From: Candidatus Latescibacterota bacterium
GTDB lineage: Bacteria > Latescibacterota > UBA2968
NCBI GenBank assembly: GCA_965222605.1
Contig: OZ244960.1
Span: 896,001 to 960,000 of the forward strand
Direction of reading: 5' to 3'
DNA length: 64,000 nt
The notes under the pieces are model-generated. The model ran no database searches and had not been told where the DNA came from. It saw only the letters and a program-made list of their open reading frames with translations. The position numbers and the translations under genes are program-made. How positions within the stretch are numbered: the first letter of the stretch is position 1; every line of letters begins with the position of its first letter. Shown piece after piece: positions 1 to 64,000 of the stretch.

Positions 1-1488
1 TACATCTTCAATTCCGTAGATGGCTTTCTCAACTTCGTCAAGCAGGGCAACCGTTATGTCGAATGCTCCGATAGCAGCACCAGCACCACCGGGACCTGTC
101 CCGACGGAACGGAAATTACCGGGCCTGTCCTCATCTATTTGCAGCAATCCGGCATCGGCGGCCTGAGCGTGGAAGAAGCGGGCACCCAAAATATCCCCCA
201 GCACGAATTGGCCCTTTTTGTGCAGGACAGTTGGCAGCCCTCGAACAAGCTCACACTCAATTACGGCTTGCGCTGGGAGGCACAGATCCAGCCCGATGTG
301 ATCACCGATCCAGACGAGGTCTTCTTCGCCGATTTCATTGGCAAAACTGTCACCAATCAGACGGGTACATACCAATTCCCCTCCAATGGCAAAATCCCTT
401 CTGCCTGGGATATGTTCCAGCCGCGGCTGGGCATAGCTTACGATGTACACGGCGACAATAAGACCCTGTTGCGGGGCAGCGCCGGGATCTACTACGCCCG
501 CATTCCGGGCTTGAACGTAGCCAGCACCCGCTCGACCAATGGCTCGCGCGGGCAATCCATCTTCCGCTCCAGCGCACTGACGCCCGTATTGGGTCCGCCC
601 CCGACCTACGGCGAATTGTTGCCCGCGCCCACAGGAGATCCCTTCCGCCCCAATATCTTTGTCTTCGACCAAAATTTTAAAAACCCCCGCACCATCAGCA
701 CGCATGTGGGCCTTGAACGCGAGTTGCATGCAAAGGGGGTAGTCGGTACCTTCGGTTATACATACTCCCGCGCCGACAATCTAACGCGCTTTGTCAACCA
801 CAACGATGCGGTCTTCAATTCACCCTGGTCAACGGGTTCAGGTCCCGATGGTATCAACGGCATCGGCGACTTGGCCGTGGTCGAGAGCACAGCTAAATCG
901 CGCTACCACGGCATCAGCTTTGGGCTGCGCCAGATGGTGCAAGACAATTTCCAGTTCCAGATGAATTATACCCTGTCGTGGGACAAATCCGACGACGACA
1001 ACGAGCGAGATCCCTTCACCTTCCGCTACGTCGATGCAACGCAATTGGACCGCGAGTGGGGCTATTCAGACCGCGACCAGCGCCACCGCTTCAATCTGTG
1101 GACCCTTTCCAAATTGCCCGGCGATATATCCCTCAACAATCGCGTAAGCTACTATTCGGCACAACCGACCTCCGCATCCTGCACGGGCAAGCCCACGATT
1201 AACCCCTGGGGCGCGACCTCTGACCGTATATGCGCCGACGGCAACATTATCCAGCGCAACACCCTCCGCAAAGACAATGCGTTTTTCTCATGGGACATGC
1301 GCCTGTCGCGCCCCATCCCACTCGGCAACGGCCAGTTGGAAGCCATCGCTGAGGTCTTCAACCTGCTCAACACAGACAACTTCCGCGACCCCTCCAGCGC
1401 GGGCTTACTATTCAACTTTGACGGCACCGTCCAATCTGGCCTCGGCGACCCACGCGAAGTACAAATCGGCATACGCTACGTTTTTTGA
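1..1488 (+). CDS. TonB-dependent receptor (Oar-like), 5'-truncated by window edge
   Basis: Frame is open from base 1 (YIFNSVDGFL...). Motifs LFVQDSW..LTLNYGLRWE, FQPRLGIAYD, AEVFNLLN and a C-terminal ..PREVQIGIRYVF barrel signature ending in F. Confidence 0.9.
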   Translation, partial: YIFNSVDGFLNFVKQGNRYVECSDSSTSTTGTCPDGTEITGPVLIYLQQSGIGGLSVEEAGTQNIPQHELALFVQDSWQPSNKLTLNYGLRWEAQIQPDVITDPDEVFFADFIGKTVTNQTGTYQFPSNGKIPSAWDMFQPRLGIAYDVHGDNKTLLRGSAGIYYARIPGLNVASTRSTNGSRGQSIFRSSALTPVLGPPPTYGELLPAPTGDPFRPNIFVFDQNFKNPRTISTHVGLERELHAKGVVGTFGYTYSRADNLTRFVNHNDAVFNSPWSTGSGPDGINGIGDLAVVESTAKSRYHGISFGLRQMVQDNFQFQMNYTLSWDKSDDDNERDPFTFRYVDATQLDREWGYSDRDQRHRFNLWTLSKLPGDISLNNRVSYYSAQPTSASCTGKPTINPWGATSDRICADGNIIQRNTLRKDNAFFSWDMRLSRPIPLGNGQLEAIAEVFNLLNTDNFRDPSSAGLLFNFDGTVQSGLGDPREVQIGIRYVF

Positions 1489-1512
1489 TTGCAGTAAGAG
1501 AGGAGATGAAAA

Positions 1513-2127
1513 ATGGGTGAGTTTCAATCAGCGCAACGCGACCCGGAGCCACTTAAGCCTGAAACCTGCTTTACTCACAAGGGCCAACCGACCTCCTTTT
1601 CGGTACTGGACTTCTGGGTCTGGGCAACTTCCGACGTCTTGAACAACATTCTGCGTGGCACGGTCGCGGAATACATCGTAAGTCAGGCCACCAGGGCATG
1701 TGCGCCGGTCCGAGTCGAGTGGGATCCCGTCGATATAACGACACCCGAGGGGATTAAAATCGAAGTCAAGTCAGCCGCTTACCTTCAGTCCTGGCATCAG
1801 GATCGACCATCTGCAATTTCATTCGGTATCGCAAAGACACTTCCCTGGGATCCGAAAACAAACCAGTACGGAGAAACGCAAGTTCGCAGTGCCGATGTGT
1901 ATGTCTTTTGTGTTCTCGCTCATTTGGACGACCAGACCATCAACCCTCTTGAACTGACGCAGTGGGAGTTTTATATTCTACCAACGAGCACGCTTGATTC
2001 TTCTCTTGGGAACCAGAAGACCGTCTCGCTCTCGCGTCTAAAAGGGCTGGGAGTCAGAGCACTGGGTTATGACCAAATCCGCAACGCCGTTCTGAAAGCG
2101 CACAATGATGGACAGAATAGCACATAA
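1513..2127 (+). CDS. hypothetical protein, PD-(D/E)XK restriction-endonuclease-like fold
   Basis: 204 aa; RBS GAGGAG; motif WDPVDI..GIKIEVKS resembles a PD..(D/E)xK nuclease core. Confidence 0.6.
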   Translation: MGEFQSAQRDPEPLKPETCFTHKGQPTSFSVLDFWVWATSDVLNNILRGTVAEYIVSQATRACAPVRVEWDPVDITTPEGIKIEVKSAAYLQSWHQDRPSAISFGIAKTLPWDPKTNQYGETQVRSADVYVFCVLAHLDDQTINPLELTQWEFYILPTSTLDSSLGNQKTVSLSRLKGLGVRALGYDQIRNAVLKAHNDGQNST

Positions 2128-2166
2128 CAACATGGAACTCGTTCGTTACGTTTTTTGACTGTTTGT

Positions 2167-2210
2167 AATCAAATACCTTGACAGAATCTAAAACTCGGCT
2201 ACTTTGCAGT
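2167..2210 (+). promoter_or_regulatory. sigma70-like promoter motif, copy 1 of 3 (others at 3882-3925 and 4602-4637)
   Basis: CCTTGACA-N16/17 (ending TCGGC)-TA(C/T)TT is conserved in three places; TTGACA at 2178, 3893 and 4604. Confidence 0.6.
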
Positions 2211-2307
2211 TTATATGGCGGCTTTAGCAAGCCGGGTAGGTCAAGCGAGTACAGTTCCTCGCTATAAGGGATAGGCCTTTTGCCACGATGCAACAGGGGG
2301 ACCATTT

Positions 2308-2589
2308 ATGGATACGCACGACAATAATTCGACTGATGTCCGGACGATCAAGGCATCGGAGTTCAAGACCAAATGCCTCAAGCTAATGGACGAGGTTGCC
2401 GACAGCGGCACCGAAATTGTCATTACCAAGAATGGCCGACCTGTGTCGCGTCTCGTTCCCTATCGCGAGAAGAATTTTGGCAGGGATCGGGACAAAATTC
2501 GCATTCTCGGCGACATTATTGAACCGATCGGCGTAACGTGGGATGCAGAGAAGGGGAAGACGTGGGAGGAGGAAGATGATACTGCTTGA
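2308..2589 (+). CDS. Phd/YefM family antitoxin
   Basis: IKASEFKTKCLKLMDEV..EIVITKNGRPVSRLVP is a typical Phd N-terminus; overlaps the downstream PIN gene. Confidence 0.9.
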   Translation: MDTHDNNSTDVRTIKASEFKTKCLKLMDEVADSGTEIVITKNGRPVSRLVPYREKNFGRDRDKIRILGDIIEPIGVTWDAEKGKTWEEEDDTA

Positions 2590-2974
2590 TACCCATGTGC
2601 TACTGTGGCTAAGAACAGGGGACGCTCGACTGGGGCCAATGGCTCGCCGAGTGATTGGTCGTGCAGAAAACGAAGGCGAAGTAGCGGTCTCCGCGATTTC
2701 GTTTTGGGAAACCGCAATGCTACAGGACAAGGGGCGAATTGAAATGAATGAAGATGTTGGTTCATGGCGTCGCTTGCTCCTTGACCAAGGCATTGTCGAG
2801 ATCGCTGTTAACGGCGAAATCGGCATTCGAGCTGTCGGTCTAAGAGACTTCCACGCTGACCCGGCGGATCGTTTGATTGTTGCTACCGCCATGGCCGGAC
2901 ATCAGTTAGTGACGGCAGACCGACGAATTCTCAATTGGTCCGGTACAGTAAACCGCCTCCGAGCCGCGGACTAA
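2576..2974 (+). CDS. vapC: VapC family PIN-domain toxin
   Basis: MILLDTHVLLW..SAISFWE..HADPADRLIVATA..LVTAD PIN motifs; ATG at 2576 overlaps the antitoxin end. Confidence 0.9.
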   Translation: MILLDTHVLLWLRTGDARLGPMARRVIGRAENEGEVAVSAISFWETAMLQDKGRIEMNEDVGSWRRLLLDQGIVEIAVNGEIGIRAVGLRDFHADPADRLIVATAMAGHQLVTADRRILNWSGTVNRLRAAD

Positions 2975-3030
2975 CTTCCGCGCCCCTTCCAGCGCGGACC
3001 TGCTGTTCAACTTTGACGACACCGTGCAGT
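2973..3030 (+). repeat. diverged 58-bp direct copy of the near-3' segment of the TonB receptor gene (1378-1435)
   Basis: Ungapped 49/58 identity; 6 of the 9 mismatches are synonymous in the receptor frame. Confidence 0.85.
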
Positions 3031-3177
3031 TATCTGACTCACCAACTGTGCTACGAACTGTGCTACGAATGACCCATATTTCTAATTCTACGTAACATAT
3101 CTTGTGTCTGATTCGCTTTTGTGCAAGATGATCAATTCAATAGAATTATTGTTTTATAGCTCTATAGCCATCGAATT

Positions 3178-3459
3178 ATGCCTATCAATACCACCCAATG
3201 GGATTCAGCAGAGTACCTCAAAACTGAAGAAGATGTGCAGTTATATCTGGTAGCATGCCTTGAAGAAGCAGGTGATGACCCCGCTTTTATAGCCCATGCA
3301 TTGGGTGTAATCAATCGAGCCAAAAATATGAGTCAGTTCGAGAGCATCAAACAAGGATTAACAGAAGCGATTGAGCACGCGGCAGGCCAGGAAAGTGAAG
3401 CGGTTGTGCATCCCCCACGCCCCCCTGATGTAAAATCTAAAAATAAAAAAGCCCGATGA
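3178..3459 (+). pseudogene. chimeric antitoxin remnant: addiction-module antidote N-terminus fused to an HTH-regulator N-terminal fragment
   Basis: WDSAEYLKTEEDVQLYL..GDDPAFIAHALGVINRAK (HI1420-like antidote lacking its HTH) joined to MSQFESIKQGLTEAIEHA..PPDVK (NadS/YiaG-like start lacking its HTH). Confidence 0.6.
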
Positions 3460-3480
3460 CCAAATAGGTCCCCGGGCTTA
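3445..3480. terminator. hairpin between convergent genes
   Basis: AAAAAAGCCCG-ATGACC-AAATA-GGTC-CCCGGGCTT imperfect stem with an A-tract. Confidence 0.5.
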
Positions 3481-3503
3481 ATAATCCTGGTTTCATCTAC
3501 CAG

Positions 3504-3731
3504 CTATATCTCAGTCAATTCAGGAACATGTTCCTCTTCATATTTCTCAATCAGCACACCAATAACTTCCATCAATGAGGCGAGGGGATGATCTTCATTC
3601 TCGCCTACCACATCAATCAAATCGTCCAGTATAGCCACAAGCCGTTGATATTCGCCCTCTTCATGGGGGACGAACACCACAGAGTTTAGCACGGGCCATA
3701 CATCTTGAGCGGTTTGTATTTCTGCTACCAT
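3504..3731 (-). CDS. HigA-like antitoxin, short form without C-terminal HTH
   Basis: EYQRLVAILDDLIDVVGENEDHPLASLMEVIGVLIEKYEEEH matches the HigA N-terminal domain pattern; lies just downstream of a higB fragment. Confidence 0.7.
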   Translation of the reverse strand: MVAEIQTAQDVWPVLNSVVFVPHEEGEYQRLVAILDDLIDVVGENEDHPLASLMEVIGVLIEKYEEEHVPELTEI

Positions 3732-3734
3732 AAT

Positions 3735-3824
3735 CTACTCTTTCCATTTCTCTTTATCGTACTCATCGTGCATTAGAACTGCATGAATGTAAATTTTCTG
3801 TGGGTTGTAATGTATTGCTGCGAT
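3735..3824 (-). pseudogene. higB: C-terminal fragment of HigB toxin (not in ORF track)
   Basis: Reverse strand reads IAAIHYNPQKIYIHAVLMHDEYDKEKWKE*, the typical HigB tail; truncated where the Uma2-end repeat starts. Confidence 0.8.
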
Positions 3825-3825
3825 G

Positions 3826-3925
3826 CCCATATTGCAAGGACTCACTTTGAATCTCGACGACATATTTTAAGTGCTCATTGGAATCAAATACCTTGACAAA
3901 AGTTAAAAATCGGCTATTTCTTAGT
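3826..3925 (+). repeat. direct repeat of the Uma2 gene 3' end plus downstream promoter motif (partner 4546-4637)
   Basis: 3826-3874 vs 4546-4594 is 47/49 identical; both copies are followed by CCTTGACA...CGGCTATTT. Confidence 0.9.
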
Positions 3926-4041
3926 TGGATGTAATCAATCGCTTGAGACAAAAATATGAGCCCTTTTACGAGTATCAAACAGAAGCGATTGAACACGCAG
4001 CAGGCCATGCAAGCAACGCATCATCAGAGAGGACGACAACC

Positions 4042-4590
4042 ATGGCTATCCCAAATCCCATCGTCAAATTTACCTACGACGATTACCTGAACACGCCAGA
4101 CGACAAGCGTTACGAACTTCTGGACGGAGAATTGGTTATGCCCCCTGCACCGGGAGAATTTCATCAAAGCGTCTCCATCCAACTGGGGGCAAAACTGTTC
4201 CTATTCACATCTGAACATAGCCTGGGGCGGGTCTATCACGCGCCCTTCGACGTGGTGCTATCGGATATAGATGTGGTGCAACCCGATCTGATCTTCGTCT
4301 CCAATGAGCGTGCGCACATCATCACCCCCGCGAATATTCAGGGCGCGCCGGACCTCGTCGTCGAAATCCTATCCCCTTCCACAGCCGCACGCGACAAGAC
4401 CTTCAAGCGCAGCCTATATGCCAGGCACGGCATAACCGAGTACTGGATGGTCGATCTCACCACAAAAACCATAACAATATTGCGCCTTGGCGAGCGCGGA
4501 TTCGAGGTAGTCGATACCTACGGCGAAGGGGAAATATTGACTTCACCCATATTGCAAGGATTCACTTTGAATCTCGACGAAATATTTTAA
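4042..4590 (+). CDS. Uma2 (DUF820) family endonuclease
   Basis: RYELLDGEL, VVQPDLIFV, GAPDLVVEILSPST, YARHGITEYWMVD; ATG 4042 follows RBS GAGAGG. Confidence 0.92.
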   Translation: MAIPNPIVKFTYDDYLNTPDDKRYELLDGELVMPPAPGEFHQSVSIQLGAKLFLFTSEHSLGRVYHAPFDVVLSDIDVVQPDLIFVSNERAHIITPANIQGAPDLVVEILSPSTAARDKTFKRSLYARHGITEYWMVDLTTKTITILRLGERGFEVVDTYGEGEILTSPILQGFTLNLDEIF

Positions 4591-4622
4591 GTGCCTGATA
4601 GCCTTGACAACATCTAAAAGTT

Positions 4623-4662
4623 CGGCTATTTTGCAATCCCACTGCAAAATAGCCGCTTTTTT
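4623..4662 (+). terminator. intrinsic terminator overlapping the -10 region of promoter-motif copy 3
   Basis: Perfect 13-bp stem CGGCTATTTTGCA/TGCAAAATAGCCG followed by CTTTTTT. Confidence 0.7.
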
Positions 4663-4733
4663 CTACCCAAAATGTATATTACCCGCACTCTTGAGTCCTT
4701 TGTAGCATCTTCCCGATTTCCCATCTCATCTTA

Positions 4734-5702
4734 ATGATACCCGACCTCTTACCCTTAAAACCCTACCTCCGCGAAACCGTCTGGGGGGGACGCAGCCTGG
4801 GGACACACTACAACAAAGCACTTCCCCTAGATGTGCCTATTGGCGAATCGTGGGAAGTCTCGGCATACAAAGGGATGGAAAGCATTGTTGCAGACGGCCC
4901 ACTTGCCGGACAAAACCTCGCCGACCTCGTCGCAACTTATGGCGCAGACCTCCTCGGACAGCGCGTTATCGAGCGTTACGGCACCGAGTTCCCATTGCTG
5001 ATCAAACTCCTCGATGCGCGCGACGACCTCTCCATCCAGGTACACCCCAACGATACCTACACCCGTGCAAAAAACCTGGGCACTTATGGAAAAACAGAAG
5101 CGTGGTACATACTCAAATCAGACCATGGGCGCGTGGCTTGTGGCCTGAAAGACGGCGTTGACAAACACAGCTTTGAATCATCCATCCGCGAAAACCGCGT
5201 ACAGGACACCGTGCAATTCTTCGATGTACAGGAAGGCGATGTGATCTTCGTACCCCCCGGCACAGTACACGCCCTGTGCCAGAACGTCATGATCTACGAA
5301 GTACAGCAATCCAGCGACCTCACCTTTCGCATCTACGACTACAACCGCCCCGGCACCGACGGCAAGCCGCGCGAACTCCACATTGACCGCGCCCTCGACG
5401 TCATCGCCTTTGACGCACCCGCGCCAAAACCGCAACACCACAGCCATCTCGCAACCGACGCAAACACCACACTCATCGGCGCGGAAGACACCGAATACTT
5501 CCGCCTCGAACGCTTCGCCCCTGCAGGCACCATCCAGCACACCTATCCCACATTCGCGGCACTCACCATCCTCACCGGTCAGGCACGACTAAACGAAACC
5601 TTCACCGCTCAAACAGGCGACACTTTCTTCATCCCGGCCAATCGCACCATCACCGTCTCACCTGAAGAACAGGTGGAATATTTGATCTCATCCTGTGGGT
5701 AA
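4734..5702 (+). CDS. manA: class I mannose-6-phosphate isomerase (cupin)
   Basis: VWGG, IGESWEVS, FPLLIKLLDA..LSIQVHP, GKTEAWY, PGTVHA, EVQQSSDLTFRIYDY. Confidence 0.92.
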   Translation: MIPDLLPLKPYLRETVWGGRSLGTHYNKALPLDVPIGESWEVSAYKGMESIVADGPLAGQNLADLVATYGADLLGQRVIERYGTEFPLLIKLLDARDDLSIQVHPNDTYTRAKNLGTYGKTEAWYILKSDHGRVACGLKDGVDKHSFESSIRENRVQDTVQFFDVQEGDVIFVPPGTVHALCQNVMIYEVQQSSDLTFRIYDYNRPGTDGKPRELHIDRALDVIAFDAPAPKPQHHSHLATDANTTLIGAEDTEYFRLERFAPAGTIQHTYPTFAALTILTGQARLNETFTAQTGDTFFIPANRTITVSPEEQVEYLISSCG

Positions 5703-5706
5703 ATCG

Positions 5707-5970
5707 CTAAACCTGTGCTTCGCCGTAGAGGTCAATGCGGGCGCGGAGGGATGGCTTGATGAAAACATCATCGAGGGGCAATTTGGAAAAGGCGTGTGCG
5801 AGAATATCGACCTGCGTGGGCACATCGAGGCGGTAATCGAGAATCAGGCGCTGTTCCCCGCGCACGACACACAGACCACCGGTACCACCCATGAGGTCTT
5901 CGCGGAATAAGGGGATATTCAGGCGATGGGCAAGGGCTTCAAATTCTTGAAGAAGTTGGGAATCGGTCAT
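5707..5970 (-). CDS. small conserved hypothetical protein
   Basis: 87 aa from ATG 5970; GGLCVVRGEQRLILD..ILAHAF resembles an ImmA/IrrE-like N-terminal fold without HEXXH. Confidence 0.6.
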   Translation of the reverse strand: MTDSQLLQEFEALAHRLNIPLFREDLMGGTGGLCVVRGEQRLILDYRLDVPTQVDILAHAFSKLPLDDVFIKPSLRARIDLYGEAQV

Positions 5971-6042
5971 GAGGTAGAAAGTTGAGAGATAGAGGAAGTT
6001 TGTACCTGATATTGCAAATATAGCCAATTAAAAAAAAAGCAC

Positions 6043-6075
6043 AAATGGATCGGCGAAGGCCGGTCCATTTTTTTA
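6043..6075. terminator. terminator hairpin at the end of the DUF2357 gene
   Basis: AAATGGATCGGC-GAAG-GCCGGTCCATTT with A/T tracts on both sides. Confidence 0.65.
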
Positions 6076-7665
6076 TCAAAGAATATGTTCTTTGATATAT
6101 TCTTTCAGAGCAGATAAGGTATTTATATCGCCGGGAAGGAGCGGAAGGCCGCCGATGCCATAAGACAGACTGGTATAAAAAGCGTGAGTCTGATACGCGG
6201 GATCTACCTGAGCGGGAAACAGAACAACAGCACTTTTGAGAATGCGTTGAAAATCCGTGTCTGTAACCTGACCGATAGCGTCCCTATAAGCGTGCATTTT
6301 GTCAATATCTTCGCGCATCGGAATCCACGTCCCATTGTAATCTTCGCGGCGATATTTGGCGTCAAATGCATAAATAGCGCGTTCTCCATTCGCTGTGTGA
6401 ATTTCGATAATTATATCGGGCCTCAGATCATGGGTGAGCGCGCGTCCCGATGTAGTGGTATAGGTCATATTGTAGAGACAACGGATGCGGCACTCGCCGC
6501 GCAGAAGATGTATCGCAGAGGATTCGCCCTGCGCGGGAGAAACGCTCAGACCGCGGTTGGTCAGGTGAAAAAGATTATCGTCACCGATCGGAACAAAGCC
6601 GATATCGCACAGTGTGTGAACCAGCGTAAAAAAGACCCAGTATTCGTAAAGTGTGTGTGTATCGCGATAGGACAGATCAAACGGGCCACCCGTACAGGGC
6701 GCGAGCGCGCGATTGAGATCGCGGATAAGCGCGAAAGCCGTCTGGTAACGCACATCGAGATGAACGGGTATCGTGTCATCGCGTCGCGCAGGTGGCAAAG
6801 GGAGCAAACGCAAGCAGCGATCGACGTGTATTTTCAGGCGATGCCCCAGATCGGTATGTGCGATAGGTCTCGCGCGCCGAGACAAACGCTTTAAGTGTGC
6901 AACGAGATGGCGATTGAGCGGCGTGTCAATATCGGGATGGCGATGGGTTTCGCGCAAATGCGTACAGCCAATACCATCCGCTATGGGAAAGTGTGGGAGA
7001 TCGGTCGCGGTATGTGTCCAGAATTGTGGCGAGCGAATCATGTGGGCAATCGCATTGGGATCGCGGCCCTGCGTGCGATCAACCGCGCGAATGCGTTGAA
7101 CGGTTTTGAGACGGCGGTGCGGGCGTTTGAGAATCGCATGCAAAGTGCGGACGAGTTGATTCAGAAGACGGTCCAGCACCTGATGAAAGTCCAAATTGCT
7201 ACCCCTGTCATCTATCAGACGTGTTGTGATACGGGTTTGATCGGGCAAAAGGTAAACGAGTTCACGGCTGACGCGCTCGAGATCGGCACGCATAACTTGA
7301 TAATGGGTCTCGTAGTTGAGGCGCGATGGACGCACATCGAGTTCGGCATAGAGCAGATCGACATTATCTGAGCGAATGCAAAAACGGATATGCCCCGGAT
7401 GATTGCCCGTAGCGAGCCGTCCCCATAGCGCATATCCATCGCGGAGAAAACCGAGCGTCTCGGCGGGTTGATCGTCGATATAGACCGAGAGATTTTTCCC
7501 ATTGAGCGGACGGATGAGGCAGTTGCACTCGGTGGCTTCAACCAGGTGGTCAGAAACCACATTGCCTTGCACGGGAGAGAGCAAAATGCGGGCGTGGTCG
7601 TTTTCTGCGACAAGACCATCGAATGTCTGCGTGAAAGAAGCGCGGATGTGTTGACCTGAGTCCAT
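6076..7665 (-). CDS. DUF2357 / McrC-like PD-(D/E)XK nuclease
   Basis: DTPLNR, LYEYWVF, LRPDIII..FDAKYR, DIDKMHAYRDAI, IGGLPLLP are hallmark motifs of DUF2357+PDDEXK_7 proteins. Confidence 0.85.
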   Translation of the reverse strand: MDSGQHIRASFTQTFDGLVAENDHARILLSPVQGNVVSDHLVEATECNCLIRPLNGKNLSVYIDDQPAETLGFLRDGYALWGRLATGNHPGHIRFCIRSDNVDLLYAELDVRPSRLNYETHYQVMRADLERVSRELVYLLPDQTRITTRLIDDRGSNLDFHQVLDRLLNQLVRTLHAILKRPHRRLKTVQRIRAVDRTQGRDPNAIAHMIRSPQFWTHTATDLPHFPIADGIGCTHLRETHRHPDIDTPLNRHLVAHLKRLSRRARPIAHTDLGHRLKIHVDRCLRLLPLPPARRDDTIPVHLDVRYQTAFALIRDLNRALAPCTGGPFDLSYRDTHTLYEYWVFFTLVHTLCDIGFVPIGDDNLFHLTNRGLSVSPAQGESSAIHLLRGECRIRCLYNMTYTTTSGRALTHDLRPDIIIEIHTANGERAIYAFDAKYRREDYNGTWIPMREDIDKMHAYRDAIGQVTDTDFQRILKSAVVLFPAQVDPAYQTHAFYTSLSYGIGGLPLLPGDINTLSALKEYIKEHIL

Positions 7666-7735
7666 TGTTCGCGTAGATTTCAGTTTTCAACCATTTTGCG
7701 GAGGTCGCCTTTAAAAAAGAATATAAGGAGGAGTT

Positions 7736-8374
7736 GTGATTCGTGCAATTTTGTGGGACAACGATGGGGTGCTGGTAGATACCGAAGGTCTGTACTTTCA
7801 GGCGGGACATGAGGTATTGGCGACACAAGGTGTTGAACTAACACATAAGGATTTTGCCGAACAGTCGCTAAAAAAAGGACTGAGTGTATTCGATTTTCTG
7901 CCCGTTCAAGATGCTGAATTGATCGAGCAGTTGCGTTTAAAACGCAATGCGCGGTACAGCGCATTATTAGCCAACGGCGTACAGGTCGTGGATGGCGTGG
8001 TAGAAACACTTGAAACATTCTATGGTCGCGTACAAATGGGCATTGTGACGGGTTCTCGCAGAGATCACTTCGACATTGTTCACGCACAGACGAATTTGCT
8101 CCCATTTTTCGATTTTGTGCTCGCAAGAGAAGATTACGAAGAAGCAAAGCCACATCCAGATGCGTATTTAACGGCCATGCGATTACACGGGCTACAACCC
8201 GATGACTGTGTTGTCGTGGAAGATTCTGAGCGCGGATGTATCGCGGCAGCGGCGGCTGGCTTGCGCGTGCTCGCTGTGCCAAATGCGCTGTCGAAATACG
8301 GAGACTTTTCATCTGCGTACAAAATACTGAACTCGGTGCGAGATGTCGTAAATGAGATAGAAAAGTTGGATTGA
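7736..8374 (+). CDS. HAD family phosphatase (beta-PGM/CbbY-like)
   Basis: WDNDGVLVDTE, IVTGS, KPHPDAY, VVEDSERG. Confidence 0.9.
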   Translation: MIRAILWDNDGVLVDTEGLYFQAGHEVLATQGVELTHKDFAEQSLKKGLSVFDFLPVQDAELIEQLRLKRNARYSALLANGVQVVDGVVETLETFYGRVQMGIVTGSRRDHFDIVHAQTNLLPFFDFVLAREDYEEAKPHPDAYLTAMRLHGLQPDDCVVVEDSERGCIAAAAAGLRVLAVPNALSKYGDFSSAYKILNSVRDVVNEIEKLD

Positions 8375-8412
8375 GTCTATTTTCTATCTCTTAACAAAAT
8401 GAGGTATGTGTA

Positions 8413-10485
8413 ATGAGTGCATTAAAAAACAATCCTTTACTTGTCAAAGAGGGATTGCCTCGGCACGACGAAATTGAGCCAGAACACGTTGTGCCGGGCG
8501 TAAAACATGTGCTAACAGAAGCAGAAAAACAGATTGCGGCATTGGAGCAAAACATGACCCCATCGTGGGATGGGTTGCTCGCCCCGCTCGAAGAACTCGA
8601 CGTACCCTTTTCTTATGCCTGGGGTCCGGTGGGACATTTGCTCAGCGTAAAAAATTCGGATGATTTGCGCGAAGCACACGAGGCCGTTTTGCAAGATGTC
8701 GTGGCATTTGGTCTGCGCGTACAGCAGAGCCGTCCCATTTACGAAGGTCTGGTGGCAATTCGAGATGGCGAGGAATGGGCGAAGCTGGATGAGGCTCAAA
8801 AGCGATGTATCGAGCTAAAAATTCGCGCAGCCGAACACGCCGGAGTGGGATTAGAAGGCGCGGCAAAGGAACGCTTTAATGAAATTGCCAAAGAATTGTC
8901 GCAAATCAGCACAGATTTTTCCAACCATGTGCTGGATGCGACCAAAGCTTATGAACTAATCATTGAGGAAAAAAAAGAAACAGAGGGCTGGCCGAACAGC
9001 TTGCGGCAAGTGGCCGCGCAGTCATACTCCCAGGCCAATGAAGGCAGCGAAGCGACACCGGAAAATGGGCCCTGGCGCATTACACTGGATTTCCCGAGCT
9101 TTTATCCCTTTATGCAACACCATCGCGTACGCGACCACCGAGAGCAAGTGTACAAAGCCTATGTAAAACGCGCATCCTCAGGTGAATGGGACAACAGCGA
9201 GTTAATTGCACGTACCTTACAATTGCGCCAGGAGCAGTCCGCGATCCTGGGTTTTACGACCTATGCAGACAGGAGTCTGGATGCCAAAATGGCCCCCGAT
9301 GTCGCCGCTGTCGAGCGCATGCTCGGCGAATTGCAGGCAGCTTCACAGCCCCATAGCGAAAAGGATTTTGGCGCACTACAAGCATTGGCAAAGGCGAATG
9401 GCCAGGAAGAGCCAGTCATGCATTGGGATACGTCCTTCTGGTCGGAGCGATTGCGCGAGCAAAAATTCGATTATACCGACGACCAGTTGCGCCCTTATTT
9501 TCCACTTCCCAAAGTACTCGATGGCATGTTTGCGTTAGCAGAACGCCTTTTTGATATTGAGATCGCGCGGGCAGACGATGAAGACGCGCACAAATGGCAT
9601 GGCGATGTGCAGTTCTTCAAAGTGCTCCGCGATGGCGAGCGCATAGCGTCGTTTTATCTGGACCCTTATTCTCGTCCAGCAGAAAAACGCGGTGGCGCGT
9701 GGATGAACGACTGTCTGGGACGGCGATGGCTCAATGACGATCTTCGCTTGCCCGTGGTACATCTCGTGTGCAACGGCACGCCTCCTGTGGGTGATACGCC
9801 ATCGCTGATGAGTTTTTCAGAAGTAGAAACCCTGTTCCACGAGTTTGGACACGGTTTGCAGGGCATGTTGACGACCGTCGATTATGCCGATGTGGCGGGA
9901 TTGCATGGCGTGGAATGGGATGCAGTGGAGATTGCCAGCCAGTTTATGGAAAATTGGTGTTACCAAAAACCCACACTGATTGGAATGACCGCGCATGTGG
10001 AAACGGGTGAGCCCTTGCCAGATGATCTATTTGAGAAAATCGTCGCCGCGCGCACATTTCAGGCGGGGTCTTTGATGATGCGCCAGTTGTCCTTCGGAAA
10101 AACGGACATGCTGCTGCATTCTGCCTACGATCCAGATGGCGAAGAAACGGCTTTTGATGTAGAGCGTCGGGTAACCGAAGAAATGTCCGTATTGCCCCCA
10201 CTGCCAGAGAGTCGCTTCTTGTGCTCATTCTCCCATATCTTCGCAGGAGGCTATGCTGCCGGGTACTATAGCTACAAATGGTCAGAGGTGTTGAGCGCGG
10301 ATGCATTCGGCGCGTTTGAAGAAGCCGGACTGGACGAAGAAGAAGCCGTGAAAGCGACTGGACGCAAGTTCCGAGACACAATTCTCGCACTGGGCGGCAG
10401 CAAACACCCAATGGATGTGTACCGAGAATTTCGCGGGCGCGAACCGAACACAGAGGCGTTGCTGCGGCACAATGATCTGTTGTAA
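8413..10485 (+). CDS. prlC: oligopeptidase A, M3 metallopeptidase
   Basis: KRGGAWM, LFHEFGHGL, VEWDAVEIASQFMENW, FSHIFAGGYAAGYYSYKW. Confidence 0.95.
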   Translation: MSALKNNPLLVKEGLPRHDEIEPEHVVPGVKHVLTEAEKQIAALEQNMTPSWDGLLAPLEELDVPFSYAWGPVGHLLSVKNSDDLREAHEAVLQDVVAFGLRVQQSRPIYEGLVAIRDGEEWAKLDEAQKRCIELKIRAAEHAGVGLEGAAKERFNEIAKELSQISTDFSNHVLDATKAYELIIEEKKETEGWPNSLRQVAAQSYSQANEGSEATPENGPWRITLDFPSFYPFMQHHRVRDHREQVYKAYVKRASSGEWDNSELIARTLQLRQEQSAILGFTTYADRSLDAKMAPDVAAVERMLGELQAASQPHSEKDFGALQALAKANGQEEPVMHWDTSFWSERLREQKFDYTDDQLRPYFPLPKVLDGMFALAERLFDIEIARADDEDAHKWHGDVQFFKVLRDGERIASFYLDPYSRPAEKRGGAWMNDCLGRRWLNDDLRLPVVHLVCNGTPPVGDTPSLMSFSEVETLFHEFGHGLQGMLTTVDYADVAGLHGVEWDAVEIASQFMENWCYQKPTLIGMTAHVETGEPLPDDLFEKIVAARTFQAGSLMMRQLSFGKTDMLLHSAYDPDGEETAFDVERRVTEEMSVLPPLPESRFLCSFSHIFAGGYAAGYYSYKWSEVLSADAFGAFEEAGLDEEEAVKATGRKFRDTILALGGSKHPMDVYREFRGREPNTEALLRHNDLL

Positions 10486-10493
10486 AGTTAAAA

Positions 10494-11783
10494 ATGAAGG
10501 AAATTATAATGTTGGAGTTCATTTATAATTGGTTACTCAGCCTGGGTATCGATCCAGAGATGGCTAAAAATTGGACAGCGCCTTTGTTAGTGGGGCTGTG
10601 CATTCTGATGCTGAGTGCTATTGCCGATTTTATCGTGAAGCGCATAGCTCTGCGAACGCTGAAGTACGTGATTGAAAAAACGAAAACACCCTGGGACGAT
10701 GCATTTGTGGAGCATCGGGTTCTGGACCGGTTGGCACACCTGGCTCCCGCACTGGTCATCTTCCTTTTGGCCGATTTGCCATTTGCTGAAATGACAGAAG
10801 CAGACCGGGATTATTGCACAGCGATTATTCGGGATGCTGTACAGGTTTTTATCGTGATCATCGGCGTCTGGGTAATCGCGGCATTTCTCAATGCCGCGCT
10901 ATCTGTTTATCAAACATTTGAGATCTCGCGCGAAATTCCCGGCAAGGGTTTTGTGCAGGTCTTAAAAATGCTGACGTATTTTGTAGGCGGCATTTTTATT
11001 TTATCAATTTTGTTGGATCGCAATCCCGTATATTTCCTGAGCGGATTGGGCGCATTGATGGCCGTGCTTTTGCTGGTATTCAAAGATGCGATCCTGGGAC
11101 TGGTCGCGGGCATACAACTGAGTGCGAATAAGATGGTAGCAGTAGGTGATTGGATTGAGATGCCAAAATACGGCGCAGATGGAGATGTCATTGAAGTAGC
11201 ATTGACCACCGTGAAGGTACAAAACTGGGACAAAACAATCACCGCGATCCCAGCGTATTCATTGATCAGCGAATCGTTTAAGAACTGGCGCGGCATGCAA
11301 GAATCGGGTGGCCGTCGGATCAAGCGTTCAATTTTAATAGATATTCAAACGATCAAATTTTGCGACGAAGAGATGTTGACGCGATTCTCAAAAATCAAAT
11401 ACATCGCTGCCTATATCGAACACAAGAAAGACGAACTCGCAAAATTCAACCAGAAGCAAGAGATAGATGCGTCGAGCCTGGTAAATGGGCGGCGCATGAC
11501 CAACGTGGGCACGTTTCGGGCATACATCGTCGCGTATTTGAGAAATCATCCAAAAGTCAATCGTGAAATGACATTTTTGGTGCGACAACTGCCGCCACAG
11601 GAACACGGCTTACCAATAGAAATTTACGTTTTCTGCAGCGATACGGTATGGGCGAATTACGAGGCGATTCAGGCGGATATTTTCGACCACATCCTATCAG
11701 TAGTGCCCGAGTTTGATCTCAGCGTATTTCAGACACCAACAGGGCATGATTTTAAGCATCTCGCTGAAAAAATTGAACCCTGA
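10494..11783 (+). CDS. miniconductance mechanosensitive channel (YbdG/MscM-like MscS family)
   Basis: GDWIEMPKYGADGDV, VKVQNWDKTI, SFKNWRGMQESGGRRIKRS, YEAIQADIFDH; start at 10494 or 10509. Confidence 0.92.
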   Translation: MKEIIMLEFIYNWLLSLGIDPEMAKNWTAPLLVGLCILMLSAIADFIVKRIALRTLKYVIEKTKTPWDDAFVEHRVLDRLAHLAPALVIFLLADLPFAEMTEADRDYCTAIIRDAVQVFIVIIGVWVIAAFLNAALSVYQTFEISREIPGKGFVQVLKMLTYFVGGIFILSILLDRNPVYFLSGLGALMAVLLLVFKDAILGLVAGIQLSANKMVAVGDWIEMPKYGADGDVIEVALTTVKVQNWDKTITAIPAYSLISESFKNWRGMQESGGRRIKRSILIDIQTIKFCDEEMLTRFSKIKYIAAYIEHKKDELAKFNQKQEIDASSLVNGRRMTNVGTFRAYIVAYLRNHPKVNREMTFLVRQLPPQEHGLPIEIYVFCSDTVWANYEAIQADIFDHILSVVPEFDLSVFQTPTGHDFKHLAEKIEP

Positions 11784-11794
11784 GGGAGGGCGCT

Positions 11795-12652
11795 GTGTCA
11801 CAATCTAAATATATCACACAGTTAAAAGCTGAGGGATGGTGTCTAATTGATGGCGTGATCCCCGAAGATCGGATTGATTATCTTCGAGAACACGTCATGA
11901 AGGGACACGAAAAAGCCTTATGCGATTACGAGATATCGGGTGGATCGCTTGGGTTTCAAGCAGATGCAAATGGAAATCCGAGCACCAATTTAGTGGCTTA
12001 TGTGCCCGATCTCACACCGTATTTCGGCGATAAGCGCGTGGTAGGTGTCGCAAAAGCCATGCTGGACCCGCATGTGCGCATCGCACAAACAGAATTTAAG
12101 ACGCGACAATCGGGCGATCGAAATATTCATCACCGCGGTTTTCATTCCGATTGGCCGCACGATATTCTGGACCGGGATTGTGCAGGCGCGATTCTCATGC
12201 CATTTCCCAATGTAACAATGGGGCTAACAGCATTGTGGATGTTATCGCCATTTTCCGCTGAAAATGGGGGCACATGGGTCGTGCCGCGCAGTCATTTAGA
12301 TATTCGCAACCCGCGCAGTCATATGGACCCCCGCAATTCTCCCGAAATGCACGATGGCATTGATCCCACTGCGCCAATTCCCGGCGAAATACAACTCCAG
12401 GGACCAGCGGGCAGTGTACTCCTGCTGGACAGCCGAATATGGCATTCGACAGCGAGCAATCCGAGCACCAAACCACGCGTGACAATGCTAACGCGCTATT
12501 CGCCGTGGTGGATCAGTCTGGAATTTGGCGGGCGGAATCGGTCAATCGTGCCGCGAGACGTATTTGAACAATTTCCAGATACAGTAAAAGATTTATACCG
12601 CCATCGGGCCGAAGAGGCGGAAAACCCTATTCGCAAACATTCTGCGCCCTGA
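11795..12652 (+). CDS. phytanoyl-CoA dioxygenase (PhyH) family Fe/2OG enzyme
   Basis: HxD (FHSDW), NGGTWVVPRSH, GSVLLLDSRIWH. Confidence 0.88.
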   Translation: MSQSKYITQLKAEGWCLIDGVIPEDRIDYLREHVMKGHEKALCDYEISGGSLGFQADANGNPSTNLVAYVPDLTPYFGDKRVVGVAKAMLDPHVRIAQTEFKTRQSGDRNIHHRGFHSDWPHDILDRDCAGAILMPFPNVTMGLTALWMLSPFSAENGGTWVVPRSHLDIRNPRSHMDPRNSPEMHDGIDPTAPIPGEIQLQGPAGSVLLLDSRIWHSTASNPSTKPRVTMLTRYSPWWISLEFGGRNRSIVPRDVFEQFPDTVKDLYRHRAEEAENPIRKHSAP

Positions 12653-12685
12653 ATGTCGGCAGAAAATCGACTTTATATTTTTTAA

Positions 12686-12717
12686 GCCCTGCTTGACTAA
12701 GCAGGGCGTTTATTTTT
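12686..12717 (+). terminator. intrinsic terminator
   Basis: GCCCTGCTT-GACT-AAGCAGGGC followed by a T-rich tract. Confidence 0.7.
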
Positions 12718-12769
12718 GGATTCTATTCCAGATTTCAGGTTACAATTTCTTACATGACATCCAATATCG

Positions 12770-12851
12770 CAAAAAAATGGACACTGGGACAAATTTTGAA
12801 CTTCAAGACAAACTTACGAGGTTGACATCTAAGGGTAAATAGGGTTATTCA
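12770..12851 (+). promoter_or_regulatory. promoter block P1 upstream of the porin, duplicated at 15533-15614
   Basis: 36 bp identical (12770-12805 = 15533-15568), then TTGACA-N18-TATTC in both copies. Confidence 0.75.
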
Positions 12852-12974
12852 TTAGTAAGGCCTATTTTTAAGAGCGATATATCGTCTATAAAGACGCGGT
12901 TTTCAAACCGTGCGCAGGACACGCATCCATTGAGATTGCTCTCAACATAACCATTTTTCAAAGGAGTAGCAGAC

Positions 12975-13631
12975 ATGAAACACCTGCGTAAATCTATCGT
13001 TATAAGCGTCATAGCTCTGGTAGCTATGAACTTCCCCATCCCCATTTTCGGTCAGACCACAATCGCCATTCAGGGCGGCATGAGCCGGGCGACATTGGGC
13101 GGAAGTGATGTAGAAAATGCGGACGCGCGCATCGGCATCACGCTCGGTGCTTCTGCAACCATCCCAATACAAGACAAATTCAGCCTTCGACTCGGTGGCA
13201 ACTATGTGCAGAAGGGGGCCAAGTTCGGAGGCAACATCGAGGGTTTTGGTGGGGGATCGGGAAATACTGATGTTGATTACATCGAGCTTTCGGGCCTGGG
13301 CGTCTTCAAGCTCGCGCCGTCTGAAAGTCAGGCTTCAGTATATATGCTCGTTGGACCATCGGTGGCATTCAAGACCAAGTGTGAAGGCTCCTTCTCAGGC
13401 TCCTTCTTCTCAGAGGACATCAACCTATCAGAGGACTGCGGCGAGGACACCAACAGCTTTGACTTCGGTATTACTGGAGGGATTGGTGCAGGGATGGCGA
13501 TCTCCGAACAGATGACGTTCTCGGTAGATTTGCTGTACACCCTGGGGATCCTGTCGCTTGACGATGCAGATGACGTTAAGAATCGGGCCCTTATCATTCG
13601 GGCTGGTGTCGGCTTTCCTATCGGAAAATAG
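12975..13631 (+). CDS. small outer-membrane beta-barrel (porin / OMP_b-brl_2, PorT-like)
   Basis: Signal peptide, YVQKG, DYIEL, GPSVAF, FDFGITGGIG, DLLYTLG; alternating beta pattern. Confidence 0.8.
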   Translation: MKHLRKSIVISVIALVAMNFPIPIFGQTTIAIQGGMSRATLGGSDVENADARIGITLGASATIPIQDKFSLRLGGNYVQKGAKFGGNIEGFGGGSGNTDVDYIELSGLGVFKLAPSESQASVYMLVGPSVAFKTKCEGSFSGSFFSEDINLSEDCGEDTNSFDFGITGGIGAGMAISEQMTFSVDLLYTLGILSLDDADDVKNRALIIRAGVGFPIGK

Positions 13632-13648
13632 TGATAGGCAAAAATTTA

Positions 13649-13691
13649 AAAAAGGCGATCCATTACGCAATGGGATTTGGATCGCCTTTTT
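13649..13691 (+). terminator. intrinsic terminator
   Basis: AAAAAGGCGATCCA...TGGATCGCCTTTTT 14-bp stem. Confidence 0.75.
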
Positions 13692-14106
13692 GTATATATC
13701 AATCACTCATGCCTGCCACAATTCACCGTGGACATCGGCACAAGGAAACTTCAAATCGGACACTTTATTGATAAATTCTCGACCCGTAAAAATCATAAAT
13801 TTCTATAATACAATTTATAGAATTGTCACTTTTTTGAAACTTTATAAGGGACAAAGCGTGAGAAACGGAACAGAGGCAGATAGCAAAGTTGGCTGACAAG
13901 CCTTATTTTGCCTTTCCTACCATATCAGCAGCATCAACGTTTTTATTGTATCCTTATCGGGAGGGAATTGCCACGATTAATAGTGTGAACGGTTTTCTTT
14001 AAGCTGTTGACAAACAAATATTTATGCAACTTGGGATTCGGAATCTGTAAGTTATCAAAACAAATCCTTACAAATCCAAATTGCAAAACTATTCACACGG
14101 TTGATC

Positions 14107-14321
14107 ATGGCATTTTCTTTCAAATTCTTTTCCTTCGCGCTCGGCTTTACCAGTCTGCTGAGCCGGATATCCTCGCTTTACCTGCGGTCGCTTTACCCCC
14201 AGACCAGCAGCTTTTCCCCTTCTCTGGATCTGGATAGTTCTGAAGGCGATCAAGTAGTATCCTCTCTCGATGTACCTCCCAATCACGCTGTTTTCCTTCA
14301 GATTTTCCGCACAGATATTCC
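14107..14321 (+). pseudogene. 5' remnant of a giant surface-protein gene (signal peptide plus start of the cohesin-like domain)
   Basis: Collinear with 35260-35473 (TSLLS..RSL.PQT.SFS.SLDLD.S.GDQ..SSLD..PN....QIF..DI); signal peptide degraded and homology stops abruptly. Confidence 0.8.
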
Positions 14322-14671
14322 AGGCCTGTACTGCATAGACCTGTCCCGTGATGATTCTACACGGGCCAAGTCCATGCGGTATGCCAGCGGTATTTCTGCG
14401 TGTATTGAATCTGATGTTACACATGTCTCGCGTTTCTGTCGTGCAGAGGGGGCGCAATGAATCACCTGCGCCCGACAGCCATTAGGCTGACAAAGTATCT
14501 TTTATCTGTGCGTTGACAGAAGACGAACTGCTATACTGACGTTGCGCTCCGCTCAGCACGCGCAGCATAACGTCAGTAATGACAGACACCTGATATTGTG
14601 CCTGTGCGTAACGTCAATAACTTCGAGTGTCATCTGATGCGGGCGATGTATTGCCCAATGCCCGGTCCCTT

Positions 14672-14735
14672 CAGGTCTTATTTTTGCAATCATTTGCATA
14701 CTGTTGTACTATGTATAAGGGCATCTGAAGCATTC
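14672..14735 (+). promoter_or_regulatory. promoter block P2 upstream of the regulator, duplicated at 15669-15744
   Basis: TTGCAA-N17-TACTAT in both copies, with an internal palindrome TGCAA-TCAT-TTGCA and downstream GCATCwGAAGCATTC. Confidence 0.7.
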
Positions 14736-14769
14736 CGTTCACAGCGAAATTCAACAATGTGGGGGATGA

Positions 14770-15498
14770 ATGGATAAGCAGAAAATTCTGATTGTAGATC
14801 ATGAGCCATGTGTAATATCAGCGCTCGTAGAATTCTTGAAAGACGAACCGTATGAAATATTCACTGCGGAAAATGGACTAAAAAGCCTTGAAATTTTGAG
14901 AACAGAGAATATTGACCTCGCTGTGGTTGAGGCACATTTAGAGGATATGGATGGGATAACATTGTTGGAGCATGTGCGGGCAGAGAAAATTCAAACAGCC
15001 ATGCTGATCATGACGAGTTTGGGGTCCGCAGAATTGGGCGAACAACTGATCAAGGCCGGTGCTGTGAGTGTATTTGATAAACCAATAGAGAGAGATGTTT
15101 TTTTAACCAGAGTCAAAAGATACATCTCTCCACAAAATAGTTGGGAGAACCGTCTGGAATCATTTCTCGAAGATAATTACAGCAATCCAGAGCTGAAATT
15201 TGAAGACGTCATGCACTATTTCAATTTCTCTAAGACCTATGGATATGCATTGTTCAAGCAATATTTTGGAGAGTCATTCAGGATTTGCCTGCGCAATTTA
15301 CGCCTGACAAAGGCTGAAGAAGCATTGAAGAACACATCGGATTCCATTTCAGAAATTGCTCAGCGGTGTGGTTTTGCATACTTATCGACGTTTAGCAGAG
15401 TTTTCAAAGCGAAGTATGGAAATAACCCGACCACATATCGAAAATTCCATTTCAGAAATTGCCTATCAGTGTGGATTTATGCCCTCATCGACTTTTAG
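14770..15498 (+). CDS. atypical response regulator, REC + AraC HTH
   Basis: ILIVDHE..DLAVVEAHLEDMDG..IMTS..FDKP receiver; LRLTKAEEAL..SISEIAQRCGF..FSRVFK..P..YRK AraC domain; last ~17 aa come from an out-of-frame duplication. Confidence 0.88.
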   Translation: MDKQKILIVDHEPCVISALVEFLKDEPYEIFTAENGLKSLEILRTENIDLAVVEAHLEDMDGITLLEHVRAEKIQTAMLIMTSLGSAELGEQLIKAGAVSVFDKPIERDVFLTRVKRYISPQNSWENRLESFLEDNYSNPELKFEDVMHYFNFSKTYGYALFKQYFGESFRICLRNLRLTKAEEALKNTSDSISEIAQRCGFAYLSTFSRVFKAKYGNNPTTYRKFHFRNCLSVWIYALIDF

Positions 15499-15562
15499 CA
15501 AGATTTTCAATGAAAATAATCCGGCCACATATCAAAAAAATGGACACTGGGACAAATTTTGA
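15445..15562 (+). repeat. diverged tandem duplicate of the AraC second HTH, out of frame
   Basis: 15342-15444 (SISEIAQRCGFAYLSTFSRVF) vs 15445-15562 (SISEIAYQCGFMPSSTFSKIF..YQKNGHWDKF*). Confidence 0.85.
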
Positions 15563-15899
15563 ACTTCAGAACAAATTTGCGGGGTTGACATCGTAAGGGC
15601 AATAGTACTATTCTAAGAACTGACCATTAATAGGACTTACTTTTTTTCTAAGATGCAAAATATACCAGCAGGTCTTATGAGTAATTTTTCTTTGCAATCA
15701 TTTGCATAATGTCGTACTATATACTAAGAGCATCAGAAGCATTCTATATTTTTCCGTGTAATTTCCATACGAGAAGGTATTAAACTGGAGGAGGCGTAAC
15801 ATGTAAAAAATTAGTTGCCATCAAGTTCGACGTTCGACGACCAGTAACTCATCGATACTTTTTCTTATCACACAGGCAAATTCTAAAGGGAGGTTCCAA

Positions 15900-16394
15900 A
15901 TGCGTAACACAGGAATAGTATTCATGCTGGCTATCATTGTCGGCCTCGGCACTTTTACTGGCTGTGCAACGAGCCAGGCCAAGTCCCAATTGCAGATACG
16001 TGAGTTCCAAACTCGTAGTTTCGAGACCAAAGACGTCAAGGCGGTCCTCAAGGCTCTAATGAATATCTTACAAGACGAGGGATACGTGACGAAGCAGGCT
16101 AACTTAGAATTAGGGTTTATTAATGCCACAAAGGAGTATGAGGAGGGCCTGAAAGTCTCGGAACTTTTATTCATGCGTCGCGGAGAATGGTCGCGCAATT
16201 CTATCATCGACGCGACATTTAATGTCTCACAGTACGGTGAAACATGTCGTGTTCGAGCTAACTTCCAGACAAAAACCCTGAATCGTGAAGGTGGTGTTAA
16301 CAAGGTCAAACCGATCGACTCTGAGCAGTTCTACATTGACTTCTTCGCCAAAGTGAGTAAGGGGATTTTCATCAATGTTGACCAGGGGCTTTGA
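15900..16394 (+). CDS. lipoprotein, array type A (QTR-x-F family)
   Basis: Lipobox FTGC; QTRSFE..LQDEGY..LGFINA..YIDFFAKVSKGIF is shared with the downstream paralogs; RBS GGAGG. Confidence 0.8.
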   Translation: MRNTGIVFMLAIIVGLGTFTGCATSQAKSQLQIREFQTRSFETKDVKAVLKALMNILQDEGYVTKQANLELGFINATKEYEEGLKVSELLFMRRGEWSRNSIIDATFNVSQYGETCRVRANFQTKTLNREGGVNKVKPIDSEQFYIDFFAKVSKGIFINVDQGL

Positions 16395-16536
16395 TCCAAT
16401 TTGGGCCAAGGATACAAATTGATCGATAACACATCAGATGCGATCTTTTTGCCAGGGCCAGCCTGCATCAGGCAATATCGTCTAAATTGTATAGGTACTG
16501 ATCTTACTGGCCATCATCAACAGAAGGAGGCGTAAC

Positions 16537-16977
16537 ATGAAAAAATTACTGATCGCAGTAATGGCTGTGGTATTCCTGTCGGGTTGCATGATGACCCCGC
16601 AGCACCGAAGAGCTGTGCGGGATGATTCTGGCGACCGGATGACTGTTGGAAAGGTTCAAAAAGAAATAAGGGTTGGTATGAGTGGTGCCGAAGTTGCCCA
16701 GGTTCTCGGATCGCCAAATATCGTTTCAACAGATGAAGAACGGCGTGAAGTATGGATATATGACAAAATTTCGACGGAAGAAGCATACTCAACCAGTCAG
16801 GGCGGTGTTGCTTCTCTCATCCTTGTAGGCCTGACCGATGTTTTGCTTGGCGGAAGTGGCGGACTGTCGGGTTCATCCGGAGCCAGTTCAACATCTCAGA
16901 GAACCCTCACTGTCATAATAAAATTTGACGAAAATAAACAGGTGAGAGACTTCGCGTATCACACATCGCGGTTCTGA
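16537..16977 (+). CDS. SmpA/OmlA (BamE-like) lipoprotein
   Basis: Lipobox LSGC; IRVGMSGAEVAQVLGSP, EVWIY, LTVIIKFDENKQV. Confidence 0.8.
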   Translation: MKKLLIAVMAVVFLSGCMMTPQHRRAVRDDSGDRMTVGKVQKEIRVGMSGAEVAQVLGSPNIVSTDEERREVWIYDKISTEEAYSTSQGGVASLILVGLTDVLLGGSGGLSGSSGASSTSQRTLTVIIKFDENKQVRDFAYHTSRF

Positions 16978-17035
16978 GGAAGACACACCAGATATAGTAG
17001 TGGAAGTTGTGAGCCGGCTTCAAGGGTGGTCACAG

Positions 17036-17590
17036 ATGATTTATAAAAAAAATCTTCTATTATCACTACTTGCCATAATGGTATTAGTTTTGACGAGTTG
17101 CGGAAGTAGTATTCCCAAAGGTGCTTTTAAGCTAACACCAGAATTATTGCAAAAGCGGGTTCTAAAAACGAGAAAATACGAAGGCATTTCAGAAGTTGAT
17201 ATTTTATCGGCATCTGCTGGCGTGCTTCAAGATTTGGGATTCAATATTGATGAGAGTGAATCAAAACTCGGACTTATCGTTGGCTCAAAGGTAAGAGATG
17301 CGACTGAAATAGGGCAGGAGGTTTGGTGGTGGACTAAGGCGTTGCTTCTCAGGTGGACGGCGTTTACTGATGAGACTGATGACTATCAAAAGTTCAGGGC
17401 GTCTGTTGTTATACGTCCAATATCAGAAGATAACGATAAAACACACTATGTTAGTGTGACATTCCAGCGGATTGTTTGGGATACTGCTGACAAAATTTCG
17501 AAACAAGAGACCCTGAATGAGCCTGAAATATATCAAGAGTTCTTTGATCGTCTTTCAAAATCAGTCTTTCTGGAAGGGCAAAAAATATGA
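17036..17590 (+). CDS. lipoprotein, array type B
   Basis: Lipobox LTSC; TRKYE..VLQDLGF.IDESE..LGLIVGSK..YQEFFDRLSKSVFLE. Confidence 0.8.
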   Translation: MIYKKNLLLSLLAIMVLVLTSCGSSIPKGAFKLTPELLQKRVLKTRKYEGISEVDILSASAGVLQDLGFNIDESESKLGLIVGSKVRDATEIGQEVWWWTKALLLRWTAFTDETDDYQKFRASVVIRPISEDNDKTHYVSVTFQRIVWDTADKISKQETLNEPEIYQEFFDRLSKSVFLEGQKI

Positions 17591-18009
17591 AAATCTCCAG
17601 GATACTGACAGCCTCAATTGCCATATTAATTGGGTTATCCGGATGTGGAACATCAAAAAATCATTTGCTGAAAATAGATGAAAGCCAGGTCAAGTTGCGA
17701 AGCATGCAAACCCGTGCATTCGACACCACAGAAAAGAATAAGATGCTTAGAACCGTAATAACCACAATCCAAGATTTCGACTATGTCCTGGATAAAGCAG
17801 ATGCAACGCTTGGAATGATTAGTGCCACAAAACTCGACGAACATCAATACCGAATAACGATTACTGTTCGACCGAGGGGCGAAACCCAATTGTTGGTACG
17901 TGCAAACGTACAATACAAACAAAAGGCTGTTAAAGATCCAATAATATATCAAAATTTCTTCACCTCTTTGGCAAAATCGATATTTCTGACCGCTCACGAG
18001 GTTGATTAA
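17587..18009 (+). CDS. lipoprotein, array type C (copy 1)
   Basis: Lipobox LSGC; LRSMQTRAFDT...TAHEVD*; ATGA overlap with the type B gene. Confidence 0.85.
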   Translation: MKISRILTASIAILIGLSGCGTSKNHLLKIDESQVKLRSMQTRAFDTTEKNKMLRTVITTIQDFDYVLDKADATLGMISATKLDEHQYRITITVRPRGETQLLVRANVQYKQKAVKDPIIYQNFFTSLAKSIFLTAHEVD

Positions 18010-18011
18010 AC

Positions 18012-18153
18012 GTAATTATTTAGGTTCTTGTGGTCGCGTAGGAGGGAAATCCTTTTCCCGACCTTGATCGCGGCAGGGATGCCGCTCCGACAGCATCCTT
18101 TTGTGATTTTTGTGCATTTTGTGGCTAATCATCCAAATGACCTAAATAGTTAC
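18012..18153. mobile_element. 142-bp MITE-like insertion carrying a REP doublet
   Basis: Terminal inverted repeats GTAATTATTTAGGT / ACCTAAATAGTTAC (1 mismatch). Flanking duplication GATTAAAC (18004-18011, 18154-18161) of a site that is single after the other four type C genes. Confidence 0.8.
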
Positions 18154-18298
18154 GATTAAACGATCATCAAAGAGCCGGAGTAGTTTCGCATTCAACCTGT
18201 CTGATGGCAGATCCCAACGTATCACGCATCGCGGTTCTCAGGTGGCACGCCGGTAAAGGAAGAGCCGCTCTCCGCACAGCTTTGCGAGGAGATTAAGT

Positions 18299-18913
18299 AT
18301 GATCATCCAGGGGAAAAGACATCCATTCGTATGGCTTACGATAATGGCACTGATTGTGGCAGGCTGTGGGAGTAGTTTGCCCAAACATGTCTTAAGACTA
18401 ACACCAGATACATTACAGAACAGGTCCTTACAAACAAGAAAATACGAAGGCATTTCAGAAGCTGATCTTTTATCTGCATCTACTGGTGTGATTCAAGATT
18501 TGGGATTCATCATTGATGAGAGCGAGATAAATCTCGGACTTATCGTTGGCTCAAAAGACAGAGATGCACCTCCTGATGCAGGACAGCGGATAGGGCAAGT
18601 GCTTGGGGGAATTTTTATGTTCACTCTCGCTATAGCCGCTGCTGCTATAGACGAGGAAGACATTGCTGAAGATCTTATAGATAACATGGTTTTGTCTGTT
18701 GACGACTATCAAAAGTTATGGGCGTCTATTGTTATCCGTCCAGCATCGGAAGATGACGATAAAATACACTATGTCAGGGTGACATTTCAGCGGATTGTTT
18801 GGGATACCGAAGGCGAAATAGACAGAATGCAAAGCCTAAGTGAGCCTGAAATGTATCAAAAGTTCTTCGATCTTCTTTCAAAATCAGTCTTTCTGGAAGG
18901 GGAAAAAATATGA
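18299..18913 (+). CDS. lipoprotein, array type B (copy 2)
   Basis: Lipobox VAGC; paralog of 17036-17590 with a different central hydrophobic insert. Confidence 0.82.
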   Translation: MIIQGKRHPFVWLTIMALIVAGCGSSLPKHVLRLTPDTLQNRSLQTRKYEGISEADLLSASTGVIQDLGFIIDESEINLGLIVGSKDRDAPPDAGQRIGQVLGGIFMFTLAIAAAAIDEEDIAEDLIDNMVLSVDDYQKLWASIVIRPASEDDDKIHYVRVTFQRIVWDTEGEIDRMQSLSEPEMYQKFFDLLSKSVFLEGEKI

Positions 18914-19377
18914 ACCTCTCCGGGATATTGATAGTCGCTATTGCCACATTAATCGCGCTTTCTGGATGCACATCATCATCTGGAAGCACATCATCACAAG
19001 AGCAATTGCTGAAGATGGATGAAAGCCAGGTTAAGCTGCGAAGCATGCAAACCCGTGCATTCGATACCACAGATAAAGATAAAATGCTCAGCACTGTAAT
19101 ATCCACACTTCAGGATTTAGACTATATCGTGAATGAAGCAAATGAAGTGATCGGAACGGTTAGTGCCCGAACAACTCACATTAGATATAAATACCTGAAA
19201 AAGAAAAAATATCCACTGCTAATAACGGTTACTGTTCGTCCAAGGGGCGAAACCCAATTGTTGGTACGTGCGAACGCTCAGTACAACCAAAAAGCTGTTG
19301 AAAATCCATTAGTATATCAAAATTTCTTCACTGTTTTGGCAAAATCAATTTTTCTCACTGCTCACGAGGTTGATTAA
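18910..19377 (+). CDS. lipoprotein, array type C (copy 2)
   Basis: Lipobox LSGC; LRSMQTRAFDT...TAHEVD*. Confidence 0.85.
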   Translation: MNLSGILIVAIATLIALSGCTSSSGSTSSQEQLLKMDESQVKLRSMQTRAFDTTDKDKMLSTVISTLQDLDYIVNEANEVIGTVSARTTHIRYKYLKKKKYPLLITVTVRPRGETQLLVRANAQYNQKAVENPLVYQNFFTVLAKSIFLTAHEVD

Positions 19378-19977
19378 ACGACCATTGTCTCAGCCACAAT
19401 ACCGATAAAAATAAAAACATCTAAAGGGACATAAAATATGGCAATCTCCAGGATATTGACGGCTGTAATTGCCACCTCCATATTAATCGGGTTGCCCGGA
19501 TGTGGAACACTACAAAAGCGAATGATGGAATTGGAGACAAGTCGTCAACTCAAGCTGCGAAGCATGCAAACCCGTGCATTCGATACCACAGATAAAAATA
19601 AAATGCTTAGAACTGTAATAGCCACACTTCAGGATTTAGGCTATATCGTGAATGAAGCAAATGAAGTGATCGGAACGGTTAGTGCTCACACAACCAGTAA
19701 ATATATAATCTTGGAAAAGAAAAAATATCCACTGCTAATAACGGTTACTGTTCGTCCAAGGGGCGAAACCCAATTGTTGGTACGTGCGAACGCTCGGTAC
19801 AAACAACAAGAAGCTATTGAAAATCCATTATTTTATCAAAATTTCTTCACTGTTTTGGCAAAATCAATTTTTCTCACTGCTCACGAGGTTGATTAAACGA
19901 CCATTGTCTCAGCCACAATACCGATAAAAATAAAAACATCTAAAGGGACATAAAATATGGCAATCTCCAGGATATTG
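19315..19977 (+). repeat. 144-bp identical direct repeat (19315-19458 = 19834-19977)
   Basis: Gene end, intergenic region and next gene start are identical at a 519-bp offset. Confidence 0.9.
19438..19896 (+). CDS. lipoprotein, array type C (copy 3)
   Basis: Lipobox LPGC; LRSMQTRAFDT...TAHEVD*. Confidence 0.85.
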   Translation: MAISRILTAVIATSILIGLPGCGTLQKRMMELETSRQLKLRSMQTRAFDTTDKNKMLRTVIATLQDLGYIVNEANEVIGTVSAHTTSKYIILEKKKYPLLITVTVRPRGETQLLVRANARYKQQEAIENPLFYQNFFTVLAKSIFLTAHEVD

Positions 19978-20365
19978 GCGGCTGTAATCGCCACCTCCAT
20001 ATTAATCGGGCTGTCCGGATGCGCAACACCAAAAAAGCAGGAGACAAGTCAATTTGCGAAGCATGCAAACCCGTGCATTCGACTCTACAGACGAAAAAAA
20101 GACGCTTAGAAGTGTAATATCCACACTTCAAGATTTCGACTTTCTCATAGATGAAGTAAATAAAGTACTTGGAGTGGTTAGTGCCACAAGAAGGACCGAT
20201 TGGTTGCAAATAACAGTTACTGTTCGCCCAAAAGGTGAAACACAAGTATTTGTGCGTGCGAATATGGAATACAGGCAAAAGGGGGTTGAAGATCCAGCAG
20301 TATATCAAAAATTCTTCACGTATTTGGAAAAATCGATGTTTCTGACCGCTCACGAGGTTGATTAA
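19957..20365 (+). pseudogene. frameshifted lipoprotein, array type C (copy 4)
   Basis: ATG 19957 encodes MAISRILAAVIATSILIGLSGCATPKKQETSQ in a different frame from the LRSMQTRAF..TAHEVD body starting at 20054. Confidence 0.8.
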
Positions 20366-20420
20366 ACGACCATTGTGTCAGCTTCATCGACGCAATATCC
20401 CAGACCAGAGGAATAGAAAT

Positions 20421-20843
20421 ATGAATATCTCCAGGATACTGATGACAACAATTGCCGCATCCATTTTAATTGGGTTGTCCGGAGGTGTGTCATTTTCACA
20501 AAAAATAGAACTACATGAAAGTCAATTAGAAATTCGAAGCATGCAAACCCGTGCATTCGATACCACAGATGAGAATAAGACGCTTAGAGCTATAATAGCC
20601 ACACTTCAAGATTTCGGCTTTGTCATAAATAAAGCAGATGAAGCACTTGGAACGATTACTGCCAGAAGAATCGACAAATATTCATTGCGAATAACAGTTA
20701 CTGTTCGTACAAGGGGTGAAACGCAAGTGTTAGTGCGTATGAATGCGTACTATGGTCGGCCTGTTAGGAAACCAATAATATATCAAAATTTCTTCACATC
20801 TCTGGCAAAGTCGATGTTTTTGACCGCTCACGAGGTTGATTAA
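20421..20843 (+). CDS. array type C (copy 5), lipobox Cys replaced by Gly
   Basis: ILIGLSGGVSFSQ instead of LSGC; IRSMQTRAFDT...TAHEVD*. Confidence 0.82.
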   Translation: MNISRILMTTIAASILIGLSGGVSFSQKIELHESQLEIRSMQTRAFDTTDENKTLRAIIATLQDFGFVINKADEALGTITARRIDKYSLRITVTVRTRGETQVLVRMNAYYGRPVRKPIIYQNFFTSLAKSMFLTAHEVD

Positions 20844-20890
20844 ACGACCATTCAAGCCGTATCTCCTTTCCGATATTGAGCAATAAACCC

Positions 20891-23800
20891 ATGCAAAAAT
20901 TCATTCTTTATTCCACCTTTTTTATTCTCGTCCTCTTGCTATTCGTGCGAGATAGTCGCGCTCAAAACGCCCTTACAGGGCATACCAATGCCGTCGAATC
21001 TGTGGCATTTTCTCAGGATGGCGCGCTACTCGCTTCTGGGTCAAGGGATGGCACGATCAAGTTGTGGAACGCGACGACCAGACAAAATACCGACACCTTT
21101 GACGGACACACGGATGTGGTCAGTGCTGTGGCATTTGCCCCAGATGGGACACTACTCGCTTCTGGATCATCAGTAGATGGCACAGTCAAGTTGTGGAACG
21201 TGCTGGCAGGCACAAATATCGCCATCCTTGAGGAACATACAGATGTGGTCAGTGCTGTGGCATTTACCTCAGATGGGATATTGCTCGCTTCCGGATCCGT
21301 GAATGGCGCGATCCTCCTGTGGGATGTGGCGACAAAGACCGCCACCAACCTTAAGGGACAGCCGGTCAGTTCTATAGCGTTTTCACAAGATGGGACGCTA
21401 CTCGCTTCCGGGTCAGCGAATGGCACAATCCTGCTGTGGGATGTCGCGACGGGCACAAATATCGCCACCTTTGACGAGCATACGGATGATGTCTCATCTG
21501 TAGCGTTTTCACAAGATGGAACGCTACTCGCTTCCGGGTCTGATGATAACACGGTCAAGCTGTGGGACGTGCAGGCGGGCACAAATATCACCACCCTTGA
21601 GGAACATACTGATGCCGTCAGTTCTGTGGCGTTTTCACAAGATGGAACGGTACTATCCTCCGGATCAGTGGATGGCATGGTTACACTCTGGAACGTGGGA
21701 AAAAGAAAACAGATCACCACCCTTGAGGAACATAGGGATGCGATCCGCTCTGTGGCGTTTTCCTCTGATGGAACGCTACTCGCTTCCGGGTCATTAGATG
21801 GCAGGATCTTGCTTTGGAACGTATCAGAATGGACACGGCCTCGCCCCGATATACTGAGAAAAATCTCCGGCGACAACCAGCAAGGCACACCCAGAGCAAT
21901 ATTGGCAAATCCCCTGATCGTTGAAGTACGAGATCAAAACGATAATCCCTTATCAGATGTGCAAGTCACCTTCAGAGTTACCGCCGGCGCGGGAAAGCTC
22001 AGCGGACGATTCACGATTGAGTACGCAACAACCGATGCCAATGGCCACGCAGAGAGGTCACTTACCCTCGGTCCCAATCCGGGAACAAACACCGTTGAGG
22101 TATCTATCGTCGGGCGCGACCCGGAGACGTTTAATGCAATAAGCATTGGAACGCCTGCGGTGCCGAGCCTGGACGGTGATTATCCAACATGGCATGTACC
22201 CGACGGTGCAATCGCACGCCTGGGAAAAGGACCTATTGGTACGGGGGACAAAGCGGTCGCATTCTCGCCAAACGGTCAAAGTCTCGCTGTGGCAAGTGGC
22301 ATTGGCGTATGGCTTTACGATGTGGCGACCTCCCGTGAACTCATGCTACTACCCTCTGCGAGTGCAGTCAGTTCTGTGGCGTTTTCAAGAGATGGGATGC
22401 AACTGGCTTCAGGGTCAGTAGATGGCACGGTTGCGCTGTGGGACATCGCGACGGGACAAAATACCGACACATTTGAAGCGCGCAGGGGCAATATCTCTCC
22501 CGTAGCATTTTCACAATATGAGACGCTGACAGCTTCCAGATCAGTCGAATCGGTGGCATTTTCACCTGATGGAACACTGATAGCTTCTGGGCGAAAGGAT
22601 GGCACAGTTGTGCTGTGGGATATTGCGACTGGGAACGCCACCACCCTTGAGGGGCATACAGATTGGGTCAGTTCTGTGGCGTTTTCTCGCCAGGGGGTAC
22701 TGGCTTCCGGGTCTTTGGATAGAACGATCAAACTGTGGGACATCGCGACGGGACAAAATACCGACACCTTTGAGGCGCACAGAGGCAATGTCTTGTCCGT
22801 GGCATTTTCACCCGATGGAACAATACTCGCTTCCGGATCAGGGGATGGCACGGTCGTGCTGTGGAACATTGCGACTGAAAATGCCATCATCCTTGAAGGG
22901 CATACAGATGATGTCAGTTCTGTGTCATTTTCACCCGATGGAACAATACTATCTTCCGGATCTGATGATAATACGATCAAACTGTGGAACGTGCAGGCGC
23001 GCAAAAATACCGCCACCTTTGAAAAACATACAGATAACGTCAGTTCTGTATCCCTGTCTCAGGATGAGGATGGGACGCTACTACTCGCTTCTGGTTCTTT
23101 GGATGGCGCAATCCTCCTGTGGGACGCAGCGACTGGAAACGCCTCCACCCTTGAAGGGCATACACAGGCAGTCAGTTCTGTATCCTTTTCACCTAATGAG
23201 GATGAGACGCTACTCGCTTCCGGGTCTTTAGATGGCACGATTCTACTGTGGGACACAGCGAGAAGAGAGCAGATTACCACCCTTGATGGATATTCGGGAG
23301 ATGTCTTTTCTGTGTCGTTTTCCCCAGATGGGAGGCTGATAGCTTCCGGGTCTTTGGATGGCACGATCCTCCTGTGGGACATTGCGACTGGAAACACCAC
23401 CACACTTGAGGGACAGGCGGTCAGTTCTGTCGCGTTCTCTCCCGATGAGGATGAAACGCTACTCGCTTCTGGATCAGTAGATGGCACGATCCTCCTGTGG
23501 GACATTGCGACTGGAAACACCACCACTCTTAAGGGACAGGCAGTCAGTTCTATCGCCTTCTCTCCCGATGGGACAATACTCGCTTCCGGATCTCTGGATG
23601 GCACGATCCTCCTGTGGGACATTGCGACTGAAAACACCACCTCACTTGAGGGACATACGCAGGTGGTCAGTTCTATGGCATTTTCGCAGGATGAGGATGG
23701 ACTACTCGCTTCCGGGTCAGTAGATGGCACGATTCTGCTATGGGATGTAGCCACGCGCACCACTACCGCTACCCTTAAGGGACAGGCAGTCAGTTCTGTG

Positions 23801-24205
23801 TCCTTTTCACCCGATGGGACGCTACTATCTTCCGGGTCTTTGGATGGCACGGTCCTCCTGTGGGACATTGCGACGGAAAACGCCACCATTCTTGAGGGAC
23901 ATAAGGACAACGTCTTTTCCGTGGCGTTTTCCCCAGATGGAATGCTGCTATCTTCCGGATCAGGGGATGGCACAATTCTGTTGTGGGATATGTCGCCGTA
24001 TATCACACCTTCAACCCCTACGCCAGCCCCTACACCTGACTTTAATGGCGATGGAACTGTTGGTATTCCCGACTTTTTGCTATTTGTAGAGCACTTCGGG
24101 GTAAGTCAAGGGGCTGCGGGGTATGATGCACGATACGATCTGGATGGCGACGGCACAATTGGGGTGGGTGATTTTCTGATCTTTATCGATGCCTTCGGCA
24201 AATAA
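20891..24205 (+). CDS. secreted WD40-repeat protein with Big_1/invasin Ig-like domain and C-terminal dockerin-like EF-hand module
   Basis: Signal peptide ..DSRAQ; about 21 GH..SVAFS.DG..LASGS.DG.I.LWD repeats; ISGDNQQG..NPLIVEVRD Ig domain; PDFNGDGTVGIPDFLLF..YDLDGDGTIGVGDFLIF. Confidence 0.92.
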   Translation: MQKFILYSTFFILVLLLFVRDSRAQNALTGHTNAVESVAFSQDGALLASGSRDGTIKLWNATTRQNTDTFDGHTDVVSAVAFAPDGTLLASGSSVDGTVKLWNVLAGTNIAILEEHTDVVSAVAFTSDGILLASGSVNGAILLWDVATKTATNLKGQPVSSIAFSQDGTLLASGSANGTILLWDVATGTNIATFDEHTDDVSSVAFSQDGTLLASGSDDNTVKLWDVQAGTNITTLEEHTDAVSSVAFSQDGTVLSSGSVDGMVTLWNVGKRKQITTLEEHRDAIRSVAFSSDGTLLASGSLDGRILLWNVSEWTRPRPDILRKISGDNQQGTPRAILANPLIVEVRDQNDNPLSDVQVTFRVTAGAGKLSGRFTIEYATTDANGHAERSLTLGPNPGTNTVEVSIVGRDPETFNAISIGTPAVPSLDGDYPTWHVPDGAIARLGKGPIGTGDKAVAFSPNGQSLAVASGIGVWLYDVATSRELMLLPSASAVSSVAFSRDGMQLASGSVDGTVALWDIATGQNTDTFEARRGNISPVAFSQYETLTASRSVESVAFSPDGTLIASGRKDGTVVLWDIATGNATTLEGHTDWVSSVAFSRQGVLASGSLDRTIKLWDIATGQNTDTFEAHRGNVLSVAFSPDGTILASGSGDGTVVLWNIATENAIILEGHTDDVSSVSFSPDGTILSSGSDDNTIKLWNVQARKNTATFEKHTDNVSSVSLSQDEDGTLLLASGSLDGAILLWDAATGNASTLEGHTQAVSSVSFSPNEDETLLASGSLDGTILLWDTARREQITTLDGYSGDVFSVSFSPDGRLIASGSLDGTILLWDIATGNTTTLEGQAVSSVAFSPDEDETLLASGSVDGTILLWDIATGNTTTLKGQAVSSIAFSPDGTILASGSLDGTILLWDIATENTTSLEGHTQVVSSMAFSQDEDGLLASGSVDGTILLWDVATRTTTATLKGQAVSSVSFSPDGTLLSSGSLDGTVLLWDIATENATILEGHKDNVFSVAFSPDGMLLSSGSGDGTILLWDMSPYITPSTPTPAPTPDFNGDGTVGIPDFLLFVEHFGVSQGAAGYDARYDLDGDGTIGVGDFLIFIDAFGK

Positions 24206-24283
24206 GGATCCTCGAATTAACAACTGCTCTAATCGCGGACCAAATGTTAGCCCTGAGTGGCAAAACTATCTACACGGTTAATC

Positions 24284-27200
24284 ATGAAACCTCCCGTTAA
24301 ATTTCTCTCCTTCATACTTGGCATCACCAGTCTGCTGAGCCTGATATTCTTGATTTACCCGCGATCACTATCCCCACAGACCAGCAACTTAGCCTTAGAG
24401 ACCGCTGCGCCACCTTCTCTCGACTTTGACGGCAGTGGGATTGTGGATTTTCCCGACTTTTTGATGTTTATAAGCGCGTTTGGATCCGAGGAGGGCCAGA
24501 ATAAGTACAATGCAAAATACGATCTCAATAGCGATGGCAAAATTGCCTTTGAAGACTTTCTAATTTTAACCGACAACTTTGGAAAAAACATTGTAGCACA
24601 AAAGTCTCCAACGTCATCGGATCAGGACGCGAGCACGACTCAAAGCATGGCGGAGAACACGGGGACCACCGGTGCGACATTGCCTGTTACCGCGTTGGAT
24701 GAATCGGTTGTCGCATCAACACCACAGCCATTGACAGAAGCGACATTGGATGGCAGTGTGGTCAAACTGACCCTGAGCAGTGCTGCTTACGAGTCGTTTA
24801 TCTTCGACATTCGAGATAACGTGAAGGTATCGGGTATTGCTGGGGTTACCTTTGACAGTTTCTTCGATGTAGATCGCGTGAGCGATACAGTGGTAACCGT
24901 TGAGCTTACATTCAGTGGGAATATGACCACCGATGGCACGCTGATTTTCACCGTGGGAGCAGGTGCCATAGCCAACTACAGTGGCTCTGCACTCACTGCG
25001 ACATTGTCCGTTACCGCGCTGGAGGAATCGGTGGTCGCGTCAACACCACAGCCATTGACAGAAGCGACATTGAATGGCAGTGTGGTCACCCTGACCCTGA
25101 CAGGACGTTCTTATGAGCGGTCCGTGTTCGACATTAGTGATGCGGTGAAAGTATCAGGCATTTCCGGGGTTACCTTTGACGGTTTCTTCGATATAGATCG
25201 CGAGAGCGATACAGAGGTAACCGTTGAGCTTACATTCAGTGGGAATATGACCACCAATGGCACACTGACCTTCACGGTAGAGGCAGCTGCCATAGCGGGC
25301 TACAATGGTCCCGCACTCACTGCGACATTGCCCGTTACCGCTGGCCCTGGTAATGGAAGCCAACCACCACAACCACCGCCACCGGGCGGGGGCACGCCCA
25401 CTGGAAGTCCCGATCTAATTGTCGAATCGCCTACAGTCAGCGATAGTAGTCCGGGTCCAGAAGCTTACTTCACACTAAGTGCGACTGTTCGCAATCAGGG
25501 CGGCAGTCGGTCTGACTTTACGACATTGCGCTATTATCTATCAACCGATGAGACTATCACGACAGGTGATACGGAAGTAGATACGGACTTCGTGAGCCGC
25601 CTTGACGCTTCTGAAACCAGTGATGAGTCTGCTCGTTTGACAGCACCGTCGAGTGAGGGCACATATTACTACGGTGCCTGTGTCGAGTCTGTGTCTGGCG
25701 AATCCGACACAGGTAACAACTGCTCCGATGCAGTGCGTGTCACTGTTACTGGTTCTGACTTAGTCGTTGAATCGCCTTCGGTCGATAATAACACCCCGGG
25801 ACCGGGGGAGTCTTTCTACCTGAGTGCGACTGTTCGCAATCAGGGCGGCAGTCGGTCTGACTTTACGACATTGCGCTATTATCTGTCAACCGATGAGACT
25901 ATCACGACAGGTGATACGGAAGTAGATACGGACTTCGTGAGCCGCCTTGACGCTTCTGAAACCAGCGATGAGTCTGCTCGTTTGACAGCACCGTCGAGTG
26001 AGGGCACATATTACTACGGTGCCTGTGTCGAGTCTGTGTCTGGCGAATCCGACACAGGTAACAACTGCTCCGGTGCTGTCGCCATCACTATTACTGGTTC
26101 TGACTTAGTCGTTGAAGCACCCACAGTCAGCGAAGACATCCTGGGGCCAGAGGAATACTTCAGGCTAAGCACCACTGTTCGCAATCAGGGTGGCAGTCGA
26201 TCTGCCTCTACGACATTGCACTATTATCTGTCAACCGATGAGACCATTACGACAGGTGATACGGAAATAGAAACCAGCTACGTTAGCTCCCTTGATCCTT
26301 CTGAAACCAGCGATGAGAGGGCTTATTTGGACGCCCCGTTGAGCGAGGGCAAGTATTACTATGGCGCCTGTGTCGAGAGCGTCACTGGAGAGAGTAATAC
26401 GGGTAACAACTGCTCCAGTGCTGTCACTGTCACTGTTAGTGGTTCTGACTTAGTCGTTGAATCGCCTTCGGTCAGTGATAATACCCTTTCGTCAGGGCAA
26501 TCCTTCTACCTGAATGCGACGGTTCGCAATCAGGGTGGCAGTCGATCTGCTTCTACGACATTGCGCTATTATCTGTCAACGAATGAGACGATCAATACGA
26601 GCGATACGGAAGTAGATACGGACTATGTGAGTTTCCTTGACGCTTCTGAAAGTAGTGATGAGTCTGCTCGTTTGGCGGCCCCTTCGGGTGAGGGCACGTA
26701 CTATTACGGTGCCTGTGTCGAGGCAGTCACTGGCGAATCCGACACAGGTAACAACTGCTCCAATGCTGTCGCCGTGACCGTAGCTCGCACGATCAGTACC
26801 AATCAGCCACCGACTTTCAGCGAGGGTTCGAGCACCACGCGCAGCTTGCACGAGAACACGACAGGGACACAGGATATCGGGAACCCGGTGCGTGCGACAG
26901 ATAGCGACCATGACAGGCTGACCTACAGCCTTGAAGGTACGGATATAGGGAGTTTCAGCATTACCTCAACCACCGGTCAGATCAGAACCCTATCGAGTGT
27001 AACGTACGACTATGAGACAAAAAGTAGCTATTCAGTGAGGGTGCGGGTAGATGACAGTCAAGGTGGCAGCGCGATCATTGCTGTGAGGATCACCCTGACC
27101 GATGAGAACGAATCGCCACACAGACCTGCTGCGCCCACAGTGACCGCCTCAACGTTGAATAGCCTGAGTGTGCGTTGGACGGCACCGAATAACACCGGAC

Positions 27201-30200
27201 CTGCGATTAGCGACTACGATGTGCGCTACAAAGCGAACAATGGCAGTTTCACCAATTGGAACCACAGCGGCAGTAGCGCGACCACCACGATCACCGGCTT
27301 GACCGCGAATACCCGTTATGAAGTACAGGTGCGAGCGCGCAACGCCGAAGGGGACAGCCCCTGGTCCCCATCAGTTCATGGGACGACCACAGCCAATCAA
27401 GCACCCACGTTCAGCGAAGGTTCGAGCACCACGCGCAGATTGTACGAAAATACGACAGAGATGCAGAATATCGGAAATCCTGTGACGGCAACCGACAGCG
27501 ACGGAGGCACGTTGACCTATAGCCTTGAAGGCACAGATGCGGGGAGTTTTACTATTGTCTCGGATAGCGGTCAACTCAGGACCCAATCGGGTGTGATGTA
27601 TGACTATGAGACAAAGGACAGCTATTCGGTGACGATGCGAGTCGAGGACGGCAAAGGCGGCAGTGCGACCATTGAGGTAGAGATCACCCTGACCGATGAG
27701 AACGAACCACCGCACAGACCCAATGCGCCAACAGTGACAGTTCCGACATTGAATAGCCTGAGTGTGCGTTGGACAGCACCAGATAATACCGGACCTGTCA
27801 TCAGCGACTACGATGTGCGCTACAAAGCGAGCGGTGGCAATTTCACCAACTGGCCCCATACGGGCACGGGCACAAGCACGACAATCAGGAATTTGACCGC
27901 GAATACGCGTTACGAGGTGCAGGTGCGGGCGATCAATGACGAAGGCACGGGCGATTGGTCGCCATCGGTTAACGGAACAACCACTGCCAATCAGGCACCT
28001 GAGTTCAGTGAGAATTTGCCGACGCGCAACGTTGTCGAGAACACGACAGGGACACAGAATATCGGAAATCCTGTGACGGCAACCGACAGCGACGGAGGTA
28101 CGCTGACCTACGGCCTTGAAGGCTCGGATGCCGGGAGTTTTACTATTGTTTCGACCAGCGGTCAACTCAGGACTCAATCGGGTGTGATGTATGACTATGA
28201 GACAAAGGACAGCTATTCGGTGACGATGCGGGTGGAGGACGGACAAGGCGGCAGTGCGACCATTGAGGTGGAGATCACCCTCACCGATGAGAACGAACCA
28301 CCGGGCAGACCCACCCTGCCCCTGATGACGGCCTCGACATTGAATAGCCTGAGTGTGCGTTGGACAGCACCGGATAACACCGGACCTGTGATTAGCGACT
28401 ACGATGTGCAGTACAGGGAAGCAGGAGGCAATTTCGCCAACTGGCCCCATACGGGCAAGGGTCTGACTACAACGATCGCGGGTCTGACCACAGGTACGAC
28501 CTACGAAGTGCAGGTGCGGGCGATCAATGATGAAGGCACGGGCGACTGGTCGCCATCGGTTAACGGAACAACCACTGCCAATCAGGCACCCACATTCAGC
28601 GGTTCGAGCACCACGCGTAGCGTTGCCGAGAACACGACAGGGACACAGAATATCGGAAATCCTGTGACGGCAACCGACAGCGACGGAGGCACGCTGACCT
28701 ATAGCCTCGAAGGCACGGATGCAGGGAGTTTCAGCATCATCTCAACCACAGGTCAACTCAGGACCCAATCGGGTGTGATGTATGACTATGAGACAAAGGA
28801 CAGCTATTTGGTGACGGTGCGAGCCGAGGACGGTCAAGGCGGCAGTGCAACCATTGAGGTGGAGATCACCCTCACCGATGAGAACGAACCACCGCACAGA
28901 CCCAATGCGCCGACAGTGACAGCCTCAACGTCGAATAGCATGAGTGTGCGTTGGACAGTACCGGATAACACCGGACCTGTGATCAGCGACTACGATGTGC
29001 AGTACAGGGAAGCAGGAGGCAATTTCACCAACTGGTCGCATACTGGCACGGGCACAACCACGACGATCACAGGTCTGACCACGGACACGACCTACGAGGT
29101 GCAGGTGCGGGCGATCAATGACGAAGGCACGGGCGACTGGTCGCCATCGGTTAACGGAACAACCTCTGCCAATCAAGCACCCGCGTTCAATGAGAATTTG
29201 CCGACGCGCAGCATTGCCGAGAACACGACAGGGACACAGAATATCGGGAATCCAGTAACGGCAACCGACAGCGACGGAGGCACGCTGACCTACAGCCTCG
29301 AAGGCACGGATGCCGGGAGTTTCAGCATCATCTCGGATAGCGGTCAACTCAGGACCCAATCGGGTGTGATGTATGACTATGAGACAAAGGACAGCTATTT
29401 GGTGACGGTGCGAGTCGAGGACGGTCAAGGTGGCAGTGCGACCATTGAGGTGGAGATCACCCTCACCGATGAGAATGAACCACCGGGCAGACCCAATGCG
29501 CCGACAGTGACAGCCTCAACGTCGAATAGCATGAGTGTGCGTTGGACGGCACCGGATAACACTGGACCTGTGATCAGCGACTACGATGTGCGCTACAAAG
29601 CGAGTAGTGGCAATTTCACCAACTGGCCCCATACGGGCACGGGCACAAGCACGACGATCACGGGTCTGACCACGGACACGACCTACGAGGTGCAGGTGCG
29701 GGCGATCAATGATGAAGGCACGGGCGACTGGTCGCCATCGGTTAACGGAACAACCACCGCCAATCAGGCACCTGAGTTCAGTGAGAATTTGCCGACGCGC
29801 AGCATTGCCGAGAACACGGCGGCGGGACAGGACATCGGGAGTCCTGTGATCGCGACGGACAGCGACGGAGGCACGCTGACCTATAGCCTCGAAGGCAGGG
29901 ATGCCAGAGCATTCACCATCGTCTCGGATAGCGGTCAACTCAGGACCCAATCGGGTGTGATGTATGACTATGAGACAAAGGACAGCTATTTGGTGACGGT
30001 GCGAGTCGAGGACGGTCAAGGTGGCAGTGCGACCATTGAGGTGGAGATCACCCTCACCGATGAGAACGAACCACCGGGCAGACCCAACGCGCCAACAGTG
30101 ACAGCCTCAACGTCGAATAGTTTGAGTGTGCGTTGGACAGCACCGGATAACACTGGACCTGTGATTACTGACTACGATGTGCGCTACAAAGCGAGCAGTG

Positions 30201-33200
30201 GCAATTTCACCAACTGGCCCCATACGGGCAAGGGCCTGACTACAACGATCACGGGTCTGACCACGGACACGACCTACGAGGTGCAGGTGCGGGCGATCAA
30301 TGATGAAGGCACGGGCGACTGGTCAATCTCGGGCGAGGGTACGACCCAGAGGGTTTCCATTCCACAGCCGACGATCAATTCGGTGCCAATGCGACAAGGA
30401 GAAGTGGCTCGCGCGCTGATCACTGTGGGTAAGGCGCAAAAGTGGTACTCCCGGGCGGGTACTGAAAATATCGGATCGGCCATTGGAGACCTCCTCATCT
30501 TCGACGGCGTGAACGATCTGAACATAGATAGGATTTGGTGGTACAACGAAGCCGACTTTCGCCTCAATCGGAATCCACTGGACCAATCTCTCGGTGGACA
30601 GGCTGACTTTAACGGATACTTCGGCTCCGGCGGACCGGGAGAGAATAAGCTGGTCTATCTCGCCACGCCTTACGGAGACCTGGCGTTGAATATCTCGGTC
30701 CACAGATCAATAGGGCCTCACTATCTGAACATCACACCCAGTGCTTCGGATGTGGCTACGCTCAATCAGGTGAGGGCCAATGATCGCGTGAATTTCGTGA
30801 TTGCAGACCCGGTTATCACTACCAACAAAGCACCAGTGTTCAGCGATGTTGGGAGCACCATGCGCAGCGTTGTCGAGAATACAGCGGCGGGACAGGACAT
30901 CGGGAGTCCTGTGATCGCGACGGACAGCGACGGAGGCACGCTGACCTACAGCCTCGAAGGCACGGATGCCGGGAGTTTTACTATTGTCTCGACCAGCGGT
31001 CAGCTTCAGACCGCGGCGGGCGTGACCTATGACTATGAGACAAAGGACAGCTATTCGGTGACGGTACGTGCAGACGACGGTCAAGGCGGCAGCGCGACCA
31101 TTGCCGTGAGGATCACCCTGACCGATGAGAACGAACCACCGGGCAGGCCCAACGCGCCAACAGTGACAGCCTCAACGTCGAATAGCTTGAGTCTGACATG
31201 GACAGAACCGATGAATACCGGGTCAGACATCACCGATTACGATGTGCGCTACAAAGCGAGCGGTGGTAGTTTCATGGACTGGCCACATACGGGCGCGAGC
31301 CTGAGCACGGCCATCACGAATTTGCCCATGGGCACAACCTACGAGGTGCAGGTGCGGGCGGTCAATGACGAAGGCACGGGCGATTGGTCGCCATCGGTTA
31401 ACGGAACAACCACCGTCAATCAAGCCCCCACGTTCAGTAGTTCGAGCACGACACGCAGCATTGCCGAGAACACAGCGGCGGGACAGGACATTGGAAATCC
31501 TGTGATCGCGACGGACAGCGACGGAGGTACGCTAACCTACAGCCTCGAAGGCACTGATACGGAGAGTTTTAGCATCGTTTCGACCACCGGTCAGCTTCGG
31601 ACCAGGACAAATGTGACGTACGACTATGAGACAAAGGACAGCTATTCGGTAACAGTGCGGGCAGATGACGGTCAAGGTGGCAGCGCGACCATTGCCGCGA
31701 GAATCACCCTTACCGATGAGAACGAACCTCCTGAAGCCCTGGCCACACCAACAGTCACGGCAATCTCGCCTACGAGCCTGAAGGTAACATGGGCAGCACC
31801 GCCGAACACCGGGCCTGCAGTCACTGACTACGATTTGCAATACCGCACAGGCAGCAGCGGCAATTTCGCCGAATGGTCTCACACCGGCATCGGCACGACC
31901 ACCACGATCACCGGCTTGACCACGGGCACGACCTACGAGGTGCAGGTTCGGGCGATCAATGACGAAGGCACAGGCGATTGGTCCTCATCGGGCAACGGGA
32001 CACCTCAGAAGGTTGTCACTCCGGTCTGTGACCGCAGCCCGCAAGTGCGCGACGCAATCGTAGCCGAGGTCTCAGGTGTCAACACATGCGGCGCTGTGAC
32101 GGAGGCACATCTCGCTGTGATTAAAAGCCTTAATCTGACTTCGAAGATCACATTTCTAAAGGACGGTGATTTTTCTGGTCTCTCGTCGCTAGAATACCTT
32201 AACCTGTCTGGCAACAGTTTAACCCGTTTGGAAGCAGGTATTTTTTCTGATCTCTCGTCGCTGACATCCCTCTACCTGAATCGCAACCAGTTGACGACCC
32301 TTCCTGCGGACTTATTTTCTGATCTCTCGTCGCTAAAATACCTCGACCTGAGCATCAATCAATTTACAACCCTTCCTGCGGGCGTTTTTTCCGGCCTCTC
32401 GTCGCTCACAGGGATTAATCTGTTTTTCAACCAGTTGACGACCCTTCCCGTGGGCGTATTTTCTGATCTCTCGTCGCTGACAGAACTCTCCCTACGTGAA
32501 CAGCAGTTGAGGTCCCTTCCTGCAGGCGTTTTTTCCGGCCTCTCGTCGCTGACCTCTCTTGACCTGTCTGACAACGATTTAACCCTTTTGGAAGCAGGCG
32601 TTTTTTCTGGGCTACCAACGCTGACATCCCTCAACCTGTCTGACAATGATTTAACCCTTTTGGAAGCAGGCGTTTTTTCTGGGCTACCAACGCTGACATC
32701 CCTTGACCTATCTGGCAACTCAGTTGACCCCTTGCCTCTGACCCTTTCCCTGGAATTAGTGGAGGAAGGCCAATTCAAAGCCACGGCACTCCCGGGCGCA
32801 CCCTTTAACATCGTGTTGCCTCTCACCGTCACGAATGGCACCATTGACGGTGGGGCAAGCAGCATCACGATTCCTGTCGGACGGGCGGAGAGCGAACCTC
32901 TCACAGTCTCCCGCACGCAGGGCACAACGCGTGCCGTCACCGTTGATATCGGCACGTTGCCGTATCGTCCCAGTGGCCATACAGGCTATTCTCTCGCCGA
33001 ATCTGCCACCTTGCCGCTGACAGTAATCAGTCGCCTGCCGGGGAACGCCACGCCGTCAGTCTGTGACCGCACCGGACAAGTGCGTGATGCGATTATGAAC
33101 AAGCTTCCGCATATAGAAAATTGCAGCTTTGTGAGGGAAGAGAACCTGGCGACGATTAATTCTCTCTCGCTTCGTCTCGGACGCGAAGATCTGACATCAG

Positions 33201-35191
33201 GCGATTTTTCTGGCCTGACCGCGCTGGACACCCTCCGCCTGAATTACAACGATTTCACCAGTTTGCCGAAGGACATCTTTGATGGGCTGACTAAACTGAC
33301 ATTTATCGAGATAGGGCGTAACGACCAACTGAGTAGCCTGCCAGATGGCATCTTTGACGACTTAATCGAACTGACACATCTCCACCTATATGACAACAGA
33401 AGACTGAGTAGCCTGCCTGAGAGTATCTTGGACGGCTTGACCAAGCTGACACATCTCAATCTGGATGGCAACAGTCTCACCAGCCTGCCATCAGACCTTT
33501 TTTCTGGCCTGACCGCACTGGATACCCTCCGCCTGTATGACAATCAACTGAGCAGTCTGCCAGATGGTATCTTTTCCGGTCTGACCGCACTAAAATTTCT
33601 CAACTTAACGTACAACACCGTTGATCCACTGCCTATTACCATTTCATTGGAAAAAGTTGAGGCAAGAGAGTTCAAAGCCAGAGCGCACACCGGCGCGCCG
33701 TTTCCCATCACGTTGCCGGTCAGCACCACCAACGGCACGATTGCCGGTGGGACTACCACCATCACGATTCCCACTGGCCGCGTGGAAAGTGCCCCCCTTA
33801 CAGTATTTCGCACATCTGGCACGACAGGTCCTATCACTGCGGATATCGGCACCTTGCCAGATCTGCCACGAGGACCAGATCTGCCACCTGGACATTACCA
33901 CAGGGGCTACGAACTCGTCAAATCCACCGACTTACCGCTGGAAGTCAGTGCTCCCTCTGTCAGTCAACCCGGCTTTGCTCCGGCAGATCAGAATGTTTTT
34001 AACACGCTTGTTGTTGGCAAAGTCCTATCAGTAGAGACCTATTATATCGAGTTTGGGACTGCTGGCCGTTTTGAGGAAGAAGAGGATAGATATCCGGGAA
34101 GCTATACTTATTCAAATGAGGGTGCGAATACTGGCACACTGACGCAATACTATGATGAGGGGCAGTACGGCGGTAGCTGCACAACTGAACTAACCTTCAC
34201 TTCAACGACTGCAGGCACATTACGCTACAAATGTGGTGCCGAAAATTACAGTTCAACGGATCAGTGGCGGCTTTCCGACGTGCCCGACCCCAACGCCTTC
34301 AATATCGAGGTCGTTTGGGTTGGACCCGAGCCCTCTGCAACGAACAAGGCAGCCTTTGATGCCGCGGTTGCACATTGGGAGAGCGTCATTACAGGCGACA
34401 TCGCTAATATTTTTATTCCTCCTGATTATGGGGTAGCCAATATTTTTAAAAATTACGAAGGTCCGGAAAAGATATTCGGTCTCATAGACGACCTGCGGAT
34501 CTACGCATACCTCACTCCCATTGACGGCGAAGGTCGCACCCTGGCGTCGGCAGGACCCGTACTCTGGCGCTGGTCATCAAATCTTCCGGCCGTATCCCAA
34601 ATGAAATTCGACACCGACGACCTGGTCTATTATACCCCTGTAGCTCTGCAAGATGTCGTCCTGCATGAGATGGCGCACGCTTTGGGGTTCGGCACTTTGT
34701 GGACCAAACACAGTTTGCTGCAAAATCTGTCACTCGACTCGTTTGGCCAGCCTATCGCTGGCCCACCCGATACCCATTTCACGGGCGACGGGGCGGTCAC
34801 AGCATTCAATAGAGCAGGCGGGTTGAGCTACACGGGTGAGAAGGTGCCAGTGGAGAATGAGAAAGGGGGGTCGGGTACACAGGATAGTCATTGGCGACAG
34901 TCCGTGTTCGGCCCCAATGAACTCATGGAAGGATTTGCTGACACTGGGGCTACGATACACGTACCGATGAGCGAGATCACGATCCAGTCTCTGGCCGATT
35001 TGGGCTACATCGTCGATATCGGTCGGGCTGCCCCGTACGCACTACCCTCTCCTGCCGCTGCTAAATTGGCGATATTATCTAAGCACCTGATCCCGCTCAA
35101 CTGCATCATATCGCAACCCATCGGCGTGATTGATGAGAACAAGCCGACCAGCCAGAAGTCTGCGCGCTTCAAAAGGCATAAGGATCAATGA
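24284..35191 (+). CDS. giant secreted adhesin-protease 1: dockerin-like, 2 Ig-like, 4 CARDB, 8 cadherin + 8 FN3, unknown domain, 2 LRR blocks, leishmanolysin(M8)-like peptidase
   Basis: DLxVESP..ATVRNQG..YYYGACV..NNC (CARDB); NQAP.F..ENT..ATDSDG..YDYETK (cadherin); WTAP.NTG..Y.VQVRA.N.EG..WS (FN3); LxxLxLxxNxLxxLPxxxFxxL; HEMAHALGF..SHW..ELM. Confidence 0.9.
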   Translation: MKPPVKFLSFILGITSLLSLIFLIYPRSLSPQTSNLALETAAPPSLDFDGSGIVDFPDFLMFISAFGSEEGQNKYNAKYDLNSDGKIAFEDFLILTDNFGKNIVAQKSPTSSDQDASTTQSMAENTGTTGATLPVTALDESVVASTPQPLTEATLDGSVVKLTLSSAAYESFIFDIRDNVKVSGIAGVTFDSFFDVDRVSDTVVTVELTFSGNMTTDGTLIFTVGAGAIANYSGSALTATLSVTALEESVVASTPQPLTEATLNGSVVTLTLTGRSYERSVFDISDAVKVSGISGVTFDGFFDIDRESDTEVTVELTFSGNMTTNGTLTFTVEAAAIAGYNGPALTATLPVTAGPGNGSQPPQPPPPGGGTPTGSPDLIVESPTVSDSSPGPEAYFTLSATVRNQGGSRSDFTTLRYYLSTDETITTGDTEVDTDFVSRLDASETSDESARLTAPSSEGTYYYGACVESVSGESDTGNNCSDAVRVTVTGSDLVVESPSVDNNTPGPGESFYLSATVRNQGGSRSDFTTLRYYLSTDETITTGDTEVDTDFVSRLDASETSDESARLTAPSSEGTYYYGACVESVSGESDTGNNCSGAVAITITGSDLVVEAPTVSEDILGPEEYFRLSTTVRNQGGSRSASTTLHYYLSTDETITTGDTEIETSYVSSLDPSETSDERAYLDAPLSEGKYYYGACVESVTGESNTGNNCSSAVTVTVSGSDLVVESPSVSDNTLSSGQSFYLNATVRNQGGSRSASTTLRYYLSTNETINTSDTEVDTDYVSFLDASESSDESARLAAPSGEGTYYYGACVEAVTGESDTGNNCSNAVAVTVARTISTNQPPTFSEGSSTTRSLHENTTGTQDIGNPVRATDSDHDRLTYSLEGTDIGSFSITSTTGQIRTLSSVTYDYETKSSYSVRVRVDDSQGGSAIIAVRITLTDENESPHRPAAPTVTASTLNSLSVRWTAPNNTGPAISDYDVRYKANNGSFTNWNHSGSSATTTITGLTANTRYEVQVRARNAEGDSPWSPSVHGTTTANQAPTFSEGSSTTRRLYENTTEMQNIGNPVTATDSDGGTLTYSLEGTDAGSFTIVSDSGQLRTQSGVMYDYETKDSYSVTMRVEDGKGGSATIEVEITLTDENEPPHRPNAPTVTVPTLNSLSVRWTAPDNTGPVISDYDVRYKASGGNFTNWPHTGTGTSTTIRNLTANTRYEVQVRAINDEGTGDWSPSVNGTTTANQAPEFSENLPTRNVVENTTGTQNIGNPVTATDSDGGTLTYGLEGSDAGSFTIVSTSGQLRTQSGVMYDYETKDSYSVTMRVEDGQGGSATIEVEITLTDENEPPGRPTLPLMTASTLNSLSVRWTAPDNTGPVISDYDVQYREAGGNFANWPHTGKGLTTTIAGLTTGTTYEVQVRAINDEGTGDWSPSVNGTTTANQAPTFSGSSTTRSVAENTTGTQNIGNPVTATDSDGGTLTYSLEGTDAGSFSIISTTGQLRTQSGVMYDYETKDSYLVTVRAEDGQGGSATIEVEITLTDENEPPHRPNAPTVTASTSNSMSVRWTVPDNTGPVISDYDVQYREAGGNFTNWSHTGTGTTTTITGLTTDTTYEVQVRAINDEGTGDWSPSVNGTTSANQAPAFNENLPTRSIAENTTGTQNIGNPVTATDSDGGTLTYSLEGTDAGSFSIISDSGQLRTQSGVMYDYETKDSYLVTVRVEDGQGGSATIEVEITLTDENEPPGRPNAPTVTASTSNSMSVRWTAPDNTGPVISDYDVRYKASSGNFTNWPHTGTGTSTTITGLTTDTTYEVQVRAINDEGTGDWSPSVNGTTTANQAPEFSENLPTRSIAENTAAGQDIGSPVIATDSDGGTLTYSLEGRDARAFTIVSDSGQLRTQSGVMYDYETKDSYLVTVRVEDGQGGSATIEVEITLTDENEPPGRPNAPTVTASTSNSLSVRWTAPDNTGPVITDYDVRYKASSGNFTNWPHTGKGLTTTITGLTTDTTYEVQVRAINDEGTGDWSISGEGTTQRVSIPQPTINSVPMRQGEVARALITVGKAQKWYSRAGTENIGSAIGDLLIFDGVNDLNIDRIWWYNEADFRLNRNPLDQSLGGQADFNGYFGSGGPGENKLVYLATPYGDLALNISVHRSIGPHYLNITPSASDVATLNQVRANDRVNFVIADPVITTNKAPVFSDVGSTMRSVVENTAAGQDIGSPVIATDSDGGTLTYSLEGTDAGSFTIVSTSGQLQTAAGVTYDYETKDSYSVTVRADDGQGGSATIAVRITLTDENEPPGRPNAPTVTASTSNSLSLTWTEPMNTGSDITDYDVRYKASGGSFMDWPHTGASLSTAITNLPMGTTYEVQVRAVNDEGTGDWSPSVNGTTTVNQAPTFSSSSTTRSIAENTAAGQDIGNPVIATDSDGGTLTYSLEGTDTESFSIVSTTGQLRTRTNVTYDYETKDSYSVTVRADDGQGGSATIAARITLTDENEPPEALATPTVTAISPTSLKVTWAAPPNTGPAVTDYDLQYRTGSSGNFAEWSHTGIGTTTTITGLTTGTTYEVQVRAINDEGTGDWSSSGNGTPQKVVTPVCDRSPQVRDAIVAEVSGVNTCGAVTEAHLAVIKSLNLTSKITFLKDGDFSGLSSLEYLNLSGNSLTRLEAGIFSDLSSLTSLYLNRNQLTTLPADLFSDLSSLKYLDLSINQFTTLPAGVFSGLSSLTGINLFFNQLTTLPVGVFSDLSSLTELSLREQQLRSLPAGVFSGLSSLTSLDLSDNDLTLLEAGVFSGLPTLTSLNLSDNDLTLLEAGVFSGLPTLTSLDLSGNSVDPLPLTLSLELVEEGQFKATALPGAPFNIVLPLTVTNGTIDGGASSITIPVGRAESEPLTVSRTQGTTRAVTVDIGTLPYRPSGHTGYSLAESATLPLTVISRLPGNATPSVCDRTGQVRDAIMNKLPHIENCSFVREENLATINSLSLRLGREDLTSGDFSGLTALDTLRLNYNDFTSLPKDIFDGLTKLTFIEIGRNDQLSSLPDGIFDDLIELTHLHLYDNRRLSSLPESILDGLTKLTHLNLDGNSLTSLPSDLFSGLTALDTLRLYDNQLSSLPDGIFSGLTALKFLNLTYNTVDPLPITISLEKVEAREFKARAHTGAPFPITLPVSTTNGTIAGGTTTITIPTGRVESAPLTVFRTSGTTGPITADIGTLPDLPRGPDLPPGHYHRGYELVKSTDLPLEVSAPSVSQPGFAPADQNVFNTLVVGKVLSVETYYIEFGTAGRFEEEEDRYPGSYTYSNEGANTGTLTQYYDEGQYGGSCTTELTFTSTTAGTLRYKCGAENYSSTDQWRLSDVPDPNAFNIEVVWVGPEPSATNKAAFDAAVAHWESVITGDIANIFIPPDYGVANIFKNYEGPEKIFGLIDDLRIYAYLTPIDGEGRTLASAGPVLWRWSSNLPAVSQMKFDTDDLVYYTPVALQDVVLHEMAHALGFGTLWTKHSLLQNLSLDSFGQPIAGPPDTHFTGDGAVTAFNRAGGLSYTGEKVPVENEKGGSGTQDSHWRQSVFGPNELMEGFADTGATIHVPMSEITIQSLADLGYIVDIGRAAPYALPSPAAAKLAILSKHLIPLNCIISQPIGVIDENKPTSQKSARFKRHKDQ

Positions 35192-35259
35192 AATCTCGAA
35201 AAATATATTAGCTAATTTTTTGACAGACCACTTATTGACAAACCTGTACACGGTTAATC

Positions 35260-38200
35260 ATGAAACCTCCTGTTAAATTTCTCTCCTTCATACTCAGCAT
35301 CACCAGTCTGCTGAGCCTGATCTTCTTGATTTACCCGCGGTCGCTATCCCCTCAGACCCGCAGCTTTTCCCTTTCTCTGGACCTGGATAATTCTGTGGGT
35401 GATCAAGCGGCGTCCTCTCTCGATGCATCTCCCAATCAAGTTATTTCTATTCAGATCTTTGGCAAAGATATTCAAAATGCCAATGGCTTTTCTACGCTAT
35501 TTGAATACGATGCAACCCAGGTTGTTTACGAAAAATTTGATGTGGGCGATATATTGCCCAATCCACTTGTAGAGCAAGATTCGATTACCGTCTTACAACA
35601 CAACGCGACAAGCGTTGTCCAGATCGACATGACGTCTTTGGATGAAGCTACAACAGCCAACAGCAGCCTGATTGGCACACTGCGTTTTCGCACCACAGAT
35701 GCGTTTTCAAACACAGAGATTCGATTGGTGCGTGCTGGCCTTGACAGGGAGGGACAGTTCGAGATTGTGACCACGACCACCAGCGTTGCTTTAGGGATCG
35801 CATCACCTTCTCTCGACTTTGACGGCAGTGGGATTGTGGATTTTCCCGACTTTTTGATGTTTGTAAGCGCGTTTGGGTCCGAGGAGGGTCAAGATAAGTA
35901 CGATTCAAAATACGACCTCAATAGCGATGGCAAAATTGCTTTTGAAGACCTTCTGATCTTAACCGACAACTTTGGCAAAAGCGTCGTAGCACAGAAGTCA
36001 CCAACCCCACCAACGCCACCTACTTCACCGGGCCAGGGCAATGCTCGTCCTGATCTGATAGTTGAATCGCCTAAAGTCAGCGATAGCAACCCGGAAGCAG
36101 GCGATTATTTCACGCTGAGTGTGACTGTTCGCAATCAGGGTACTGGTAATTCTCCGATCCTTATGAGGTTGAGCTATTATCTATCAACCGACGAAACGAT
36201 CTCGACAAGTGATACGGAAGTGGGCTGGGACCTCGTGAGCCGTCTTGATCCTTCTGAAACCAGCGATGAGTCGGATCGCGTGAGAGCACCGTCGAGTGGT
36301 GGTACATACTACTACGGAGCCTGTATCGAGGTTGTGTCTGGCGAATCCGACACAGGAAACAACTGCTCCAGTGCTGTCGCCGTCACTGTTCTTGGTTCTG
36401 ACTTAATCGTCGAATCGCCTTCCGTCGATAATAACACCCCGGGACCGGGGGAATCTTTCTACCTGAGTGCAACTGTTCGCAATCAGGGTGGAGGGCGGTC
36501 ATCCTCTACAACATTGCGCTATTATCTGTCAACCGACGAAACGATTACGACGAGTGACACAGAAGTAGGTACGGACTATGTGAGCCGCCTTGATGCTTCT
36601 GAAACCAGCGAAGAGTCTGTTCGTTTGAGCGCACCGTCGAGTGAAGGAACGTATTACTATGGAGCTTGTGTCGAGGCAGCGTCTGGCGAATCTGACACAG
36701 GAAATAACTGTTCCAGTGCTGTCGCCGTCACTGTTATTGGTCCTGACTTAATCGTTGAACCGCCTTCCGTCAGCGATAGTAGTCCGGATGCAGGTGCATA
36801 CTTCACGCTGAGTGCGACTGTTCGCAATCAGGGTGGCAGTCGATCTGACTTCACGACATTGCGCTATTATCTGTCAACTGATGAGACAATATCGACAAGT
36901 GATACAGAAGTGACTACGGACTTCGTGAGCCGCCTTGATCCTTCTGAGGCCGGTGATGAGTCTGCTCGTATAAGAGCACCGTCAAGTGCTGGCACATACT
37001 ACTACGGAGCCTGTGTCGAAAGCGTCACTGGGGAGAGCGATACAGGAAACAACTGCTCCACTGCTGTCACCGTGACCGTAGGCGGCACATCTCCCCCGCC
37101 TCCACCTCCGCCCACTCCCACACCGAGCGGATCGCCGGGCAGACCCGATGCACCCACAGTCACGGCTTCAACATTGAACAGCCTGAGTGTGCGTTGGTCT
37201 GCACCGACTAATACCGGATCTGCCATCAGCGACTACGACGTGCAGTACAGGGAAGCAGGAGGTAGTTTCACCGATTGGCCCCATACTGGCACAAGCACGA
37301 CGACAACAATCACGGGCTTGACCGCGAACACCCGTTACGAAGTACAGGTACGGGCGCGCAATGCTCAGGGAGAGAGCAACTGGTCGCCATCGGGTAGTGG
37401 CACAACCAGTAGTAGTGGTGGTAGTGGTAATAATCCAGATCTAATTGTTGAAACGCCTACAGTCAGCGATAGCAGTCCGATTGCAGGTTCTTATTTCAAG
37501 ATGCGTACGCTTGTTCGCAATCAGGGTGGCGGGCGGTCTGCCTCTACGACGTTGCGCTATTATCTATCAACCGATGAGACCATCACGACAGACGATACGG
37601 AAATAGGTACGGACTATTTGAGTCGCTTTTATACAACCAACCATGAGTCTGTTACTTTGCAAGCCCCGTCGAGTGAGGGCACGTATTACTATGGGGCCTG
37701 TGTCGATGCTGTCACTGGCGAATCCGACACAGGAAACAACTGCTCCAGTGCTGTCACCGTTACTGTTCTTAGCTCTGACTTAGTCGTTGAAACGCCTACA
37801 GTCAGCGAAAGTAGCCCAAAGGCAGGTGCATATTTCACGTTGAGTGCCACTGTTCGCAATCTGGGTGGTGGCGCGGCTCACTCTACGATATTGCGCTATT
37901 ATCTGTCAACCGACGAAACGATTACGACAAGTGACACAGAAGTAGGCACGGACTATTTGAGTGGTGTTTCGGCTTATGGAACCAACCATGAATCTGCTTA
38001 TTTGAGGGCACCTTCGAGTGATGGCACATATTACTATGGGGCCTGTGTCGAGGCAGTCACTGGCGAATCCGACACAGGAAACAACTGCTCCAGTGCTGTC
38101 ACTGTAACCGTGGGCGGCACATCTCCCCCGCCCCCACCTCCGCCCACTCCCACACCGAGCGGATCGCCGGGCAGACCCGATGCACCTGTAGTCACATCCT

Positions 38201-41200
38201 CAACATTGAACAGCCTGAGCTTGCGCTGGACAGCACCGACTAATACAGGCTCCGCAATCAGCGACTACGATATACAGTACAGGGCGACAGGAGGCAGCTT
38301 CACCGATTGGCCCCATACTGGCACGAGCACGACGACAACAATCACGGGCTTGACCGCGAACATCCGTTACGAAGTACAGGTACGGGCGCGCAATGCCCAG
38401 GGAGAGAGCAACTGGTCGCCATCGGGCAGTGGCACGACCAGTAGTAGTGGTGGCAGTGGTGGTAGTGGTAATAACCCCGATCTAATTGTCGAATCGCCTG
38501 CAGTCAGCGATAGTAGTCCGGATGCAGGCGCGTATTTCACGCTGAGTGCTACTGTTCGCAACCAGGGCGGCAGTCGGTCTGCCTCTACCACATTGCGCTA
38601 CTATCTGTCAACCGATGAGACCATCACGACAAGTGATACGGAAGTAGAATCCGACTACGTGACCCGCCTTGATCCTTCTGCAATTAGTGATGAGTCCGCT
38701 CGGATAGAGGCACCATCCAGTGAGGGCACATATTACTATGGCGCCTGTGTCGAGCCGGTGGATGGCGAATCTGACACAGGAAATAACTGTTCCAGTGCTA
38801 TCACCGTCACTGTTCTCGGCTCTGACTTGGTCGTCGAACCGCCTTCCGTTAGCAATAGTAGTCCGGGGCCAGGCGCATCCTTCACATTGAGCGCAACTGT
38901 TCGCAACCAGGGTGGCGGCGCGGCTCCCTCTACTACATTGCGCTATTATCTGTCAACCGATGAGACCATCACGACAGGTGATCAGGAAATAGAAACCAGC
39001 TACGTTAGCTCCCTTGATCCCTCTGAAACCAGTGATGAGAGGGCTTATTTGAACGCACCATCGAGCGAAGGCACGTATTACTATGGTGCCTGTGTCGAAA
39101 GCGTCACCGGGGAGAGCGATACGGGCAACAACTGCTCCAGTGCTGTCACTGTCACTGTTAGTGGTTCTGACTTAATCGTTGAATCGCCTACGGTCGATAA
39201 CAACACCCCGGGACCGGGGGAGTCTTTCTACCTGAGTGCGACAGTGCGCAATCAAGGTGGTAGTCGGTCTAACTATACCACATTGCGCTATTATCTATCA
39301 ACCGACGAAACGATTACGACAAGCGATACGGAGGTAGATACGGACTCTGTGACCCGCCTTGATCCTTCTGAAACCAGCGAGGAATCTGTTCGTTTAGCGG
39401 CACCGTCAAGCGAGGGCACGTATTACTACGGAGCCTGTGTCGAGGCGGTGGATGGAGAATCTGATACAGGAAACAACTGCTCCAGTGCTGTCGCCGTCAC
39501 TGTTAGTGGTTCTGACTTAATCGTCGAATCACCTACAGTCAGCGAAAGTAGCCCGAAGGCTGGTGCATCCTTCAGGCTGTATGCCACTGTTCGCAATCAG
39601 GGTGGCAGTCGGTCTGCCTCTACCACATTGCGCTATTACCTGTCAATCGATGTGACGATCAATACGAACGATCAGGAAGTAGATACGGACTACGTGAGCC
39701 GCCTTGCCCCTTCTGAAACCAGCGAGGAATATGCTTTTTTGAGGGCACCGTCGAGTGATGGCACATATTACTATGGAGCCTGTGTCGAGGCTGTCACTGG
39801 TGAATCCGACACAGGTAACAACTGCTCCAGTGCTGTCACCATGACCGTGGGTAGCACAACTCCCCCACCCCCACCCACTCCCAACCAGCCCCCAGTATTC
39901 AGTGAAGGCGCGAGCACGACCCGAAGCATGGCAGAGAACACAGGGGCAGGTCAAAACATCGGGAACCTGGTCAGTGCAACAGATAGCGACAGAGACCGCC
40001 TCACCTACAGCCTCGAAGGCAGGGATGCCAGAGCATTCACCATCATCTCAGGCAGTGGTCAGATCAGGACCCGATCGGGCGTGAGCTATGACTATGAGAC
40101 ACAGAACAGCTATTCAGTAACCGTGCGGGCACAGGACGGCAAAGGCGGCAGTGCGACCATCGCCGTGACCATCACCCTCACCGATGAGAACGAAACGCCG
40201 GGCAGGCCAGATGCGCCCACAGTCACAGCCTCAACATTGAACAGCCTGAGCCTGCGCTGGACAACACCGACTAACTCCGGATCTGCCATCAGCGACTACG
40301 ATGTGCAATACAGGGAAGCAGGCGACAGCTTCAACGACTGGCCCCATACTGGGACGAGCACGAGCACGACGATCACTGGATTGACCGCAAACACCCGTTA
40401 CGAAGTGCAGGTGCGCGCGCGCAATGCCCAGGGAGTGAGCAACTGGTCGCCATCAGTTACCGGGACGACCACAGCCAATCAGTCCCCAGTGTTCAGTGAG
40501 GGAGCCAGCACAACCCGCAGCATAGCAGAGAACACAGGCGCAGGTCAGAACATCGGAAACCCGGTCAGTGCGACAGATGGCGACAACGACCAGCTTACCT
40601 ACAGCCTCCAGGGCAGGGATGCCTCTGCATTCACTGTCCAGTCAAGTAGTGGTCAACTCAGAACCCGATCGGGTGTAACCTACGACTATGAGACAAAGGA
40701 TACCTATTCGGTAACCGTGCGGGCACAGGACGGCAAAGGCGGCAGTGCAACCATTGCCGTGGAGATCACCCTCACCGATGAGAACGAACCACCGGGCAGA
40801 CCTGCTGCACCTACAGTCACTGCTTCATCTAATAGCCTGAGTCTGCGCTGGACAGCACCGACGAACCTCGGCCCTGCCATCAGCGACTACGATATACAGT
40901 ACAGAACGACAGGAGGTAATTTCACCGACTGGCCCCATACGGGCACGAGCACGACAACGGCAATCACGGGCTTGGCGGAGAACACCCCTTACGAGGTACA
41001 GGTGCGAGCGATCAATGACGAAGGCATAGGCGACTGGTCGCCATCGGGTAGTGGCACGACCAGTAGTACTGGTGCTAATAATCCCGATCTGATAGTTGAA
41101 TCACCTTCGGTCGATAATAACACCCTGTCACCAGAGCAATACTTCAGGCTAAGTGCGACTGTTCGCAATCAGGGTGGCAGTCGGTCCTCCTCCACGACAT

Positions 41201-44199
41201 TGCGCTATTATCTGTCAACCGATGAGACAATCTCGACAAGTGATACAGAAGTGGGTACGGACTATGTGTTCCGCCTTGATGCTTCTGAGACCGGTAATGA
41301 ATCTGTTCGTTTGAAGGCTCCATCGAGTGAAGGCACATATTACTATGGAGCCTGTGTTGAAAGCATCAGCGGGGAGAGCGATACGGGCAACAACTGCTCC
41401 AGTGCTGTCACCGTCACTGTTAGTGGTCCTGACTTAATCGTCGAATCGCCTTCGATCAATAATAACACCCCGACACCCGGGCGATTAATCCGACTGAGCA
41501 CCACTGTTCGCAATCAGGGAGACGGGCGGGCTCCCTCTACGACATTGCGCTATTATCAGTCAACCGACGAGACGATTGATCAGAGTGATACAGAAATAGA
41601 TACAGACTATGTTAGCTCCCTTGACCCTTCTGAAACCAGTGATGAGTGGGATTCTTTCTCAGCCCCGTCGAGTGCTGGCACATATTACTATGGCGCCTGT
41701 GTCGATGCAGTCACTGGCGAATCCGACACGGGTAACAACTGCTCCAGTGCTGTCACAGTAACTGTAAGGAGCGCCCCCCCTCCACCCGCTCCCAATCAGC
41801 CCCCAGTATTCAGTGAAGGCGCGAGCACGACCCGCAGTCTGACAGAGAACACAGGGGCAGGTCAGAACGTCGGGAACCCGGTCAGCGCAACAGATAGCGA
41901 CAGCGACCGCCTCACCTACAGTCTCCAGGGCAGGGATGCCTCTGCATTCACCATCATCTCAGGTAGTGGTCAACTCAGGACCCGGTCAGGTGTAAGCTAT
42001 GACTATGAGACCAAGGATAGCTATTCGGTAACCGTGCGAGTGCAGGATGGCGAAGGCGGAAGTGCAACCATTAGCGTGACCATCACCCTCACCGATGAGA
42101 ACGAACCACCAGATAGACCAGATGCACCTGTAGTCACAGCCTCAACATTGAACAGTCTGAGCCTGCGCTGGACAGCGCCGACTAATCCCGGTCCTGCCAT
42201 CAATGACTACGACGTGCAATACAGGGAAGCAGGAGGCAGCTTCAACGACTGGCCCCATACTGGGACTGGCACGACGACAACAATCACGGGCTTGACCGCG
42301 AACACCCGTTACGAGGTACAGGTGCGAGCACGAAATGCACAGGGCGAAAGCTCCTGGTCGCCATCGGTTACCGGGACAACCATAGCCAATCAGTCCCCAG
42401 TGTTCAGCGAAGGTGTGAGCACGACGCGCAGCACAGCCGAGAACACAGGCGCAGGGCAGAACATCGGAAATCCGGTCAGCGCGACAGATGGCGACAACGA
42501 CCAGCTTACCTACAGCCTTGAAGGCAGGGATGCCTCTGCATTCACCGTCCAGCAAAATAGTGGTCAACTTACGACCAGGTCAGGCGAAACGTATGACTAT
42601 GAGACAAAGGACAGCTATTCGGTAACCGTGCGGGCACAGGACGACAAAGGCGGCAGTGCAACTATTAGCGTGGAGATCACCCTCACCGACGAAAACGAAC
42701 CGCCGGGCAGACCTGCTGCGCCCACAGTGATGGCCTCGTCGAATACCCTGAGCGTGCGTTGGTCAGAACCGGGAAATACCGGTCCTGCCATCAGCGACTA
42801 CGATGTGCAATACAGGGAGTCAGGAGGCAGTTTCACCAACTGGCCCCATATTGGGCCGAGCCTGAGCACGACGATTAGAGGCTTGATGCCTGAGACCCCT
42901 TACGAAGTACAGGTGCGAGCAACCAATGACGAAGGCACGAGCGACTGGTCGCCATCGGACAGTGGCACGACCAGTCGTCCCGCTCCCGGCTTTGCCCCGG
43001 TAGATCAGAATGCATTCAATACATTTGTCTTTGATAAAGTCCTATCAGTAGAGACCTATTATATCGAGTTTTTATCTACTGGTCGTTTCGAGGAAAACAA
43101 TCAATATCCGGGAAGCTATACATATTCAAATACCGGCTCGAATACGGGCATACTGACGCAAAACTATGATGGAGGGCAGTTGGGCGGTACCTGTACAATC
43201 GAAATGACCTTCTCTTCAACAACCACAGGCACTTTGCGCTACAAATGTGGTAGCGATGAAAACTACAATTCACCCCAGCAGTGGCGGCTTTCCGATGCGC
43301 CCGACCCCAACGCCTTTAATATCGAAGTCATTTGGGTCGGCAGCGAGCCTTCTGAACATCACAGGGCAGCCTTCAATGCCTCGGTTACGCGTTGGGAGAA
43401 CATTATCACGAGTGACATCACCGATGTTTTTGTTAGCGCAGATGAAGGGGGAGAGATCGACGGCGTTAAGGTCTTCGGTCTTGTAGATGACCTGCAGATC
43501 TACGCAAGCCTCACTAATATTGACGGCCCAGGTGAAACCCTGGGGAGTGCTGGTCCTCGAGAAATGCGCGGGCAATCAAAATTGCCGATTGTAGCGCGAA
43601 TGAGATTCGACACGTCTGACCTGGGCGATTTTACGCTTGAAGCTCTGCAAGATCTCTATCTGCATGAGATGGGGCATTGTTTGGGGATCGGCACTGTGTG
43701 GGAACGCCTCGGCCTGTTAAAAAATCCGTCGATTGATTACATCTTTTTTATTTTTCCCGTAGAAGTGGATGATGCCGATACGCATTTCGCAGGTGCAGAG
43801 GCGATTGAAGCGTTCAATGACGCAGGCGGAACGGACTACGCGGATGGGAAGGTACCGGTGGAGAATGAGAAAGGGGGACAGGGTACACGAGACGGTCATT
43901 GGCGGCAGTCTGTGTTCGGCCCCCATGAACTCATGGAAGGATTCGCTTCTCCCAGTGCTGCGATGCGCCAACCGTTGAGCGCGATCACGATCCAGTCTCT
44001 ATCCGATCTGGGCTACATCGTCAATGTCGGTCAGGCAGACGCGTACACACTGCCCTCTCCTACCGCTGCTAAATTGGCGATAGCATCTGAGCACCAGGTC
44101 CCGATTAACTGCCTCCTGATAGAACCCATCGGCGAGATTGATGAATACAAGCCTATCGAGTTAAAGCCCAAGCGCTTGAAGAAGCGTGAGGATCAATGA
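35260..44199 (+). CDS. giant secreted adhesin-protease 2: cohesin-like, dockerin-like, 11 CARDB, 6 FN3, 4 cadherin, leishmanolysin(M8)-like peptidase
   Basis: Same modules as protein 1 in a different order; HEMGHCLGI..GHW..ELM; N-terminal beta domain with FEYDATQVVY..GDILP..IGTLRF. Confidence 0.9.
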   Translation: MKPPVKFLSFILSITSLLSLIFLIYPRSLSPQTRSFSLSLDLDNSVGDQAASSLDASPNQVISIQIFGKDIQNANGFSTLFEYDATQVVYEKFDVGDILPNPLVEQDSITVLQHNATSVVQIDMTSLDEATTANSSLIGTLRFRTTDAFSNTEIRLVRAGLDREGQFEIVTTTTSVALGIASPSLDFDGSGIVDFPDFLMFVSAFGSEEGQDKYDSKYDLNSDGKIAFEDLLILTDNFGKSVVAQKSPTPPTPPTSPGQGNARPDLIVESPKVSDSNPEAGDYFTLSVTVRNQGTGNSPILMRLSYYLSTDETISTSDTEVGWDLVSRLDPSETSDESDRVRAPSSGGTYYYGACIEVVSGESDTGNNCSSAVAVTVLGSDLIVESPSVDNNTPGPGESFYLSATVRNQGGGRSSSTTLRYYLSTDETITTSDTEVGTDYVSRLDASETSEESVRLSAPSSEGTYYYGACVEAASGESDTGNNCSSAVAVTVIGPDLIVEPPSVSDSSPDAGAYFTLSATVRNQGGSRSDFTTLRYYLSTDETISTSDTEVTTDFVSRLDPSEAGDESARIRAPSSAGTYYYGACVESVTGESDTGNNCSTAVTVTVGGTSPPPPPPPTPTPSGSPGRPDAPTVTASTLNSLSVRWSAPTNTGSAISDYDVQYREAGGSFTDWPHTGTSTTTTITGLTANTRYEVQVRARNAQGESNWSPSGSGTTSSSGGSGNNPDLIVETPTVSDSSPIAGSYFKMRTLVRNQGGGRSASTTLRYYLSTDETITTDDTEIGTDYLSRFYTTNHESVTLQAPSSEGTYYYGACVDAVTGESDTGNNCSSAVTVTVLSSDLVVETPTVSESSPKAGAYFTLSATVRNLGGGAAHSTILRYYLSTDETITTSDTEVGTDYLSGVSAYGTNHESAYLRAPSSDGTYYYGACVEAVTGESDTGNNCSSAVTVTVGGTSPPPPPPPTPTPSGSPGRPDAPVVTSSTLNSLSLRWTAPTNTGSAISDYDIQYRATGGSFTDWPHTGTSTTTTITGLTANIRYEVQVRARNAQGESNWSPSGSGTTSSSGGSGGSGNNPDLIVESPAVSDSSPDAGAYFTLSATVRNQGGSRSASTTLRYYLSTDETITTSDTEVESDYVTRLDPSAISDESARIEAPSSEGTYYYGACVEPVDGESDTGNNCSSAITVTVLGSDLVVEPPSVSNSSPGPGASFTLSATVRNQGGGAAPSTTLRYYLSTDETITTGDQEIETSYVSSLDPSETSDERAYLNAPSSEGTYYYGACVESVTGESDTGNNCSSAVTVTVSGSDLIVESPTVDNNTPGPGESFYLSATVRNQGGSRSNYTTLRYYLSTDETITTSDTEVDTDSVTRLDPSETSEESVRLAAPSSEGTYYYGACVEAVDGESDTGNNCSSAVAVTVSGSDLIVESPTVSESSPKAGASFRLYATVRNQGGSRSASTTLRYYLSIDVTINTNDQEVDTDYVSRLAPSETSEEYAFLRAPSSDGTYYYGACVEAVTGESDTGNNCSSAVTMTVGSTTPPPPPTPNQPPVFSEGASTTRSMAENTGAGQNIGNLVSATDSDRDRLTYSLEGRDARAFTIISGSGQIRTRSGVSYDYETQNSYSVTVRAQDGKGGSATIAVTITLTDENETPGRPDAPTVTASTLNSLSLRWTTPTNSGSAISDYDVQYREAGDSFNDWPHTGTSTSTTITGLTANTRYEVQVRARNAQGVSNWSPSVTGTTTANQSPVFSEGASTTRSIAENTGAGQNIGNPVSATDGDNDQLTYSLQGRDASAFTVQSSSGQLRTRSGVTYDYETKDTYSVTVRAQDGKGGSATIAVEITLTDENEPPGRPAAPTVTASSNSLSLRWTAPTNLGPAISDYDIQYRTTGGNFTDWPHTGTSTTTAITGLAENTPYEVQVRAINDEGIGDWSPSGSGTTSSTGANNPDLIVESPSVDNNTLSPEQYFRLSATVRNQGGSRSSSTTLRYYLSTDETISTSDTEVGTDYVFRLDASETGNESVRLKAPSSEGTYYYGACVESISGESDTGNNCSSAVTVTVSGPDLIVESPSINNNTPTPGRLIRLSTTVRNQGDGRAPSTTLRYYQSTDETIDQSDTEIDTDYVSSLDPSETSDEWDSFSAPSSAGTYYYGACVDAVTGESDTGNNCSSAVTVTVRSAPPPPAPNQPPVFSEGASTTRSLTENTGAGQNVGNPVSATDSDSDRLTYSLQGRDASAFTIISGSGQLRTRSGVSYDYETKDSYSVTVRVQDGEGGSATISVTITLTDENEPPDRPDAPVVTASTLNSLSLRWTAPTNPGPAINDYDVQYREAGGSFNDWPHTGTGTTTTITGLTANTRYEVQVRARNAQGESSWSPSVTGTTIANQSPVFSEGVSTTRSTAENTGAGQNIGNPVSATDGDNDQLTYSLEGRDASAFTVQQNSGQLTTRSGETYDYETKDSYSVTVRAQDDKGGSATISVEITLTDENEPPGRPAAPTVMASSNTLSVRWSEPGNTGPAISDYDVQYRESGGSFTNWPHIGPSLSTTIRGLMPETPYEVQVRATNDEGTSDWSPSDSGTTSRPAPGFAPVDQNAFNTFVFDKVLSVETYYIEFLSTGRFEENNQYPGSYTYSNTGSNTGILTQNYDGGQLGGTCTIEMTFSSTTTGTLRYKCGSDENYNSPQQWRLSDAPDPNAFNIEVIWVGSEPSEHHRAAFNASVTRWENIITSDITDVFVSADEGGEIDGVKVFGLVDDLQIYASLTNIDGPGETLGSAGPREMRGQSKLPIVARMRFDTSDLGDFTLEALQDLYLHEMGHCLGIGTVWERLGLLKNPSIDYIFFIFPVEVDDADTHFAGAEAIEAFNDAGGTDYADGKVPVENEKGGQGTRDGHWRQSVFGPHELMEGFASPSAAMRQPLSAITIQSLSDLGYIVNVGQADAYTLPSPTAAKLAIASEHQVPINCLLIEPIGEIDEYKPIELKPKRLKKREDQ

Positions 44200-44230
44200 C
44201 ACTCACCCTTCAGAGTAGGAGGTTTCTCAC

Positions 44231-47200
44231 ATGCAAAAGATCCTATTGTTCAACCTCATCCTCTCTTTTTTTTTCGTGCAGGACAGCCTTGCCCAGACCA
44301 CCCTTGTAGGGCATAGGCGTGATGTCACTTCTGTGGCATTTTCGTCCGATGGCACAATCCTTGCTTCCGGGTCAGAGGATGATACGATCAAGCTGTGGGA
44401 TGTGGCGACGGGACGAAATATTGCCACGCTTGAAGGGCATACGGACTATGTCACTTCAGTAGCGTTTTCCCACGATGGGAAGCTACTCGCTTCCGGGTCA
44501 GAGGATGAAACAGTCAAGTTATGGGATGTGGCAACGCATACAAATACCGCCACCCTTGAAGGGCATACGGGTGAAGTCCTTTCTGTGGCATTTTCCCACG
44601 ATGGGAAGACCCTCGCCTCATCGGGAGGCTATCAAGATGAAACGGTCAGACTTTGGGATGTGGCGACGCATACAAATACCGCCACCCTTGAAGGACACAC
44701 GAGGGGGGTCCTTTCTGTGGCGTTTTCCCACGACGGAAAACTGCTCGCTTCCGGGTCAGAGGACGAAACCGTCAAACTGTGGGATGTGGCGACGGGACGA
44801 AATACCGCCACCTTTGAAGAACATACGAGTGATGTCGCTTCGGTAGCGTTCTCCCACGATGGGACAATGCTTGCTTCCGGCGGGGCGAGATTTGATAATA
44901 CGATCAAGCTGTGGGATGTGGCGACGAGACGAAATATCGCCACCCTTAGAGGGCATACGAGTGATGTCGCTTCAGTGGCATTCTCTCCCAATGGGACCAC
45001 TCTTGCTTCCGGAGGAGGAAAATTTGATAATACGGTCAAGCTGTGGGATGTGGCTGGTCAATATTCTTTCGCCACCTTTGAGCATACGGATGCCGTCACT
45101 TCAGTAGCATTTTCACCGGATGGGACGATTCTTGCGTCAGGGTCAGAGGATGAGACGGTCAAGCTGTGGGATATCTCGGAATCGCTGGTTCCCCGTCCTT
45201 TCTCGTTAGTGATAATCTCTGGTGATGACCAGCAAGGTACGCCCGGTACCGCATTGCCCAACCCCTTGATCGTTGAGGTGAGAGACAGGGACAACAATCC
45301 CCTACCGGATGTACAGGTCACTTTTACGGTCACTGCTGGTGAAGGAAAGCTCAGCGGACAGTTTACAGTTGAGCACGTAACGACCAATGCCAATGGCCGC
45401 GCACAACGGACGCTTATCCTTGGTCCTGGTCCGGGAACACACACTTTTGTTGGAGTATCTGTCCTTGAGGGTGAGTTGCTGGTGACGTTTAATGCGGTGG
45501 GCACTGGAACACCTGATGTCCTTTTCTTGCGGAACGGCCTTACCGAAGATACCCTTGTAGGGCATACGAGTAATGTGACTTCAGTGGCGTTTTCGCCCCA
45601 TGGGACATTGCTTGCATCAGGGTCAGATGACGGCACGGTTGTGCTGTGGGACGTGGCGACGAGCACAAACACGGCCACACTTGAAGATAATATTTATGGC
45701 GTTGACGCTATGGCATTTTCCCACGATGGCACAACCATCGCTACAGCGTCTATTTATAGCATCAAACTGTGGGATGTGGCGACGGGCACAAATATCGCCA
45801 CACTTGAAGGAAAATTTTTCGAATCTGTGGCGTTTTCACCCGATGGGAAAACTCTCGCTTCCGCATCGTGGGATGGGATCAAGCTGTGGGATATAGCGAC
45901 GCGTAAGACTACCCTCATACTTGAAGAGACGCCTTATGGCGGTGTCGAATCTGTGGTGTTTTCACCCGATGGGAAAACTCTCGCTACTGCGTCAGATGAT
46001 GGCACAATTAAACTGTGGGACGTCGCGACGGGAAACGTCTTCATTCTTAAAGGGCATACGGATGATGTCTATTCTGTGGCGTTTTCCTCTGATGGGACGA
46101 TGCTCGTGTCTGGATCAAATGATGGCACGAGCAAGCTATGGGACGTGGTGAGGCGCACAAATACCGTTACCTTTGAAGGGCATAAGGATAACGTCACTTC
46201 TGTGGGATTTTCACCCGATGGCGCGACCATCGTTTCCGGATCAGAGGATGGTACAGTCAAGCTATGGGACGTGGCGACGGGCACAAATATCGCCACACTT
46301 GAAGGCCATACAGATGAGGTTCTTTGGGTGCTTTCGGTGGCATTTTCGCCCCATGGGACGATCGTCGCTTCCGGATCAAGTGATAATACAGTCAAGCTGT
46401 GGGATGTGGCTGAGGCGGTTCAGCCACAACCTGCGGGGTTGATGATAATATCCGGCAATGACCAGCAAGGCACACCCGGTGCCGCGTTGCCCAATCCCCT
46501 GATCGTTGAAGTACGAGATCAGTACGGGAATCCCTTACCAGGTACTCAAGTCACCTTTACAGTCACCGCTGGTGAGGGGCAGTTCAGTGGTCAGCTCACG
46601 GTTGAGCACGTAACAACCGATGCCAATGGCCGCGCACAAGGGACACTCACACTTGGTCCCGGTCCGGGAACATACACTACTGTCAGGGTATCTGCTGGAC
46701 AGGAGTTTGTGATATTTACTGTTGGAACGCCCGACACGCCGCGCAGCAGAGATGGTGATTACTGGACATGGCATTTACCCGACGGCGTAACCGCACGCCT
46801 GGGCAAAGGTTGGATATTGGATATCGCGTATTCGGATGATGGCGCGCGGCTGGCGGTGGGCAGTGGCATCGGGGTTTGGATCTATAATGCACTCACCGGT
46901 GCCGAAGTTGACCTTCTCACGGAACATACGTCTGTAATCCGCAGCGTCGCGTTCAATCCGGATGGTAGCACACTCGCCGGTGGCAGTTGGGACGGTACAA
47001 TCCATCTGTGGGATGCAACCACAGGACAGCACCTGAACACGCTCACAGGACATCGGTCAGCAGTCCGCAGCGTCGCGTTCAATCCGGATGGCAGCACACT
47101 TGCCAGCGGTAGTCAGGGCGGTACAATTCGTCTTTGGGATGCCACTACAGGACAACACTTGAGAGTACTCACTGCGCTGGATGTGTTTGGAAATGCGGAG

Positions 47201-48991
47201 ATTGTCAATAGTATCGCATTCAGCCCGGATGGCAACACGCTCGCCAGTGCTGGAAAATCTTTTCTTAGTGGTATCATCCATCTATGGGATGCGGACACGG
47301 GACAGCACATGAGAAAAATCGAAGCTTTCGGCGCAGCAGGCGGAATCTGGAGTGTCGCATTCAGCCCGGATGGGAACACCCTCGTCGGTTCCACTCAGAT
47401 TCTCTCACGAGGCCATAGCGGCGATCTTTATTTGTGGGATGCGGACACAGGCACAGAGCAACGTTTAGAAAAGTCCGAGAGCGGGGATATTTTCTCTTCA
47501 GCGCCTACCTATTATTATAGCGTCGCGTTTAGTCCAGATGGCAGCACGCTGGTCAGTGGCGGCGGAAAGTTTTTTGGGGGAGGCAATATCGATCTGTGGG
47601 ATGCGGACACAGGACAGCACAAGCAGAGGCTCACAGGGCATGCGTGGCCTGTGCGGAAGGTCGCATTTAGCCCGGATGGGAAGAGGTTCGCCAGTGGAGG
47701 TGGGGAAGAACTCCTTCTGTGGGATGCTACGGGACTGCTCTTGAACACGGTCACAGGACATTCGTGGATGGGCCGCAGCGTCGCATTCAGCGCGGATGGC
47801 ACAATCGCAAGTGGCAATTGGGGCGGCACAATCGATCTGTGGGATGCGAATACAGAACAGCACAAGAAGAGGCTTCCAGGGCATGCATCTGCAGTCCGGA
47901 ACGTCGCGTTCAGCCCGGATGGTAGCACGCTCGCAAGTGTGGCGGGAAAAATAATTCGTCTGTGGGATGCAGTCACGGGACAGCGCAAGATGAGCCTCCC
48001 CAATAGATCCTATGGACAAAGCCCTGGCTCTGGCATTGGCATCGGCATTGGTGGCTTCGGCTTCGGTGACACCAGCGGCGGTCTCACTGGCATTAGACTT
48101 GGAGGCATCACCATTGGCTTTGGCCTTGGCGGCGGTAGTGGCGTTAGTGATCCCTACGCAAATGACCCTTTTATTTATTCGGTCGCGTTCTCAAGAGATG
48201 GCAGTATGCTTGCGGCTGGGTGTGGTGGAAGAGAATTTCCTGGTTGTATTGATTTTCGAAACGCTACCACAGGAGAGTTACTGCACAGGATTACAGGGCT
48301 TGAGGCGGATGTCTGGAGCGTCGCATTCAGTCCAGATGGCACGCTGGCCAGTGGAAGTACAGACGGCATCATTCGTCTGTGGGATACGACCAGCGAACAG
48401 CCCTTAAACGCATTCGAAGGGCATACGTCGGCAGTCTGGAGCGTCGCGTTCAGCTCAGATGGGAAGACACTCGCCAGTGGGGATGCAGACGGCATCATTC
48501 GCCTGTGGAATGTCACTACTGGACAACTCAAGCAGACACTCGAAGGTCATACGGATGATGTCCGAAGCATTGCGTTTAGCCCGGATGACAACATACTCGT
48601 CAGTGGGAGTTTGGACCGCACCATTCGTCTGTGGGATACTACCACCGGACAACCGGGGCAAACGCTTGAGGGACATCTATCGGAAGTCTGGAGCGTTGCA
48701 TTTAGCCGAGATGGCAGCATACTCGCCAGTGTGAGTTTGGATGGCACGATTCTGCTGTGGGACATGTCGCCGTATATCACATCTCAACCTCCTGCTCCGC
48801 CTCGACCTCCGACTCCCGACTTCGATGGCGATGGGACTATTGGCTTTCCCGACTTTTTGTTATTTGCGGCACAGTTCGGATTAAGTCGAGGCGATGCGGG
48901 CTATGACGCGCGGTATGATCTGGATGGCGATGGCACCATCGGGTTTGGTGATTTTCTGATCTTTGCCAACGCCTTTGGTAAAGAAGGATGA
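44231..48991 (+). CDS. secreted WD40-repeat protein with two Big_1-like Ig domains and C-terminal dockerin-like module
   Basis: RBS AGGAGG; signal ..DSLAQ; WD40 blocks separated by ISGDDQQG/ISGNDQQG Ig domains; PDFDGDGTIGFPDFLLF tail. Confidence 0.92.
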   Translation: MQKILLFNLILSFFFVQDSLAQTTLVGHRRDVTSVAFSSDGTILASGSEDDTIKLWDVATGRNIATLEGHTDYVTSVAFSHDGKLLASGSEDETVKLWDVATHTNTATLEGHTGEVLSVAFSHDGKTLASSGGYQDETVRLWDVATHTNTATLEGHTRGVLSVAFSHDGKLLASGSEDETVKLWDVATGRNTATFEEHTSDVASVAFSHDGTMLASGGARFDNTIKLWDVATRRNIATLRGHTSDVASVAFSPNGTTLASGGGKFDNTVKLWDVAGQYSFATFEHTDAVTSVAFSPDGTILASGSEDETVKLWDISESLVPRPFSLVIISGDDQQGTPGTALPNPLIVEVRDRDNNPLPDVQVTFTVTAGEGKLSGQFTVEHVTTNANGRAQRTLILGPGPGTHTFVGVSVLEGELLVTFNAVGTGTPDVLFLRNGLTEDTLVGHTSNVTSVAFSPHGTLLASGSDDGTVVLWDVATSTNTATLEDNIYGVDAMAFSHDGTTIATASIYSIKLWDVATGTNIATLEGKFFESVAFSPDGKTLASASWDGIKLWDIATRKTTLILEETPYGGVESVVFSPDGKTLATASDDGTIKLWDVATGNVFILKGHTDDVYSVAFSSDGTMLVSGSNDGTSKLWDVVRRTNTVTFEGHKDNVTSVGFSPDGATIVSGSEDGTVKLWDVATGTNIATLEGHTDEVLWVLSVAFSPHGTIVASGSSDNTVKLWDVAEAVQPQPAGLMIISGNDQQGTPGAALPNPLIVEVRDQYGNPLPGTQVTFTVTAGEGQFSGQLTVEHVTTDANGRAQGTLTLGPGPGTYTTVRVSAGQEFVIFTVGTPDTPRSRDGDYWTWHLPDGVTARLGKGWILDIAYSDDGARLAVGSGIGVWIYNALTGAEVDLLTEHTSVIRSVAFNPDGSTLAGGSWDGTIHLWDATTGQHLNTLTGHRSAVRSVAFNPDGSTLASGSQGGTIRLWDATTGQHLRVLTALDVFGNAEIVNSIAFSPDGNTLASAGKSFLSGIIHLWDADTGQHMRKIEAFGAAGGIWSVAFSPDGNTLVGSTQILSRGHSGDLYLWDADTGTEQRLEKSESGDIFSSAPTYYYSVAFSPDGSTLVSGGGKFFGGGNIDLWDADTGQHKQRLTGHAWPVRKVAFSPDGKRFASGGGEELLLWDATGLLLNTVTGHSWMGRSVAFSADGTIASGNWGGTIDLWDANTEQHKKRLPGHASAVRNVAFSPDGSTLASVAGKIIRLWDAVTGQRKMSLPNRSYGQSPGSGIGIGIGGFGFGDTSGGLTGIRLGGITIGFGLGGGSGVSDPYANDPFIYSVAFSRDGSMLAAGCGGREFPGCIDFRNATTGELLHRITGLEADVWSVAFSPDGTLASGSTDGIIRLWDTTSEQPLNAFEGHTSAVWSVAFSSDGKTLASGDADGIIRLWNVTTGQLKQTLEGHTDDVRSIAFSPDDNILVSGSLDRTIRLWDTTTGQPGQTLEGHLSEVWSVAFSRDGSILASVSLDGTILLWDMSPYITSQPPAPPRPPTPDFDGDGTIGFPDFLLFAAQFGLSRGDAGYDARYDLDGDGTIGFGDFLIFANAFGKEG

Positions 48992-49039
48992 TAGAGAATA
49001 TGCGCTATGATTTGCGTTCTCTATTTGGCAAAGTCGCAG
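48971..49039 (+). repeat. 69-bp gene-end/hairpin repeat (partner 53099-53167), possible terminator
   Basis: One mismatch between the copies; contains an ATAGAGAA...TTCTCTAT stem directly after the stop codon. Confidence 0.75.
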
Positions 49040-49159
49040 AAGGAGTTACTTGATGTGTCCTCCTGTCCACAGTGCAGCAGAAGTATCCAACCCATCTAAC
49101 AGCGAGATGGTTATCTGTTGCTTAGTGCAGGAACCGGGCGAGGGCAGAGGAACAGACTC

Positions 49160-50503
49160 ATGAAAACGCCAGCTATGAATTATAAATTTCTCTTACTGAT
49201 TTTAGTCTTGGCGGCCTTCGCACAAGGTATCGGCTATGGGCAAGAACCTGTCTCCCCTGTGAATGAATCAGGGACGGATGCCACATTAAGCAGGCTGACG
49301 GCCAGCCCGGTGGACATTGTCGGCTTCGACAGCGATGTAACCGAATACCATGTCGGCGTTGCGAACACAGTAACACAGGTCTCCATAACGGCTACCGCCA
49401 CAGATGCAGGCGCAACCATCGAGATAGGTAAGAGTGAGACAGATAAGAACACCGCCGCCAGTGGTTCGGTGCAGGTGATTTTGCTGGATGAGGGTCGGAA
49501 CACCGTGTATGTATGGGTTACGTCCCAGAGCGGAACTATAAAGAAAATCTATACAATCACAGTGGGCAGGAGCGTCGATTCTGCGTACGGCTGGAAGGCC
49601 ATTGACGACTTCAACACGCTGCGTGCTGCTGGAAACCGAAGCATTGACGGTATCTGGTCGGACGGAACGACCATGTGGGTGGCGGACGAAAGCGGCGACG
49701 AGAAATTGTATGCCTATGACATGATATCCAAGGAGCATGTTCCGGAAAAAGACATCAATACACTGGATGCCGCCGATAACGACGCCCCGGACGGCATCTG
49801 GTCGGACGGAACGACCATGTATGTCGCGGACGACCCGTCCTTCTTCGAGAAGATTTATGCGTACGACATGGCGACCGGGGCCCGGGACCGCGACAAAGAC
49901 ATCAATGCGCTGGAAATTTCTGGAAACGACAACCCGGAAGGCATCTGGTCGGATGGAACGACCATGTGGGTGGCGGACATCTCTGACGAGAAATTGTATG
50001 CCTATGACATGACGTCTAAGGAGCGTGTGCCGGACAAGGACTTTAATACGCTGGATGCCGCCGGAAACGACGACCCGACGGGCATCTGGTCGGATGGAAC
50101 GACCATGTGGGTGGCGGACGACTGGGACGAGAAATTGTATGCCTATGACATGATGTCTAAAGAGCGTGTCCCGGACAAAGACTTCAATACACTGAAATCT
50201 GCTGGAAACGGTGGCCCGGAAGGCATCTGGTCGGATGGGACGACCATGTGGGTGGCGGACGACTGGGACGAAAAGATCTATGCCTACAACATGCCGTCCA
50301 ACGGAGGCACCACAGCGGGTGTGACCGACTTCAATGGCGACGGTCAAACCGATTTGGCTGACTTCTTACTGTTTGTCGAACAGTTCGGATTAAGTCGTGG
50401 CGATGCGGGGTATGATGCGCGGTATGATCTGGATGGCGATGGCAGCATCGGATTTGGTGATTTTCTGATCTTTGCCAACGCCTTTGGTCAGGAAGGGACA
50501 TAG
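49160..50503 (+). CDS. secreted protein: cadherin-like beta-sandwich + GIWSDGTTMWVAD beta-propeller repeats + dockerin-like module
   Basis: DATLSRL..FDSDVTEYHV..YTITV domain; five GIWSDGTTM(W/Y)VAD..K(L/I)YAY repeats; TDFNGDGQTDLADFLLF tail; start at 49160 or 49175. Confidence 0.88.
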   Translation: MKTPAMNYKFLLLILVLAAFAQGIGYGQEPVSPVNESGTDATLSRLTASPVDIVGFDSDVTEYHVGVANTVTQVSITATATDAGATIEIGKSETDKNTAASGSVQVILLDEGRNTVYVWVTSQSGTIKKIYTITVGRSVDSAYGWKAIDDFNTLRAAGNRSIDGIWSDGTTMWVADESGDEKLYAYDMISKEHVPEKDINTLDAADNDAPDGIWSDGTTMYVADDPSFFEKIYAYDMATGARDRDKDINALEISGNDNPEGIWSDGTTMWVADISDEKLYAYDMTSKERVPDKDFNTLDAAGNDDPTGIWSDGTTMWVADDWDEKLYAYDMMSKERVPDKDFNTLKSAGNGGPEGIWSDGTTMWVADDWDEKIYAYNMPSNGGTTAGVTDFNGDGQTDLADFLLFVEQFGLSRGDAGYDARYDLDGDGSIGFGDFLIFANAFGQEGT

Positions 50504-50581
50504 AATTGACCTATCTCTGTATCCGCCTATTTATATTAATCAGATATAGAAATCTTGCATTAGGTTCTCGAAACTGGGTAA

Positions 50582-50642
50582 TCGCGGCAGGGATGCCGCT
50601 CCCACAGTAAGCGAGTTGTAGGAGGGAAATCCTTTTCCCGAC
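50582..50642. repeat. REP doublet (same two REP variants as at 18038-18092)
   Basis: GTGGGA-GCGGCA-TCCC-TGCCGC-GA (minus strand) and GTAGGA-GGGAAA-TCCT-TTTCCC-GA (plus strand): GTAG/GTGG-type hairpin REPs. Confidence 0.8.
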
Positions 50643-50773
50643 TCTGCGACAGCTTGAGCAGGCAACAGACCATGCAAAGTTAATTCTTATCGATCAGCTA
50701 TGCGTCGCCCCCGCTGGTCGATAGCGTGCATTTCTGCCTGCCGTTCGATTACGCGCAGTGGCAACGCGATCAC

Positions 50774-51016
50774 CCCCGTGCTGCGTCGCGTGATCCGTTG
50801 AGCTCGATCCAGTCTCTGTCCGATCTGGGCTACATCGTCAATGTCGGCCAGGCAGACGCGTACACGCTACCCTCTCCTGCCGCTGCTAAATTGGCGATAG
50901 CATCTGAGCATCAGGTCCCGATTAACTGCATCATAATAGAACCCATCGGCGAGATTGATGAGTACAAGCCAATCGAGTTGAAACCCAGGCGCTTGAGGAT
51001 ACGTGAGGATCAATGA
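50774..51016 (+). pseudogene. 3' remnant of a giant adhesin-protease gene
   Basis: Near-identical to about 43950-44199 (IQSLSDLGYIVNVGQADAYTLPSP..EDQ*); upstream part is unrelated sequence. Confidence 0.88.
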
Positions 51017-51097
51017 AATTCCAGTGCTGAGATACAATGCTAAATCTTATAGATCACCCTTAATAACTGCACCATTTACAATTTCAAGGAGACAGCA

Positions 51098-53119
51098 ATG
51101 AAAAACACAATTTTCAATCGAAAAGTCATTGTGTCGATTCTCGTCGTGATGCTGGCGATATGCGGCTTTCCAGGTATGAGCTATGGGTTCTTTGATGATC
51201 TTCTCGATATTTTCGTAGATATTGTCGAAGGCATTGGCAATGTCACCGTCGGGGTGGTCAACCTCGCCGTCGGGGTGACCGATCTCGCCGTTGGAGTTGC
51301 CGATCTCGCCGTCAGTCTCGCGCTCACACATGTCGGGCATACAGATTGTGTCTTGAGCACGGTCTTCAGCCCGGATGGAGCGACACTGGCCAGTGGCAGT
51401 TGCGACTTCACAGTTCTCTTGTGGGATCCCACTGGGCTAATCAGAGTCACCCTGCTGCATCAGTCTCCCGTCTGGAGCACAGCCTTCTGTCCCATCAATA
51501 ACTGTACGCTGGCCAGTGGGACCGAGAACGGCAACCTGCACTTGTGGTTCTCCGACACAGGACAACTCAAAACCACGCTCACAGGGCATACCGCCGCTGT
51601 CCTGAGCACGGTCTTTAGTCCTGTTGATCACAATGTGTTGGCCAGTGGGAGCGCAGATGGAACCATTCGTCTTTGGAATGCCGAAACCGGCGCGCACCAG
51701 CGAACACTTACCGGCCATGCGGACAGTGTCTCGAGTATTGCCTTCCGCCTCGACGGCAGCATGCTCGCCAGTGGGAGCGCAGATGGAACCATTCGTCTTT
51801 GGAATGCCGAAACCGGCGCGCACCAGCGAACACTCACCGGACATACAGGGACCGTCAGGAGCGTAACCTTCAGTATCGATGGCAGCATGCTCGCCAGCGG
51901 AAGTGCGGACGGCACGGTGCGCCTATGGAATCCCCTCGACGGAGAACACCTGACCACGCTCGATCACAAGTCTCCTGTCCTGAGCGTTGCCTTCAGTCCC
52001 GGTGACAGCCTGTTCGCCAGTGGCAGTGCAGATGGCACGGCGCGTTTGTGGGACCCCCTCACCTGGAAAGTCAAGGCCACGCTGGGGCATGAGTCTCCCG
52101 TCTGGAGCATCGCCTTCAGTCCCGATGGCAGCATGCTCGCCAGCGGGGCAGAGGACGGCAAGGTACGCCAGTGGGAACTCACGTCCATAGCCGTGTGTTG
52201 TGACCGGGACTCCGATAAAGATTTCAATATGCTGGATGCGGCGAGAAACGACCACCCTACAAACATCTGGTCGGATGGAACGACCATGTGGGTCGCGGAC
52301 AGATTTGACGATAAGTTATACGCATACAACCTGACCTCCAGAACCCGGGATGCAGCCAAAGACTTCAACGCCTTGCGTGCCGCCGGAAACCGTGGGCCTG
52401 AGGGTATCTGGTCGAACGGGACAACCATGTGGGTCGCGGACTCTTTCGACAAGAAAATTTATGCCTACGACATGAACTCCAGAGCACGGGATTCTGGCAA
52501 GGATTCCAATTCCCTGCGTGCCGCTGGAAACCGTCATCCAGGGGGTATCTGGTCGGATGGAACGACCATGTGGGTATCAGACATCTTTGACCATAAGATA
52601 TATGCCTACAACATGAACTCCAGAGCACGGGATTCTGACAAGGATTTCAATTCCCTGCGTGCTGCTGGAAACCGTCATCCACGGGGGATCTGGTCGGATG
52701 GAACGACCATGTGGGTCGCGGACAGATTTGACGATAAGTTATACGCATACAACCTGACCTCCAGAACCCGGGATGCAGCCAAAGACTTCTACTCCCTGCG
52801 CGGCAACGGAAATACCTGGCCAGAGGGCATCTGGTCGGACGGGACAACCATGTGGGTAGGGGACAAATTTGATAGGAAGCTATACGCCTACGACATGCCG
52901 TCCACCGGGTCCACGACCGAAACACCGGTAGCGCAAGCACCGACCGATTTCAATGGCGATGGCATTGTTGATATTCCCGATTTTTTGCTATTTGTAGATC
53001 ATTTCGGGTTACGTCAAGGCGATGCGGGGTATGATGCGCAGTATGATCTGGATGGCGATGGCAGCATTGGTATTAGCGATTTTCTGATCTTTGTGGATGC
53101 CTTTGGTAAAGAAGGATGA
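51098..53119 (+). CDS. secreted protein: WD40 propeller + GIWSDG repeats + dockerin-like module
   Basis: RBS AAGGAG; signal peptide; 7 WD40 repeats; 5 (G/N)IWS(D/N)GTTMWV repeats; TDFNGDGIVDIPDFLLF tail. Confidence 0.9.
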   Translation: MKNTIFNRKVIVSILVVMLAICGFPGMSYGFFDDLLDIFVDIVEGIGNVTVGVVNLAVGVTDLAVGVADLAVSLALTHVGHTDCVLSTVFSPDGATLASGSCDFTVLLWDPTGLIRVTLLHQSPVWSTAFCPINNCTLASGTENGNLHLWFSDTGQLKTTLTGHTAAVLSTVFSPVDHNVLASGSADGTIRLWNAETGAHQRTLTGHADSVSSIAFRLDGSMLASGSADGTIRLWNAETGAHQRTLTGHTGTVRSVTFSIDGSMLASGSADGTVRLWNPLDGEHLTTLDHKSPVLSVAFSPGDSLFASGSADGTARLWDPLTWKVKATLGHESPVWSIAFSPDGSMLASGAEDGKVRQWELTSIAVCCDRDSDKDFNMLDAARNDHPTNIWSDGTTMWVADRFDDKLYAYNLTSRTRDAAKDFNALRAAGNRGPEGIWSNGTTMWVADSFDKKIYAYDMNSRARDSGKDSNSLRAAGNRHPGGIWSDGTTMWVSDIFDHKIYAYNMNSRARDSDKDFNSLRAAGNRHPRGIWSDGTTMWVADRFDDKLYAYNLTSRTRDAAKDFYSLRGNGNTWPEGIWSDGTTMWVGDKFDRKLYAYDMPSTGSTTETPVAQAPTDFNGDGIVDIPDFLLFVDHFGLRQGDAGYDAQYDLDGDGSIGISDFLIFVDAFGKEG

Positions 53120-53323
53120 TAGAGAATATGCGCTATGATTTGCGCTCTCTATTTGGCAAAGTCGCAGTCTGAAATTGCTAGCAGTTTGATACAAAGGAGG
53201 ATGCCTGAGCGGGTACAGGTGGTCACCAACAAGGGGGTTGATCTCTGTATTTTTGTATAGTATTTCTACTTTATGTCACATAACTTGAGTTATATAAATT
53301 GATAATTTTTTGAGAATCGGTTG

Positions 53324-54766
53324 ATGCGCTCATTTTTATTTTTTTTTCCTTTGTGTGTCTTTGTCTTTTTGTTTTGCACCCCCAAAGACGCGCATACCTC
53401 AACTTCGGTGACGCACACTGACAGTCTTTACAAACACGATCCCTACGATATATCGCAAGCCAGAGTTACCGACAGTACGGATGTCTATGTTACAAAAGCT
53501 TCAAAAGTGAAATATCTCTTGCGATCCCCCCGGTATATCTTGCTAACGATGATCTCTCCTTTGGAGAAATTCGCTATTCAAGTAGAGTATGCCAAACTAT
53601 GGGTTCGCTACTATAAATTTTTCACCAATAAAACGGGTACATTTGGTCTTTTCCCGCACGGGCAATTGGGAGGGGAAACGGGTACAGGGGTCGGGGTGCG
53701 TCTTTTTTACACCAATATCCTGGGGCGTAAGAACGCATTGACTGCACACTATATCTATTCGGGCGAGCAGGGGCAATTTTGCGAAGGTCTGTATATTGAT
53801 CCCAATCTATTGGACACGGGGCTTATTTGGGAAATTCAGGGTGGATATTTGCAAACCAAAAATAGAAATGCCAATATAAACGGCGCAATAGATGACGAAT
53901 CGAGGCTTTTTGAACTCAAAAAAGTTGATGTTGAGACCTCTGTTGAATGGCGTTTGAAAACGAATGAGATCGCATCTTTTGCGCCGCAGTTTAAAATAGT
54001 GGGCAGGCTCGGGTTTTCGCAGCGCGATTTTATGCCTGTATTGGGTGGATTGCAGCCGCTTTCCGACCCGGGATCATCACCACAGGCTCGTCTGCTTAAG
54101 AGGTTGGGCACAAAATTCAAATTTTATCGCTTTGGACTTCAGGTGATGTATGATGACCGCGATTATAAAAAACCAGTTCGCCAGCTTTCTCATCCACCCA
54201 ATTATCGATTTCCAGGCAGGATAGTTACACAATTTGGAGATCAGTTTTATTTTGCAAGAGATATTGGATATCCCGAACGCGGTGGATTTACTACCTTAGA
54301 AAGTGACTGGGTGACAGGTCCTGATCGCATTGCGTTCTACAAGATACGCGCAGAAGCTGCCCGTTATATCACGCTGTTCTGGAAGAACCGAATTCTGGTT
54401 CTGCACGCACGGATGGATAAAATGCGGTCAATTGGGGATGGATTTGTCCCTTATACCGAGTTGATTCAATTGGGTGGCAATGAATCGGCGCGCGGATACA
54501 CACGCGGTTATTTTCGCGGACAGGGAGCATTGCAATTTAATGTGGAGTACCGATATCCAATATGGGATTATTCGAATGTGTTTTTATTTTGGGATGAAGG
54601 GCAAATTTTCGACCATTTTGGCGATTTGAGGTGGGGAGGGTTCCATTCTTCGTGGGGCGGTGGCATTGCATTTCGAACGGAGGTCAATTTGCTCGGCAAA
54701 ATCAAAATTGGGCATAGTACTGCCGAGTGCTTCCTCATCGGATTTACGATGAGTCAGGCATTTTAG
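53324..54766 (+). CDS. Omp85/BamA-TamA family barrel protein without obvious POTRA
   Basis: LGGNESARGYTRGYFRG (loop-6 RGY motif), FNVEYRYPI, FWDEGQIF, SWGGGIAF, terminal F. Confidence 0.85.
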   Translation: MRSFLFFFPLCVFVFLFCTPKDAHTSTSVTHTDSLYKHDPYDISQARVTDSTDVYVTKASKVKYLLRSPRYILLTMISPLEKFAIQVEYAKLWVRYYKFFTNKTGTFGLFPHGQLGGETGTGVGVRLFYTNILGRKNALTAHYIYSGEQGQFCEGLYIDPNLLDTGLIWEIQGGYLQTKNRNANINGAIDDESRLFELKKVDVETSVEWRLKTNEIASFAPQFKIVGRLGFSQRDFMPVLGGLQPLSDPGSSPQARLLKRLGTKFKFYRFGLQVMYDDRDYKKPVRQLSHPPNYRFPGRIVTQFGDQFYFARDIGYPERGGFTTLESDWVTGPDRIAFYKIRAEAARYITLFWKNRILVLHARMDKMRSIGDGFVPYTELIQLGGNESARGYTRGYFRGQGALQFNVEYRYPIWDYSNVFLFWDEGQIFDHFGDLRWGGFHSSWGGGIAFRTEVNLLGKIKIGHSTAECFLIGFTMSQAF

Positions 54767-56085
54767 AAGACGCGGGGAAGACATTCTTTATGAAAAAGGA
54801 TTTAAATAAATTGTGGGTATGGGTGCTTATGGCCTGTGTTGCTGCCGAGGTTGAAGCGATCGACCGCCATTTATCAACTGCGCCAATCAAGTGGTTTGAT
54901 CCCGATAATCGCAGTGTTGCTCAACCCAAAGTAATTAAAAGGAATCTGATATGGGACATGGTCGATCACTCTTTTGTTTATCCAATGACTAAGAAACTGG
55001 ATTTGGGATGGAGTGCGCGGCGGGTCGGAAATATTCTGAATATTGCGCCAACTCGTCAGGCAGATAATATCAATGTGCTGGATGAAGTACCCAATTCATC
55101 GTGGTACACGAATCGGCATTTTCTTGTGCGGATGGATGCAGTGGTATTGGCCAAAGGGCCGGGGCACGCGCATCCAGATACGAGCGGTTCATGGGAGATT
55201 ATATCGGGAAATTTTGAGAGCCAGGCGCCTGAGTTTACAATTCAGGACGCAAAAGAGGATGTTTATTTTTTGAAGTTTGATACCAAAGGTTATGAGGAAC
55301 TGGCGACAACTGCCGAGGTTGTATCGACAAAAATTCTGTATGCCGCGGGCTATCACGTACCGCAAAATTCCGTTGTTTTTTTTCGGCCAGAGTGGCTTAC
55401 CATCGGTTCTGAGGCGGAGGTGGTTGATGGTGAGGGAAGGCGCAGGTCCATGACAGATGCAGACTTGCAAAATATACTGTCTTCTATTGAAAAGCAAGCT
55501 AAGGGGCATATCCGGTGCCTGGCAAGCAAGAGATTAACGGGTATTCCTCTCGGTGTTTTTGATTTTCACGGTCGGCGGAAAGACGATCCCAATGATCGCG
55601 TGAAACACCAGCATCGGAGGGAGTTACGAGGGTTGCGAGCGATCTCTTCGTGGATCAATGATGTAGATAGACGTGCAGCCAACACCCTGAATATGTTTGT
55701 GACTGATGAACAGGGACGTCAATATATCAAACATTATTTGATCAATATGGACGCGACTTTGGGTAGTAGTTCGGTGCGGCCTCACACGCCCAGGTCAGGA
55801 AATGAGTATTTTGTCGATTTTCGCTATATTGTTCCATCAGTTTTGGGTCTGGGGCTGTATCGAAAGGCGTGGGAAGATGCAAAGCCCATACATTTTCCAT
55901 CAATTGGTTATTTGGAGAGCGATGTATTTTCGCCCAGACGGTGGGTTACCAATTATCCCAATCCGGCTTTTCAGCGGTGATTGCTATAATAAAGGGTAAA
56001 GAAAAAAGTTGAGTAAACAGGCCATAGTTGCCAAATTCGAAGATTGCAAAAAAACCATTTAATTATCTTCTTCGAGGAGGCAACC

Positions 56086-57354
56086 ATGGCCAAGCATCAC
56101 AAGCAAATCGAGTATGTAGAACCCAACACCTTGATCGTTGGCATTGATATCGGTAAATCGGTTCACTTCGTCAAGATGATGTTAGAAGGCAGGCAGATCG
56201 CCGCATTCAAACTCTACAATGAAGGTATGTCCTTTATGTCATTGCTCGACAAAATCCGACAGGTTGAAAAGCACCATCAGTGTGCGGCAACCCTGATTGG
56301 TATGGAACCTACTGGACATTATTGGTTGCCGTTGGCCTACTTTCTGCGGGCTCATAAACAGCCCTTCGTCCTGATTCAGCCTTCCCATGTGCGCTGGTCG
56401 AAAGAGATGGGGGACAACAGTCCCTTAAAAACAGACGACAAGGATGCTGGTGTCATCGCTGAACTGGTACGCCAGGGCAAGTCTCACAGGGCCTATCTGC
56501 CTGAAGGGGTCTATGCCGATTTGCGTGCCTTGACAGCGATGCGCTATGAAAAGAAAGATCAAATCACAGCGGCTAAAAACGTGCTTCATCGTATCCTGGA
56601 TGTCCTCTTTCCTGAGTTTGTGTCCCTCTTCAGCGATATAACAGGCAAAACCGCACAACAGATCCTCAACGTAGCACCTACGCCTTTGCAGATACAAGCC
56701 CTTGGCATTGATGAACTTACTCTCCTGATCCAAAAGGCATCAAATCGTCGCCTCTCCAAAGCCAAAGCACAGGCCGTCCTTGAAGCGGCTTCCACCTCCA
56801 TTGGCGTGAACCAGGCCATAGACAGTATCTGCCTCGAACTGATGCAAACCCTCTGCTTAATGGATCTGCTTAAAACCCAACTGCAAGAAATCGAAACCCA
56901 AATGAACGAACACCTACAACATATACCCCAAGCAGGATATATGTGCTCAATCCCTGGACTGGGACCAATCAGTGTGGCATCTATACTCGGCGAAACAGGC
57001 CCCTTTGAGGCTTATCAAGCACCTGAACAACTCATCAAACTGGCTGGCTTAAACCTCTTTGAAATCTCTTCAGGATATAAAAAGGGCACACGAAGAATCG
57101 CCAAAAGGGGACGCGCAAGACTTAGACGCATCCTCTATACAGCGGTCTTTCCTCTCATCTTCCATAATCCCATCTTCAAGGAGGCCTATCACCGATTTAA
57201 AGGGGCAGGAAAACCCACACAAAAAGCCATTATTGCCCTTTGCTCTAAACTCTTACGCATCCTCTTCGCGCTGGTCAATAAACAAGAAACTTTCAACATA
57301 AACTGCAACACCAAAAAGGAAAAGGTAGTATCTCAAGTAAAAAAAGCAGCTTAA
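56086..57354 (+). CDS. IS110 family DEDD transposase/recombinase
   Basis: GIDIGK, GMEPTG, KTDDKDA (DEDD); SIPGLG, AGL..ISSG (catalytic Ser motif), GRARLRRILY; RBS GAGGAGG. Confidence 0.95.
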   Translation: MAKHHKQIEYVEPNTLIVGIDIGKSVHFVKMMLEGRQIAAFKLYNEGMSFMSLLDKIRQVEKHHQCAATLIGMEPTGHYWLPLAYFLRAHKQPFVLIQPSHVRWSKEMGDNSPLKTDDKDAGVIAELVRQGKSHRAYLPEGVYADLRALTAMRYEKKDQITAAKNVLHRILDVLFPEFVSLFSDITGKTAQQILNVAPTPLQIQALGIDELTLLIQKASNRRLSKAKAQAVLEAASTSIGVNQAIDSICLELMQTLCLMDLLKTQLQEIETQMNEHLQHIPQAGYMCSIPGLGPISVASILGETGPFEAYQAPEQLIKLAGLNLFEISSGYKKGTRRIAKRGRARLRRILYTAVFPLIFHNPIFKEAYHRFKGAGKPTQKAIIALCSKLLRILFALVNKQETFNINCNTKKEKVVSQVKKAA

Positions 57355-57545
57355 GCTCCTGGGATGAGCAGGATAGAACGAAGTTGTACATACGGGCTTT
57401 GACCCTGAAGCGGTGACCTATTCGCCTGCCTTCTCAGGAGCTTGAATGAAGCAATTTAAGGGCACTGACCCTGAATGACATACCTGTGTAAAGCCCTGAG
57501 ATATATCTGGCAGGAATACCTGCTCGCGCTCGAATTTGGCACTTT
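57355..57545 (+). ncRNA. putative bridge/seek RNA of the IS110-family element
   Basis: Contains TTGTACA (57384-90) and AGCGGTG (57409-15), matching both strands of the actual target, and AGCAAT (57450-55) and ATACCTG (57480-86), matching the donor junction. Two GGG-N6-CCCTGAA hairpins; closing stem GAGCAGG/CCTGCTC. Transcript ends unknown. Confidence 0.78.
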
Positions 57546-58083
57546 TTCTACTTGACTTTCTTATACCTGTACAAATCGCGATGGGTACTGGGGGGCAAAA
57601 ATTGCAATGGCGTTTAGCGATGCGGATTTGGCAGCTATTGTGAAAATAGGGCATTTGAGTGACAAGAAGGCTGAAGAGAGACTCATTCAACTTTTGATTG
57701 CACGCCGCGATAAGGTGGGCGATTACTGGTTTCGACGCATAAATCCGCTGGATCGCTTTTGGATTGACAGACGAGGATTGCATTTTGAGGATCTGGCGAT
57801 TGTGGGAAATCTGGCTGCTGAAGCAGAGACCCGGTATTTTTATCAATTTTTGAGTCGCGATGGAAAGGCGCAGGGTGCTGTGCGTCAACTCGATACGTCA
57901 GGGCACATACCCATACCACGCGATTTGCCGGATGGACAATATTACGGGATAGAGATTCGGACCATGAGGTCCGGATGGGCAGATAAGTACGTTCGGGTTT
58001 ATTTTTTTGTTTGGAATGTCGGGCTATATCAGATTGTACGGGTTGATCGGCAGGAGTAGTTTCAATCAAAGGCCGGGAATCAA

Positions 58084-60315
58084 ATGACAGGCATAAAATT
58101 ATACGCAACCAAATGCGGCATAGTTCAAAGCCTATTTGTTTTTGTGTTGTGTTTCGGTTTTGTCTTGTTTAGCACGCTTCCTTCTTTTGCAACACAGAGA
58201 CCCCGGGTCGCACTTGTGCTCAGTGGGGGAGGCGCGCGTGGAGGGGCACATATCGGCGTGTTGCGCGTGCTCGAGCGCGAAGGTGTACCCATTGATTTGA
58301 TTGTGGGCGTGAGTTATGGCGCTCTGGTGGGAGGACTGTACGCTGCCGGATACTCTGTTGATAATGTCGAACGCATTATTGTAGAAACAGACTGGTGGGA
58401 AATAACCAACAATAGCCCCGACCGCCATCTGTCGAATTTGAATCGCAAACCAATGGCTGATCGTCAGATGCTTGCATTGCGCCTCGATAAATTTGATCTA
58501 AAATTTCCTTATGGGATTTTTGCCGGGCAAAAGATCCAGCATTTTCTCAATCAATTGACCCTTGGCGCAACTTATCGGGCGCGAAACGATTTTGATCGGC
58601 TTCCAACGCCTTTTCGCGCAATTGCAACAGATATTTTATCTGGAGAACAGGTCGTGCTTAAAAATGGCTCGCTCGGCACGGCAATCAGAGCGAGTATTTC
58701 TGTTCCCGGGGTATTTGCGCCGATAAGTACAGAACAAACCCATCTCGTAGATGGCGGCATTGTCAATAATCTGCCTGTAGATGTTGCATTAGACGCTGGC
58801 GCTGATTTTGTTATTGCCGTGGATTGTGCTACGCCTTTGCGCACTCAAAAGCACGAAATTGAAGATATTATCGACGTCATCGATCAAGCCGTTAGTTTTC
58901 GAATTGAAGAAAAAAAAATCGCAAATCGAAAACGCGCCCATGTGTTGATAATGCCCGATTTAAAAAAATTTGATGGAGGCGATTTTAATCTGTCATATAC
59001 CTTGATTCCAATTGGCGAAAAAGAAACCGAAAAACATCTGGATGCGATCTGGAAGGCTCTGCAAACACTCGGAATTTCAAAGCCCATTGGAAAGTCAAGA
59101 TCGTCGATATTGCCAGATGAGTTTGATCTTAGAACCTGGGCGAATATACCATCGGATATTGTGATTGACCGGGTTCGGATTGAGGGTTTAGAGCGCTACT
59201 CACAAAAGGCATTTACATCGCAGTTGGAAAAGTTCATCAATAAGCCTATATCGTTTCGGGAACTGGAACGCGAATCTGGCCGGTTCCATGCGACCGGATT
59301 GTTTCAAACGGTGGATTACCAAATTGTCTATCATGAAGACTATACCGAATTGGTTTTTCAGGTGCTTGAAAACCCCCCCAGTGAATTGAAAATAGGACTT
59401 CATTACGACAATGATTTTCGGGTTTCGGCACTGTGCGAGTTTACACATCAAAATGCTTATGGCCGCGTATCAGAGTTTTATTTTCGCGGCCTGTTGGGCA
59501 ATTTGAATTTTGCTGAAATGAATTTAATTTTTCGCTCATCTAAGGCCCTGGGTTTCCTCGGAGAGATTCAAGGTTGGAATCAAGAACGGTTGTATTTTCA
59601 AAATGGGCAACGCCAGGACACGTATAATGAGAAACGTTTTCGCACGCGATTGGGCATACAGGTTTTGTTCCACAGTTGGGGAGGTTTCAAAGTGGGATAT
59701 CAAGTTGAGCATGTCCGCATTCGCGATGCGGATCGTTCAATAGGCAATGCGTCTAAATATCTACCCGGCTTCTGGTTATCTGCAGGTATTGACACCCGAG
59801 ACGATGCGTTTTTGACAAGACACGGCGTCTATTTTCAAACGCAAGCAAAATGGGTTCATCGGACATTTTCACATAAGCAGGTGCAAACAAAACTCGCGTA
59901 CTTCGCCAGTCCCCATCCGCAATTGAGTGTGGGCCTCTGGTCTCAGGGAGGCTATATGACACAGTCTGCACCGATTTATGAACACTTCGCATTAGGTGGT
60001 GCAGGACACTTTAGTAACGCAGCATTGCGCGTTGTCGGTCTCAAACGCGACGAACTGAGAGTTCCCAGGTTCGTATCGGCGGGCATTTCTATTTGGAGCC
60101 ACAAGAAATTTTGGGGATCCATACCGCTCAGTGCTGTCGGAATTTTCTATCAGGGCGGTCTGTACAACAATCCGAATCGGTCAAATACCCGTATCCACGG
60201 TTTTGGTATTGGTGGTTATATCAGCACAACGTTTTTAGGCCCCATTCGCATTGATATTGTGAGCACAGAAAAAAAAGATATCCAGATTTATACCTCAGTC
60301 GGATATGCGTTTTGA
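58084..60315 (+). CDS. patatin-like phospholipase + POTRA + Omp85 barrel (PlpD-like, type Vd architecture)
   Basis: LSGGGARG, GVSYG (GxSxG), LVDGG; POTRA-like IDRVRIEGL..TGLFQTV; LGPIRIDI..SVGYAF terminus. Confidence 0.9.
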   Translation: MTGIKLYATKCGIVQSLFVFVLCFGFVLFSTLPSFATQRPRVALVLSGGGARGGAHIGVLRVLEREGVPIDLIVGVSYGALVGGLYAAGYSVDNVERIIVETDWWEITNNSPDRHLSNLNRKPMADRQMLALRLDKFDLKFPYGIFAGQKIQHFLNQLTLGATYRARNDFDRLPTPFRAIATDILSGEQVVLKNGSLGTAIRASISVPGVFAPISTEQTHLVDGGIVNNLPVDVALDAGADFVIAVDCATPLRTQKHEIEDIIDVIDQAVSFRIEEKKIANRKRAHVLIMPDLKKFDGGDFNLSYTLIPIGEKETEKHLDAIWKALQTLGISKPIGKSRSSILPDEFDLRTWANIPSDIVIDRVRIEGLERYSQKAFTSQLEKFINKPISFRELERESGRFHATGLFQTVDYQIVYHEDYTELVFQVLENPPSELKIGLHYDNDFRVSALCEFTHQNAYGRVSEFYFRGLLGNLNFAEMNLIFRSSKALGFLGEIQGWNQERLYFQNGQRQDTYNEKRFRTRLGIQVLFHSWGGFKVGYQVEHVRIRDADRSIGNASKYLPGFWLSAGIDTRDDAFLTRHGVYFQTQAKWVHRTFSHKQVQTKLAYFASPHPQLSVGLWSQGGYMTQSAPIYEHFALGGAGHFSNAALRVVGLKRDELRVPRFVSAGISIWSHKKFWGSIPLSAVGIFYQGGLYNNPNRSNTRIHGFGIGGYISTTFLGPIRIDIVSTEKKDIQIYTSVGYAF

Positions 60316-60387
60316 TGCGTTAGAAAATTTTTGATCCATCCGTCCAGCGTCAGGTTATCCAAATCACCCTGAAACGAAGGGACAAAC

Positions 60388-63099
60388 ATGATATTTTCCA
60401 AAGGGAACGCTATTGTACTCTTATTGGTGTTCGCTTTTTCTGTTCCGATAGAATCCACACCTGATGAGGATTCCCCTGCTCCAGGATACAGGATTCACCG
60501 ATCTATTCCTCCGCAGGGTGCCAGGACCCACATGGTGATTCCAGGGGAAAGATTCCGGGCTGGCGGGTTCAAACGCTGGTTCTACGGCAGCAATTACCGG
60601 GACCTCTGGACCACCCCTATCGAGGTTGCGGTCCTCGACCTCGACAGCGTAGGAGGTGGCTTGACGCCGCTTCGCACCGGCGGATTCGGACAGTCCATCT
60701 CGCTTCACTTTACAGGAGAAGACGGTCGCCGATATACGGTCCGCTCCCTGGATAAAGATCCCACCAAAAGAATATGGGACGAACTCAAGGATACCATTGT
60801 CGATGACGTCCTTCAGGACTTGATCAGCGCGCTTCTGCCAACAGGGGCACTCGTGGCTGATCCGCTGATGGAAGCCACGGGTATCCTCCATTCCAAGCAC
60901 ACGCTCGTAGTCATTCCAGATGATCCGAAGCTGGGAGAATACCGCGAAGAGTTTGCCGGCCTTATCGGAACGCTGCAAGAACACCCTTCTGAAGGGCCGG
61001 ACGATACGCCTGGCTTTGCGGGTTCCCGAAAGGTCAGCGGAACCGAGAGGCTGTGGGAACACCTTGAAGAAAGTCCTTGCAACCGCGTCAATGCCCGAGC
61101 CTATCTAAAAGCGAAACTGATGGATTTTCTCATCGGTGACAAGGACCGCCATTACGGTCAGTGGAGATGGGCGCGATTTCCCGATGGCGATTGTCATACC
61201 TATCTTACAATACCCGAGGACCGCGACCAGGCTTTTATCGGCTTCAAGGGATTTGCTATGGCAGTGGCGCGCAAAAGGCTCCCCAGGCAAATCGAGTTCG
61301 GAGACAAGTATCCGAGTTTGGTTGGCCTATCCACTACTGGTTGGGAGATGGACCGCGAATTTCTGGTCGAACTCGATAAGACCGCGTGGGATTCGGTAGT
61401 AACAGTGTTTCGCAGGGACCTGCCAGATTCGGTCATTGAGGATGCCGTGCGGAAGCTCCCACCACCGTATTACAAGATGATTGGGGAAGCTCTTACAGAA
61501 GCCCTCAAATCGAGGCGGGACGCATTGCCAGAATTTGTCAGCAGATACTATGAATTGATTACTCGCCAGATCGAAATCCAGGCGACCGATAAGGACGAGT
61601 ACGTCCAGTGTGAACACATGCCGAGCGGTGATCTCGCAGTCCGTATCGGTCTGATAGAAGGCACTGGTGAAGAAAGAAAGACGCCCTATTTCCAGAGGAC
61701 GTTCCACCCCCAGGAAACCCGGGCAGTCCGAATATATCTTCGGGGCGGGGATGACCGTGCGGAAATATCGGGAACAAAGGGACAGATTGTCGTTCGCATT
61801 GATGGCGGCGGTGGAGATGACACGCTCACAAACTCATCCGATGCATCAAAGACCCGGTTTTATGATTCTCGTGGAAAAAATCGGTTCGCCAAAGGCAAGG
61901 GAGCAAAAATCGACGAGAGACCCTACAAGCGTCCTCCCGCACGGATTCTCCGTGCAAGGTATGCACTGGACTGGGGCATGCAGGCTATTACTGCTCCGAT
62001 TCTCAGGGTAAATCCAGATATGGATATATTCGTGGGGGCGACCTACCATCGGCAGCATTTCGGCTATCGAAAAGACCCTTTCTCTTCGCAACATTTTTTT
62101 AAGGTCGGGCTGGCGAAAGACAATGATCTCAAGGGAATCAAGCCTTTTGCTTCCTATACCGGAAACTTTCGCCAACTAATGCGCGACCTCGACGCAAAAA
62201 TCTACTTAGAGTACTCCGGAATCCAGACAATCCGGTTCAACGGATTCGGTAACAGAACGGAGATTCCGCGTCCGTCTTCCTTTTATAAGGTGGAACAAAA
62301 TCATTTCGTTTTCGCACCGGCCCTCGAGTTTCGAGCGGGAGAACAGGAAGGAGATATGCCTCATGTTGGTATGGGGTCGCTCCGCTCGAAATTAACCATT
62401 GACTTTGGGCCGATTATCAAGTATTCAAACACACCACTCAGTTCCAATAGGGAAAAATTTATCGGTTCGCTCGATTCTCCACTTTACGGTACGGGTTCCT
62501 TCGGTCAGGTAGGCGCACTGGGTGAAATCAGTTACGACACGCGTAACAGTTTAGGGTATCCCACTCGTGGGATTTGGGTCAGGTTTGCCGGAGCCATCTA
62601 TCCGGAAGTCTGGAATGTGCAATCGACCTTTGGCAGTATAGATGGGGCAGCCAGTACTTACTTGACTGCCCCTATTCCGACTACCCCGACCCTTGCCTTA
62701 AGAGCGGGTGGCAAGAAGGTGTGGGGGACCTTTCCCTTCCACGAAAGTGCCTTTCTGGGCGGGTCCGGTTTTGTCGGTAGTGGCATATTCAGTGGCAATT
62801 TGCGTGGTTTCCGGAAAAACCGGTTCGCTGGAGATACCTCGATATATGGAAATTCCGAACTGCGGCTGGTTCTGACCAAAATCAAGCTTTTGGTGTCGGG
62901 AGAGTTGGGCGTGTTCGGTGCGGCTGATGCCGGACGGGTGATTTATGACAAAGATCCTGACAATGCTGATAAATGGCACACCAGTATCGGTGGTGGATTC
63001 TGGCTGTCTTTCCTCCAGCGCCAACAGACCTTGAGCGTGGCAGTCGTAAAAGGCGATGACTTGACGGGCGTATATCTGCGCGCTGGTTTTATGTTTTAG
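60388..63099 (+). CDS. atypical-kinase-like passenger fused to an Omp85/BamA-family barrel
   Basis: Signal peptide; GGFGQS Gly loop, FLIGDKDRHYGQW, IPEDRDQAF; barrel motifs LRGFRKNRFAG, NSELRL, ADAGRV, terminal GFMF. Confidence 0.82.
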   Translation: MIFSKGNAIVLLLVFAFSVPIESTPDEDSPAPGYRIHRSIPPQGARTHMVIPGERFRAGGFKRWFYGSNYRDLWTTPIEVAVLDLDSVGGGLTPLRTGGFGQSISLHFTGEDGRRYTVRSLDKDPTKRIWDELKDTIVDDVLQDLISALLPTGALVADPLMEATGILHSKHTLVVIPDDPKLGEYREEFAGLIGTLQEHPSEGPDDTPGFAGSRKVSGTERLWEHLEESPCNRVNARAYLKAKLMDFLIGDKDRHYGQWRWARFPDGDCHTYLTIPEDRDQAFIGFKGFAMAVARKRLPRQIEFGDKYPSLVGLSTTGWEMDREFLVELDKTAWDSVVTVFRRDLPDSVIEDAVRKLPPPYYKMIGEALTEALKSRRDALPEFVSRYYELITRQIEIQATDKDEYVQCEHMPSGDLAVRIGLIEGTGEERKTPYFQRTFHPQETRAVRIYLRGGDDRAEISGTKGQIVVRIDGGGGDDTLTNSSDASKTRFYDSRGKNRFAKGKGAKIDERPYKRPPARILRARYALDWGMQAITAPILRVNPDMDIFVGATYHRQHFGYRKDPFSSQHFFKVGLAKDNDLKGIKPFASYTGNFRQLMRDLDAKIYLEYSGIQTIRFNGFGNRTEIPRPSSFYKVEQNHFVFAPALEFRAGEQEGDMPHVGMGSLRSKLTIDFGPIIKYSNTPLSSNREKFIGSLDSPLYGTGSFGQVGALGEISYDTRNSLGYPTRGIWVRFAGAIYPEVWNVQSTFGSIDGAASTYLTAPIPTTPTLALRAGGKKVWGTFPFHESAFLGGSGFVGSGIFSGNLRGFRKNRFAGDTSIYGNSELRLVLTKIKLLVSGELGVFGAADAGRVIYDKDPDNADKWHTSIGGGFWLSFLQRQQTLSVAVVKGDDLTGVYLRAGFMF

Positions 63100-63117
63100 A
63101 TAATAAAGGAGGATGCT

Positions 63118-64000
63118 ATGCTCAACAACATTATCATACGTCTCGCCATTTACTATATCACATGGCTTTTGATTCTCAATGCGATTTTTCACATCTTCCC
63201 CGAAATCCTCCATTACGTTGCCGAAGAGCGTGAACGCATATTCGTAGGAAAATCCCTTGGCTCCGGGACCGATGCGGCCATTCCACTTGGAAACATCAAA
63301 GAAGGGATAAACCGACTTGCCGATCCGGCACACACGATTCCAGTTGTGGTCGCTTTGGTACTGGCCTTCGGGGTTACCCTCCCACTTACCTGGGTATATG
63401 CCTGGACGCATCCGCCTAAGAACTACAGTCAAACCTTTGTACACACTCTGCTCGTGATACCTGTCGCCATCTCGCTGGTTGTTTTTTTGGTTAAGGGTAG
63501 TCTTGCCCTTGCGTTCAGCCTGGCGGGTATCGTGGCCGCCGTCAGCTTTCGGACCTCACTCAAAGAGACCATGGATGCCGTGTATCTGTTTATGGTCATC
63601 GGGATAGGGCTGGCGGCCGGTACCCAGCTTACGACTGTGGCCTACCTCGCATCGCTGGCTTTCGTCACCATAACACTGGGCGTGTGGAAAACCAATTATG
63701 GAGCGCAACCACCAGTACTATCCGGCTGGAGAATTGTTTCACCTGATCACTCGGACCAGGCCTCTGGAGCAAAGGCCATTACCACCGGGAATCCTTATAA
63801 TGCCCGGATAGAAGTACATACAACGAAGGTCAAAACAGCGCAAAAAGCAACAGCTCAAATCCTGAAATCCGGAACCAAACAGTGGCAGGTAGCAGATGTG
63901 ATCGAGAAAGAGGATGGAACGGCCATCGTTGTGTATGATGTTTCGTTAAAACAATCCGTCAATCTGTCTTCCCTTATCCGGGATATAGAAAAAAGCACAA
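63118..64000 (+). CDS. DUF4956 family membrane protein, 3'-truncated by window edge (not in ORF track)
   Basis: RBS AAGGAGG; open to the window end; YSQTFVHTL..LVKGSLALAFSLAGIVAAVSFRTSLKETMDAVYLFMVIGIGLAAG. Confidence 0.85.
   Translation, partial: MLNNIIIRLAIYYITWLLILNAIFHIFPEILHYVAEERERIFVGKSLGSGTDAAIPLGNIKEGINRLADPAHTIPVVVALVLAFGVTLPLTWVYAWTHPPKNYSQTFVHTLLVIPVAISLVVFLVKGSLALAFSLAGIVAAVSFRTSLKETMDAVYLFMVIGIGLAAGTQLTTVAYLASLAFVTITLGVWKTNYGAQPPVLSGWRIVSPDHSDQASGAKAITTGNPYNARIEVHTTKVKTAQKATAQILKSGTKQWQVADVIEKEDGTAIVVYDVSLKQSVNLSSLIRDIEKST

Follow-up and report, generated by a model that had tools for sequence, protein, structure and literature searches.

The window analysed, a 64,000-nt stretch of contig OZ244960.1 from a Candidatus Latescibacterota bacterium, carries on its forward strand a 1590-bp insertion sequence of the IS110 family that splits a host gene and has a TG at both edges (55978-55979 and 57568-57569). 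No Pfam family was found for the host gene, which is uninterrupted in genomes G006, G007 and G009 and occupied in G004. The borders of the element are fixed, since G000 holds four copies (three of them 100% identical, the fourth 99%, and each with an intact 422-aa reading frame), three orthologous sites in sister genomes (L168, L169 and L170) are empty, with ttcagcggtg running uninterrupted into TACAAATCGCG, and one contig of the X15 run links 55977 to 57568, skipping 1590 bases. Excision of the element in silico leaves a reading frame open across the junction and yields the same sequence as the empty sites. The junctions carry one TG each and the empty sites a single TG; i.e. insertion occurs at a core without target duplication. 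The original prediction of a complete element with a TG core and a donor junction ATACC-TG-ATTGCT is borne out by the four copies, the empty sites and the skipping contig, and each guide and hairpin string on which it drew was found in position.

Table 1. Features of the element, its RNA region and its insertion site in the window
Feature	Position	Strand	Basis or remark
Host gene split by element	54727..58059	+	417-aa part to 55979, 162-aa part from 57571
Left target half and core, AGCGG-TG	55973..55979	+	identical in 11/11 loci of the guide type; same as RNA 57409-57415
Insertion sequence, 1590 bp	55980..57569	+	copies, empty sites, X15 contig; 2-nt TG core leaves exact border ambiguous
TATAAT, putative -10 half of end-joined promoter	55985..55990	+	read from sequence; conserved in relatives
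Left subterminal inverted repeat, TGCCAAATTCGA	56029..56040	+	12/12 complementary to 57530-57541
Recombinase gene, 422 aa	56086..57354	+	ATG at 56086; PF01548, PF02371, NF033542
Bridge/seek RNA structured core	57365..57526	+	covariance model R1
Stem P1	57365-72 with 57519-26		around the target-binding arm and the P2-P3 donor-binding arm
Target guide 1, AGTTGTACA, 9 nt	57382..57390	+	reverse complement is TGTACAACT, right target flank
Target-loop hairpin, GGGCTTTGACCC	57394..57405	+	helix 3 with 3 modelled pairs, paired in 100% of the family's cells
Target guide 2, AGCGGTG	57409..57415	+	same letters as left target half and core; would pair with bottom strand
5' strands of P2 (57425-30) and P3 (57432-38, 57440-43)	57425..57443	+	partners 57509-14 and 57491-57501; helices 4-6, 90-94% paired
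Donor guide 1, AGCAAT	57450..57455	+	complementary to left end ATTGCT
Donor-loop hairpin, AGGGCACTGACCCT	57459..57472	+	helix 7, 95% paired; GGGCACTGACCC at 57460-57471
Donor guide 2, ATACCTG	57480..57486	+	letters of right end and core
Right subterminal inverted repeat, TCGAATTTGGCA	57530..57541	+	complementary to 56029-40
TTGACT, putative -35 half of end-joined promoter	57552..57557	+	read from sequence
Right end and core, ATACC-TG	57563..57569	+	sequence and copy comparison
Right target half, TACAA	57570..57574	+	copies, empty sites, locus comparison
Predicted matching targets			type A guides: AGCGGTGTACAACT; ATGAACA/ATCTGTG guides: ATCTGTGTTCAT

The recombinase and its relatives

The recombinase has PF01548 at residues 18-176 (1.4e-29) and PF02371 at residues 286-369 (7.2e-20), and scores 226 bits against NF033542, the NCBIfam model of IS110 family RNA-guided transposases. 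In A1 there is no variation at residues D21, E74, D117, D120, S329 and G330; in A2 the last five are invariant and D21 is nearly so (90% or more). The DEDD and Ser positions align with the ISCro4 and IS621 motifs, PDB sequence matches also being found, and the Tnp domain reads GLNLFEISSG (containing S329 and G330) with Leu where the motif as published, G(L)-P----SG, has Pro. A structure model of the protein (pLDDT 81) resembles ISCro4 and IS621 along its entire chain, with a target-normalised TM of 0.69-0.71. Judged by its sequence, the protein appears to combine a RuvC-like DEDD domain with a Tnp domain bearing the conserved Ser-Gly, and is predicted to be active.

Originally remarked upon as a long enzyme, the recombinase does have the length given, but this is no peculiarity of the copy, 422 aa being ordinary in a large clade of ~415-425-aa relatives. 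The nearest named protein by BLASTP is ISBth13 (as annotated in plasmid NZ_CP083120.1), which aligns over the full length at 30% identity and 178 bits. The alignment to IS4321 is confined to 145 C-terminal residues and scores 45 bits, and IS621 and ISCro4 give 33 and 44 bits, so that the recombinase is no closer to IS4321 than to these two. A protein tree of 16 rows with six named references, one of them from the IS1111 group, has long branches and leaves the deep placement unresolved. The nearest named records are Latescibacterota MAGs. The recombinase probably belongs to a ~420-aa clade of its own that is not close to IS4321 or IS621, and the IS1111 label first attached to the element suits the layout and is less certain for the protein.

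The RNA region 3' of the gene

Because the stop codon lies at 57352-57354, the element ends in 215 nt of non-coding DNA, as compared to 106 nt at its left end, and it is downstream of the gene that R1 matches. On 63 distinct sequences R1 has 92% of cells paired, versus 62% in the shuffled control and 37-50% in the slid ones, with compensatory changes in 36 of 36 modelled pairs and support for all seven helices, counts that come from an alignment fitted to R1 itself; L008, e.g., has a double change in P2. A search of 96 relatives' loci at E up to 1 gave 77 matches, and one of 60 further loci at E up to 0.01 gave 22, every one on the strand of the gene; distant relatives, at 35-41% protein identity, thus have a homologous RNA structure 3' of their recombinase genes. 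Within 70 kb around six other IS110-family genes R1 found nothing above 14 bits, Rfam returned no family over 55900-57700 (two chance hits, E 2.3 and 8.3), and the single-sequence fold was no better than that of shuffles (z = -1.44).

The covariance fold agrees with the predicted arrangement of four guide segments in two internal loops that flank sister hairpins. The hairpin units form a 19-nt direct repeat of 84% identity and their similarity is seen also in Bacillota relatives; of the earlier suggestion that the two loops were duplicated from one unit, the similarity holds, and the duplication itself is plausible on this sequence comparison, with binding of the same protein by both loops explaining the likeness equally well. 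A 10-bp helix (57355-64/57432-41), which would close an 87-nt RNA containing the target arm only, was considered and rejected: it is intact in 5/5 Latescibacterota sequences, and in the wider family it is 51% paired, compared with 46% after shuffling and 46-49% after a shift of 1-2 columns. P3 was kept because the helix is not conserved in the wider family, and the helix may be a lineage-specific switch. Three tandem R1 matches in L069 adjoin N runs in a draft scaffold and were set aside as an assembly effect.

The two hexamers of a putative promoter lie at opposite ends of the element, and a joint through a single TG would place TTGACT and TATAAT 12 + 5 = 17 nt apart; a scan of the + strand of the linear copy found no sigma-70-like promoter. 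One RNA-library contig, 100% identical, extends over 57107-57564, from the 3' end of the gene through the whole RNA, and may derive from DNA; the RNA-library runs consist of contigs, from which neither transcription nor ends nor strand can be read. X15 and X17 bins lacking cover over 57388-57521 are uninformative.

Guide segments, target sites and element ends

AGCGG-TG-TACAA, the target originally predicted, is the insertion site in 11 of 11 loci that share the window's guide type (type A). The first target guide had been noted as TTGTACA at 57384-57390, which is correct in position and is part of a segment that extends over 9 nt; its reverse complement TGTACAACT flanks 9 of the 11 type-A loci, and the window copy and L180, which occupy the same orthologous site, match it at 7/9 nt. 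The expected covariation with the guides is found in relatives of type B, which have ATGAACA as target guide 1 where the target is TG-TTCAT and ATCTGTG as target guide 2 where the left flank is ATCTGTG (L175, L181 and L086), and which are inserted in ATCTG-TG-TTCAT. Four guide positions differ between types A and B, and all four are matched by target changes as pairing predicts. Among 15 distinct Latescibacterota loci the match to the copy's own guides is 14/14 positions in 12 and 13/14 in three, and the variable columns in the guide-bearing 5' part of the RNA alignment fall mostly inside or beside guide segments.

Matches extend to the wider family, in which own guides match predicted flanks over at least 7 nt in 14/41 loci (permuted guides: mean 3.3, max 8) and over at least 9 nt in 8/41 (permuted mean 0.5); this control leaves out the five Latescibacterota rows, and the automatic calls of ends from donor guides, which are noisy and often false in single-copy loci, were used only together with it. 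When the 175-nt RNA region was shuffled 20,000 times, all four matches, each at least as long as observed, turned up jointly with a frequency of 0.0001; for 20,000 random genome windows the figure was 0.0002. Since single guide matches are common by chance (5-27% each), the weight of the guide evidence lies in the joint pattern and in the covariation in relatives.

Donor guides track ends that were mapped independently by copy comparison: ATTGCT and ATACCTG in the element, and CATTCC and GGGAG in Bacillota, in which the guide positions read GGAATG and (AT)GGGAG. The argument for donor guidance comes only from such distant relatives, because the Latescibacterota ends and donor guides never vary. 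Donor guide 1 is 6 nt long; over the core it offers no more than a U-G wobble, and the next position is a mismatch. A second ATACCTG, absent from the original prediction, occurs at 57516; it falls within a stem, and relatives do not conserve it.

It is improbable that RNA guidance is confined to the target arm (a seekRNA in the narrow sense), with the protein reading the ends by way of the 12-bp subterminal inverted repeats while AGCAAT and ATACCTG do not work as guides. Such a scheme would fit the invariance just described, which removes covariation at close range, the chance of about 0.25-0.27 for a match as short as AGCAAT, the perfection of the repeats, and the suggestion of Siddiquee et al., in the excerpted text of PMC11187229, that end recognition in the IS1111 type may differ. 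However, it leaves unexplained the Bacillota segments that follow their own mapped ends, as well as a donor arm (P2, P3 and hairpin) that is conserved and covaries as much as the target arm, and Durrant et al. describe IS1111 RNAs as having nucleotides that bind the donor (PMC11208160, likewise in excerpt).

Still less probable is a silent relic whose copies would owe their spread to duplication or gene conversion and not to recent transposition guided by RNA. One site is shared with G004, as would fit vertical inheritance; but three copies of 100% identity with intact reading frames stand at unrelated flanks, the site is polymorphic within the genus, as the three empty sites attest, G004 has seven copies, and further distinct left flanks are seen as loose ends in three sequencing runs. 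On this sequence evidence the element appears to be an intact and recently active mobile element of the IS110/IS1111 kind.

A hairpin repeat, GGTGTACAAC-stem-loop-stem-GTTCA, carries most of the insertions at its head, and the 12-mer AGCGGTGTACAA occurs unoccupied 24 times versus 0.75 expected, within this REP-like repeat. That the protein recognises the repeat, the RNA matches being incidental, is nevertheless a most improbable explanation, since the window copy and the G004 site lie within a coding gene that has no hairpin and share only AGCGGTG-TACAA with the other sites, relatives with changed guides use another repeat, and all four matches would coincide by chance at about 1e-4. A 2006 work by Tobes and Pareja, which reportedly concerns REP-targeting IS110-family elements, is cited in PMC11208160.

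Mechanism, lineage and known systems

The locus very probably holds an active IS110-family element of IS1111-type layout, with a recombinase guided by a ~170-nt RNA encoded just 3' of the gene. The RNA would fold into two arms joined by a common stem, each with an internal loop in which two guide segments surround a GGGC...GACCC hairpin, and the loops appear, from sequence and covariation, to be complementary to both strands of target and donor; in the donor arm AGCAAT would pair with the left end ATTGCT. By analogy with IS621, ISCro4 and ISEc11, the RNA would be expressed, processed and bound by the protein, and the same analogy would supply the circle and the chemistry. The element would exit as a circle closed through one TG, the joint of which would build a TTGACT-17-TATAAT promoter for gene and RNA, and the circle would then enter a matching site by recombination at its TG, leaving the target unduplicated. 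Such RNA-guided systems are known since 2024, and the element appears to be a real and complete bridge/seek-RNA recombinase, with RNA expression and activity predicted.

It is conceivable, albeit doubtful, that the ~420-aa recombinases constitute a third, so far uncharacterised bridge lineage, marked by an RNA family of its own (two guide arms inside one stem, without an Rfam entry), by independent relocation of the RNA and by pseudo-site deletions. Given an IS1111-like layout together with a protein nearer to long IS110-type enzymes that have upstream non-coding space, the RNA would have moved to the right independently. Since the DNA of target guide 2 repeats the left half-site, the element may contain an internal pseudo-site that causes recurrent deletion of the gene, and these deletions may leave solo right-end remnants; 3/3 informative remnants start at target guide 2. 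The supplementary lists of PMC11208160 and PMC11187229 may already hold members of the ~420-aa clade.

The present picture of how such elements work is unchanged by this one. What it offers is a natural RNA-guided recombination, fully decoded, from an uncultivated phylum, in which borders, target, donor, four guides and RNA fold are readable from genomes alone and in which close relatives form a natural reprogramming series (AGCGG-TG-TACAA versus ATCTG-TG-TTCAT). The wider RNA family, with many ~420-aa enzymes in Bacillota and metagenomes, has varied targets and both TG and AG cores, and is therefore a pool of candidates for engineering; it is also a test case for the evolution of RNA placement and of guide order across the IS110 and IS1111 types.

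Among known systems, the nearest named protein, ISBth13, is of similar size (397 aa). Its record has the longer intergenic space upstream (437 nt versus 123 nt, which are intergenic distances and not mapped ends), R1 found no RNA match at its locus, and a literature search on it returned one unrelated preprint. The IS1111 seekRNA elements ISEc11, ISPa11 and ISKpn4, as described in the excerpts of PMC11187229, resemble the element in the downstream RNA, inverted repeats, lack of target duplication, natural reprogramming among relatives, end-joined promoter and guide order. The last agrees with the original prediction: of the two target segments, the one with complementarity to the top strand (57382-90) comes first and the one for the bottom strand (57409-15) second. 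The subterminal inverted repeats are likewise of IS1111-group kind (7-17 bp; 12/12 bp here), as is the position of the RNA in the longer right end. The family's recombinases are, by contrast, 330-350 aa long in the same excerpts, versus 422 aa here, and R1 found nothing beside IS4321.

IS621 and ISCro4 (8wt6 and 9t56) share with the element the whole-chain fold and, so far as the excerpted text of PMC11208160 describes them, the two-loop RNA and four guide segments over a 2-nt core. The element departs from this IS110-group layout in having its RNA downstream, in the right end and not the left, with the guide order reversed and a TG rather than a CT core; about 80 extra helical residues are found between the coiled-coil helices (residues 176-236), both arms lie inside the common stem, and one donor guide covers the core incompletely. 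ISPpu9 and ISPpu10 of Pseudomonas, in the excerpted text of PMC12288879, are alike in REP insertion and in stand-alone genomic copies of the RNA-bearing end and differ in host phylum, target sequence and RNA. According to the same excerpts the Ssr9 RNA of ISPpu9 is not required for transposition and ISPpu9 has no hybrid promoter, unlike the present element, for which a consensus hybrid promoter is predicted.

Borders, remnants and ends of the element

Besides one 94-nt right-end fragment, the genome of the window (G000) carries the element in four full copies, of which three are 100% and the fourth 99% identical; all four have an intact ORF and sit between ...AGCGGTG to their left and TACAA... 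to their right. In the window the insertion divides a host gene into parts of 417 and 162 aa (54727-55979 and 57570-58059), and the reading frame runs through the restored site; a Pfam search of this split gene matched no family. The orthologous site is uninterrupted in three same-genus genomes, reading ...ttcagcggtg|TACAAATCGCG, and is occupied in a further one (G004). In sequencing run X15 one contig passes directly from 55977 to 57568 and lacks 1590 bases, to within a 2-nt ambiguity. The flanks of the four copies, the three empty sister sites and this contig thus confirm the borders given in the original prediction: the element is 1590 bp long and inserts at TG without duplication. The guide and end strings that had been named with those borders were also all found in their places.

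The three informative solo right-end remnants (L005, L183 and L187) all start at target guide 2 (about element position 1434) or no more than 2 nt away from it; L005 has an additional deletion between two TGACAT repeats, and L183 one additional TG. The DNA of target guide 2 repeats the left half-site plus core, and a deletion from the flank to this internal guide copy would remove the gene, leaving just such right-end remnants.

Joining of the ends via one TG brings TTGACT (57552-57) and TATAAT (55985-90) to a spacing of 17 nt. Relatives keep both halves, and a promoter scan of the linear copy gave no promoter-like site on the + strand. An RNA-library contig of 458 nt, 100% identical, covers 57107-57564 and fits co-transcription of gene and RNA, with which it is compatible but of which it is not proof.

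Features of the element and of related loci (window coordinates unless a genome is named; G000, the window's own genome; L numbers, single loci)
Feature	Position	Strand	Description
Recombinase gene	ATG 56086 to stop 57352-4	+	sole gene inside 55980-57569, 422 aa
Non-coding ends			left 106 nt, right 215 nt
Subterminal inverted repeat	56029-40 with 57530-41		perfect, 12 bp
Stem P1	57365-72 with 57519-26		encloses both arms
Target arm of RNA			short stem, guide 1, hairpin, guide 2
Donor arm of RNA			P2 and P3, then guide 1, hairpin, guide 2
L005	G000:C1:6101679-6101773		solo right-end remnant
L183 (G026), L187 (G002)			solo right-end remnants
L175, L181			guides ATGAACA + ATCTGTG instead of TTGTACA + AGCGGTG; sites ATCTG-TG-TTCAT and ATCTG-TG-TTTAT, within tandem 10-mer
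L086			guides ATAAACA/ATCTGTG; site ATCTG-TG-TCTAT
L174			guide AACGGTG; site AGCGGTG

Guides, targets and donor ends

Across the genus there are 15 distinct full-element loci (18 rows, three of them duplicates), and the 11 that share the window's guides are without exception inserted in AGCGGTG|TACAA, the target that other insertions had been predicted to share; loose contig ends in three runs add more left flanks, whose sequences part ways shortly before the AGCGGTG half-site. Each locus matches its own guides at 14/14 positions in 12 of the 15 and at 13/14 in three. The two main guide types differ at four guide positions, and all four differences are mirrored in the target as pairing predicts, so that the proposed covariation of targets with guides holds. 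Single guide matches are common by chance in the shuffle and random-window controls; the joint rate of all four at the observed length is 0.0001 in shuffles and 0.0002 in windows taken at random from the genome. Among the first 90 columns of the RNA alignment, where the target guides are found, the variable ones fall mostly in or beside the guide segments; others occur further downstream in stems and the right end.

The 12-mer AGCGGTGTACAA is found unoccupied 24 times in the genome versus 0.75 expected. Most copies are the head of a REP-like repeat (e.g. at G000:C1:4211262 and 484308) in which GGTGTACAAC is followed by a variable but compensated stem-loop and this by GTTCA; for the 10-nt head there are 67 occurrences, some of them in inverted pairs. 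The 24 copies that begin AGC offer the element ready-made targets. Of this repeat the window contains only the half-sites 55973-55979 and 57570-57574. The reprogrammed relatives L175 (=L007), L181, L086, L183 and L187 are inserted in a tandem 10-mer, TTCATCTGCG and variants, a repeat other than that targeted in the window's genome.

Element ends are invariant in the Latescibacterota set, which is therefore uninformative on donor guidance. For Bacillota relatives, comparison of copies within genomes gave an independent map of the ends, ...AG|(C)CATTCC on the left and ...GGGAG on the right, and the RNAs of these relatives read GGAATG and (AT)GGGAG at the AGCAAT and ATACCTG positions. Their second target guide (e.g. 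AAAGGAG or GGGCAG) is identical in sequence to their own left flank. With automatic and noisy end calling, the own target loop matched the predicted flanks over at least 7 nt in 14/41 loci (permuted guides, mean 3.3, maximum 8) and over at least 9 nt in 8/41 (permuted mean 0.5). No conservation was seen in the right flanks of the Bacillota insertions, whose first target guide either is short or lacks a match (in L079 just "AA"), so targeting there may rest on the left half alone. The core is AG in L028, L033, L057, L063, L079 and other Bacillota loci, where insertion follows AAAGGAG-like, Shine-Dalgarno-like sequences that the right end ...GGGAG would replace.

Fold of the guide RNA

Run on five sequences, RNAalifold returned a nested structure in which two long-range stems show compensatory changes; from this structure a covariance model (R1) was built with the guide segments kept unpaired. 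R1 has exactly four matches in G000, one per element copy. In 96 loci from relatives with 34-41% protein identity it matched 77 times (E up to 1), and 60 additional loci gave 22 further matches (E up to 0.01); every match in relatives is on the same strand as the gene. A search with filters off through 70 kb in the neighbourhood of six further IS110-family genes (ISBth13, an Enterococcus element, ISSep2, ISBth166, ISEc32 and IS4321) yielded no R1 match above 14 bits and none beside a transposase gene. In an alignment of 72 sequences (63 distinct rows), which is fitted to R1 and hence biased in its favour, 92% of cells pair; shuffling lowers this to 62% and sliding to 37-50%. Compensatory changes occur at 36/36 modelled pairs, and the modelled fold has two arms with guide loops.

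A perfect 10-bp helix, 57355-57364/57432-57441, is a rival to P3 and would close an 87-nt RNA with the target arm alone. Close relatives retain this helix in 5/5 cases, one of its pairs changing from G-U to A-U, but the wider family does not conserve it; it could have to do with the reports of short and long RNA forms from other elements.

The recombinase and known RNA-guided systems

A GAGGAGG lies a short way before the recombinase gene. The protein matches both IS110-family recombinase domains, PF01548 (1.4e-29) and PF02371 (7.2e-20), and scores 226 bits on the NCBIfam model "IS110 family RNA-guided transposase". Its only relatives of solved structure are ISCro4 (1.6e-10) and IS621 (3.9e-07), both of which the AlphaFold model (pLDDT 81, pTM 0.71) matches over the whole chain (target-normalised TM 0.69-0.71), with the extra length placed in helices at about residues 176-236 between the two long helices. 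Structural matches ranking after these two are Nop5/Nop56/58-type box C/D RNP proteins and TIGR-Tas proteins (target-normalised TM 0.35-0.62). The aligned DEDD and Ser-Gly positions are invariant among 17 sequences, and invariant or nearly so among 28, with D21 at 90% or more. The original observation is confirmed and its interpretation supported: the element encodes a complete and apparently active recombinase, with decoded guides in an RNA that it would bind.

Descriptions of bridge RNAs and seekRNAs date from 2024. The nearest named relative of the recombinase is ISBth13 (178 bits, full length), where the longer of the two intergenic spaces is the one upstream of the gene. In IS621 the RNA lies in the left end (PMC11208160); IS1111-type elements are described with the RNA downstream, the top-strand match first and subterminal repeats, and with reports of natural reprogramming and of a promoter at the junction (PMC11187229). 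The window element agrees with this layout in every testable feature, and to that extent its predicted IS1111 assignment stands; the protein differs, its 422 aa contrasting with the 330-350 aa reported for IS1111 family transposases (PMC11187229), and with 45 bits to IS4321 it is no closer to that element than to IS621 or ISCro4. The branching of a small protein tree does not settle the deep placement of the recombinase. The element may belong to the IS110-family members with a downstream non-coding region noted by Siddiquee et al. (PMC11187229). It is of the known RNA-guided IS110/IS1111 kind and falls in a clade that is distinct in both protein and RNA.
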